Origin: Lingula anatina
Taxonomy: Eukaryota; Animalia; Brachiopoda
DNA length: 64,000 nt
Direction of reading: 5' to 3'
Assembly: GCA_051362555.1 (NCBI GenBank)
Contig: CM120645.1
Coordinates: 18,476,001-18,540,000, forward strand
Made by a program: the position numbers and the translations under genes. The first letter of the stretch is position 1. Every line of letters begins with the position of its first letter. A model generated the notes under the pieces. It did not search any database. It saw nothing but the letters and a program-made list of their open reading frames with translations, and was not told the DNA's origin. Of this stretch, positions 1 through 64,000 are shown piece after piece.

Positions 1-2213
1 TGTAGGACATCTACAGAGTTGCTGTGGTTGATTTTAATATGGTGTTTTATGGTGTGTAATGATCATATGATTAACTACCCTGACATTTAATGGGCACTTC
101 AAAAGTCCAGTTAAGTTATGGTTAATGATGCTGCTTGATCTACTGTTCTAATATGTTCACATACATATGTACCACTGTGCATGTGTAAAGGTTTATTCTG
201 GTGTAACTGTGCAGTAAAGTACTTTTACACTACAAACCTGTAAGCTGAAACCTATTCAGTTGATGAATTAAACCATTGTGTACTGAGTCTACTCCTGCAC
301 CCATTTGATATAACGGTTATAATGCATTTAAATTTAGTACCTGTTTAGCCAGTCATCCAAAAAAAAGGTGTGAATCTACATATAGCTGCCTCTGAATAGT
401 CTTATGTACAGACACATCATGTCTACAGACACATCATGTCTGTACATATAGCCATCACCTGTGTCTGCTGTCGCCATAGTCATTGCTCTCACTGTGCTTT
501 TTCAGAGATAGCACACTTCAAGGAAAACCTATATGCAGTTTGCCTCACAGCTTATTTAATGGTTATTATAATTTTCACAAACATGTATATGAGAGGTAGG
601 TGTATGGAAAAACACTGGTAAGATTTGGATTTGTTTTTAATAGCATAAGTACAACAGACACATTCTATCCAGGGATGTTTAAAGAAGTTTCAGAGTGCCA
701 GAGAGGTGACAGGAAGAAATAAGACTAAAGAAATTACTTATATAGCCAAAAAAGGCAGAACTTGGGGTGGTATATGTTTTTGTCTTCTTTGCAGGTCATC
801 TTACATGTGTAAGTATATTTAATAAATTATATACATTTTTGCATAAATAAATTACAAGTGCTTTGATGAAATAGTGGGATGGGTGTGGTATATTATACGT
901 GTATGTAAGATAACAAGCAGTGATAGGTTCCTTTATACCAGGGTGTCAAAAACAGAATGCTAATACCTTTAGGTCAGAAGTCTGATGAAGTCCCTGTACT
1001 TAATAACTCCCATTTCAAATAATGACATGTTTTTCGTGTAACCATTTCGATTTATGAAGTCTTTAGATATAATTAAGTTACTGTTCAGATCAATATGATC
1101 TGGTAAGTTACCATCGTTCTGAATATTAACCAAAGACATTCATTTTTAAGGGGCCACAATGTGCTCACCAGGTGTTATAAATATTTAATTAGGCACCTTT
1201 TTGAATCTCTGTCAAACTAACATTTCCTGGTTATTCAGATTTTAAAAATTCATTTATGTAGCAACCCGACTTACTGGTATGTTCTCAGCTTTTAAGACGG
1301 CTACACTGAAACAAAGTATTACTGATTACAAATTTAATAAAATAACTGTATAAGCAAAAATACATGTATCGGGTAAAAATATTTGCTTTTTACAACATTA
1401 GGAAGTTCTGATTAATCTGTTTTATCTTATTACGGGAACTGTGCGAACAATTTTAACAAGTCTGTGGGCCTTCCTGATTTCTTTTTGTTTCAAATGTTTA
1501 ATTTGAAGTTCACAACAACAACAACCCACCATCACTGTCGAATTCAAATGCTAGTTATGCTGACAGTTTCAAATTAATTGAGTACCAGTTGTTAATTACT
1601 TGTCCTTCACAATCCCTGTACATATAAGAAGAGATAGTCTTTGTTCAGGTACACCGCTTTGCACGACTTGGGATAAAATTTGTTTACAGAAAGAACTAAG
1701 CGCAAAGATTCTTAGGCGACGACTACAGTTGCAACAGCATTCCACATTTTAACAATCTTCTTAGCAAGTCAAGCCATACTTGATATCAATTTTTTTTTAT
1801 TTAAATAGTGCAGAAGTTGTAAATCATAGAGTTTTATAAATTGGTGAAAATTCCAGTTGCGGGAAATTGAATATATATAAAATATTGCCTCATTGAAAAG
1901 ATCAAAGAATTATCATATTGCTGCATTTGGTCAGTGTTTAATTGTCCCTTGTGGATAAAAACTAGGTGTAAGCAATTTAATCACTTGCCACATTAACTCT
2001 GAAATGGTCATGGAATAGCATGGGTCATAAATTAGGAAACTGACTCATGTAGCTATAGCTTCCTAAGTTTACACAGATTTTCTCCAAATTTCTTAAATGC
2101 ATTATTAGGTAACATAGTGTCAAAATTGACACAAAAGCACTATAAAAGGAAGACTGTTCTATTTATTCCTGTGTAACTTGCAGAGGTGCTCTGCAGAAGT
2201 GAAAGCCACTAAG

Positions 2214-2244
<31 letters not shown>

Positions 2245-2344
2245 TTTGCCTTGTATGTTTGACTTTTTTACATGATTTATGCAATTTTTGTGAAGTTTTC
2301 ATTTTTGTCAATCTGGCATTTTCATTGAGTGAATTTGAACTGTC

Positions 2345-2760
2345 ATTGGCCTGTCATTATACCTACCCTCACCTACCAGTGCCAAACATGGACTCTGACA
2401 AAAAGCCTAGAACAGAAGATAGCTGCCTGTGAAGTGAGATGCCTAAGAAAAGCAATGAACATCACGAGAAGGGATAAAATCAGGAACAGTGTGGTATGGG
2501 TAACAGTCGGGACAACACCCGTCCATCAGTATATTCAAAAACAGACTATCAAATGGTTTGGTCACCTGGCACGAATGCCCCCACATCTACCGGGGAGCAA
2601 AGCGTACATAAAGAAACACTCCGGATTCAAGGCAAGAGGAAGACTGAGGAAGAAGTGGGTAGATGGAGTACGAGAGATCTTGCAATTGAACAACATCCCA
2701 CTCAATACAACCAAGCATTCCAGCTCGCCAGAGACAGAAAACTCCAACTTTTTCTCCCCT
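2345..2760 (+). mobile_element. 5'-truncated non-LTR retrotransposon (RTE-like) remnant, ORF2 C-terminal region, in the last intron of the GPKOW-like gene
   Basis: ORF 2329..2862 contains IPTLTYQCQTWTLTKSLEQKIAACEVRCLRKAMNITRRDKIRN...IKWFGHLARM...KARGRLRKKWVDGV, matching the RTE-type post-RT pattern (LLYG.ETW...E..CLR.I..I.W.D.I.N, W.GH..RM, R.RGRP...W.D). No RT core visible. Confidence 0.8.
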
Positions 2761-3062
2761 CAACACCCTAAAGGGTACAAGAAGGATGAAAAAAAAATTG
2801 GCATGAAGCCTTATGCTACTTACATATTCCTAACATTTGTGCTACCTATTGTGCATGTTTAAAATTTGGTGTTGGCTTTGCTGTTAGGCATAGTATATTA
2901 TTGCATCAAAATTGACAAAATAAACTATTTTGTGCAGCATAATTTTCTGCTTCTTTTGTCTGTACATTTGACAGCTTTGCTGCCTTGTTTTCATCTAACA
3001 TGATTCAATTACAATTAGTTTTATTAGGTTGATCTGTTTGGGACTTTTTATTTTCTTTCCAG

Positions 3063-3203
3063 CTGGGAGAAATTATCAAAAAAGACAAATCAAAGTGCAC
3101 CACCACAGTACAGTTGCTGAGCAGCAGAGACAAGGCTGTTAAGTTACACTTTGACAGTGTGTGTGAATACCTGGGAGATGTCAATACTGAGCCAGACTTT
3201 TAG
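3063..3203 (+). CDS. GPKOW: Terminal coding exon of a G-patch and KOW motif protein (GPKOW/Spp2-like); upstream exons not found in the window
   Basis: Acceptor ttttctttccAG ends at 3062; translates LGEIIKKDKSKCTTTVQLLSSRDKAVKLHFDSVCEYLGDVNTEPDF*, resembling the GPKOW C-terminal KOW region as I recall it (VG.LL.RDR..S.A.VQL......VELHYDAICQYMG). Below the ORF-track length cut-off. Confidence 0.7.
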   Translation: MGEIIKKDKSKCTTTVQLLSSRDKAVKLHFDSVCEYLGDVNTEPDF

Positions 3204-4539
3204 CAGAGAATACTCAGTAGACATGGTACAAATGTATAAATCCCCAGCTCTGTCATATGAAAGGAAATGAACTGCAAGCTAATAAAATTTTAAATTTTAA
3301 ATTAAAGAACACTGAGAACTTATTGTCCATCAACCAAGTTGATACTGGTTTTTACTTGCACATGAACTATATCAGTTGGAAATGCCTCAGTTGCAGGACT
3401 TCAGATGACTACCTCATCTTTGTTGGATGTATGTATATTTTAACTGGTACAGTGTAATTCAGGCATTTGATCGAGAATTCTGATGTAGTTCTTTCTTTAG
3501 TGAAGGATTTAAGTTAATGATTTAATTATTTGCACAGGCTATAAACAGGTGTTAAAGTGAATGGAACCTACAAAAGGATTAATCAAAACAATTTTTTTTA
3601 GAACTGAAAAATATTAAAGAATATTAGGAAACCTATAATATTTCTTCACCTGCCTTGCAATGAAAATTGTATTTACATTAGTTAATATGTACATTAAAAT
3701 ATTTTTGTAAGCCAAAATTAGAAATCATTTTTGGTTTCTTCCTGAAAGTTGATTGAAATTTTAGTTGTTAAGTTTTGTACTAATCACTGTGTTTGTCATT
3801 TTTATATAAATCAACATTGAATTTTATGACTAACATGCTGTGCTTTACCTAATTTGAAAAATAAGGCAAGAGATTATGAGTAACCAACCTTTTAACATGT
3901 AAAATGAAAGATTCACCAGTAATTCAGTTCAAATTATGATCTAATTATGATAAACAAAACGTCAATCACAAACAATCCACAAAGGGACTTTTACGTACCG
4001 TAATTGATAGGTGTCAGTCAAAGCTGCCACTCTCGGACGGCTTGATTGGCAGTAATATAAACAAACGTCACACTTTTCAGCAAAGAGCATCAAGTTTTTT
4101 TCGCAGAAGACGGATACAAGCAGATGAAAGGGCGCTTTCCTCAGATGTATTGATATGTGTATGATATGGTTGATTTTTTTTATTCATCCTTTTCGTTGGC
4201 TGTCAGTTTGCGACTCACCTGCTCGTACTACATGTATGTGATAGGAAATGATGTACTCGTTAATACTCAACGCTTACACATAATATTATAGTATCCACCG
4301 CAGTCAGATTCACACATCGTAGTATCCGGGTCGGTCCTACTCTGCGGGGGATTCTTGCTCAAGTGCAATCAGTTGAATCAGCTTAATTTTCATTTGAAAA
4401 CTTAATGTGAAGAAAACAAAGCGACGCAAGACAATCTTAAATTATCAATAAGCAAAACGAACATGAAACTTACAAAAATTGGTAACTTTTTACAACTTTG
4501 TACTTTATATTTTTAATGCTTATGCTGGGATCGAGAAAC

Positions 4540-4591
4540 GCCCTGAATCGAACCCACGACCTTTCGATTGGGAGGAAAGCGTGCTACCGAC
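4540..4591 (-). mobile_element. tRNA-derived fragment (SINE head or tRNA pseudogene)
   Basis: Minus strand reads GTCGGTAGCACGCTTTCCTCCCAATCGAAAGGTCGTGGGTTCGATTC: D-loop-like GGTAG and B-box GGTTCGATTC; no complete acceptor stem. Confidence 0.5.
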
Positions 4592-4880
4592 TTCCTTCAG
4601 GATATTGTAACCCTATATTGTGATCCAAATACCGAAAATAATTTTTTCTGCATCTATTACTAACTATTCAATAATGCATCTATCATTGTGCTAGTTTAAA
4701 ACAATGAAAAAACCTTGAAAATATAAAACATCAGCGTTTATAGTTTTTCGTTGCAAGGTACATGTATAAGGATAGGGGACTCAAAGCTTTAATCGTCCAT
4801 TGAACACCTTTCTATTTAGAGGTGAGACAGCAATCAGTATGGGGCGTAACTTTATCCCTGTATAAGATTTTACCACGAAA

Positions 4881-5511
4881 ATGAAGGAGCAAGTGTCCTT
4901 TGCGAGTTGAGTACGGCGCACGCCCGCACGGCTAACGAACAAAGTAGAAAGTACGGTGGGAGTGGGTCGCACGTGCGTCACCTTCACGCCAGGAGTATAA
5001 AAGGAGTGCTCACGATGCACGCTCGTGTCTCAACAATAAACGTCGATTGTGCAACGTGTACAACAATTTTCTAATATGCCTCCAAAAGGCGAGAGAAAGA
5101 AGCTTAGAAAGCAGAAATGAAGGGAGGAGGAAAAAGTAAGAAGGGGAGAACAGGAGGCAAAATTGACGTACGCAGTCAGTACATCATCACAAGCGTGTGA
5201 GGCACGTGTGAAACAAAAGTGATGCAAACGGGAACTACTTTCGCTGTGCGTTGCATTCTCTTCATAAGTGGTGAGTGCGTGCCACGTACGCAGGTAGCAA
5301 GACAAAGAGTACAATTTTTACGGCCATCGCACCTTGCAATTAGCCTCCCTGCTTGGACGTCTCACGTGGCCCCTGCGACTCGCAAGGCAGACTTGCGCCT
5401 TTCCATTGCAAACTTTCCTGTGCCTCTACGATTTCCACGGATACTATTGCACCCAAAATTCGCAGGGGACGTACGATCCTAAAATTCGTGCGTCCGGTTG
5501 TGACCGAGGCT
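4881..5511 (+). mobile_element. Non-autonomous DNA transposon, PIF/Harbinger-like, copy 1 (left end missing)
   Basis: About 630 bp similar in inverted orientation to 54770..55394; ends with TIR ...CCGGTTGTGACCGAGGCT followed by TTA (TWA-type target). Confidence 0.7.
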
Positions 5512-6289
5512 TTAAAGGTTTCTTCTTGGCATTGATGCCTCTAGATACTTTTGTCCAATGTTGCAAAGGTCAAATTTAGCTTAAACAGATTTTGTCTGGA
5601 TTAGAAAGTGGAGGTTCCCATATTTTGCGTATTTTTCGGGGCATACAGAAATAGAGCTATATCTAAGTTGTAGTTCCGCAATCTTCAGCTTTTCAAATAT
5701 TAACTGTTTGACTTCTAAAATGTGAGTCATCATATTAATATAATTAATAATGATATTATAATATAATAGATCTTTTAAAATAAACGGCTTTATATTGATA
5801 TAGCGCATCGAAGGATAAGTATCGAAAGCACGATATCATAATTCAATATATAATTCGCGTGTGTGTGTATGCTAATGTGTGCACGCGTGATTTATAGTAG
5901 GCAAACGCATTACATGAAATGGTGATTATGTACAATGCGAAAGGGAGTTTACATACAATTGTGCACATGAAAATATGAAATGAAAAGAAGGCACGACCAT
6001 CACAGTGGTTGCAGAATAGATACTCGATTAGAAGTCAACACGTACAAATAATAGATACAATTTTTGGGACTAATTACCCTCTCCCAACCATCCCCTACCC
6101 CGGACAACCCCACCACCCCTTGAAAATATGATTTAATACGATTGCGTGCATTTAATCCAGGTGCATCCCCTGGAAGAGGTGGGGTAAACACGCATCCCTC
6201 TGATGAACTAATTGTAACTTTTAATCGCTTCACCACCAGTCCCAGACAGGAATAAACAACGCCTTTAAATTTTTCTGTCTCTTTTCATG

Positions 6290-6328
<39 letters not shown>
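6290..6328. repeat. (TTA)n microsatellite
   Basis: Visible ttattattatta run. Confidence 0.95.
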
Positions 6329-6330
<2 letters not shown>

Positions 6331-7254
6331 CAAACCTCCTGCTTTTCAGAGTACATAATAACAATCAAATGAAATGTAGATAAACTGATAAAATGAATTT
6401 TGCTAGATCTAAAAAATGCCATGTAATAACAAAGTTGCAATTTTAGTTTCCGTAGCAATTAATAACTCTATAGTTTTCCTCTCATGTGTGCTTTAGAGCG
6501 TAAGGTCAGAGTAAGGACATTATGTAAATATCCCAAATCTTGTAAATTGTCCATACGTCCCTCTGTATACAAAAGTTCAGTAAAATATTTAAAATATGTA
6601 AAAATGATTCAAATAGATAATTCAAATGCAAGTGTATTTTCTTTCCTTGTGTGTGTGCGCGCGGGGTAACTGTCCAGAAGGGGAATTGTCTTGTTTCTTT
6701 TGTTTTTTTACTGTCAATCTGGGCGGTGCAACGGCCTCCATTGTGTTTTCCTTGGTCGACAATATGCGTCTATTAAACGATGATAATGATGGGGACTGCA
6801 GTACAATCACGGCGCTACATGCACCATGGAATGCTTCTATCCTCCTGTCTGTCCCCTTAATTGAAATAGCTTGTCTCGACCAGCCCATCAGAAAAAAAGA
6901 GAACCTGCAGCATTCAAAGTGACCACATTTTAGACAAAAATTGTTTGAGTTACTTGTGGAAACGTGTAATAAAGTGTTCTTTGAATGCACCAATTTGCTT
7001 CTGCTAGACTTTGGTGTGGGCGCTATTTGCCATCCAACACACATTGTACAGTGTATATGGTTAAACCATAACTTTGTTGAACAGGATACTTTTGAAAAAT
7101 AAGATGATCACAAAATATTTTAGAAAGTTATTGAATTGTCGGTGTTTTTCACATTTGAAATTTGATGAGTAGCTTTTTTTAATAAAAAAGCAGGTTCACC
7201 ACTACATGATACAGTTCTTAATGATTACTATGTACGTAAATGAAACACACCAAG

Positions 7255-8668
7255 TCACCCTACGCAGTTTTTAAAATGCAAATATGAGCAGAACATTGTG
7301 AATCCATCTCCCCATTTTGAAGGGGGGATATGGACGGGTTGTGCAAAATTTGCCTCACAATATTGTGCTAATTTTGTGTTTAATTTCTTAAAATATTTTA
7401 CCTCTTGGTGGAAATCGGAATTTTGTCTACTTAGTATTTTCTCCAGTTTGGTTTTAAAATGGTTGTATAAGAAAAAATCCCCCTTGTTGAGCTGCTTATA
7501 TTTTCGGGCAACGTACGGTTCATTGTTAAGTTTGATATCTTGTATGTAATCACTGGAGAATTGTGTTCCGCTTTTCAAAATAGTGTAAACGATTTGGTAA
7601 AATTCCCAACAAAATAAACGTTTTAATAGAACAAGGCATTCATCAAAATATTCCAAAATTACCACAAAATGCAACTCTCCCTCTAACATGTTTACGTAGC
7701 TCATCATGCGTTGTGCTGAAAAATGTCCTTTAAACCCCAAATAGCGACTTAATCGGTTCCAAGTTAGGTTGGCCATATCCCAATACTTTGGATTATCGAT
7801 AAACTGGTGTAGCTGTTTCTTCCCTTTTAGACCAATTCGTCTTCCAATATGGTTATAGTTGTAATATGATTTAAAGTATGATAAAGGTTCTCTAAGAATT
7901 GCTAAGAAAACAGTGCCATTGGGAGTTAGTTTGTGATATGCCTTCAGATCGAATTTCCCATGATCGGCCATGACATCAAATACTTCGTGAGTAGAGGAAG
8001 GATATTTAAGAAGATAATTAAGATTGGGACGTGCGGGAGCAACGTTTAAATTATCCATAAATGCATTTCTTAGAATCATTCTTGACAGTGTTGAACTGCC
8101 GCACTTAGGGACTTTGATAAATACAACGTGTTGCTTTGGCTTACACGTTCTCCTTGATTTGTTCCAAGGTTTGAGGGATTTCCTTAATTTTCTAACGCAT
8201 TTTGCAATCTCTAAAGACTTCAGCGAACCATTTGTTTTGGGGCTCAAAGCAACATTCTTCTTCGCTGCAGACCCACCTGCAGATAACACAGGTTGATGCG
8301 TGCTATTAATTGTGCTGTCATGTAACAGGTATGGTGACTCCGTGACGTCACTGACACTTTGCCGAGTTTCCCAGAGGTTCTTCTCTTTCAAAGTTACCGT
8401 TACGGCTTTCTGTTCTAAAGCAACCTCCAACGTCATTGATCTAAAAAGAAAATAAAAACATTCTTGCCATAAATAAATATTGGCATCAAATCCCATATAT
8501 AATATTGGGTTTTTGCTCTTGACGTTATTTTTATCACTGTTAATGTACTTACGGTTTCGGAGGATTCCATGAATGGGCACTCATACCGGCACTGCTGAAC
8601 CAGAGAAGAAGTCCACCGGCGAGCATCGCTGTTAGAAACAGACCTAGAATACCTTTCTTCGCCATCAT
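7255..8668 (-). CDS. Galactose-3-O-sulfotransferase-like Golgi type II membrane protein; complement(join(7255..8440,8553..8668))
   Basis: Exon 1 MMAKKGILGLFLTAMLAGGLLLWFSSAG is a signal anchor ending CC|GTAAGT; 112-bp intron ending ttttctttttAG; junction in frame (CC|A = Pro). Exon 2 has the 5'-PSB motif VFIKVPKCGSSTL, 3'-PB motif ILREPLSYFKSYYNY, and LEYFDECLVLLKRLFCW, typical of the Gal3ST family. Confidence 0.9.
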
Positions 8669-9344
8669 CGCCCTGCTTTTATGTGTGCCCACATCATGTC
8701 TACAGTACTGTATTTCTTCTACAAAACGCACTTTAACGATGGCGTCGATTAGCATTGACCTGTCCAACATTTTGTTACATAAGACCTATATGCACAGGTA
8801 CTCTAATTATATTTTTATAACGATGAGATAATTCAGCCGTTATTAATTCTTAATCCCACCTTTGTCTTCTGCAATGATAGTATGTAGTACTCCAAAACCC
8901 TGCCAGCGATTTTTCTTAAAAGTCTTAGTTCAGATTCACCGTTGACAAAGCAAAATAATTTTGGGGTGACAAAAGGAAGAGCTAACTGTGTGGTTGTCGC
9001 TATGTTAAGTCCTGAGTAAATTACAAATCTAGGCTATTCTTCATAGTGGAAAAGATGCTGACTTACAAATGTTATTGAGGGCATGATTTATTGCAACTAC
9101 TAGTCTGCCTCCCGTTTTCCCATTTTTCATATCTGGTTATTATTATAAGAAGCTTCTTTTTTAAATTATGATAAAATTTTCGCACAGGTCATTGACAAAG
9201 AGCGCAATTCCTCTTTTTTAAACGTCGATTAGGCCTACTTATTTGTGGAAACATCAGAGTCACCGTATATTCAAGAAGTTGTAAAGAGCTTTTTACAACT
9301 TCCTGTCTTATTGGAAGACCTTGCTCAAGCCTGGAATGTACTTT

Positions 9345-9676
9345 AGGGCCCATTCAGAACAAACTCATCCGAGGACAAGCTGATCCACGGATCAAATATT
9401 TCCGACCTAATTGAAAGCTTGCCGCATAACCTTTCGATAAACACTGAATAGATTGCCCGCGGGGATTACGTGGTAAGAGTGCATGGAGAACAGCGGACTA
9501 ACAGATCCGCGGATTAAATATGGCGAGCCACTAAAAAAGCTTGTCGCTTAATTCCCGATTAGACACTGAATAGGTCCCCATCTAGGATTACGAAACAAGC
9601 ATTCAAGTGGGTCGGCCATATTTGATCTGCGGATCCGCTAGTCCGAGGATCAACCTTGGTTGTTAATACGGCCTTA
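9345..9676. mobile_element. Degenerate MITE-like repeat with internal inverted segments; related partial copy at about 46729..46856
   Basis: Starts GGCCCATTCAGAAC (cf. GGCCACATTCAGAAC at 46731); segment AAATATGGCGAGCCACTAAAAAAGCTTGTCG...GACACTGAATA matches the reverse complement of about 46800..46856; several GATCCGCGGAT-like palindromes. Confidence 0.55.
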
Positions 9677-9748
9677 TACTAACATAACCTGCTGTATTAC
9701 TGCTTATCGTGACCCGTACAATTATTTACAAATATAACCCATTTTCTC

Positions 9749-10362
9749 CACCCTGAGCTTCAGAGCTGACTTGACACTAACCTTTTCACTGTAGCCTATC
9801 TCCATCGTGTCAAGTAACCTCTGACGAAAATAGTTTGACCTATTTTATATAAGCCAATCGAATCCATGTTTCAAAATTTTTCACCAAAGTTTGGTGAAAA
9901 CGCTGATTGGTTGATCGTCAATCGGCAATCCTCGGCTGATTCCGCAAGCTCCATACTAACAACATAGTTATTGTCGAGTGCGGAGACATCCGAGTAGTTC
10001 CGAGTGGTTCCGAGTGCATAACCGTACACAAAGAAAGCATGGAGTATATCGGAATTGAAACCAGAGCAGTATGATGCCCTGCATCATTATCTACTGAGGG
10101 ATGATGTATTTTGCGTGCTGCCCACAGGTTACGGCAAGTCCCTGATATTCAGCCTTATCTTTGATTGGTCCGGATTTGAACAAAGCGCGCTTTGACTCGT
10201 TCGCGTTCATTGGCTAGATCGTTCAATGAGTCATTGAGTGCGGGCTTTAAATTTGATTGGCGGGCGGCGGGAGCACTCGAATCTGGTCAGAGGTTACTTG
10301 ACACGATGGAGATAGGCTACAGTGAAAAGGTTAGTGTCAAGTCAGCTCTGAAGCTCAGGGTG
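9749..10362. mobile_element. 614-bp non-autonomous DNA transposon with perfect 77-bp TIRs and 8-bp TSD, carrying a RecQ-like helicase fragment
   Basis: TIR 9749..9825 is the exact reverse complement of 10286..10362; TSD ATTTTCTC at 9741..9748 and 10363..10370; 10055..10150 translates LKPEQYDALHHYLLRDDVFCVLPTGYGKSLIF. Confidence 0.92.
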
Positions 10363-11393
10363 ATTTTCTCTCACATAGCCTCAGTAATTGCAATGAAGTA
10401 ATCATTAAGGTACTGTACACAATAATTCTTGAGACAGTTGCCGCATCTGTACATGAGTTTTATATTTCACTTCTTTACATTATCAAAACGTGTGTAATCT
10501 AAATAGTAAAGTGCGTCACATAATCGCGTGCCCACATGTTTCTCTGCCAATGTATAGTTGTGGTGATACCCAGCATCTATAATTCAGTATGCCATCGAAC
10601 ATTCGCCGTAAAATGAATGCGTCCTTGAAATGTAATATTGTGTTCTATTCCATCTCAGTTTATATTCTGAGGAAAAGGAAGCACTCGACAACAAGTGGGC
10701 CTTGGTGATGATTTTATTTTGAAAGTTACTGATATTGAATGAAAACGATTCTTTTGCAACATATTTTAGTCTGGTGTCTTAGGGCAAAAAAATGGCCAAA
10801 TCGTGACACAGCGGATAAAAGCACCAAATTTTGCGTGTGGGTATCTTTTGACATACTAAATCAAATAAGAGCCGTAGCCCACTGAAAAATTTTACCGTTT
10901 GGTCAAAAAATCCAAAATGGCCGCCAAATTGTGGAATTCTATAGAAATATATATATACCTATATTGATTTTTATCAAATAAGGTATTTTCTCAGTGTTTT
11001 CCACATAGTCTATTTGGCTCGTTCCGATACAACGTGTACGGCGTCAAATACTTGAAATTCACGGAATAAAACTTAGAAAATAATTTTGTATTGTGAAAAA
11101 TACAAATACACAAAATAACAAAACAAATGGGAGGAAATTTGTGTAATTGCTCAGAACAATATTTCTTGTTTGTCATTAAACTTCTTTATGTGTTAAATTC
11201 GGACCAAATTTGGTGAATACTGACAGTATATTATTATGAAAATTGGATAAGGTCTTACCCAAAAGTAGTGGTTAATTGTCCCTGCTTCAGGTTGACCGAA
11301 ACAGTCATGACTGATTTTTTACATTGTCACTAGTCTTTAAATAATTGAAAATAATTAAGAAAACGTATAGATCTTGCTGATGGCCTATCTTAA

Positions 11394-11684
11394 AGAGATA
11401 ATAACTCTTCGTTTTGGCCAAAAAATGAATTTTCCTGGAGTAAAGAACAATTTTCCCATACTTACCAACATTCAAAGTTAGTCTCTGGTTTTTTTCTAAA
11501 TTATTTTTAGCCATATATGGAGTATAGCCATCTATGGAGGTCACGTGGTCCGATGACAAGCTCAGATATCAGAATAACAGCTTTAACTGCCGTTTATATT
11601 AAACAGAATATATTATATTTCTATGAGTTGTTTACTATGTTTTTATTACGAAATATAGATCTCATACGAAGAGTTATTATCCCT
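11394..11684. mobile_element. TTAA-target MITE (Kolobok-like), copy 1
   Basis: TTAA|AGAGATAATAACTCTTCGT ... ACGAAGAGTTATTATCCCT|TTAA; internal sequence similar in inverted orientation to 18560..18894. TTAA target with purine termini fits Kolobok better than piggyBac (CC termini). Confidence 0.85.
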
Positions 11685-11992
11685 TTAAACTCAAGCATCA
11701 ACGATAACGCCATTTTCGCGAAGAATTCCTCACAAATAATTATCATGCATTGCTTTTAACATAATAGCCGGTTTTAATTATTGAATCGTTACAAACCTCG
11801 TGCCGACTAATGATCCTACCACCTGCTATACAGTTACAATTCGCATGCATTAATGATCGTATCGCCTTTGCTTGCGAGTTGTGAAATGCATACATAATGC
11901 GATATGAGTAAAACTCTAATTGAACGCACCACATTTTGTGAACGTTTTCCTGGGTCAGATGAATGTAATTTGCAACATATTGCCTTGGTGAT

Positions 11993-13952
11993 TTACTTGA
12001 TATCGGCAAAATTAGACATTTCAATATCTATACGATATTGCTGCTGTAATTGAGCTATTGTAGACTTTGAGATGTTATGATAGTAGTCCCGCATTACAGA
12101 AACTGTTCGTATCTTCCCTGCATCTTCTGGTGGGAATTTTAGCGCAGGATCGGCATTCAAAATTTTTAATATATTCTCGGCGTCCTCAGACATAGTATCA
12201 AAGCTCCCAATGACGTCATAGTCTATTTGACAAGGAAAGCACGTGGTAAACGGAGGTGCCCAATGTGTATTATACTTACCCGGATGTTCAGTAACGTAAC
12301 GCAAAAATTCATCGAATGTTATGTCTATACTTGGAAATAAATCTGGAATATTTTTCAGGTCGGCTTCGAATGTTTTCCCTGATGGCATCTGACCGAGTAT
12401 TTTTTCTTTCTGGCGTTCTATCTTTATTGGGAATCCAGATTTTACACCCCTAAAGCGCGACATGACGTAGTTCCCCACAAGTGACAATATTTCGGGGTGT
12501 TCATACGGCTTGTTTTCAATCTTGTTTCTAAATACCGAGAGCAAACGCTCAAGAGGATTTCTAAAAAACATAGCCTTTTTGTAAGTTTCCAAAATATGTT
12601 TTCTGTCGTCCACTGAATATTGATTCAATGGCTTTATGTATTTCGCTGCAAGTTCATAATGGACATCCCTCGCCCTCACTTTCCTGATATCGTACGTATT
12701 AAGTGCACCCGCTAGTGCAAGCAACGTGCGCTTCCAGTTCGTATTGGCAATTTTGGGAACGTAGCAAAAGGCAAACTTTGCTTTTTCTACCACCAGTAGG
12801 TTACCCAACGAGGCAGCAATGTGACCCAAAAAGTTGAGTTCTTTACCGTCTAAGTTATGAGTAAGATTGAACTTCCGACAAACGTCTTTAACATGTTGGC
12901 GTCTCAGTTTGATTTTTTCTCTCCATTGTATTGGAACGCTACTCATCGTCAACTGAAGAAAAAAGGAGATGAATTTCAATAAATGAGAGGAAAGAGATGA
13001 ACATAAATGAATGTTTACACTTAACTCAATATATTGATAGATTTACTCACATGTATAGGTGTGTAACACCGAATGTACCGTACCTGTATGAATGGAGGAA
13101 CGAAGGATGTTCATTTTTATTCTTTGACTAGCGCCCGCGAGGTGAAATGATTGCGATATAATGCAATAGCCATTTTCCTTCTCTAACCAAACTACATGTA
13201 TGACAGATTAGACACCTCATGTGATAAAGTAAGATATCTCTCATTTAACTTACTCCACCAGCCACAGTGGCAGGTGTGGCGCCGTTCATTCCTGACACGT
13301 TTTCTCGGCTTATAGCTGCAGTCACAAACACATCGGAAACAGACCGCATACCATCGTTCACTGAAACAAAGCAATTCAAAATTGTGCAAGAGAAGTTGGG
13401 ACCATATTGATTAAAATTTTTGGGAAAACAATTATTGACTTCTTCACTCTTACGGTATCATATAAATCGACCCCTATCTGTACGTATTAGTTAATAAATA
13501 TACATGTAGTAACTGCTGCTGTTACGATTACGTCTGCAAATAGCCAGCTTCGGCTAAATGTCATCTATATTCTTAGCCTATCACACTATGTAACTAAAAG
13601 CATGATTGAATGTTCATATAAACGTAATTGAATATACATGTACATCATGGAAATAAGACAGCGAGGGATAATTGGCCTTTTTTGTAGTTAAAACTCACCG
13701 GATAATTCGAACTACTGACAAAAGGGAACCTTTACCAATCTTTCCTTTTTTACATACATATCTGCGTATATCCCTTGCGAAAACTCTCCATGTTGTCAGA
13801 TACACTGGTAATATATTGCCCCATACATTCTTAAACATATCAAATTAAGTCAGTCCATTACCTGTGGTATCTGTCCTAAAAAGAAAGTAGTGAGCCACGA
13901 CGTACAGAGTTAACACAGTTACCATCTTCCAGTGACGCAATAAAGTACACAT
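11993..13952 (-). CDS. Carbohydrate sulfotransferase (Sulfotransfer_2, CHST8-14/HNK-1ST family); complement(join(11993..12952,13254..13360,13862..13952))
   Basis: Exon 1 MCTLLRHWKMVTVLTLYVVAHYFLFRTDTT (anchor, phase 1, GTAATG donor); exon 2 is a 107-nt stem (phase 1 to 0, GTAAGT donor); exon 3 is 960 nt with FCYVPKIANTNWKR (5'-PSB), FFRNPLERLLSVFRNK (3'-PB) and HWAP...C.PCQIDYDVIG. Phases are consistent; the two small exons are less certain than exon 3. Confidence 0.88.
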
Positions 13953-14690
13953 GCAACATTTTAAGTATATCTTTGGAGAAGCCATGATATCGGTGAGATA
14001 CATGTAGGCTAGTAAAAAGTTATAACATCGTACGGTGTCCTGTTACTTTAACTGCGACAACGGAGCTGGAACAAACTGCCTGGAACAAAATGTGTTGTTT
14101 CCACATCCTTGAAATGCAAAAGGATTGAATATTCCCCAACCGCAGTCAGCAACAATAGTGCTCCTTCCGTGATTCAGTTCGTTCTGCACATTGATGTCAA
14201 GGCCTGATGCAACGCATTTCACCTGCGAAATGAAATTATGACAAGGGCAACCATCCGCTAGGTCAAACATAACATGAACGTGCTTAATGTATCCTGTGCA
14301 CTAACAGGTCCAAGCTCAGCTACCGGTTTTGCGAGGTTATAACTGCAAGATATGCTCATTTGTACGTCAAAACATGTTTTAGATTTACCTTACAATTCCG
14401 AGGGCGAAAAACATAACAAAGTGGAACAAGGAGGCGAGATTCAAGCTGCGTCAGGTATAGCTCAGCATCAAACCCATAGTGTGTCCCGGATTTATTTTTA
14501 CCACCTCAGTCCCGTATATACATTTATAATTTACACGTTTAAGAAAAACAATGTAAATGGTAACTATGATAGATGAATGACGTGTTTAATATTACGTGTA
14601 TGTAAGGCTAATGCACTGCACACCTCTTTGAATTTTTCTGTCTTCTATCAACTTACATTTTTTGCTAAAATGGTTGTCACACCTTCGAAA

Positions 14691-15563
14691 ATTGGTATCA
14701 GACAATCCCCCCCCCTCCCCCGGACAATTCCCCCCCCCCCCAGGACAATTCCCCCCGGACGATTCCCCCCGAAGAATATATATATATTTATATACAAAAT
14801 ATAAAGTAAAGAGTACAAAGTTCAAATCTTTTCATCCATTTTATGAATATTTCTCAGTTTGATGATGCAACTCGAGGATAGATAATATTCATTAAATTAA
14901 ACAAATTATTTTCATGTAGTACAAGTACAGAAAATTTTAGAGATAGAAGTACAGAACATTTTATTAAAATTCTGATCAAAGTACATCTCTATTTAAGGTA
15001 GGGTAAACAGATGATGTCACTCATCCAGGTGACCCTTTGATAAATTAACTGTTACTTTTTTAAAAGTTAAATTAAAATTGCTTTATTACTTTCCCCCCTT
15101 GATTAAGTCTTGAATCAAGGTGCATCTCTAGGGAGAGGTGGGGTAAACAGATTTTCTCGCTTATCCAGGTATCCCTTTGATTATTTGTCACTTTTTATTG
15201 CTTGACCACTACCCACCTACTCACTACCCACCAAAATAAAATATTCATAAAATATCTGTTTACCTGTTTATCTGTTTACCCAAACTTTACCTGAAGGATA
15301 GGTGGTTATACTTTGATTAGATGTTTAATAAAACTTTCTGTACTAGTACTAAATGAAAAAGGAATTTGTTATAAAATAATTTGTTTCATGATGAAGTTGT
15401 AGTATCACACTAAAAATATTAATAAAATGGATGAAATGTTTTAAACTTTACACTTTTTACATTATATTTGAGTATAAATAGATATTTCTTAGGGGGAATC
15501 GTCCGGGGGAGAAATGTCCTGGGGGGGGGGATTGTCTGGGGGGGGGGGTCTGCCATTGCCAAT
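14691..15563. mobile_element. Foldback/MULE-like non-autonomous element with long imperfect inverted arms
   Basis: Left arm starts ATTGGTATCAGAC with tandem GGACAATTCCCCCC units; right arm has the complementary G-rich units ending GTCTGCCATTGCCAAT; complementarity continues for roughly 250 bp. Internal GGTGCATC...GAGGTGGGGTAAACA also occurs near 6159..6190. Confidence 0.75.
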
Positions 15564-15799
15564 CTTGTTTTTTTATTATATTATATGTATTTTATGTTGA
15601 TGTTTTGGCTTCATTATCCCACACAGCAATCAAAAACCATTTTACATTTATACCCTAAACAAATATGGGCACATATGTCAAGGGATGTCAGCTCCGAAGA
15701 TAACATAAGAATATTAGTGTAATTATGCGTATAGACGTTGCTAGCTTGGCTAGAAATGGGATTTTTGTCAATTGATATCGCATTTCAAGGCGAACTGTT

Positions 15800-16310
15800 C
15801 TTAGAGTACTTCAGAGGAGAGCTGTGATCTGTGCTGTATCCACTGACAGATCAACCCCGTGCCACCAACGACCGAACTGACTGTATCATCATCAACATTG
15901 CCAGAAGAACCTGCACTAAATCTGCCATTGTCAATCTACCATGTGATGTACTAGAGAACAGATGTTACAACGACTGTACAAGAAATGGAGGCCACTGAAG
16001 GTGTTTCTATTCACGTATGAGCTGTTTTTCTTCTTTTGTGCCAGCCAACAGGTTCCTCTGGATGAAAGCGTCAGTGCCGCGGTGTACAGGGATATGTTAC
16101 AAAATCCTTTGATCCAATTTGCACGTACAATATTCCAGTGCAACTTTCGGTTGCAGCACGATGATGTTAGCCCTCATTTATATTATATGGACGAAAACAT
16201 GATCCAACCAGCAATAAACCCTGATATGAACTTTGGGGCGAATTGGGGGAGAGCATCGTACAGAAGAAACCGACACCCAGCAGTATTGACAGTATTGCAT
16301 TAGCTGAGGC
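15800..16310 (+). pseudogene. Degenerate Tc1-family transposase remnant
   Basis: PRATNDRTDCIIINIARR (Tc1 HTH region GRPR.TT.R.DR.I) and SAAVYRDMLQNPLIQFARTIFQCNFRLQHDDVSPH...QPAINPDMN (degenerate QQDNA.PH and WPA.SPDLN motifs); frames interrupted. Confidence 0.7.
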
Positions 16311-17229
16311 AAGCTTTGACCCTAGAGATTTATAATAATCTTGTAAGCATATCTGTGGACATTATAAACACCAAAGTATTTACAATTTATAATAATAATA
16401 ACAATAACACAGGAACACCTTAAAATTATGTACATTGAAGGATGATGAAAACAATAACAAAGCTATAAGCACCATGAAAAATGTATGTACATCACACTTG
16501 ATACGGAGATTATAAGCATCACCATGAAAATTATATACATTGAAAGGTCACAAAATGATAATGATAACGATGTGAACTACACTAAGGAACATGTAGGCCT
16601 ATACATTGAAAGGTTTGAGGATAGTTAAGGTAATAATAATAATAATTCAGAGCAAGCAGCACACTGAAGAAGTAAATGTAAAAAAATGTAACTTTTAATA
16701 ATCTCTTTGAAGTGATTGTGACATCAGTTCATTAACTGAATTCGCGAGTTAAACACACAAAAATACATCGTCTATTCTAAGTCACACGACAACCATTAAA
16801 CGCGATATTTTGGGTCTCCATATTTTCCAAATTATGATCTATAAAAAAGTTACAGGCACCCCACAAAGGATCCTCATGTCAGTGTCGCTGGTACGACTGA
16901 ACTTATCCGGCTGCTACCAGGGCTCTCAAGCAGCAAGGCATTCTTTGGAATAGGTATTTAGAGTTTAACCTGGAATAACATTTCAGTCATCGGTCAAAAC
17001 GTGTCCAATTTGGATCAGTTTTGTTGTAAGACATGTAGGCCGTTGATTCGACGAGTAATGGCCTACCAACATACTGTCTATGTGGTTCAAATATGTCGAT
17101 TTTGATGACCAAGGTAGTTGTTAATTCACTTGGTTCTATAAGTTATCTGCTATTAAAAGTACTGTGTGTGAACCGGCAATCTCATAGTGCAACATAAAAA
17201 TGGTGCCACCTATCAAATGATAGTCAAGT

Positions 17230-17850
17230 GGTTCCCAGCAGATTATTCCTTTATTTGATGTGGTTCAGGTTTTCATCGATGACTACCATTGGTGTTTTGG
17301 CACCAATGTGGTATCCAATGCAAATGCTGACGGTGGCAATGACCCTAGTCACTTTAGACGTGGTACACGCTTCGTCGTAGGCCTCTTTAGGATGTCTGTA
17401 AATTCTGTTTTGTCTAGTTGAGCGGTACAGGTGAAAACTGACCTCAGTAAAGAAAGCCAGTTTCAGTGTTTTACCCAGAAATGGCCATGGTCCCCAATTC
17501 ACTAGAGAAACGGACGACGAAGTTTTGCTGTTTACAGTGGCTTCCTCAGAGGTCGTCTGGTATTCTAACCGGCTAAAACCAGTTTTTTTGTTCCCTAAGG
17601 GCCTTGAAAACGCGTTCTGGTGACAATTTGCCCCTCATTCTGAAGGGACTGGGTGTTAATTGTTTAGTTGCAGCAGCATATCCGGAAGGACAGTGAGACC
17701 TGTACCCTGGCGGAAGGTTTCGATGCACTGTGACCTCTGTGTAGGTACATAAGTCTGGGCATAACTCTACAAAACTGTGCGGACTGTTTCGTGTGACACA
17801 ATAATCTGTCTGGCAATGTCTGTCTTTTTCGCGCCATTCTGACACAGATA
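17230..17850 (-). pseudogene. Second degenerate Tc1-family transposase remnant, opposite strand
   Basis: ORF 17251..17502 LAFFTEVSFHLYRSTRQNRIYRHPKEAYDEACT...VSICIGYHIGAKTPMVVIDENLN resembles the Tc1 block LFTDESRF.L...DGR.RVWRRPGE.Y...C...VMVWG.I....T.L..I.GNLN, with the catalytic Asp lost. Confidence 0.65.
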
Positions 17851-18559
17851 AACAATTTTGTAAAACACTGCTTAACTACGCATTTCAGAACTGACCGCTT
17901 GCATGCAAAATTTCAAAGTTTATATTTAGTAGTTGCCGACACATGGATACTTTTTTGACAGAACCATGCTTCGCCGGAGCCAGGCTTTACCAGCCAGGAG
18001 GAGCAGTACCCAATTAAATTACTGCATATTACACAATGCAGTAGTACAGCTGACATGTTAGTCAGTAATAATTGGTAGCGACAAACTTGACTACACACTT
18101 CTCTATTCACATATCTTCTATGAGATCTGATTTTTTTAAAGAACACATTTTTACATAGGCATACCAGACGGGGCGAAGAGCACTGATGATGATGATGATA
18201 CCTATATTCATTAGATCTCATTAACATTGGTAATACTGAAAATCGCATTCAGTCCACAGAAAGTGTGTACATTTAATATACCCTACAAAGCAGCGAATTG
18301 AGTTTGTGCTCTAAAAGTTCCAAAAGTGTTTACTATATATGTACATGGTCACGAATTTTAACTCTCACCGATTGGTCAAAAGCAGTCACGTGCCGGTCAA
18401 TCACAACTGGTCAATATCGGTCGAAATGAGGTGCTTATATTTTTTCAAGGAAATATTTAAAATCGATTTTACATGCATGCCTTATCATAAAGAACAGCAG
18501 GGGAGGTCCTGGTCCCCCCCTTCGATTTCTGATTTAAAAAAAAAATTCCAAAATCTTAA

Positions 18560-18894
18560 AGGGATAATAACTCTTCGTATGATATCTATATTTCACAATA
18601 AAAACGTTGTACACAACTCATAGAAATATAATATAATCTGTTTTACCACAAAAACGGCAGCTTTAGCTATTATTCTGATATCTGAGCTTGTCTTCAGATC
18701 ACGTGACCTCCATTGATGGCTATACTCTGTTATAATCTCTTAAGAGATTTTAACAAAAAACCAAACTTTTTAGAAAAAAACAAGGAACTAACTTTGAATG
18801 TAAAAATGAGTTATTAACCATTGGTTAGTATGGGAAAATTGTTGTTTACTCCAGGAAAATTCTTTTTTGGCCAAAACGAAGAGTTATTATCCCT
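18560..18894. mobile_element. TTAA-target MITE (Kolobok-like), copy 2, inverted relative to copy 1
   Basis: TTAA|AGGGATAATAACTCTTCGT ... ACGAAGAGTTATTATCCCT|TTAA (perfect 19-bp TIR); appears nested in an older repeat ending CTGGATCCGCCCCTG at about 19069..19083. Confidence 0.88.
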
Positions 18895-21749
18895 TTAATC
18901 ATAGTTCTAAACAGTACCAAATGGCGCCATTTGCCCTCTAAAACACGAGTTTTTTTCGGGGCTCTCAAGCGTGCCCTGAACCTGACGCCAAGGGGGTGAG
19001 GGTCGGCCTCGCAATCCGAGGCCTGTTAGTCCCTAAACAACTGGACCCCCCCTCCCCTTCAAATAATTCTGGATCCGCCCCTGGTTAGGATCGCACTGTC
19101 CCCAGGGGAGGCGATTCTGTTTATTCGTGTGCCATTCTGTGTAAGACTAAATGACATGGGTCGGCTGAGGGAGGTTTTGATGATCATAGTAACCACTGCC
19201 TCTGTATTGACAGAAATTATAAACATCATCATAATTACCACAGCATAAATCTGCCTTCATGTATGGCTATTAATGAGTATCGATGAAAAACTTCTTGATG
19301 AATACATCCACCACCCCAGGGATATACCCATCCAGAAACGTACTATAATTCCGAAGGGCTTTTATAACAAATAAATATGTGTTATAAATATGTGTTACAT
19401 TAACATACAAACTTTTTAAAAAAGAAAATAGCATTTCGGCGTACGGTGTCAAGGTTAAAATACCACTTGTATGTTCTTACATGAAAAACAGGTCGAATGA
19501 CTTGTAAAAAAATTGTAAGCGCGTTGCAGTGGCAAAATACGTTTTCACATCTTTGTTTTTTTAATTTAGAAATTAGTTGTGGTTGCAAAATGCGTCCCGG
19601 CTGGAAAATGCGGTTCTGCTAGTAGCATAGCAACCAGTTGCTGCTCGACACTAGTCTACTGCATTACTTCCACGTCCTTTTCAAAAGTCCCATTTGAAAG
19701 AATGTGGTGTTTTAGGGGTTTTATCAATGCACCTGGATTATATGTCACAGGTAAGCTTATTCATTTCTGCCTGAAATGTTGCTGTATGTTTTATTATTCA
19801 TGCATACATGCGGCGAGCGTTCAGTGCGCGGTCACAACCAAGCGCAATTGTCAACCCTTTGGTGTTTTTGTTTATGTAAAGTAACATATCTTAATAGGCA
19901 AATAATATCGCAACATTGCGGCATTAGTAGCGGCTAATCAGGCGGCGGCTGCGCCCTCTGTCTGCTCAACTCCCGAGGTTGTCCATGTTGTGAGCGGAAA
20001 TAGAAACAGTTACAATACAGTTCTTTATGGGTCACTATGGTGCCTGGTATGATACCGCTCAGCTATCCAATCTCGATCACCACTCCAATGGAGGGCAGCC
20101 GTGAAAACCACAACTAAGAACCTTCGTCAACGATGTTATCAACATAAAGTACAGGTAAGGTCTCTCTCTCTCGCTAACGAGCATTTTTATATTTTAAAAC
20201 TGCATAGAACCAAAAGTAAGACTTGTCACTTTTTGGAGGCTTATACAAAATTTCATTTGTCTGATAAGTTGTAAAATGTCCGACCCAGCAAGGATATATT
20301 GCTGACTAACTGCTGGCCTGTTGATATACTGTGGATACACTTAGCCTTATTTAGAACAATACATCTAAATGCGAAACCATTACTGCGAAATGTTTATTTC
20401 AATTTGACATATCTGTGAGTAAATCTTTTATATTACGGTGACTAGGTGCTTTAAGGTGCCGCTAATGTTTTGTGTTTTGTGTAGCAATATGCCCGTCTGT
20501 TGTGCCGTCATGCACCCTGGCTGCATTAAACACTCAATGAGGAAGAAAATACTTCTGCACGCTATTTTTAAGCTTTTCCTTAAGTTACCCTGTTACTTAT
20601 TGGCAGTTCAGAAAGGTCTTGGGACCATCTGGAATATAACTAAGATGTATTGATCAGCACATTATCATAGAACTTCATTCTCAACAAATACAGTGCATCA
20701 TTTATTGTCTGGATTTCGGATAATTATATGGTGATATTTAACCCACTCTATTGTGCAACTTCTGGTGGCATTCTTACAAGAAAATAAAAAAAAACCTAAA
20801 ACATCGGAAATTGTAGGCATCTCGATCGTTATCTTCAATATTACCCACACAGCGTTGTTTATCAATACAATGCAGTACAGTAGCTCCCTCAGCGCACTTT
20901 GCGTCTTACGTAATGTGTCTGTTTTGATTAAGTTAACTAGAATGGGACTGACCTGAACATAAGTTCACATCAGCTGAAAAGAGGTGTACTTCGCGGGCTT
21001 TGACAGCTCTCTCTGACAGCAATTTTCAATACTTGTTTTTAAATTAAAAGTTCGCAGAGACGTATCATCGTGAGTTAAACGTGGAACAGGTACAGTTACA
21101 TTGTACATGTACATGTATATTGGGTGGTACTCGTGAAACTTACCAAGTTTTTTTACGCTCAAGTTTGTTTCGATTTAGCCAGTGACTTGAGTGAGAAATA
21201 CAGAGGAGTCATCTTCTACGTGTATATAAGTAACTGGTGTAACATTCTGGCTATCTTACATCAGTCGTACTATACAGATGATGCCTACAACTACATATGC
21301 ATGTTCACGTAAGTGCTGATGACCAAATGATGCTGGTCATAAATTGAAGTGCATTTGTTCACTGTGTGACAAACACGTTTTGACAGTAGGATAATATAAT
21401 ACAGACAGCGACGTATCAATCTTTCTAAAGTGTTTTAAAAAGAAAAATAATACCAGAGGGGCTTGGTGTATTGCGAAGTTTACAGCTGCCACTTGAGAAT
21501 GTAAGCGAAAATGTGAATAGAAAACCGCGATTAAGTTGTAAACTTTATCAAAAAGGCAAAATTTTAGGTAATTATCCCGCATCGTGACCTTTAAGAATAC
21601 ACCTGAGTTTTATAAAATATTTCACGCGTCTGTGTTGATTTTTTTCTCTTGCCAGAAGTTGTGTGTGAATGGATAAGTGCTAATCTCAGCATTAATGTAG
21701 ATTTAGTACTTGTGTCTGTAGGTTCTACCTACGCCTCTATGTGACCGAT

Positions 21750-22400
21750 GCCAACAATATCCATTAGTGTTAATTACATAACGTAAAACTGTTGAAATTG
21801 GGGTGTGCCCTAATAACCTAGGCTCTACCCCCAGACAGCTCCAACACTGCTGTCACATTACTAATACAACACAGTGGATTAAAAATAGCAACCAACTCCC
21901 ATATCAAGTATCTACCAAATAAAAGACATTTTAATGCGCAGTATTCAGAGCGACTGCTTTTGTTGTGTGAAATATGAAGAGCAAAGCCATTACAAATTCT
22001 GATGATTTAGTTTCAGGTAACGCTGAGTTACATTCTGAATAATTTGGACCAGGTAACTTTAGTAAAAAGCGTTTAAAGTCATTTTCTAGTTCATCGTGAA
22101 AACGATGCCCTTGGGTCGTATCTATTTTAATTCCTTTCTTTTAAAACACTTTTCTTCATTATTTTTTTCTATAATGGGTAACAAGGTCCCATCCTATGTT
22201 TCGGATATCTATCTTCCTTTCAAAAACAATTCGACAATCACAACTCGAGGAACCACGGAAAGAGATTTTGAACTTCCGACTAAAAACCCCGTAATACAGG
22301 AAACAACTTTCTTATGTCTTTTTGGGATCAACTCTCCTCCGCTACTTAATCTTTACTCCCAATCTCTTCTTTTAAGAGTACTCTAAAATAATCTTAATGC
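21750..22400 (+). mobile_element. Highly decayed CR1/L2-like LINE 3' remnant
   Basis: ORF 22096..22386 FFSIMGNKVPSYVSDIYLP...TTRG....FELP.....ETTF loosely follows the CR1/L2 C-terminal pattern (YKI.N...P.YL....TR....LP....SF). Confidence 0.4.
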
Positions 22401-23677
22401 AACTGCCCTCAAGTTAAATAGAAGTCAAGAAAAATATTTAATAGAGCGAGGGCTGGGGGTGTTTGTTTAAAGCTGAACTGTGTAAGGCAAAACTGGAATA
22501 CAATAGATACACCTCAATGCACCTGTGTTGCCCCCGATACCCGTTTACATCTCTTTTTCAGATCTAGATGCCCGTCCCGTTCCTTCACAAATTATTGATG
22601 AAAATGAAACGCTGCAGGGAAATAAGGTTTATTTTAGAACTCAAAAAGAAAAGCTATCACTCTTTCTTCATGAATATTTAACTTGTGTGCACATGAACAT
22701 ATAATTTATTTATAAACATATAATTAAATACATGTGTAAAAAATATTATGAAGTTTAAACGAAGAGGACATACATTTAAGCATATAGGAAATTATTTGGT
22801 CACATAATAAATCGGTGGTATACATGTACATCAGATGCTTCTTTGCTTCATAAACTGCTCACATCTTGTCTGTTTTCCATCGATGTATTCCCTTTTACCT
22901 ACTGACCCCAGGATACGGGCCTTAGATACGGCTATCGAACGCCATTGATTTCCAGTACTTCGCTGTCAATTGTTCGCGTACAGAATAACATTCGTTGGGG
23001 CACGGAAAGTCAATTGATCATCTGAGAACAACCCCCTAATGCTTATACGTGTTGCTGTTGTCAAAGGAGCCGAAGAGGTGTGCATGATCGGCGATGGCTA
23101 AGGAAATGTGGATAAAAATGCAGTTTTAAAACACTTCAATCAGTATGGAAAGATGACTGTGTAGTATAGTTTGTATTTCTATGTAGCAAGCGTTCCATGT
23201 GTCATGATCTAGCGTAACTGTGTTCAGTAAGTATAACATGATAACGTTTTACTAAGTTATTGAGGCTACATTTCGCTAATCTCACTACACGATTATTTTC
23301 TCTTTTGTCAAATTTAAGCGAAATAATAATGATGATGATGATAATAATAATAACAATAATAATAATAGGTGGGTGAAATGAGATAAATGCATGCTCTATT
23401 GACGTATTTCTCTATCTGGAAAATAGACAAGTATTTTCCGTCGCAGAGACTGAATGTGCACAGGACATGTATTAGTAGGCCTATATCATCTGCAACTACG
23501 GTAGTCGTTCGGGGCAGCAGTTGCTCTGTCCATAACAAGGCTGGCTAGGACCTAATGAGTTCGTCGACCTCCCCAAAAACAACAACATGCGATTTTGTGA
23601 GAGTCTGTGTATACCTAATAACTATATCATACCATTAAATACCACAATGATGATGATGTTTGAAAGCAATCCTTGTG

Positions 23678-23855
23678 CAGGCCCGTAGCCAGCAATTTCA
23701 AAAGGGGTGCTCTTTTTCTGAAGAAGTGGACCTTTTACCATGAAACCTTCATGTGCCTAGATAAATTTTTACCCAGAGGGGACCTTTTCCCAGCAAAAAG
23801 GGGTGTTCTTTCGAACCCCCCCCCCCCCCCCGACACCCCCCTGGCTACGGGCCTG
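23678..23855. mobile_element. 178-bp MITE with perfect 15-bp TIR
   Basis: CAGGCCCGTAGCCAG ... CTGGCTACGGGCCTG; poly-C tract near the right end; TSD not clean. Confidence 0.8.
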
Positions 23856-24719
23856 TATTGTGAGAATCTGTTTGTAAATTGTTATTGTAGTTTTAGTACA
23901 TTGGTTGGAGAATATATCGTTAGTACATAGGCACTGCACAAATATACTCGAACAGGAGTGAATAATGGCAATGTCCCATACATGTTGCGGCTGCTTCTCA
24001 CACTAAGTTATCTGCCAGAGGTCTGAGAACAATAGCTGACTTGGGATGTTGATAAATATCAGCAATAAGTATACTTAGATCTTTGATATGCATGTAAAAT
24101 CGGAAGCACGCATACAGGCGTACAGGCATCTTTACTCCATTTTAGTGAAGCATTAGGCCCAGCTACTACCGGTACCGCAGGTTATATTTTCATTGCTGCT
24201 TTAAATCTATTAGTAAAATCACAAGCTGGATTGAACATATTTTAGGTGTTATGCCTTTGTGCCAAGAGTATTTTTACTATGACCTGCCTGTCGGACTAAA
24301 CTAGTGGACCTACAGAGCAAAAATACCTTTTAAAAGCGACAAAATATTATTTCGACATTGAGATATTTTTAAACACCGTTTTGAAAGGTGCCTGGTTTTA
24401 ATGAAGAGAAACGATGAGGCTTACGGCATGCAGTTTACGATTAGTCGCGGTAAATTCTAGTATACACTACATCCTGTTCTTACAATAAATGTAGACAATA
24501 TCAAAAACATGACTTTTAACAGCAGCCTATTTCCATCACATCACTCTGATCATGTGTTACCGACATTGTTGCTACAGCAGTTGGTTTTAATCTTTTTAAC
24601 GTACATGAACTGTCCACATTGCTGCACTTCCAGGGTAGAAATAATTCTGAGAAGGTATTCCCATATCTTCAACACTTGGCCTCAAAAAGTACGGAGCCTC
24701 AGTATTTATCTGTAGCTGA

Positions 24720-24721
<2 letters not shown>

Positions 24722-24775
<54 letters not shown>
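24722..24775. repeat. (GT)n microsatellite
   Basis: Visible perfect dinucleotide run. Confidence 0.97.
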
Positions 24776-24778
<3 letters not shown>

Positions 24779-25523
24779 GGGGGGGTGTTCTTGTCATCTT
24801 CTTATTCCGTACTGCAAAATAGCAGCACACTTTGGTCCGTGGCGCAGTGGCTGAGTGGCCAGCAAGGTATCTGCGAGTGGCAAAATCATTATTTCAGTTT
24901 GTTTTGACTCGGCACTTTACTACTTTATTGTTTTTCCAAATTGCAGGCTGGGGACTCGTACATCAGACGCAGTGCAAGGCATCACGGGAATATTCCAACG
25001 ACCTCACGTATTATCTGCGGGTACACAAAGTTGCGAAATAGACACCGACCGAGTCGTGAGCACCCGCAAAATTTCGCAAAACGTTGTAATATAGAGATAA
25101 CTGACTGTGCATCGTGGTATCAGCTGCTGCAGACATCAGCCTGGGGTTGTACATGTGCACGCTGGCGTCCAAGCCATCTCGGCAGTTTCCAAAATAAACC
25201 AGTCTCCCTTGGTGTTCATCACTCGTCATCGACCTAAATATACAGGAGCTGGTGGATATCGGTGTTACGCATCGCTAGGAATAGAATCGTGATAGCATGA
25301 ACGTGGTTCATTTGGCCTGAATGGAAGGTCGTATTAATAGAATAAAAACGTCAAAGGATCACCATAGAGTCAAAGGTGTTTAAGATATATTGAAGATTTG
25401 ACACGACCAAAGAAATATGACCACCATATGCATACTCGTACGATCGATCCGTTTCTTCAGTCTGATTGACTGGTGAAGTTACTAGTCATTTTTAGTAATT
25501 TTTCTACAAATTGAAGGATAAAA

Positions 25524-26690
25524 ATGAATGTGGCGCAGATAACTCCAATAAAACCAGCTGTCAACGTTCACGGAATGACATACGACAGCGAAAACCCAAG
25601 CCTACCCACGACAAGACGGGACAGTATGCTACGAACACTGAAGGAAGATTTATGGACGAAATACAAGTCCACTAGAGAGATAGCGAAAATGCATCGTAGT
25701 CAAGGTAAAATGGGTAATTTGAGAGTTCATAAATCAGTGGCAGATTTTCGACAGATCAAAGGAAAAAATAATGTGGAAGAAGGCACTAAATCTCTATCCA
25801 CCAGGCGTTCGTTTCCAAGCAATCTGCACAAAATTGTAGAAATGAAACCCGCGACCTGTTATATCTCTAAGAGGACGAAAGATATGAAAGAAACTCTGCA
25901 GAAAATGGGTGCTTGTGCTTCGCGACAAAATAGCAGGCAGCGGTTGTTAGTCAATAGTTTATCAGCTTCGATCACCTCTCGGCAGGAAAACGCCATTAGC
26001 ATGAATGATGATGTGGTTAGCAAAAGAAAACAGTTCGTTCAAAAGTTGTCCCGATTGAAGCAAATGGGCAGTAGCACCAGCTCAGAATCTGAGCTAGCCT
26101 CTGACGGCAGCCCCTCCGATAACGCTGGATTAGGCATGCTCAAAATGGCGGGAGTCCTGAAAAGAAAGTTGACGCTGAAAAAGCTGGGACTTTCAGCTGC
26201 TAAGGTAAGATATTGTCTGAAAATGTCTTTTTATCATCACTGTTGCGTTCTTATTCAATCCTGAGTCAATGTTAATACTTATCAACCGAGGAAGTGACCT
26301 TAAGGTCCTGAAGATCATTCTGTCAGATTGTTTTATATAAAACAACAAAAAGATTCCCATGTTAAATAGTCTTATTGTGCCTAGCTAAAGAATGTGCAAT
26401 AACAGTTCTTATAATAATGACATGACCTTTTTGTGGGTCCTGATGAAGTGTAGCACTGTTACGCTCCAGACTGGCGTGATTATCTGTATAAATCCATATA
26501 CTATCAATCAGGGTTTAGGAGTATCAAAGTAATAACATTTGATGGGGGTCGGTATCAGCAGAGCAAATATTGGCTCAGAATGAAGGGCTCAGAATGGGGT
26601 GACAAAACAACATTTAACTTCCGCCGTTGCCGTGTATCTCTAGTATGTAAGAAAGCAGTACATGAGAGGTGACCATGTCATATCGTTCTA

Positions 26691-26731
<41 letters not shown>

Positions 26732-26845
26732 GTTTTTGCTTGTACATTAATTAATTGACGTAAAAAGTGTCAGGTGATTTACAGAATTTCTTCAATAATT
26801 ATAGCATATGCAGTTGTCGGGGAAGACAGACACGCGGATAGTTGA

Positions 26846-26894
<49 letters not shown>

Positions 26895-27877
26895 GTCTTC
26901 AAGCTTGTCTATTTCATCACCGCTTGCCATTAACTAAATAAGAGGATATATCGACCACTTCCTCCCTTGCTAAACACCACCCTGTTAACTAAGCCCTTGT
27001 AAAGTAATGCCACATGTAGAAGTTTTTACTGAGTGTCAGATATTATGAGCCCTACTCTGTGGTAGTGAGGCTGGCGACATTCGTTGTTTTGGGCTCCAGA
27101 AACACTTCCCAAGCCTTCATGTGAACACTATTTACGCTATTCATGTACCTTTATTTGACGTAAGTCAAAATAAACACGGGCATTCATGTGGGAATTATCG
27201 TTGTCAGATATTATATTGGTCCATGCGTTTAAACATAATTATAAATTGAATCATTAAATTGATACATACCGGGGGTCTACATCTGATAAACGTGGTAAAG
27301 AAAAATCAATCTATTATATTACCAGCCTACATGTACCGGTATCTATAGGGGGAATGCCAGTAATGCTAGCAGAGTATGAATTACTTTGTTCAGTTAATGT
27401 TAGAATTAGTTGTTAAGTTAATTTCATACCAATTAATTTAAAATGGGTTTAGTCTTGTTACACAGAGCAAAGATTGTTTCTTGGTCGCAAGGAAAATCGG
27501 CAGATGTCGTTAAATCAGAGACTCTTCTCACATGATGTTAACAGTTCTTTTTTCCATTCTGTCTTTAAAATATCCTCCAGCTTGGGGAGATCTTGTCCAA
27601 TAATCTTACTTGCAGTTTTTACAACATTGGTTAGTTTTTGCCTTTCTTCCCCAGTAGTCCCGATATACCAGATTGTACATGTAATATCGTACGCCAGGAT
27701 ACTTTCAATCATACACCTGTAAACGTTGACTAAAAGAGGCACACATGCACACAGCTACCGGTAAATATAATCTGGGAGTTGTATGAATCCTCGTGTAAAT
27801 AATTTACATGTCATATCTATCTATCTATCTATCTATATATATATATATATATATAATCATCTCTATCTGCCTCTTTG

Positions 27878-27925
<48 letters not shown>

Positions 27926-30900
27926 TAATTTAGGCTAAATTATAATTGGTATTGTTTAACTTCACATATATATGTATATGCATTTTACAGCCCTCTCCAA
28001 AGCCGCCACGCAGTTTCCGTCGCCTTGCCCGCTTCGTCGTTATCTTCTTCAGAGTGTGGCGTCTGCACTCCTTCAAGATACGAACCACTGTCCAGGCCCT
28101 TACTACTTCCACGGGGAGCAATGCTAGAGACGTGGATCTCCTATTCGATAAAAGTATTTTCAAGGCAAATAAAGAGGTAATAGTATTTCACCTACCTAGT
28201 TAATGATCCAAGAAGTACACAGTGTATCCTACGATACCCGATGTCGTTCAGTGACAAACTTCTTGTGCACTTTTGGTGTGGTCTTCACGTTGTTCTTGCC
28301 GCAAAATAATAATAATAATAATAATAATGATAATAATCGACCGTTCAATTTTGATGCGACGTATGACGTATTTTTAAAGTATTTCTAATTGCATCTAATC
28401 TCTGCGTCTCTGTGTTTTAATGCGCGCTTTCATGTTGTGCCTGGTGTAGTATTTTTGTGTATATCGGGTAAATATTAAGAGAGCAGTAGTACAGTAAAAT
28501 GATAAAATGAATCCCAGTGTTTCAAAAACTGCTGACTTTGGGGCATTCCACGTACGATTCTTTTAAAGTATTACAGTTAATTGAAGTATACTGTTTAAAC
28601 CAAAGAAAATTATTTTAATATGCAACGGTTTCTATTCCATTTTGATATCTGTAGATGCGTCTATCTGGTGAAACGATTCGTATTCTCAGAAAAAGACCGG
28701 TTCAGCGGACTGAGGAAGAACTGCACAATGTAGGTACACGTTATCGTGAATTTCAGGTTTTACTGGAAATCAATGGCTTTCATAACTATTTAAGGAGGCA
28801 TAAGTATTCAGAGATTTCATCACACCCCACAGTCAACATTTTATATTTTCTTTTCGAATAAATGGACGTGATGTTTTCTAGCGTGGTGTATAAAGCATGC
28901 AGAAAATCAAATCAAGGAATACATTTGTAACATACGGAGGTCGTTTTTGCGCCTTTCATCACTGACTGTTAGCTGTTGATAATGTTGGCTGAAAAAGTCA
29001 GTAGGTCTCTTAATACACTGACGTAAAACAAAACAAAAAAAGGAACAAAAAATTAATGAACAGTCATTTTCTTATCCAGTGTAACAAACAGAACGGTTCT
29101 GTAAACGGCGATATCTATGTAAAGTTGTATGAAAATAAAGGAAAAAGGGTCAGTACATCTCAGATTTTGGCTGTTCAACCTGTTATTCCTTCAATTCAAT
29201 AATAGAAATAATGATCTGCACGTATTGATTTTTACCAGGTAAAGGTGGCATTAATGAACTATCCCTCCATCTCCGAGTTCCCGGTGCAAATGCAGGAAAT
29301 GATAGTGAGGAAGGCGTGGTACGACACGTAAGTCACTTGATGAGTCCACGGGGGTGGTCGAATTCAATTTTGATATGGAAGGCTGTAAATGTCTTGATTA
29401 AAAACGGTGGGTTTACTCTGAGTAATATTTGTGTCAATTAGCAGATAAAGTAGATATAAGCAGAGGTATTAAACTCATCTGACAATTTTGTTATTAGTAA
29501 GCATAAGATACATAACATAACATTATATATTTATGATTAATCTGTATCCTTGGTTTCTACATTTTGCGATAGGATTGACGTAGAGCGAGTTATCGTCAGG
29601 GAGGGACAGAGACCACTGTATTTTTACTTCATCCTGTCTGGCACTGGTAGGTTTTTAAGTAATCTCTCTCTATCTCTCTGTCTCTATCATTCTCTCACAC
29701 AAAAACGCACAAACAAAAAGCACGCATGCAGGGGTAGAAGACACGGGTTTGAAATTGACACCTTTAATCTAGATTCCTATTTTTATTTCCATAAATGGAA
29801 ACGCAGAACTAATGAATGTTTCGCCCAGCTTGACTTACTCCCCGGTATTCCACACTCACTGCATCAAACGACTCTTTTCAGTTGTTAAAAAAGTAATGGA
29901 CGATGAGAGAAAGCAATCCAGAACATTGGCTTTCCTTTCGAGAGGGGAAAGTTTCGGAGATCAGGACATTATCGAACAGAGACCACGTGACTGCACGATC
30001 ATTGCTATGGAAACAACTGAACTCATGTGTATGTCTGCTAAGGTTAGTATCCCGCCATCTTTTTTTTTTTTGTTTGTTTGATTTGCCATATCGTGTTGCT
30101 GCAGATCCAAATAACAGACTCAATTCATTACGCTTTCATATTTAGGAATAACTATCATTATTATTATATATATAATCTTTTTTTCTAGGATTTTGTTGAG
30201 ATTTTCCAGTCCGGAGGTTTGAAGGATGTAAACGATCCATTCTTCCAGTAAGTTTTTGAAGCTTGTTTTTAATCTTGTACACCTGATAAGTTATATGAGT
30301 TAAATATTTAAGTTCGTTTTAAAATAATTGGATGCTATTCTTGTATGCACTCTGGAAACAAATTATTCTTTGATAATCATACACGGATAAAACTGAATTA
30401 TCAATTTTACCTGCCCCGAAAAATATGCAATTTATGATTTTTTATAGAAGTGTCAGCTGTCTGCAAGGGTGGCCCCTTCACTTGCTTGCCAACAACCCCA
30501 AAAAAGCTGTTCTCAGGTTTTTTAAGTAGGTAAAATTTAATAAAATGCAGATGATTTGATATGCTACATGTAGTACTTTTGATTTCCAAAGTAATCTTAC
30601 TGTATTGATGTGTATAATTTAGAATTTGTATATGAATGATGCATGGATGTGTATACCCTTAATACATGTACGTACCTGTAATGTAACATTTGGAAATATT
30701 GTTAACATATTAAGGTCACACACAAAGATATTCTATATTTCAGGCGCGGTATGGTACTCGTCAAGGATAGCAGCTCGTCTGACTGGCTTTACATCGTAAA
30801 GACGGTAAAACCTTGCTTGGCCGCTCGTTTTCATGAATCATAATATAATGTTCGTGTCAAGGGAGTGTACGATTGTGGTTGAGTTCGTGGTGGTTGGGGT

Positions 30901-33900
30901 GGGGGGGGGATTATAAGACCACCACCCGTACAGAGTCATGTTGAGTGCCACATTGGCAAGAAGGCTATGAAAGGATGCATTTATCATGCATATACCATAT
31001 CGCTGTTGTTACAGTAATATATATCTCATTCGTTTTGTTATTCAGGCATTTTCCGAACCGTTTTAATTGTTTCGGCTTGATTTTTAAGGGAAGCTGCAAA
31101 GTACTTAAAAAGTTGAAGAAAGCACAACCAAAACTGAAAGTTCGAAGACCAAAAGGTAAACGAACTTAAAACTTGCGAATACAGGTATTTACTTGTGGTT
31201 GTAAGTTGACTTTTAAACGTAGGCTTACGTGCCATTTCTGTTTTGGGGAATGTTACAGTTTTATTGCAGTGTTTTAAGGTTCAGTGGTAGTTCTGCTAAG
31301 TTCTGAAACTGTAAAACTATTCTGCTTAATTATTTGTTCTAAAATATGCCACATTAATATTTTAGTAAAAATTCCAAAAGCAGAAAATCTTATGCCACTA
31401 AAGCAGAACATCAATCCTAGAATCCCCCACACGGATTTGCTGGATTCGTGGTTACAGCATGAGGTGGACAAGGTCACTGCGTCACAGACCAATCAACGGG
31501 GGTTTTACAGATATGACGAGCCAGAAATTAACGTAGGGACGCTGAGCACGTACCGGAGACCGTCTGAACTTTCTGTAGTGCGGGAAAACAGCCTAATTCC
31601 CCAGTTACCGGTACGACATTAAAAAATATAATAGTGGGACGTTTAACGGGCCGTATACGGGGTTTGTTTGTACTCATAAATCTTACTGTTTTCTTTGTAC
31701 TTGTAGGTAGCCCGTGCTCTCATTGCCAAGACATGTTACATTCTTTTGTAATAGTGGGATTAATACCACCGTACTTTGTATTAAACGCCAAGTGAATAAA
31801 GCACTGAGAACACGAAAAGGTTGAACCAAATGAATAAAAAATGACCTACATGTATCATTATGGCATTTCTGAGCGTGGCATATAGAATGACAATCGGTTG
31901 GTTACCAGAAATTTGTCAAGGATGCCAGGCAAATTCTAATACGGTCCTTTGAACGTCATCCACTATAGTTCTTTCTGTACAGATCTGACTTATACTGAAC
32001 AATGTAGGAAATATTCACTTTCAATACACTATACCAATCTTCACGTCACTTATTGCACTCCTTATAATATTTCTGTACAGATCTGGCATATACAGTACAA
32101 TGCAGTAAATATTTACATTAATTCCACGACACTCGTAATATTGATTAGATTTTAACAGTAGATTTTTTCTTTCGACATATTTTGACATGTATTGGGGTAT
32201 TGCGTTGGTATATTATTTCATTCAGGTAGCGTTTCTATCCTGCGACCAAAAGCAATGCAGTAGTTGAGACGGTAGCGTTAGTTGTACATATGCAACTCGT
32301 GTATCATTTAAATTCTCCTCAATGAAACTCAGAGCCAACGCATTTCCCCAGAGTATGTATAGTCTAGCAGCACCTTACTCTTAGATATAGAAGCGTGTGT
32401 CATTCACTGTAGCCAGCACGTTCCGCCATGTTTTCAGCCTCCACAAATAAGCAAAGGTAAAGTTGGGGGCACAAGCGTTACCGCTGAGCACAATATCACC
32501 CCTGGGGGAGAACGCCCCGTGAACACCCAACTAGACACTCCCTGTCACGATACTTTAGATGTAGAAAATGTGTCACACGCCTCTCTAGCAGGCAGACAAC
32601 TAACAGGGGACTCGCTGTCACATGCGGACAGTTGCAGTCCCGCGCTCAGCAGTGCGTCTAAAAAAATGGACAGAATTTTACCAAAGGTATGTATTTGATT
32701 ATTTGGTGACAAATGAGATAAAGTGCCCTTCTCAATTTGATTTTCATTAAAATTTTTGTTTTGCTTGTTTAAAGTAAAGAGTGGTGTCTGTGATAAATCG
32801 TGATTTAGGGGTTTATGCATGGGATCTCATTTTGGAGAGAGATGACCATCATTACACTGTAAACACAGTTGGATCCTTTTTAATGAATGATAAGGGTGAA
32901 GTTATGGGATTTTTACTGGAAACAGGAAATGCGAAAAATCCGATTTTTACAGTATATTTCTCAACGTGTACTGTGCTTAAAACCTGTGCTTTTTTTAACG
33001 TACGTACAATCAGACATGGTGCTTTTTTCTAATTTTCTTAACATTTTGTTCAACGATTCGTGTGAACTTATCACGTCACGGGTGTACATGAGGGCATCTT
33101 TCCATTTTTCAGGGGCCTTTTCTGACTAAAATAAACAAACCACCACGTAATGGCCCCTCCTCTCCGAACACGACAGACCAAGCAGCGGAGCAAGCAGAGG
33201 CTGTGGATGAGGCAAATGTCGAAGCGAAGACAGGTACATGACACCTTATTGCAGATAACGCTTTCTTGGAAAAAATGACGAATTTCATATCGCTTAAAAG
33301 TTCTACTTTTGGTGACACTTTAAATTGCTTTAATTGCGTGCAATCTTTTGTCAACGATAACAAGAGCAAGACGCTCTTCAAATAAGGATCATCTGAAAAA
33401 ATAAAACAATTAATCGTTTTTGTTTATCATAGATTTTGATGGTGAGCAACCTATGAAAAAGGTGAAGTTTACGGAGATTTTGCCCAAACATCGAAATACA
33501 CACTCTGATTATGGCGCCAGGCCCAAGGATAAGGAAGACCCAGCCATGTTTGTGACAGTGAAAACTCTCACCAAAGGCACAGTATTTGTACGTGTCACCT
33601 TTTTAGCCCATTGCTTAAATTAAATTCTATCTGTCTGTATGTCTGCTTGCCTGTCTGCCTGCCTGACTGTCTGTCTGTCTGTCAATGGAAGTAGGTACAT
33701 GTATATATTTCCATGGTCTGCATAAATGTCTGACTGTCAATCAGTCATTGATTAATGACAGAGATAAAAAATACGTATTGTACGTACGTAAGCAATAACT
33801 TATTTAACTGTTGTACCTCATTACGGTTGATAGGGCCTTACTGAGTTTATCTATGGGAAGCAGACGAGGCTTAGTCTGGTCAGTAATGGCGCCGAGTGCA

Positions 33901-34397
33901 TCATGATTGAAAAGAAGTTCTTCTCTGAGCATGCACCACAAGCTTTAATGAACAGATTGCGGGAAGAGGTAATTTTTGCTTTCATCTGATCAGTTTACAA
34001 AATGAACAACAATAATTATTTTTGATATTTACCCAGATAAGTTAGCTACTATGTTTTTCTGCCAATGTCCAGATTTCGAAGTCTGTTTCCAGTTAAATAT
34101 CCGTCTCCAAATATCTTTGGATAAAAAGAAATGTTGTTGACCACTTTTACCTGTGACCGTTAACACTGACTGCATTAGTTGAGACAACGACCACAATCAT
34201 GTTTTCAGATCTTTCCTTTCCCTGGCGATGAGGAGTTACAGCAAGGTTTGCAGACACGTGTCAGCTGGGAGGCACACAAACGGGCAGCTTTCAGCCAAAC
34301 CATACGAGCAATACAAATGAAGAAGACAAATGTGCAGGACACGAGGATGAGGATGACAACGAAACATATCTCTGAACAGCAAACATTTACGTTCTGA
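25524..34397 (+). CDS. Cyclic nucleotide-binding domain protein (CNBD2-like), 15 coding exons: join(25524..26204,27991..28176,28655..28729,29239..29327,29573..29646,29882..30042,30189..30247,30448..30525,30744..30804,31089..31155,31366..31610,32438..32686,33113..33233,33433..33587,33834..33968,34209..34397) lists 16 segments including the first exon
   Basis: All introns are GT-AG and phases join into one open frame. CNBD motifs RVIVREGQRPLYFYFILSG, LSRGESFGDQDII...RDCTI and a second domain RGMVLVKDSSSSDWLYIVKTGSCKV...LTKGTVFGL...LSLVSNGAECIMI; the FDKSIFK and ILRKRPVQRTEEE blocks are typical of invertebrate CNBD2-like proteins. Confidence 0.85.
26696..26892. repeat. (CT)n and compound (CT)n(GT)n microsatellites
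   Basis: Runs at about 26696..26728 and 26845..26892. Confidence 0.95.
27480..27735 (-). mobile_element. LINE remnant (Rex-Babar/L2-like post-RT region) in CNBD2-like intron 1
   Basis: VYRCMIESILAYDITCTIWYIGTTGEERQKLTNVVKTASKIIGQDLPKLEDI matches the FYR..IESIL.Y.I.VWYG......L.RVVK.A.KIIG..LP.L.DI pattern. Confidence 0.75.
27814..27925. repeat. (ATCT)n(AT)n and (CT)n(CA)n microsatellites
   Basis: Visible runs just upstream of the second CNBD2-like exon. Confidence 0.92.
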
Positions 34398-34708
34398 ATT
34401 ATTCAAAAACTGTTGTTTTTTATCAAAAAGTCTTGGGTGTATATATAACAAGTTGATATTCCTGGGGGATTTTTGCAGGTCATAGGGATGGAACTTTGAT
34501 CTTTTACAGCATTATTTTCGTCAAATCAACACCAAAGCTAGGAGTATAGTGAGACTGTTTATCTTAATTTCACACACTTACATTCGGGTGTCTTAATACA
34601 TTTACATCTGTCGAAGAAGGAGCAGGTAGAGATGAAACTCTGCAACAATTCAAGCGCACATATCCATTTTTTAATATTGGGGCCTAAATTTCTGGCGTGC
34701 CAATGAGA

Positions 34709-34711
<3 letters not shown>

Positions 34712-34742
<31 letters not shown>
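34712..34742. repeat. (CA)n microsatellite
   Basis: Visible run. Confidence 0.95.
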
Positions 34743-34747
<5 letters not shown>

Positions 34748-36511
34748 TATCACCCCACATACTGAAGGTTGTGTTACTGTGATAAAAGGACCGATACATC
34801 ATGCATGTAACATTCCGGACACAAGGAAGGTGTTGTTTATTTGCTCAAAAAATTCACCGTTGCCAAGTGACTATATTCTTTTATTTTACATTTTATTTGT
34901 TGGGGGATGTCACATTATTACATCATTCACATTAAGAGTGCAATGCGCTAATGTAATCAATTCACGAAGCCGCTAGGTACACTGTATGTTCCTAGAGTGA
35001 GCACCGAGCCGGGAGCATGAGGTACCGTGTTAACATTGGCCATTTGGGGTTTAATTTCATCACGAAATGACATATCCATGTACATGCGTGCCGCAGGGCA
35101 CAAACCAATGACTCTGTTGGTGTTTGCGTGAGAAACACCTGCCTCGAACGGGAACATTCACATTGTGCAGTGTTTTCAAACCATTTCTGTCGCATTATTA
35201 TTGACGTGGTTAGTTGGGGCAAGATCGTCCTCGGTTTTTGTGTACAATGTGTGCGAATAGAGCGAAAGCAAGCTGAGGTGTGCCACTGTTGGGTTAGAGC
35301 CTGATTATCTTAACCCGGACAATGACGTTAATCAAACTATTTCAGAGTGAGTTTAATTCCAATGCTGAGCCCTAAAGTACAATACCACATTTGTTTGCCA
35401 GCTGATAATAAATAATGCACGCAATAATTTCATGTTTGTGAAAATATTAACTCTTCAATGTTAAAGATGTTTGCCTTATGACATAACACAATCGAAATCT
35501 GTATTTAGTTATGTGAACGCCCGTCAATACCATTAGCTACAATATAAAAATCCTTTCAAAGAGGCTATTGTGTTTCTTTATAAATCAATCGGACAAAGGC
35601 TCCCGTTACATTGCTTTATCAGCTTTACAGACTTAATTAGCACAGATAACTGTGAGTTTCTGCATTCATTTGTGCGTTAAGCATTTTTCTTGTTTACACC
35701 TAAGCAAAATAACCAACTTTCTGCTCTGACAACATTACAAATGTCAACGCCATGAAAATGTTCAGTAAAATTTAATGTATGACCTCCTTTCACAAGGGTG
35801 ATATTCATCTAAATAATGTAGACTATCCTGAAAAGAAGAGTGTTGTTCAAACGTGCGCTGGGTTTGATAGGAAGACCTGATCTGTATCATATTTGCGGCC
35901 ACCAAAATAACAATGCAATTATGTACGGCAAAATAAACATCGTAGTCAGTCATAAAACGTCATTACAGTTTGGACGTTTCTGCTATTTTATTGAGTTGTT
36001 CCTATTGGCGTACGTACCTTCTAACAAAGAACAAATTCGACGTGCGCCTTGTGTTCAACATGTAATATTTAAGTGATCTTCGTGCCAGTTGATAGGAACT
36101 TCCGGGATTGACAATATCGTCACAAGACCTACAGCTTCGTTCTTTGAGGACTGTACATCCCTGAGTAGTGGGTATCTACTGTTCTGTCTCTGATTGATTA
36201 TTGACGCACTGTGAAATCATTAATACAACATTGGTATAACCAGTGGCCAAAGTCCCACTTCAACTGATTACAACTGACGTCTGCTTGTCATGCTAAAAGC
36301 AAAGACATACGAATATCTTCATTAAATGCCACTGCCCACAGCAGCAAACTGTTCATATGGCTTGTAGACATCGCCTTTGCAGCTGTTTGGATCTTAGAAA
36401 TTGTTTTGATCTTAAATCAAGAAACAATGATTTGATTATGACTTCATTAAATTTATTGAATGAAAGGTAGTGACGAGCAGAACTCATAGATGTAAACTTC
36501 AAAAAATTATA

Positions 36512-37382
36512 CACTGATTCTCAATATACGGGTCTAATTGACGAAACAGAAAAGTGAAAAATTAAGTTAGAGATGTTTGGCGAATTCTTTTTTTCTGAGG
36601 ATCTGGTGACAGAAAGTGGAAAATTTTAGAATTCATGCCTTGTTAGTATGTGGATTTTTGACATTCAGTAACGAAGGTTTTAGAAATAAAAATTTTTTTA
36701 AAAATGAACAGCCCTTTTGATAAAAATCGCATGGTTATGAATAATAAAAAAATTACACTGTACTAAAGAGGTATTATGAGATACACCTATATTTTACTGG
36801 CACACGTTGTTCCCAACGTAAAGTATGTTTTTCACAATGCCTGGCAACAAATGTTTCGCAAATTACTCTCATGAGAATGCAGTTTTGCCGTTTTTCGTGT
36901 AAAACATTTGACTGTGCCCTGCCACCATATCGTCTAGCTCAGCATGGATGTAACTGAACTGGAGATTTTATTAATGGCTATAATTACAAGGAACATCAAA
37001 CAGCTAAAAATAATGACCTGCGCCAAAAGACACTAAGGAGGTTTTTCCAATTTTTTAACACCGCGAAGATAGCCGCAAATTCTAGATATTTTCTGAAACG
37101 TTCGGCATCATACTCGCTTCCTGTCAAGTTGCAAATTTTCAATAAACTAGATAGATTATGAATGTGACATGATGCTGCAAGCACCAGTAACAAAGGTTTA
37201 AAATTTGGTCCCATTTTTTTTTTTTTGACAAAGCAGATAAACCTAGTAATTGTCTTTTCAGTGATTTAAGTTGCTAAACTGATGTAAGTAAAGTTCCACC
37301 AGGATAAACAATTCTTCGGTTAGCTTACGTGTAATGAAAATTTAAAAAAATGTTAAATGGATCTATATATTGAGAATCAGCG
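36512..37382. mobile_element. 871-bp non-autonomous element with CACTG terminus and 3-bp TSD (CACTA/EnSpm-like)
   Basis: ATA|CACTGATTCTCAATATA ... TATATTGAGAATCAGCG|ATA; 16 of 17 terminal bases complementary, continuing imperfectly to about 30 bp. Confidence 0.7.
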
Positions 37383-39662
37383 ATAACAATATAGGTTTGT
37401 GTCGTTCACTATTGTTAATGAAACATGCGATTTGCATGTCTGATTAACAATACTGATTCAGAAAGTACCGCCCCTGAATTCCAAGCAAAGAAAACGGTGT
37501 AAGAATTATCATTCACACTTATTTCACTAATTGTGCATTAGCAGAAGGGGATACCTTGGTCTGTCAAAATGCGTCCTTTAAAATTGACAGCCAATTAAGC
37601 TGTTTTTCCCTCAGCTGTAAGACATTTCATGTTTCTTTAAATCAAGTTTGTGGCAAAGCTGTGTAACATACGTGTCCAATTTTTTTTCATTACAAAATCG
37701 GGAAATGTGGTTTGCGTTGTTTTAAGAATCCCCATTTCTTTGTAGATAGCCCAAACTCTTTTTACATTTTATGATAATCTGGGACATTTGTTGAAATCTC
37801 CTATTACGTCCTTAGAATGATTAAAATTTCATATCTTGTCAAACATAAGCATTTGGTCTCGAGATGAAACTGATCTAAACGTTCAATCGGCTCAAGATAC
37901 ACTGTACGACGGGAAAATGATTTTATAAACATAAATCCATTATGTTTCCTGAAATTTGTTATGCCCGGTAAGCATAAAAAATGTTGTGCACTAGGAATAT
38001 TACTCTTCTCTTTTCACGTTAAATTCTCGTGCACTGAACCTTATATTCAGATCTTACTAACTGGGTTTTATAAGCCAGGTATCCACTAGGAGTCAGAAGT
38101 GAAGTCAAGGCCATGTCAGCATCCTGTGAAATTGAGCGGAAAGTCAAGACGCCATTGGTCTTATAATCTTGTAATAAATGCTTTACTTGATCACGAGTAG
38201 CCCACAAATAATCATTTTAATTATTTCCACTCGATTCCGGAGCAACAAAACAGTTTCCAATTTTATTATTTGAGGTTTATTCTAGTGATTACTAGCAACA
38301 TCTAATACAATACATACCTTTATACATATCTTCCTTTTCTTGCAGATACAGTATAATTACTTTTCATGATCTTTATTAAATGTTTTAGTTTTAATCCATT
38401 CAAAATATCCCTCAGACCATTTCGTGGATTGGAGATATTTTTAGTCATGGAGCAGATAGAAAACTGAAAGAAGCAGCGACTTTACTGCAATCTCATTCGT
38501 TTTTTCTGTAACAAGCTAAACTTACTCGTCCCAGAGCACCCCATGTAGACAAGTGTGTATCGTAGTCTTTTTTCTGAATTCGCCATATTTGTCACAGCAT
38601 TTGACATGAACATTTCTAGTGGACATGAATTATTCCATGCCGCGTGTGTTGTGTGAGATCTTAACAAACTCTTCACCCAAATAAAATCTGATTAAACCCG
38701 AATGAACCATTTGAATGATCCTATATTGGTTTTGTATGGATTGAACTCTCACAGTGAAGGGCAGCATTCCATTTAGGATTTTCAGCATGTTCCTCCCCCT
38801 ATGGCGGCCTGGGAACCGCGCGCGCTGTGTCATGTGTAGAGAAACGAAGAACAGCATCCCGCTGCTATCATCTGTCGCTAGAAATCAATAGGATGAGAAA
38901 ATCCTTCTACTGATTAGCTGTATTTTGGTTGGTATTGGACTGTTACACCACTCAGCTTTCAACGGATTAGGGCGACCTGCTGCCCAATACAAAGATAGGG
39001 TGGAACGAAAGTTTACGCTATTCGAACTTAATATATATATTTTAAATTCTTTGAGAAAATAACCTATCGTTCTGTAGGTTGTTTATTTGTCAACCACGCT
39101 GATGACAGTGGTATTTCAAATATAAGTGGACTTGAAAAGTATGCTCAAAGAAATGCCATAGAAACTTCATTGATAAAAGGCCACTTCAATGAGAATTGTT
39201 AGGTAAATTTCGGCACCCTCTCTCCACGTCCTTGTTGAGTATAGACGCAGCATAAGTATGTGTCAGTTGCTGTAGCTGTGCGTGCTTTGTGAAGGACCAC
39301 TGAAGTATCATTTCCCGAGCATGTACCCGGGAAAGAAACCAGTGCTTCAATCAAGGCATCTGGTTAACTCTGAAACTAGTGGGAGTTGTTGGGTGATGGT
39401 AATATTTTTCTAATTACACCTCCAACTCGTGGGAGTGATAGTAAAAGAAATTGCAACCTTTGTAAAAACTGTGTACAGTTCGCCATAGTGTGTGAAGGGC
39501 GATAGGTATAAACACTTTTTTAAATCCCGCTTTTGGCGAGTGTTTTGCCCTAGCACGAGACTCCAGCACCAGGGCAGCTGAGGTTATTGCGATACTCATC
39601 ACCTTGGGAGCTGCCAGCTTTGAAGTTTTTTTCAGTACATCGGATACCTCCCAAGGCACAGC

Positions 39663-42258
39663 ATGATGGGAACAAAAAATGCAGACAAGTCGGCAGAGAA
39701 GGAAGGCGCTCCGATAAATGGTACGCAGACGCCGACGGCGGATGGAACGACTCCACACCACGAGCACCACGAGCATCACTTCATGGGGGACATCACAGTG
39801 GACGACGACGTGCCCTCCCGCGGGAACTGGACGGGAAAACTGGACTTTATAATATCATGTGTTGGGTACGCCATTGGTCTGGGGAATGTATGGAGGTTTC
39901 CTTACCTGTGCTACAAAAATGGTGGGGGTGAGTGTCCTGTGCCAGAGCCATGTGTGTCCCTTAGCTTTGTCTCAGTTGTCTATGTATACCTGTTGTGATA
40001 CATTTATATGCTCGAGCTGTTCATGAAACTGATACATTTTTGCAGCCAACGTATGTTCTTCCCAGCTGTGCTTTATGAAAGCAAATGTTGTAGAAACTAC
40101 CTGGTGTACAAGTTACACTGCGCACACAAAACCGCTAAATATTGCTTGTTTCTAAATTGTTTCTTCATTGACCCTCATAAAAAACACAGTTTATTACAAT
40201 TTTGAATCGTGTGAAGTAAAGCTACGACGTTACGCTGAAACTAATTACGCAACAGAAAGCATTGTAAGTATGGAGCCTTATTTCCCCCATTCTCTGTCTA
40301 TAGACCGTTTGTCATGTAAAAGTGTGTGCCTCGCATTCTGTATGTTACGCGTCCATTCAGGTGAAATATTGGGCATATTAGGTACCGTATCACTTATTTT
40401 CTGAGTCATCTATCAGCATGACTAGCAAAGATAATGACTGAAGGCAGTAATTCGCACTTCGTGTACTGCTTTTTCTTTTATAGGAACACTGCGAATTATC
40501 ATTTTCCCATTTTCAAAACACACCTCCATCCCCTACAGCTGTGAGAGCGGTTCGTGTGTGCTGCGGGTTACTGCCTGAGTGCTCGGCCGTGATTTACACA
40601 CTTCCTTGGTGAAGTGGTTGGTATGAAAAGGGCTTCGACATGCCATTTCTTCACCTACACCTGAAGCACCAGAAGCCGAATTACAGATCGCAATATATCA
40701 CACAACTGGAATAGGGTAGCCTGATGTGTTTAAAATATCTTATGTATTTGTACGTTGGGCATGTGTGTACAGGCGTGCTTATATGCCTTGTAAGACCGAG
40801 TATAAATAGAGCACTGAATATAACTTTTAAAAAATACAAGTACTCCAGTCAGGGTTCACACTCCGGGAGATCATAATTGTATATAGACGGTTTCACTGCG
40901 CAACTCTCAATTAAACTTTTTCTTTCTTTTAAAGCTAATTTTGAGGACAAATTATTTAAGGAAGTCAAAAGTCAGAAGCATTAATAACAAAAGTAGACTG
41001 TAGCAGCAGGTAGAAAGGTGACATTTTGTTCATTGCAGGTATTTTCGTCATGTAAAATATTTACGGCGTCTTCAGATTTACCATGCCCCAAAGACAAATA
41101 CTAAGTCGCCGAAGATGATTCAGCTTAGTCTCAATACAATAATTGTTTCGTATCAATCGGATTGATTCAACGTCGTCATTTTAGACAGCTACGGGGATTA
41201 TAGTGACAAATTTCGCTGCAATTTGCGCTTATAGCGCCTTAGTGATTTAGTTCAATGGTGATTTGGCGGCCACCCGTCGAGAGTCTGCGTGGCTTGTGAA
41301 GAAAACAGTCAATATTTTCTACAACTGAGTGTTAGGACATTGAATTGACATAACGCGGAGCTATGCAATGTTACTGAAGATATCGAGGACCCTCTCGCTA
41401 GTATAAGCTGCAACTTTAGAACTAAAGTGTGTTCATACCGACAATAAAAGAATGGGCTCTGAAACGTTCTATTTGACATCTCCAGGCGGCTGTAGTTATG
41501 AAATAGTCACCAGTGGCGAGCCACCGCATGTTGTACTCTACTTAACAAGGTACTTCGCTGCCGTGTTAGGGAACCTCCATAATCACAATAATCAATCCCT
41601 GCCCTCAAATAGAAATCTTGTGAACCTGTTTTGTTTTCTGTTGATGTTGACTTACATTTCACGTATACGGCATTGCTTTTCCCTGGTATCTTATTAACTC
41701 GGAGCTGGAAAGAAAAGCACGCTTGATTTGATTCAATTTCATTTGTGTTGTAAATAAACAAATATCGCTTTACATAATAATTGTCCAGCAACTGTTCAAA
41801 AGGGCTGTCACAGTTTGATAAACAACTGGACTGTTTAAATCCTAAATCGGGTTTCTGTCGAAGCTGGGTAAGATGAAGTTTCTATTAAGTCCTCGTGTCC
41901 TTTTGTAAGCTCCCTCCAAATTCGGCAGCATTCTATACAGACAGGTATAAGTAAGCTCAATATCCAAATGCTCATTCATTTTGCACGTTCTTGTATGAAA
42001 CATAGAAATGGCTATTCATCACAAGAAGTCATACTCGTACCCAATATGAAAAAAAAAGAAGACATACACTCCAAGTCAAAAATACTTTCAGCAATCGTTT
42101 TCTTGAGAATACTTTAACAATGCTTTTTTTATTTTTACTTGTAAAATTTCCTTTGATGGTATGCGGTATTTGCATCTTAAACAACAAGTTTGTCAATGTC
42201 CTTTTCATAAATATATTCTGCCAAACATTATTCTTGAAAACGAATATGATATTGCACA

Positions 42259-42302
<44 letters not shown>

Positions 42303-43516
42303 TCGCAGTATTGAGAGAGAGAGAGAGAGAGAGAGATTGTGCATGAATATGAAACGATATATTGAATAAATTTTCTAAACAACCTCCTACAGTTGTTGCT
42401 GTTGGAAGTTTCCGTCTTTAAATCTCGACAAGAGGCAGGAATGTGATAGATTTTACTTTCTCATTTCAGGCGCATTTCTGGTTCCGTATTTCCTAACGCT
42501 GTTCTTTGCTGGAATTCCTATGTTCCTCCTAGAGTCTTCAGTAGGGCAGTACCTGAGTATTGGGGGACTGGGCGTGTGGAAACTATGTCCTATATTCAAG
42601 GGTAAGAAAAAAAGAATGTTAAGATAATTAGTTGGATAGCTGCCGTAGACTTACTCGCTCTCTCCTTCCCCTTTTCTCCTCGAGTGCAAAAATAAAAGGG
42701 ATGTGCGATAAAAAACTTCCCCTCAGACATTTTTATCAGATAGTTGTTTAAACTCACGTGCCTGATGTATCTTCATATAATAACGTTTAGAATATGAGAA
42801 GAAGCGTTAAGGTGGTACTGAACTAAAGCTGAATTTGCCGGCTAAAATAGCCAAACATAACGAGCTAAATACCTCTACGCTTTGATGAGGTAAAGTGCGG
42901 AGGATGTTGTAAAGAGTAAAGAGATACATAAAGCATTGAGCAGATGGTGAAGGAAAAAAGAGAAGGATTTAGTTACATATCAACTTTAAGTTTGAAGGTA
43001 CTCATAGCTATGAAAACCGTGTAAAGACACAGTACGGTTGTCACACGGTGCCGTGCGCTCGTTGCTGATGGTTGATAATGAATTATTCAAGTTATATATA
43101 TATATGTTTCATACATTTCTAAGGTCCCCAAAAACCTTTATGTACCTATTTACACGAATCTACATTAACAGAAGGAAAATGCGCCCTTGCTGAATCATTC
43201 AGATCATTACAAGCGAGGCACTTGTGACCATGCCGAGAAGGTTTACTTCCACTAAGTTAAGTTATCGTTACTAGAAAGGCGAACAAACTTTGTTGAACTA
43301 TTACTAGCAAATGCCACCCGAGCACCCCACTTTTTTATGGGACTTGCAGCCGATGAAGGTCACTGGTTGACTGAAAAGCGGTTCCTGCACCCTTTCCACC
43401 CCACTTTCTCTACTGCCAGGGTTTCTTTTAGCCCACGACCGGAGACGAGATCGCGCAACCGAATTAATCAAATATGCAATACAGGAAAATAACTTAAGTT
43501 TTGTTTCAGATCGCTT

Positions 43517-43552
<36 letters not shown>

Positions 43553-46500
43553 GTCCAGCTTAATTCAACATTTATTATTTTAGTAGAGTTTAGATTATGT
43601 ATAAAAAGGTTATCAACAGGCCTGAGTTGCTTGGGTTGCGTGGTCATCAGGCGTAGTTCTCGGAAGCCACTTCAGTCATGGACTGGATTCTCATGCCTAG
43701 ATCGATCCATTTGGATCGATCTAACTCCCTAGGGAGTCTCACTAAATTGCTATCAACTAACCGGCTGATAGTAAGCTGATGAAGAAAACTGTACACAGAA
43801 ATATATGTTATTTGAAGTCTTTTGATTCATTATTTTTTCCGAGTGTTATATTAAATGATTAAAAAAAATATCCAATGGCATAAACGCGAGCTTGAAAGAA
43901 TGAACAGCCGCTTTATGATGCTGACATCGTTTTATTTGGGATAACGGTTCAAATTCTCCTTGCTATTTTGCTTACCCCGTTTTGTGCGTATTGATTCCTA
44001 AATGAAATAAGACGTTGTCAAATTATTCCATTCACTATTAGTTCTATTTTAAAAATATCATCAGTTTGGTGACTGACAGTAGTAATGATATTCTTTTATC
44101 ACGAACTGCAAAAAAAAATTACTCATGAGATATTTCGATGGACCATCGGTTATCTTCATCAGTCGTTGGTGGCGTTGTGTCACAAAGTCGAGAGTAATTA
44201 GTACTTCCCTTTCCCCTAATGACGCGACTGCGACACTAAGAGAGAAAGTGCAAGCAAAAACCCTACAGAAAGAGAGTAACTGGAGAGTTAGGGGAATAAA
44301 AGAAGCCATCTGGAGCAGGAAAACACCAAGCAATATTAATAGATACCTCTACTATGTCCTCTTATCAGTATCACAACTGCGTCATCAGGAGAGGGGGGGG
44401 GGGGGGTAGCACCAAATACTTTGTGACAAAACGCCACCTGTGTCATTCAGCGACTGATGAAGACAGTTGATCTTCCATCGAAATATTTCAGGTAATTTAT
44501 TTGCAATTTGTGATAAAAGAGTATTATTACCACTGACAATTCCCTTTATGTGTGTTCATTTCTACATAGCAGTACGAAACTGCACTAAAATAAGAGAAAA
44601 CTGGCCAGTCATTTTAAATGCATCTATTTCTATATACCATTTTATATACATTTTAAGATTCGTACGTATGTGCTTTATTTTGCAGTTGTCAAATCACCCC
44701 TGTCTTGTAAATACTTAATTCCATCTCTATCAGATGTCAAGAAAGGAAATGCCAATTTCTGTCTTATAAATATGCCTCTTTAGGTTCCTAATGAACTTTA
44801 GAAATCCACCGATCGAAGATAATATATATGATCGTCCTTTCACGCCCAATATATATTATATCGACACTCAGTACTCTCAATGAAATATAAGTGAAATATT
44901 TTTTTTCACTGACAGGTGTTGGATACGCAGCGGCCGTGGTGGCTTTCTGGCTAAATATTTACTACATCGTGATCCTGGCCTGGGCACTGTACTACCTCGT
45001 GAGTTCCTTCCAGGCCGTACTACCCTGGGCGTCCTGCGACAACTGGTGGAACACGGAATGGTGTCGTTCAGACTACGTCGCCCCAAACTGCACAACTGCG
45101 TTTCAAAACCAGCTGAATGAGACCCTAGTGACGATCAACGCGTCCTTGATCAGCAGTCTCGGGGGCACCGATGACGTAACAGTTTACACGTCACAGAACT
45201 CCAGTTATATAAATGCCACTACCACTGCTTTGTGCCAGACCAATTTTACGTCTCCAGTCAGAGAGTTTTGGGAGTAAGAGCAATTTTATGTATGCAGCAG
45301 GCTCTATTTTAGGCGAAAAAGAATGAACTAATCCCAGGAGGAGTTTTTTAATTTTTTGCGTGTTTGTGATATTGCCCTGAAGATCAAATTTAGTGGTTAT
45401 CCAGTGTTTAACCATAAATCAGTTTTATACACGAATGAACTTATTTCGATATATTAATTATTCAGTTTTCGTCTTTTTAAGGTACACATTGAAATATTTC
45501 AGGCGTAATGCTCTACGTATCACGAATGGTATAGACGAACCAGGCAATATCAGATGGCAGCTGTCGCTGACGTTATTATTTGCCTGGGCGCTGTGTTACT
45601 TCTGTATCTGGAAGGGCGTAAAGTGGACGGGGAAGGTAACCCAATCGACTACCTCGATACTACACTTACAATGTGATTTTTTGATACAAAACTTCGTTTA
45701 TTTGTGTATTTGTTACTTTATAATTATTCCTTTATCTATATATTTATTTGTCCACATTTTTTTTATCTCTTAATTTGTTAAAAAAATTTTTTTGAAAAAT
45801 GAAACACAGTAAACTTAGGTCCACGACACTCGAAAAAGTCTTTTTGACCTTTAACAAGCGAACCAGGTATTTACAAATGCTGCGAAAAACTGGTTTAAGG
45901 TTATTTAAAGGTCACTTAATATGACCCTTATCTTGCGACCGTTCTTTTTGTTACATGTGCTTGTAGATGGTATTGTTTTTGTTTCAGTTTCTTAATTCAA
46001 TCTCGAGTTTTCAAGATACTTTCAATCTCTTTTAGGTTGTGTACTTCACGGCCTTGTTCCCCTATGTACTTCTGTTGGTTCTGCTTATACGTGGCGTGAC
46101 CCTGCCTGGAGCCTCCCAGGGCATATGGTTCTATATTTACCCGAAGATGGAAAAACTTGGAGACTCTCAGGTAAGGTGCCTATAATGTGGTAAGTTAATG
46201 CCAATAGAATTAATATATCTGCGAATGATTGATTCACGTGTGTAAATATGTAAACTGAAGCTATTAGTCAATCTTTTCAGGCGGTGTTATTAAAATCTTT
46301 CAGTGATGATGGTTATATATTCAATAAAGTGGTGGCTAAGCTCGTTATCAAAATTAGTGTACACACACCGTGACACAAAATAAATGCAAATACCTTTGTT
46401 TCATCATTTTAAGGATGTTGTTTTCTTTTATATATAAAAAATATATATATAAGGTATGGATTGACGCTGCCACACAGATCTTCTTCTCGTACGGTTTGGG

Positions 46501-49500
46501 TCTCGGTGCTGTCATTGCGCTGGGAAGCTACAATCGCTACCATAATAACGTCTACAAGTAAGTCATAAGAATTTTGCATGGTTGCTAGATAAAACTTGGT
46601 GTATGTGTAAGCTATGCCTGGAGCAACGGTCTATGTATAAAAAACATGTCTACGACCAGCTGTGTTCGGCGTTTGGCGTGACTAGACCGTCTCGCCAGAC
46701 TGTCGTACTCACACTGTTCTCTCAGTCTTAGGCCACATTCAGAACAGTGGAGTAACTAGTCCGAGGGTCAAATATTGAATACTTCCCAACCGGATGTTTA
46801 TTCAGCGTCTATTAGCGGATTAGACGGCAAGCTTTTTAGTGGGTCGCCATATTTGTCCCCTGTTTATCTATTGTAATTGTAAAAAAGCTGGAAGCATGAT
46901 GAAGAAGTATGATTTTAGCGAAGAAAAACGAATGAAACGGATGCGATCAAGACATGACAATGCAAATGTCAAATTTGTTGTACTGTATATCCACTAATAT
47001 TTATTGTTCGTTTTCTTTGTTTCAAATTGGCTAAGCAACATCATATAATACTACTAATATTTAAAATTTTGATACATATAACAGACCATGTGATGACACG
47101 TTAACCTGCGGACCCGGATATCAATATTAAATTGATTTTGTGGATGATGGATGATATGTGATAATTTTCTCTTTTTTTTTTTCAGAGATGCATTAATAGT
47201 TTGCACAGTTAACTCGTGTACAAGTATGTTTGCAGGGTTTGTCATATTTTCGGTAGTAGGTTTTATGGCGGAGCAACAACAAAAGCCTGTGAGTGAAGTG
47301 GCAGCGTCTGGTGAGTTCCATGCGGTGTATTTAGTAAAAAAATCATGTCGTTAATTTGCCTTGTTGTATTCAAGGTTTTGAAGCGCTGACGCCGTTTTGA
47401 AATAAAAGAAAATGTTGAAAGCATACGGCAAATTTAAAATAGATTTTGAACTACAAAACATCCTCGAAGTTAAATGCAAACTGTTGTACAATATTATAAG
47501 GTATGCTTTAGTGCTCTATGCATGTTTAAGGTTTGCTTATAATCATTTCCAATTGTTATCAGCTTTGAAGTAAAGGTCATATAACATTCAGTTTGCTTTT
47601 CTGTGTTACTAAAAACTAGAGTAACTGCTAGAATTATGGACAAAAGTCTTATGCCAGCTTTTTGCCTGTTTGATCTTTACAGCTGTAAATTATTGTATTG
47701 TATCTGAATGCTTTAAAATATATCTTTTTTTTTCGTCTGTCTCTGTAGGAATGAAATGCTTTTGATTTTGTCAGTACAAAGCATCGCCTTTGAGGCCTGG
47801 TTCCAGCAGACCTGGGTCGACCTAACTAAGCACAGTCGATCTCCACATTTCGCCTCATTACGGTTGGTTCGCCGTGCTCATTGTCACTGGATACGAGGTC
47901 CAATGGCGAGCCATTCAAACGGCACATCAAAATGGTTCAAAATAAGCGAGATCCATCCAGCGTCCACTTGAAACATGCCTCTAGACGAGTAGTTTGTATT
48001 CATGTTAGCATTTCAGACTGCTTAACGTGGCTAATAATAACGTTTAGTTTGTGGAAAATAGGGCTCAGTTAAATTTGATGCCATTATATTCCGCATGATT
48101 TTAGGTCCTGGGTTGGCTTTTCTTGCTTACCCTTCTGCTGTGGTTCAGCTGCCTATATCTCCGCTGTGGTCAGTACTTTTCTTCACGATGATTCTATTTC
48201 TTGGACTTGACAGTCAGGTAACGTAGCCCAAACAAACAAGATGCATGTTCTACGTCACGATACGGGGCAAACTCACCTAGATTACTCTTCCCGATGTGGT
48301 GTTCCTTTGTGTAACTAATGGCACCCTGTTCAGAAAACTAACTGGCTTAGCACAAGATGATAACCGGGGAGCTTTACTGGTGCTGGAGACACCGGCCCAA
48401 ACCTCACAACTGCAGCTTCTGGCTTCTGTTCTAACCTGGTCATCTCCTGTCTTGTGACCTTCATACCCCGTAATGCTTGAACTGTTGATCTGGTTTGATT
48501 TCTGGAGAGTTAATGTTGCTTTAGCTTCTTTCAGTTTGTATTTTGTATTATTTAATAATCTCGACTTTAATTTTTTGTCGTATATGCCTTTTCGATAGAC
48601 ACTTATATCCTCTTTCTAGGCCCTGGTCTAGCATTTCTGGCCTATCCATCGGCCATAGTACAGCTCCCTCTCTCACCGCTTTGGGCAATCCTCTTCTTTC
48701 TTATGATTCTTTTCCTTGGCCTCGATAGTCAGGTAATCTTCACGGTTTCAGTGTCGGATGAATCAGATGAATGTCTCTTATCCTTTACGTGCAATTGAAT
48801 GTTGTGTTTTAACGATGATTTACATAATGTACCTTTTCAGCTGGTGATACGTACTAGAATAATATTACTGTCTATAAAAGCTGATGATATAAGCATGTTA
48901 TTACTTGCGAAAAAATATTTTTGCAATTAATTCTATTGCTCTGATCGTTTGTGAATTTGTTTGCGCGTTTGTGAGTTTGTGGTAAAATTTCTGTCCGGCA
49001 GTAGAGGCCATAATTTTAGAGATTTTCGTTTTAAATATTTTTGTTGATAGATGATAGACCCAGAATGAACTATTTTTTTCATAAGAATTGTGTTTTATGA
49101 CAGCTATGGATAGGCAAAATCGTGCATGATAGATACAAGTAACTCCCATGGGAGTATATCATACATGTAAAGTATGTATACCAATAGAATGAGGGTATTG
49201 GGGATTCTCCATCCACGCACCCCCGTATACATGTAACTGTCTCCCTTATTTCATGGTTCTATTATTGCATTATATATTTTGCAAGTCTGCTCTATTGAGC
49301 AGTTTTATTTATATATAACAATTACAATGAAACCAAAAATATGAAGACTGATATTGTTGTGTAGTAGCATCATGTTCAGCTTTGAATTAGTTATTCATGT
49401 TACATTGTTGAAATGTTAAAACCAACTATAAAAAACAAAAACGAATAGGCTTAAGCATAATATGCAGAACTCGCAGAAACGATATTCAGTTTATCTATAT

Positions 49501-52500
49501 GCATTTAACTGTATATATCTTCCTGTTTCAGTTTTGCACAATGGAAGGTTTTATCACGGCATGTGTGGATGAATGGCCACGTGTACTACGGAAGAGAAAA
49601 GAGATTTTTATTGCAGTTGTCTGCCTAATATCATATTTAATTGGCTTAGCGTGTATAACTGAGGTACGGGATGGTCATTTTTAGCCTTTGTAGCCATTCA
49701 ATCGGTGTTTTTCTTTAAACAAAATCCCTTGTAGTGAAAAGCTAAACATCTGGAGTCAATTTTCAGCCGTATTACATGTATTTCAATAGTTTGACATGAT
49801 CATGCGTTTAACATTACAAAGTATGGCAGTGATTGTAAAAATGCTTTTCTGCACAGCATGTGGTGAAACGTTTACCAAAGTGAGGTTTTTTTCAGAATGA
49901 CACATGGAAAAGGGGGCTCTGATGTGGATACTGATTTCGATACCCACTTTCTTTTAAAACAAAAAAGTACTTTTCAAAGCATACCTTTAGCTTTAAGTGT
50001 TTTTACAAAGTTCCTTTAGTGAAACGCCGTTTCAACCATGGTTATTAAGGCGAGGATGACGCTAGATTTGAAATGTGCTTTGAAAATATTTTCGTTCTGA
50101 TCTACGAGTGATTAAAATAATCCTTTTCAATAACTTTCAAATTATTTTGGCAATTATTTGGCCAATCATGAATAATCATGTTTGCTACTAGAAGCAGAAA
50201 GCATGGCGTTTTGTTTGGTAGCTTGTTGGTTATTTTCAATGTTTTGTACATGGACTGTAAGACTTATTAAAATTAAGCAAGGTAAGGAGCATGGGCTACT
50301 ACAGCGTCTTTAAAAACGAACTTTTCAAAAATTAGTATTCACGACAATGTTGGGTCTATTTTCTTCCAGGGTGGAATGTACGTTTTTCAGCTGATGGACT
50401 ATTACTCTGCAAGCGGAATGTGCTTACTGTTCTTGATCTTTTGTGAATGCATCGCATTCTCTTGGGCTTACGGTAAGTAAAAATGCAATCATATGTACAT
50501 ACAGATTTCATTAAGTCCTAAAGGATGGATTTTTAGACAAACGCAGTTCAGCAAAGCTCTTCCGTAATATTCTTTTACGTTTACTGCGTACATATTCCAT
50601 GTGAGGTATTTATTCTATGGTGTGTTTAAATCTCTGACTTAAATAGTTGTATTGTAAATGAAGAAAAACGCCTTATATCTTAAACACCTCCTCTGAGTGT
50701 TAAGAGCTATCGACACTGAACAATTACAGTTTAAAAAAAAATCGCTTCTGTTATTATTTTTGAACCTTTCTGTTGATTGGATGGTATAAACTGACACAGC
50801 GATTGCACGTGAATTTTCTCTCTAATTCTAATCATATTAGCGCCACAGGGGTATCATTTTAACAAACGTACCAGAAACAGAGTTTGTTCCTAATCAGGGA
50901 TATTATTAAGACGGGCTCTCTGCCCCATGGTTGGAGTTTGAGCTGGAATGATATTGCTACAAAGCCTGCAGCTTGGCCTTAACGCAATTCTTTTGCCACT
51001 GATGCTGTATTCATTGCGCCAAATTATTTCAAGGTGCATTTGTTTCTTTGTAAACTGTTTGTGACTGTTTATGTTCAAATGTCGATAACCTACGAGTATG
51101 TAAAACCCTGTTCAAAGTATGCAGCTGAGTTGTAGAGCATACCCTGTATTTGTGCAGTAAAGGAAAATACTGCAAGTTTACTTTTAGTCAAAATATTACT
51201 TCAAAACATTTACAATTTGACAATTTTTCACTTTGGCTGTATTTTTGAGGCTTTAGTATAACGGTAGTTTAGTACCATTAGATGCTACAATAATTTATAA
51301 CTTCATCTGCGTACCATTTGTTTGATGCACATTTTAGAATACTGGTCCACAAAGGCATGAGACATTGTGCGCACACCTTTGTATAGTATTGGGGATTTTG
51401 TTCATGTATACTATCCATTGTTTATTAAGAAAGTTCATAGGGTTGGTTTAACGACGAAATCGTCTTTGGGCTGTGTTTGTAATGATTAAATATAACATAA
51501 GTGTTCCAACCTGAAACAACACAATCTGAATGTATCAAGTATTTAATACATGTCTCATATATTAGTACTTTTACACCGCCTCTTCGTCTTTCAGGCGTGA
51601 ATCGTTTCTACGATGACATCAACGATATGATAGGTTACTATCCTTGTCCGTTTTGGAAATACTGCTGGTTGATATTTACGCCTCTTATTTGTGGGGTAAG
51701 CTCACTCATACATAATGTCCATTTGACACTAACATCGTATCCCACAATACCTGAATCAATAAGAATTACATCTCTCAATAACATGCGTGAGTAACGACAA
51801 AATGCTAGTGACATGCCCCCTTTAGCTGAAAGGGTGCATATTTATGTCTGTGGTTCGTTGAATGCAGGGTAATTCTTTAAAAATCATTCTTAAACGTTTG
51901 CTGTGATGCATGGCTCTAAATAAAGACAGACCACTGTTGCCTTATTGCGACGGATCAATTTAACGCAGATCATAAGTTTGTCACACCTAACGCAATTGTA
52001 TATAATTCCTGATACATGCACCATTATTTTTCTATTTTAACTCAAATAAACGAAGAATGTGCAAACTGAATTGAAAATGCACTTATTAGTTGTATTTCAC
52101 ATCTAATCAAGCGGTGACTTTTTTCTAACCAACTGAGGTACGTTTAAAGTTGTGATTCTAATAAGTTAAGATAACACACATATTTTCATTATTTTACATG
52201 TATCCCGGTAGTAATATCTTTGTCTTTTCTCTTCTTAGGGTGTCCTGATATTCAGTATAGTACAATATAAAAGCCCCAAATACTTGGACTATGAATACCC
52301 CTGGTGGGCTGATATGATTGGCTGGTTTATGGCACTCTCGTCAATTCTTGTCGTGCCTTCGTACATGATTTATAGGCTAGCCTCAACTCCGGGAGATTTT
52401 AGATCCGTAAGTTAACTTGACATTAAATGCCAACTTGACGAAATTCTACTTTCTTTAAATTTTGCAGTATGTTATGCTAATGGAATGTGTTTAAAAAAGC

Positions 52501-52772
52501 ATTCAGTAGATTTAAATATTTCAGATATGACCTTCAGGGTGATATCTATATTGTTGTTGTTCGTCTTTGATTAAAAATACATGCTACCTGGGTCAGGCAT
52601 TAATGAAGCAAATGTGCACTTCGGTAAATGTTGACTGAAATATTTTTGTTTCTATTTATTAAAGAGATGCAAGGTGTTGTTTCGCCCAGACATCGACAGC
52701 ATCAGGCCAGACAAAGGAGAACCGCTGTCATATACACCCATGGCGCCTAAAAAGTGTGACACACAAATTTAA
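39663..52772 (+). CDS. SLC6A1: Sodium- and chloride-dependent GABA transporter (GAT-1-like, SLC6): join(39663..39927,42470..42601,44916..45273,45503..45635,46036..46170,46454..46557,47186..47310,[48105..48217 OR 48620..48732],49532..49663,50370..50472,51595..51695,52239..52406,52665..52772)
   Basis: All junctions GT-AG and phase-consistent. SLC6 signature [24 protein letters not shown]; GAT-1-type blocks [62 protein letters not shown] and YGVNRFYD. Orthology call is from motif recall, not phylogeny. Confidence 0.93.
42255..42336. repeat. (CA)n and (GA)n microsatellites
   Basis: Visible runs in transporter intron 1. Confidence 0.95.
48105..48217 (+). CDS. SLC6A1: GABA transporter alternative exon 8a (EL4 + TM8)
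   Basis: gattttAG|...|GTAACG, 113 nt, phase 1 to 0, [38 protein letters not shown]. Confidence 0.92.
48620..48732 (+). CDS. SLC6A1: GABA transporter alternative exon 8b (EL4 + TM8)
   Basis: tctttctAG|...|GTAATC, 113 nt, phase 1 to 0, [38 protein letters not shown]. Confidence 0.92.
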
Positions 52773-53692
52773 ATGTATGTCCATCTCTGTAAGTTTAAAA
52801 ATATTCATACCAGTAGAGTAAATTTACAGCCAAGCTCACAGCAAATGAAACAGCATTAATATCACCAGAATCTCGGATATCGTGTTGGGACGACAAATAG
52901 CGCAACCATCGCAATTTGACGGAAATCATTAAAACTTGACGTTTTCTCTCGGGGAGCTCTAGGAGATGCTGCACTGTCTGCTGGCATATGACCCTTGACG
53001 CAATGACCTTGACCTGAAAACAGAACTAAGTAACGATCCCACTATGAAAATGTATCACCTGGATTCCGCAGGTGGAAAAGGAATGCAGAAAATATCACGA
53101 CTTTTGTAGGACGTTGGTGGAATATTGTTCTTGCACGGAATCTTCAAAGGACGTTGAAAGAATGGGTTTTTAGATTCATATGTAGATCAATCTCGATCCT
53201 GTATGTTTTGATGATAATCTTCGGTCATCAGATAAATAAGTATGACCATTGGTTGTGAGCACTAGTTGTACACTGCAGGCGAGGAAGTCATTGCTAAAAT
53301 TACTTTATGTTGTCTTGTACCATGGAGATGTATGTATTAGAAAGATCAAGCAATTAACGTATCACTTAGGCTACTATACATAGTATCGTTCACTCCTTTC
53401 TGGATATCAAACAGGATCCGAGTACAAATCTGAATATTGAATTTCTTTGTTGTTTATACTCTTACATGTAACATTTCCATTTAAATGACGATCCTAACGG
53501 GTTTTTCTAGTTGTTTTCTCTCACAAACACACAAACACTCACTCAAACGCGCAAACCAAATACTGTATTTGACGTACATGTATGAAAATAACTACACAAA
53601 TGGCTGCGTATCATGCATATTGTAAATACATTTACACGTTATATATAGCAGTTTATATACATATTGTATATTAAGTCTTATATGTATAGTGT

Positions 53693-54013
53693 AATAAAAA
53701 GGATATTCATTATCAAAAATGTTTGTGAATATTTCAGACAACTTTGTGCCCATGAAATGTACTGTATGTACTTAAAGTGTCGACATGTGACGCTACAGGA
53801 TAGTCTGTTCAAACGCTCTCGTGAACAACACTGTGCACGTAAATGCACTGTACACACACTTAGAATGTGAGGACAGAAAGTTCCCGATTCCTCATTTTTT
53901 GTTCACATGTACCTGTTGCAGTTTTGGTAGTCAGCAGTCTCACCGTCTCATCGTACATCGGGACTCGTTCCTGCATTAACTCTTCTTCTCGTGTGCTTAT
54001 TCGCATTCAATAA
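53693..54013 (+). terminator. Candidate polyadenylation signals of the GABA transporter gene
   Basis: AATAAA at 53693 and 54008, 0.9-1.2 kb after the stop codon and before the convergent gene; usage not verifiable. Confidence 0.35.
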
Positions 54014-54271
54014 AGGCACATATGAATCCGTCTGTGCACTTTCATACTTTCTTTAATGAATCTAAAAGATGTTGTCCATTTCATATTGCCTGCGTCCCAG
54101 AGTAAAAAATTGAAATGCTCCTACTAGGTGAGATGATGAAATGTTATAGTTCTGTCGTAAATGGACGTTTGAAAATGATATTTGCTTTGAATAAATCAAT
54201 CCAAAGAACTTAAGTGCATGATTTGCCGCGGACATAAATAAATGCTTCAACTTTTTTGTCGAGGTTTTGTC

Positions 54272-54447
54272 TCACATCTCAGGAGGCTTTGGTACATATC
54301 TCTCACTTTTTCTTTTGAAGTGATTTTTTCTACATCTGTGGCAGATATATAAAGCTCCAGGGATCGTGATAGGTGGCAGTATCGTCAAGAGGATCCCAGT
54401 GGCAAGGAGGCTGGAGTCCCCGCTTCCGTAAAGTGCCAACAATAGGC
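54272..54447 (-). CDS. Terminal exon of an unknown small membrane protein
   Basis: Minus-strand acceptor ataatttcAG, phase 1; GLLLALYGSGDSSLLATGILLTILPPITIPGALYICHRCRKNHFKRKSERYVPKPPEM*: hydrophobic helix followed by a Cys/basic stop-transfer tail. Confidence 0.55.
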
Positions 54448-54769
54448 CTGAAATTATAGACATATAAAGAGTTATCTATGTAAGCTGTTTTCAGTATAAA
54501 TGTTTCATCCCAGGCGGTACATTGAACAACGTTTTAGTCAGAATGTGTATGCCATACTGCATTATTTAACAGTGCATTTTAACAATTAACGGTGGGAATT
54601 TTTTTGTTTGTCTCTTCTTTACAAATGTTGATTGTTCACTAGAAATTCGCTAGAAAACTTCTTATTTATCTTTTAAACAAGGATGCTTTTGAAACATTCC
54701 CTCTGAGGCAACACAAACCATCACCAAAACATTAAAATGCACGTTTGTATTTGTTTGAACCTTGCCTGA

Positions 54770-55642
54770 AGCCTCGGTCACAACCGGACGGACGGATTTT
54801 AGGATGCGGTAGAATCCGTGGAGTTCGTAGAGGTTGATGAAAGTTTGCAACGGAAAAGCACAAGTCTGCCTTGCGAGTCGCAGGGGCCACGTGAGATGTC
54901 CTTTCAAACAGGGGCGCTAATTGTAAGGTGCGATGGCCCTGGAAACTGTACTCATTTCTTGAGCTTGTCTTGTTACCTGCGCACGTGGCACGCACTCATC
55001 ATTTATGAAGAGAATGCAACGCACGGCGAAAGTAGTTCTCTTTTGCTTCACACTTGCCTCACACGCTTGTAATGACGTACTGACCGTGTACGTTGGTTTT
55101 GCCTCCTGTTCTCCCCTTCTTTCTTTTTCCTCCTCCCTTCTTTTGTGCTCTCTCAGCTTCTTTCCCTTGCCTTGTGGAGGCATTTGAGAAGCTGAATTGA
55201 GCGAAATTCGAATTTTTTAAAAATTGTTGTACATGTTGCACAATCGACGTTAATTGTCGAGGCACGAGTGTGCATCGTGAGCACACTTTTATACTCCTGG
55301 CCTGGGGTGATGCATGTACGACGCACTCCCGCCGTGCTTTCGACTTTGTTCGTGCACCGCACTCAACACGCAAAGGGCACTTGCTCCTTCATTGCTTGCG
55401 ACGTGCGTCTTGGACCACGCACGTCTCACTTTCGAACTTCTCGCGAACTCCTAGGGAGGGGAGCAGGTTACGCTGTTTGCAGATTATTCGTAGAAACTTT
55501 TGAACATGTCCAACATCCTCCGTACGTGCTTACGGGTTGTCTGCAAAACTACAAATCTCAAGAAGGACTTGCGCGGCACATGCGATTCTGCGCAAAATTT
55601 GGACGCAAAAAGGCCGTAAGAGCCCGTACGGCCGGTTGTGAC
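54770..55642 (-). mobile_element. Non-autonomous PIF/Harbinger-like element, copy 2 (nearly full length)
   Basis: Left TIR AGCCTCGGTCACAACCGGACGGACGG; right end CCGTACGGCCGGTTGTGAC, cut short at the following MITE; similar to 4881..5511. Confidence 0.78.
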
Positions 55643-55644
55643 TA

Positions 55645-55778
55645 CCCTCTACCAGGGCAACAGATTGATTTTCCACAGATGTTCACAGATATGTCTATAG
55701 ATAAATAGACAGTCAATTTGGCTCTCAGTCGATTCAGCAAAAAATGTCCACAACAATAACTGCAGCCCTGGTAGAGGG
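55645..55778. mobile_element. 134-bp MITE with TA TSD (Tc1/mariner-type target)
   Basis: TA|CCCTCTACCAGGGC ... GCCCTGGTAGAGGG|TA, perfect 14-bp TIR. Confidence 0.8.
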
Positions 55779-56043
55779 TACATGTAGCTTGTGAACGAGA
55801 CTTTAGCAGTCAGCTGCATTCACAGCAGTTCTAATAAACACGTACAAGTATTAATATAATGCAATGTGATCTGCCATCAATCACAGCTCCAGCAACCAGA
55901 TATTGTTCTAATGTACTTTCCTCTAAAATCTGTTTAAAAGATTCATTTTACAAACAGAAAACCAAGTCAAGATTCTCATTGAATTTTTGGTAGGAAATTA
56001 TTCCGCCGAGAATCTTAGCAGACTTATGAAATAGGGGCAAGGG

Positions 56044-56209
56044 CAGGGGCGGATCCAGAGATATTTTCTGACAGTCTTTCTAATTATCTTTGTTAATCCG
56101 TTCCTAATTTCTGACCGTTTACCGAAAAAAAATTAGATACCCGTCAATGTAAACTTGAAAATCTGACCGTCTTCCGGAAGACCCAGAAGACGCCCTAAAT
56201 CCGCCGCTG
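56044..56209. mobile_element. 166-bp MITE of the CAGGGGCGGATCCAG type
   Basis: AAGGG|CAGGGGCGGATCCAG ... CTAAATCCGCCGCTG|AAGGG: imperfect TIR and possible 5-bp TSD; the same terminus occurs at about 19069..19083. Confidence 0.65.
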
Positions 56210-59200
56210 AAGGGCACGCTAGTGAAGTCTGGCTACTGACTGGCGATTTGATTTGCTCAGATCCCATCGCACTGCAAGCACCATCATCCCAAGCACGCCG
56301 CAGCTAGAGACATTTCGGTAAAGTAAAGTGAAGGCTTGAAAAATTTTATAACCAGTTTCAGTATGTCAACAGAAACTTAGCATTACAATGAATTTATCAG
56401 GAAGAGGCTACATGACGTTCATACAGTACTTATGTAAGTCTCAGAGCAAATTCAGCTCATTTCGTAACGGTGTTTTCAAAAGACACACAATTAGATAAAG
56501 GATTCATAAATATTTTAACCCTGTAGTGCCTGTAGTCAACAGAAAAAAATCCGAGGTCGTTTTTCTGTTACATTTTGTATTTATCATTAGAACGTTGTTC
56601 AAGATAACGGTGAACTTGTTGTCAATACCACTAGTATATTGATTTGTACACAGTAACTCAAACGTAAAACCCAATGAGAAGGGCTCTCCAAGGAAAAGCG
56701 CTGATACGGACTGCCTCACCTGTCCTTTGAATTATTAAAAACTCATACACAACAACAGACCGGTAATATTTTTCTATTCATTTTCTGCTGATGGAAATAA
56801 TCAACATCTAGATTTATACGAAAAGGGGATCAATACAAGCTGGGTAATTAATTCATGTGAGTGGTTACGTATTTCACTCTTTTCGATAAGCTGATTCTTA
56901 ATTACGTCATGTTTTCAATTCCTATAGAAAAAATACCACTTTTATTGTAGCCTGTGGTAGGGGAAATAGTGACACTTTTAAAGACAGCCGTCTTCAGCTT
57001 TAGGTGCACAAACACACCACTGCTGCGTCACGGTCACTGTTATTCTTTGTGAGGCTTTATGGTGACTACCTTTAATACAAACCACTATTTGGAAGAAGAA
57101 TTGTTAGGTTTTTGCACTGATTTTCCGCCATAACACTGTGGGGCCCAGGGGTAACCTGGGGTTTTGCATCCCCCACTACCACCCTTACCCTACCCTCTCG
57201 GCTTTCTACTTCGGAAAAAAAAAGATAATATTAAAATGGCGGATTCAGCTCCCTTCCATGTTGACAGTGGTAAAAAAACTGAATATATATAGCAATTTAC
57301 CACGATTTGCACTATTTTCAGAACATTTCTCTCAACTGAGTGAATGGTATTCTATCCGACAAAACAGAAACTGCATTTCACGACAATTGGGCCGAGATTT
57401 GGTGCACAGTACTCGTTATACCCATCAATAGGTTGTAGGCTCCACTGCCAGCAGAAATCAGGGTCGCGACAATAACAACCACGTCTTTTAAGGTTTCTTT
57501 GTTTGAAGGAATAAGGTAAGCGGTACTCAAACATTTCGAAAAACAAAACCAATTTTTAAGTTGAAACAGAGTCCTGTGCACTACCAAACCATGCTATGGT
57601 GGTCTTTGAGGCTCTCCCTATACGTACCCAATGGTAAAATGACGCACACATAGAGCACGCCTATCGCTCCGTACACACAACCTGGCACACAGCACAGCCC
57701 GCCACACAGCCCACTGTATGCTGGAAAGGCAAAAAAAAAAAAAAAAAAATCAGTAGATATATGATTTGATTTCAGTTGGTTTTGATATGGACATGTATGT
57801 AAAGGAGTGCAAATAAATATTTAATAAAACGTAGACACACTGTAGCATAAGCAAACTGTCAATCGATGAATAATAATTAATATCTACGTTTTACAAACTA
57901 AATAGTTTCATTATAGTGCTCGTATTGATCCACCTTTATGTTTTCGATTATCTACAATGAAAATTCATTGAAAAAATGTCGTTCTCCGGGTTTTTGGTAG
58001 TACCTTTCTTCCTACTGGATTTTGTATTTTACACAAGCTATAACTTGCTATTAAGTCGCAACGGCATTTCATTTTAGTTATGAAAGCTTTAACCCTGCTC
58101 ACAATTTGCATTTTACATGAATTATCTTTACATTTAGCTTGTTTAACACTTTCATTGGTTTTAGCTAAAGGAAGAGTGAATTTTCTCTAAAGCGAAATAC
58201 TATATCGTATTTTTGCACAGCCATTCGTTCGCCTATAGTGTTTTCAATGATCTTGGTTTCAAGCTCTACCTTTGGTGGAGCGGTCCTGTCCCTCATCTGG
58301 ATCTTCAAAGTCCGTGAAAGCTTCTTTTTCTGGAACTATAGGACAAACTTTGCAATTTGTCGTCGTCATCAGGTGTTTAAAAGACCTAGAACAAACGGCA
58401 CTGTCATCATGTTGAAAAACAAACGCAGAGGCAACTGATTCTTGACTCCAGGAAACTAGGAGTTAAAGGGGCTGTGGGTTTGCACGCGATTTGTTGACTG
58501 TCTCCATGTTGGTTTAACATAATCAATGCTAGCCGTCAGAGTGCATGTTTGTACTCGCTAGCTGTCCTCGTCCCTGTCTCTCTTCAGGAGCCTCACAGCG
58601 TATGGGAATGATAAACCAATGATAAATGTGGTTATCAATATTAACTTCAACTGAGACAATTGATTTGATTTTGTTCAGTTGCTATATATTTTATTACTTG
58701 GAGGGACTGAACAGTAACAAACAGACGGGAAATTGAATATTGTCACGTAACACTGATTTGCATTAGACGATACAGAACTTGCTATCTACATATCAGAAGA
58801 GATATATTAATTTCCAATAGTAGTCTGATGAAATAATGGAAATAGATCTGCAACAGACACGGGTATCACGTAAGTTAACGTATTGCACCTTTCCAACAAT
58901 GAGGTTTTAGAATATTTTAATGACATGCATTGGGGGAACACCATGGCGAGTGAGTTCAAGCATCTGTCTATCACTTTGGTATTACATGTCTAAATGTCAT
59001 GAATAAGTATCTATCTCTTTAATCCGTTTCGATCAGCAAGCAGTTTTAATGGGGCACAGGCAAGGCCTTCAGATCAACGCAGTGATCTCTTCAACTTCCA
59101 ATATAAATGTGCATTTAGCCACTGGTTACTGTGTAGCAGGTTAAATGAAACAATATCATGTTGATATTATTTAATTAACGAATGATTATACATTCTCAGA

Positions 59201-60285
59201 TTCTTTTCAGGATTTTTAGATTTCAAAAATATGTTGCTTTATAGGCTAGGGATGTGTGTAGCTATAGGATGTACAGAAAATCGTTCTCTGTAAATAGAGA
59301 TGCAAAAAACTAATTATATTATAGTTATCATTGCTACATTGTTTAATCTTAAAGAAAAATCAGTAAGCAAAGTGTTATATATTCTTGTTTGAATGCGTCT
59401 TATACAAACAATAACCAAGTCTCTCTCTCTCTCTCTCTCTCTCAGAGACGGTCTTACTTAAATACACAAATCACCCCTGTATCGAACCTGAGGTCCTACT
59501 AAATATTTACTTACATTGACTATAATATTATATTGATGTTTTGCCACACAGTTACAATGCCCAATACGCTGTATAAGCAATGAGAGCTGTGCCTTAGTTA
59601 TTGGAATTGTTCCTATGTCGGAGTGAGTATGCTGCAGTTCACATCAACTACTGTACATTGGGCCGGCCGCCGATATCATTTCTTTAGGCTATTGATAAAG
59701 TCGCGGCTCTCTTCACGAGGTTATAGGAAACATTGATCTATGCTGAGTTCAGCATGGCATATTCTCAAGACACTGATTTATCACCTAATGGATGCGTTAC
59801 GTAATTTACGCTTTTGAAGAAAAAAAATGTCATTATCTGATAGAATTGGTATTTAGAAAATTAACATATCATCGAACTGCGTAGATTGATGTAAAAGCAT
59901 CACTGAGTTCGGTTCTCTATGTTCATCATTATCATCATTCATATTAATTGTCGCTGCGTGGGGCACCAAATAAGCCTCATTTAGTTCTCGGTATATCAGT
60001 CGAATACCCTAGGAAAACGATTGACATGTCAATGTGCCTTTAGTTTTATGACCTCCGGAATGCTCGCGATATTATTAGATAGAAAGCATCTACCCTTTGA
60101 CATCAGGGTGTAATACGGGGCTCCTAAAATAATATACAGATTTACACTGTGAGCTATTGAATTTTCTTGTAACAGACTACTAGCGCACCCTGTGGCCAGA
60201 AAGTAGAAACACTAGTACCAGAGCAAGAGGTAATATTGGGTCCTAGAGGTAATTAAGGCGGTTCCAGTTCAGAAATGAGGAGATT

Positions 60286-60352
60286 ACCACCACCACCACC
60301 ACCCCCCAACCACCACCACCACCACCGCAGCACCAACCAACGCACCACCAAC
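60286..60352. repeat. Imperfect (CCA)n repeat
   Basis: Visible accaccacc run. Confidence 0.85.
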
Positions 60353-61371
60353 GCAATCTGCTTACATCTTTTACTTTACAATTTTGTGATTTCTGTTTTT
60401 GCAGCACTCATTGGCGAGAGAACACCCTAACCCAGCAAGATTAACACTGCCTTGGGAAGATGGGTACGGTATTTTATAAAATGCATGGCAATCTGGGCTT
60501 TATCGAAGTAGCGTACCCGGCCTTCCCAAGACACTTAGAACTTTGCCTTGGCACTGTTACTAAAATTATCAATTCCCATCACTCTTACATGGCTTCCTTT
60601 AACAACATGAAACTTTATTTTCAGTCATTTGGAGAAAAGCGAAAAACAACAACAAAGAAACTAAGAAGCCGTGGCCAACCACTACCGACTCTCTCAAAGC
60701 ATTCAGCAGCAATAGAAAACTGCCCTACTAGACTACGTGACCCTCAGCGACTGCGGTTTACTTAGTATCCCGGCAACGTGAGCACGTCAAAGCATTATAT
60801 CATCTTCCACGTTAACTGACGTAATACATCCTCTAAAAGTTTTTACACATCCTTTTTATTTATATTCTCATTAATATTATATATCTTTTTGTCATCTATA
60901 AAATGCAACAGGCAGTGACGTGTGTAGACGTCTAAAACTACTTCGACTTGGCCATATTTGACTGCAGATTACTTTCAAACATGCATTTTCAATGGGTTCT
61001 TCATTTAAATTCACTAAACCACGATCCGTGAATTTAATATTTCAAAACATAACAAGGATAAATGTTTTTTTTTTATTTCCTTCGGCCCTGGTTGTTGAAA
61101 AAGACAATAGTTAGAAATGGCGGGAGCTCATCGACGAGCTTGTACATTTGTCTTGAATTAGGTCGCACAGTTGGTGCCTGCATAGATCTCCACTAGGTTT
61201 GACAACGGGTGTGAACAAACTCGTGTTAATTTCTCTAGCATCAGATCCTGCTTCCTTATTCAGAATTTCTCAATGTAAACAACACATGGGGCAGGAAAAG
61301 CACACTGGGGCTAAGTGCTTCATTACACTGACTGTTAACTGACACATTTCAAGAGACCGCTGACGCAAAAG

Positions 61372-61756
61372 ATGGTCGAATTCAAGAAGCAATGGCGTAG
61401 TACCATAACCACGGTGATGTTACTTCTGTTTATAATACTATTCATTATAGAGACTATAGAGTCATCCAGGCCTCTTCCTCAGAGAGGGCGCCCCAGACCA
61501 GGCTATGGCAGCAGACAGTTACCCAGGGCGGCAGACAGGGGGCGTGCCGCGGGCCACTGCCGTCCCGAGGATTGCGTGTGGGGGGACTGGCAAGCCTGGG
61601 GCGCCTGTACCAGAGCTAACATGAGGGGACGTTCACGGGTCATGATAACGAGGGCGCGGTGTGGTGGGCAACGCTGTCGTGGACCAGGGACACAGACAGA
61701 GAGGTGCTCCTCAAGTCCTCAGAGTGACGGAATCATAGATCCTGCTTTTTGTGAAG
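61372..61756 (+). CDS. First coding exon of a secreted or membrane protein with a spondin-type thrombospondin type-1 (TSP1) repeat; gene incomplete
   Basis: Hydrophobic signal VMLLLFIILFIIE, Arg-rich linker, then DCVWGDWQAWGACT...RGRSRVMITRARCGGQRC.G...QTERC (WxxWxxW and RxRxR TSP1 motifs); phase-1 donor GAAG|GTACAG. Confidence 0.82.
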
Positions 61757-63497
61757 GTACAGTCGTTTTGTTTAGGACCACAGTGTGGTCGATGTCCTTT
61801 TATTACTACTTGATCCTTAATTGTTGTTTTAATGAAATTCAAGTCAACCTATTATGTCCAAGGGAAATGTAATATAATTTGAAGTGAGAAGCAAGCCAAA
61901 CATGCCGGACAGGAAAGACAGGTAGCTCGAGCTCCTTCTCCCTCTCCCCATCTTTAATGAATGTATTTGTATCATTCTATGTTCCTGTGATGTAAAACGT
62001 ATATTACTATGTTTTATTGTTACTACTGTAGGCCTACTTTTAAGTTTAACTAACTTGTTGGTGGCAACACGAAATTCAGTTTGCGATCAGAATCCCAGTG
62101 TCTTCAAGCAGCTAACGTAATATACGTGCATCACATCATAGTGTATCAAGCCGCACATGATATTCAAACGGATACGGCCAGTTTCATTCTATTTTTTGAA
62201 ACATAAAAAACGGAAGCGTGTTATATGGCACGTAATGTCCACCAAAAATAAGTGCCGGGTTACAGGGGCGTGTTTCTCTGCGCCATAGAAGTGTGAAAAA
62301 TCGGAACGGAAGCATGTTTGTTAATTGTAATATGGAAATCTGTGCTCTTTCTTTATATGAATTGCGGTGATATATGAATTATGCATATATAAATATAAAG
62401 CATGGTTTCAGAAATTATAATAAGATCAATGAAAAATAACTATATATACACCTGGAAATAAAAATATGATATTACATTCAATAAGTGAATGAAAGAATAA
62501 ATTAAGGGTAATTAAGCGTTCTGATGTGTGTTTGAGTTGCTAGAGGAGCTGTGCAAATCTGCTTGAAAAAAAATACAGTTTCTATCTGATTCCGCGCAAC
62601 TGACAAGCTGTTATTGTAACTTTATTATTTATCTATATACTAACATTCCTGCACTTCCTAAAAAGTCACCTTTGATAGCCGCTTTTACGGACAGAGAAAG
62701 ATCATGATGCACTCCTTCTGTGACAATTTAGTCTTCATGAAATATATTAAAAGTAGCAGACTCAGTCTAAGGAGAGACTATAGATACTAGAGACTTCATA
62801 TGTATTTTGCCCTAGCAGAAGGTTAGACGCACTGGTACATGCAAATATTCAGATTCGACGCCAAGGGATAAATAGTAGCTATTAATACGACAGGTGAAGG
62901 TCCGTCTTTCTTCAAAGAATAATATTAAGCTAGCTATCATGCTCGTAAAAAAAAACTTGCCTAAACATAATTTTGACTCTGAAAACCTGTGGGTGTTTGG
63001 AAGGCTCTTGCACACTTTTGGGAAGGTGAGAGTAGGCCACGTGAATTTATGACCGTGCGTTTCGTGCGTCTTTATTAACACCGGCAGGATGGGTTTAAAT
63101 ATCATACACAAGTGCTTCAATTCTCACTGAAAATCCAAGGAGAACATGTAAAGTTCCGATATAGATTACTTCTGCATTGATAAAGACCAAATACAATTAC
63201 ATTAGAGGGGAATTAGGAAAGCACATTACAAGGCTGGAGTGGAATTAAAATAGCTTTGATCCACGCAGATTAGTAAGCACACAAGAAAAAAAATGTTTTT
63301 GTAATTTATCACATACAGATAATTTTGGGAATAATCATTTCTCAAAAGAACATCTAACAAAGTAATTGAAATATTTTGGAATGCATTTGATACTGCACGT
63401 GGTATTTACAGCGCAACACGCCCGCACCTACATTACGAGGCCTCTGAATTAGTGAAAGTTCATTTTAAAAAATTACATTGTATATAGAAATACTTAC

Positions 63498-63558
63498 CTG
63501 TGTTTGGGCTCTCGTCGTTTAGCTTGGTGTACGTGTCCGACCTGTCCAAGTCACTCAT
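63498..63558 (-). CDS. Candidate first coding exon of a minus-strand gene
   Basis: ATG at 63558, MSDLDRSDTYTKLNDESPNT, consensus donor CAG|GTAAGT (phase 1), TATAAA about 40 bp upstream (63596..63601). Confidence 0.45.
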
Positions 63559-64000
63559 ATCGCTGCCGTTGTGGTGTCATCGGACTGGTCAAGAGTTTAT
63601 AAATCCAGTGTCCGCTCACAAAACTACTGAAATTTCAGCACAGAAGGCTATGTTCCTTTGAAGCATTAAGGTGGTCTTCTTACTTGTAACGCTACCTGAT
63701 CAAATAGTTTTAGATTCTTATTCCCGATTATTGGTGTCGGTATTGATTATTTGACTCTGTGGTAAGACGTTATTGTGTGGTGTTTTGTCGACGTTCACTC
63801 GTTTTCTAAATTGATTTTTCCACCGCTCCATCACGCGAGCTTTAGATTGACCCCCAGACTCCACCCCGCGTTCGTATGAATAATTTACGTAATCATGAGA
63901 CTTGATCAACACTCGGAAGTTAAGGTGATCAACAAAAAGACAAGAAGAAAATAAACAACTGTTTTTTAAATACATTGAGTAGACTTAGATCATACAGTGA

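What the first reader, a model, noticed from the sequence alone, without database searches (positions are those of the whole stretch)
48105..48732. Tandem duplicated, probably mutually exclusive EL4/TM8 exons in a GAT-1-like GABA transporter
Seen: two exons 402 bp apart, both 113 nt, both with intact AG/GT sites and phase 1 to 0, encoding the same 38-aa segment. By hand comparison 12 codons are identical, 21 differ only synonymously and 5 differ in amino acid (V/I, I/L, S/A, V/I, T/L); the flanking introns show no visible similarity. Including both exons, or neither, breaks the frame. Established: in SLC6 carriers this segment is extracellular loop 4 (part of the outer gate) plus TM8, whose L.LDS residues help form the Na2 site. 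Inference: an old duplication with both copies under purifying selection, spliced mutually exclusively to give two transporter isoforms with the same Na2 ligands but different EL4/TM8 packing (8a has polar S and T where 8b has A and L). Vertebrate SLC6A1 has a single exon here as far as I know; I cannot say whether the invertebrate case is already published.
Basis: partly seen in the sequence, partly recalled or inferred. Interest (0 to 1): 0.85.

Follow-up and report, generated by a model that had tools for sequence, protein, structure and literature searches.

The report
Swappable exon in lampshell GABA transporter
The GABA-transporter gene of the lamp shell Lingula carries two old, intact copies of one exon that cannot both be kept in frame; RNA reads use the second copy or skip both, so the first copy is likely a minor alternative that probably changes the transporter only slightly.

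Summary
In detail: two 113-nt exons, 402 nt apart, with 12 identical, 21 synonymous and 5 changed codons. The gene is the GAT-1 orthologue of the brachiopod Lingula anatina. RefSeq already models both forms (X1 = 8a, X2 = 8b). Silent sites are saturated while the peptide is preserved, so both copies were long under selection.

RNA support is one-sided. In four finely binned runs, 16 reads leave exon 7: 11 go to 8b, 5 skip both copies, none goes to 8a. Mutually exclusive use is likely, but the 8a half was not shown here.

The five changes lie at naturally variable columns and spare the Na2 ligands; only 8a's Thr445 is unusual. No second species with this pair appeared among 375 mostly arthropod proteins, none from another brachiopod. 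No steric or RNA-structure lock was found; frame shift with decay is the likely filter.

The scan noted five copies of an apparently equivalent exon in an Owenia SLC6 gene (unchecked here). Verdict: a real new member of a well-known kind, modest interest.

The parts
39663..39927 (+). Coding exon 1 (start codon to TM1-TM2 region)
   Evidence: Gene model; matches RefSeq protein by tblastn; outside the stretches on which RNA was laid
42470..42601 (+). Coding exon 2
   Evidence: outside the stretches on which RNA was laid
44916..45273 (+). Coding exon 3 (TM3 and long extracellular loop 2)
   Evidence: joint 45273-45503 in X4 and X7
45503..45635 (+). Coding exon 4
46036..46170 (+). Coding exon 5
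46454..46557 (+). Coding exon 6
   Evidence: joint 46557-47186 in X7
47186..47310 (+). Coding exon 7, common upstream exon (TM7, EL4a); its donor is read joined to 8b and to exon 9
48105..48217 (+). Exon 8a, residues 418-455 (EL4b, loop, outer part of TM8), V430 I435 S440 V441 T445; equals RefSeq isoform X1; no splice joint seen here
   Evidence: zero depth in 4 of 4 runs; about 190 unplaced letters in the bin that holds it in X7
48218..48619 (+). 402-nt GT-AG intron between the copies, too long for steric exclusion
   Evidence: under-50-nt criterion from PMC5740500 passages
48620..48732 (+). Exon 8b, same segment, I430 L435 A440 I441 L445; equals RefSeq isoform X2; spliced on both sides in reads
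   Evidence: joints 7-8b (9 reads X8, 2 reads X9) and 8b-9 (2 and 3 reads)
49532..49663 (+). Coding exon 9, common downstream exon (rest of TM8, TM9)
50370..50472 (+). Coding exon 10
51595..51695 (+). Coding exon 11
52239..52406 (+). Coding exon 12
52665..52772 (+). Coding part of exon 13 with stop codon; read depth continues to about 53700 as 3' untranslated region

Best explanation
The Lingula GAT-1 gene carries two old, intact tandem copies of the 113-nt exon for EL4b and outer TM8; reads splice exon 7 to copy 8b or skip both copies, and copy 8a is likely a minor, tissue- or stage-restricted alternative that would give a transporter with nearly the same function. Shown: either copy completes the same 658-aa frame; 8b is joined to exons 7 and 9 with 8a left out; silent sites are saturated while 33 of 38 residues are kept. 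Inferred: 8a is still used somewhere; one-per-message is enforced mainly by splice-site competition plus decay of the frame-shifted both/neither products; the duplication arose after the brachiopod line separated from the sampled nemerteans, molluscs and annelid; the five changes adjust helix packing or lipid contact rather than ion or GABA binding.
For: Selection: pS 0.83 against pN 0.08, Fisher p 3e-14; 16 of 20 fourfold sites differ; neutral drift of one copy to a smaller distance (0.5 per site) never gave fewer than 11 changed residues in 5000 simulations. RefSeq X1 and X2 (XP_013412849.1, XP_013412850.1) differ only at these five residues; both differ from the window at residues 113 and 230, so both exon peptides are identical in a second sequence version. 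Joints 7-8b 11 reads, 8b-9 5 reads. Na2 ligands L450, D453, S454 (GAT1 L392, D395, S396) are the same in both. The five sites rank 1, 2, 3, 11 and 13 of 38 in variability among 47 relatives (permutation p 0.001); 441 and 445 lie 174 and 134 degrees from the Na2 face on an ideal helix. Both copies share ILFL at 447-450, found in 0 of 105 other distinct segments. Intron of 402 nt, GT-AG sites, no helices beyond shuffles.
Against: No read joins 8a to a neighbour: 0 of 16 exon-7 donor reads (about 10 independent starts; upper 95% bound about 17-26%, hand-computed), and no such joint was listed. The tool drops human-like reads silently, so the blank is weak, but it is no support. How RefSeq X1 is supported could not be seen. 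Five reads from 3 starts in X9 skip both copies, more than the 2 that join 8b there, so the filter is leaky. Thr445 occurs in 0 of 102 other distinct segments, which could be relaxation as well as adaptation. Each copy is as close to some non-Lingula segments (5 differences) as to its twin, so the dating rests on one four-residue motif. No other brachiopod or phoronid sequence was among the named hits.
Confidence: 0.62

Rival explanations
1. A regulated functional switch: both isoforms are made in different cell types or stages and differ clearly in turnover, ion leak, lipid dependence or inhibitor sensitivity, with Thr445 as the key change.
For: Both copies kept through saturation of silent sites. 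Thr445 aligns with Ser387 of mammalian GAT1; a hydroxyl residue there occurs otherwise only in the vertebrate and acorn-worm sequences fetched. EL4 takes part in the closed outer gate (PMC10352132 passages). Ion transporters are enriched for such events (PMC9741552 passages).
Against: Four of the five changes are states also found among orthologues; the sites are the most variable columns and spare all invariant ones. No 8a expression seen.
Confidence: 0.17
2. 8a was once used but has recently lapsed; 8b is in effect constitutive and RefSeq X1 rests on stray reads or on prediction.
For: 0 of 16 exon-7 donor reads go to 8a and its depth is zero in 4 of 4 runs. Thr445 is unique among 102 segments. 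The X7 trace could be unspliced RNA, which is seen in both neighbouring introns in X8.
Against: Intact splice sites and no stop; identical peptide in the window and in RefSeq; 8a keeps the commonest state among relatives at 430 and 440, and the commonest non-glycine state at 435. Coverage is low and two studies supply nearly all gene reads.
Confidence: 0.13
3. The exon pair mainly serves unproductive splicing: skipping both copies makes a decay-bound message and so sets transporter level.
For: Joint 7-9 in 5 reads from 3 starts in X9 against 2 reads for 7-8b; it puts a stop 13 codons into exon 9, four junctions before the end.
Against: One run only (0 in X8, where 7-8b has 9 reads); all five reads have one orientation and the tool marks the letters between as 'not known'. 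It does not explain why 8a keeps its peptide.
Confidence: 0.06
4. The second copy is an assembly or haplotype artefact.
For: The species is polymorphic (reads differ from the window at about 2 in 100 coding bases) and the RefSeq set holds a near-identical stray C-terminal fragment of this gene.
Against: 28% divergence confined to silent sites, unrelated introns, both copies in a second sequence version, and reads in the intron between the copies.
Confidence: 0.02

Closest known systems
RefSeq Lingula anatina GABA transporter 1 isoforms X1 and X2 (XP_013412849.1, XP_013412850.1)
   Same: The same gene and the same exon pair: X1 is the 8a form, X2 the 8b form.
   Different: Automatic models with no visible read support or comment; two residues elsewhere differ from the window.
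Tandem duplicated exon substitution events / homologous mutually exclusive exons (PMC9741552, PMC5740500; passages read), e.g. SLC12A1, SLC25A3, SLC39A14, CACNA1C
   Same: Equal length, same phase, homologous peptide inside a folded membrane domain, length not divisible by three (60% of human clusters per PMC5740500).
   Different: Only one of the two bridging joints is shown here. No SLC6 gene turned up in the supplement text searched for either paper, but those files may not hold the complete lists or may use other identifiers.
Mammalian GAT1 (SLC6A1; PDB 7y7v, 7sk2, 8gnk)
   Same: Best structural-database match (826-839 bits against at most 695 for other SLC6 carriers); segment aligns without gaps to residues 361-397.
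   Different: One sequence for this segment in the solved chains and in the three vertebrate GAT1 proteins fetched; that vertebrates have a single exon here is recalled, not tested on genomic DNA. The Lingula loop EL2 is about 49 residues longer.
Owenia fusiformis GlyT-like SLC6 gene with five copies of a 113-nt EL4b-TM8 exon (scan note e1-7275443)
   Different: Another paralogue and phylum, five copies instead of two; an AI note that I could not check.

Membership tests
SLC6 / GAT-1 (SLC6A1) subfamily | Sodium:neurotransmitter symporter domain PF00209 | tested here: met
   777 bits for both isoforms
SLC6 / GAT-1 (SLC6A1) subfamily | Closer to GAT1 than to GAT3, BGT1, TauT, CRT, GlyT or monoamine carriers | tested here: met
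   Sequence scores against PDB chains, 826-839 bits against at most 695; no tree was built
SLC6 / GAT-1 (SLC6A1) subfamily | Na2 ligands G59, I62, L392, D395, S396 and substrate tyrosine Y140 | tested here: met
   G68, I71, L450, D453, S454, Y149 by the alignments; residue roles from PMC10352132 passages
SLC6 / GAT-1 (SLC6A1) subfamily | Sodium- and chloride-coupled GABA uptake | not testable with these tools
   Needs expression and uptake assay
Mutually exclusive tandem exons (criteria of PMC5740500) | Similar length, same frame, homologous sequence, intact splice sites | tested here: met
Mutually exclusive tandem exons (criteria of PMC5740500) | Read from upstream exon to second copy, bridging the first (7-8b) | tested here: met
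   9 reads in X8, 2 in X9
Mutually exclusive tandem exons (criteria of PMC5740500) | Read from first copy to downstream exon, bridging the second (8a-9) | tested here: inconclusive
   None listed in 8 runs; low depth, listing threshold of 3 reads, silent removal of human-like reads; RefSeq X1 implies it
Mutually exclusive tandem exons (criteria of PMC5740500) | No copy-joining reads unless frame-shifting | tested here: met
   No 8a-8b joint listed, and the joined form would shift the frame anyway
Steric-hindrance exclusion | Donor to branch point under 50 nt | tested here: not met
   Intron is 402 nt; branch-like motifs lie 53-68 nt before 8b, over 330 nt from the 8a donor
U2/U12 incompatibility exclusion | One copy flanked by minor-spliceosome sites | tested here: not met
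   All donors read as ordinary GT sites by eye; the U12 consensus used for comparison is recalled, and no scoring model was run
Docking-site / selector RNA structure exclusion (PMC6071210) | Conserved competing intronic base pairings | tested here: inconclusive
   4 perfect helices at or below -14 kcal/mol against 2-9 in 12 shuffles; best -17.7 against -15.6 to -21.0; conservation could not be tested without a second genome

The most novel reading that the evidence does not exclude
The 113-nt EL4b-TM8 exon is a recurrent duplication hotspot of spiralian SLC6 genes (two copies in Lingula GAT-1, five reported in an Owenia GlyT-like gene), and splicing uses it to retune the outer gate and scaffold helix; Lingula's 8a form, with a threonine where mammalian GAT1 has Ser387, is a cell-type-specific GABA transporter with distinct kinetics made from a single gene.
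Probability: 0.17. Interest if true: 0.58.

Novelty: new member of a known kind. Interest (0 to 1): 0.3.

Why it matters
If 8a is expressed, this is a natural five-residue swap in EL4b-TM8 of a GABA transporter with all ion ligands fixed, a ready pair for asking how the outer face of the scaffold helix affects transport. With the Owenia note it would suggest repeated, independent duplication of one SLC6 exon. I found no paper on such splicing in a GABA transporter in the searches named below. The kind of event is common in ion channels and transporters, the pair is already in RefSeq, and the changes are mild, so the surprise is limited.

Tried and rejected
No whole genome is held for the window, so other SLC6 genes of the species and relatives' genomic DNA could not be searched. 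The run search listed no indexed RNA holder; 8 of the 9 same-species raw-read runs were laid and X3 was not. X1 and X2 had almost no reads of the gene; X5 and X6 had 9 and 5. Read depth in the intron after 8b is mostly a 35-nt repeat at 49040-49074 plus a few unspliced reads, so an alternative 3' end there was dropped. Same-exon isoform pairs in other species: among 375 of 432 fetched proteins with a full segment and 60-residue flanks, 1088 pairs had near-identical flanks; only the Lingula pair differed by more than 2 residues, and the six pairs differing by 2 join different species or an unnamed record. Ornithodoros X1/X2 differ only at residues 27-35. Three proteins with two copies of the segment (P0080, P0198, P0311) have them 283-530 residues apart and look like fused or duplicated gene models, not tandem exons. 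Competing RNA helices: none beyond shuffles. The structure model gave secondary structure only, so burial was estimated from an ideal helix; no fold search was run. The representative-protein search and the protein atlas gave no answer, so distant SLC6 paralogues, including the Owenia gene, remain unexamined. Literature: searches listed no paper whose title or abstract start describes this event; two searches found no mutagenesis data on these five positions. The library lacks most subscription papers.

Full report
Observation. The two exons are at the stated coordinates, each 113 nt, bounded by AG and GT, 81 of 113 bases identical and 402 nt apart. A 13-exon gene model from 39663 to 52772 gives a 658-residue protein with either copy. 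With both copies the frame stops after residue 458, with neither after residue 430. The introns on either side show no similarity beyond shuffles. No other exon of the gene is duplicated in the window.

Identity. Exon 3 matches Lingula anatina GABA transporter 1 at 99%; the next relatives, nemertean proteins, match at 48-50%. Against solved structures the protein scores 826-839 bits with mammalian GAT1 and at most 695 with other SLC6 carriers. RefSeq holds two 658-residue isoforms, XP_013412849.1 (X1) and XP_013412850.1 (X2). X1 is the 8a form and X2 the 8b form; both differ from the window at residues 113 and 230, so they derive from another individual or assembly in which both exon peptides are unchanged. 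The pair is therefore on record as an automatic annotation. What supports X1 could not be seen.

Selection and age. Synonymous sites differ at 0.83 per site (saturated) and non-synonymous sites at 0.08 (Fisher p 3e-14); 25 of the 32 differences are at third positions. A copy drifting neutrally to only 0.5 substitutions per site never kept as few as 5 changed residues in 5000 simulations (minimum 11). Both copies were thus constrained for most of their history; this cannot exclude a recent lapse of one. Both share ILFL at 447-450, absent from 105 other distinct segments, which points weakly to duplication within the brachiopod line; each copy is, however, also only 5 residues from some foreign segments. 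Among 375 of 432 fetched proteins with a usable segment, no other species showed a same-exon isoform pair. That set is mostly arthropod, holds single nemertean and annelid models, no other named brachiopod or phoronid, and sees only annotated isoforms, so it is weak evidence of absence.

RNA. Nine same-species raw-read runs were offered and eight were laid, 6-30% of each being read. In one search (X8, X9, X5, X6; 129-nt bins) exon 7 joins 8b in 9 reads of X8 and 2 of X9, 8b joins exon 9 in 2 and 3 reads, and exon 7 joins exon 9 directly in 5 reads from 3 starts in X9. Depth over 8a is zero in all four. So 0 of 16 exon-7 donor reads go to 8a; an upper 95% bound is about 17% by reads and 26% by independent starts (hand-computed). 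In one search (X1, X4, X7, X2; 317-nt bins) no joint touching 8a or 8b reached the listing threshold of 3 reads; X7 has about 190 letters in the bin holding 8a with empty bins on both sides, which may be spliced or unspliced RNA. The tool removes human-like reads without notice, so the blank on 8a is not proof of silence. By the read criteria given in PMC5740500 (passages), one of the two bridging joints is met and the other is open.

Protein consequence. The segment aligns without gaps to GAT1 residues 361-397. The model places a short helix at 425-430, a loop at 431-435 and TM8 from 436. The Na2 ligands named in PMC10352132 (Leu392, Asp395, Ser396; passages) are L450, D453 and S454 and are the same in both copies. 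The five changed sites correspond to GAT1 V372, I377, A382, I383 and S387. They rank 11, 2, 13, 1 and 3 of 38 in variability among 47 relatives (permutation p 0.001), and on an ideal helix 441 and 445 face away from the Na2 side while 440 is lateral. Ser and Ala at 440 are both ordinary (59 and 43 of 102 segments). Thr445 is the one unusual state: 0 of 102, with Ser in 3 segments, from vertebrate and acorn-worm proteins. I infer small effects on packing or lipid contact; no data on these positions were found (PMC13763465 passages, concern other residues).

Mechanism of exclusion. The 402-nt intron rules out steric exclusion under the 50-nt criterion. The donors look like ordinary major-class sites (comparison with the minor-class consensus is from memory). 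Perfect helices in 47311-49531 are no stronger or more numerous than in 12 shuffles, so a docking-site mechanism of the kind described in PMC6071210 (passages) has no support, though conservation could not be tested. What remains is splice-site competition with frame shift and likely decay of the both/neither products; the skipped form seen in X9 fits an imperfect filter.

Comparison and novelty. Tandem duplicated exon substitution is a well-described kind and recurs in ion channels and transporters (PMC9741552, passages). Searches of the held supplement text of PMC9741552 (1 file) and PMC5740500 (10 files) found no SLC6 gene; the complete event lists may not be among those files. Six literature searches (listings only) showed no paper on this event.

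Verdict. Real feature, correctly described. Best reading (0.62): an old exon pair with 8b as the main form in the sampled RNA and 8a a likely minor alternative of nearly equal function. A clear functional switch (0.17) or a lapsed 8a (0.13) remain possible. New member of a known kind, already modelled in RefSeq; interest 0.3.

Noticed in passing
window 47310 to 49532: Exon 7 joined directly to exon 9 (both copies skipped) in 5 reads from 3 starts in run X9, none in X8, X5 or X6; frame-shifting.
   Followed up: partly
window 48620-48732: Reads of study P3 show 8 fixed differences from the window in 360 nt of exons 7, 9 and 10 but none listed in 8b at depth about 8 in X8. About 2.5 would be expected (hand-computed, chance about 0.08): a weak hint of extra constraint on 8b.
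   Followed up: no
window 44916-45273: Extracellular loop 2 is about 49 residues longer than in rat GAT1, has low model confidence and carries six N-X-S/T sequons.
   Followed up: no
window 39753-39782: Histidine-rich run in the cytoplasmic N-terminus (residues 31-40).
   Followed up: no
window 46726-46855: Intronic repeat that draws most RNA reads in all four runs, with opposite-strand joints; a partial inverted copy lies at 9516-9572. Looks like a short dispersed element.
   Followed up: partly
window 4880-5512 and 54769-55393: About 630-nt dispersed repeat, 76% identical, in opposite orientation.
   Followed up: no
window 7258-8580, minus strand: 441-codon open stretch matching galactose-3-O-sulfotransferase PF06990 (E 6e-31).
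   Followed up: partly
window 29773-30078: Exon-like stretch with a cyclic-nucleotide-binding domain match PF00027 (E 2e-07); gene not modelled.
   Followed up: no
P0032 (XP_013412866.1): RefSeq 114-aa 'GABA transporter 2-like' is the C-terminal part of this same protein with one change; the window holds only one copy of those exons, so it is probably a duplicated piece of the RefSeq assembly.
   Followed up: partly
P0081 (Callipepla squamata): Quail GAT1 model repeats about 125 residues upstream of the exon-8 segment; probably an assembly or model artefact.
   Followed up: no
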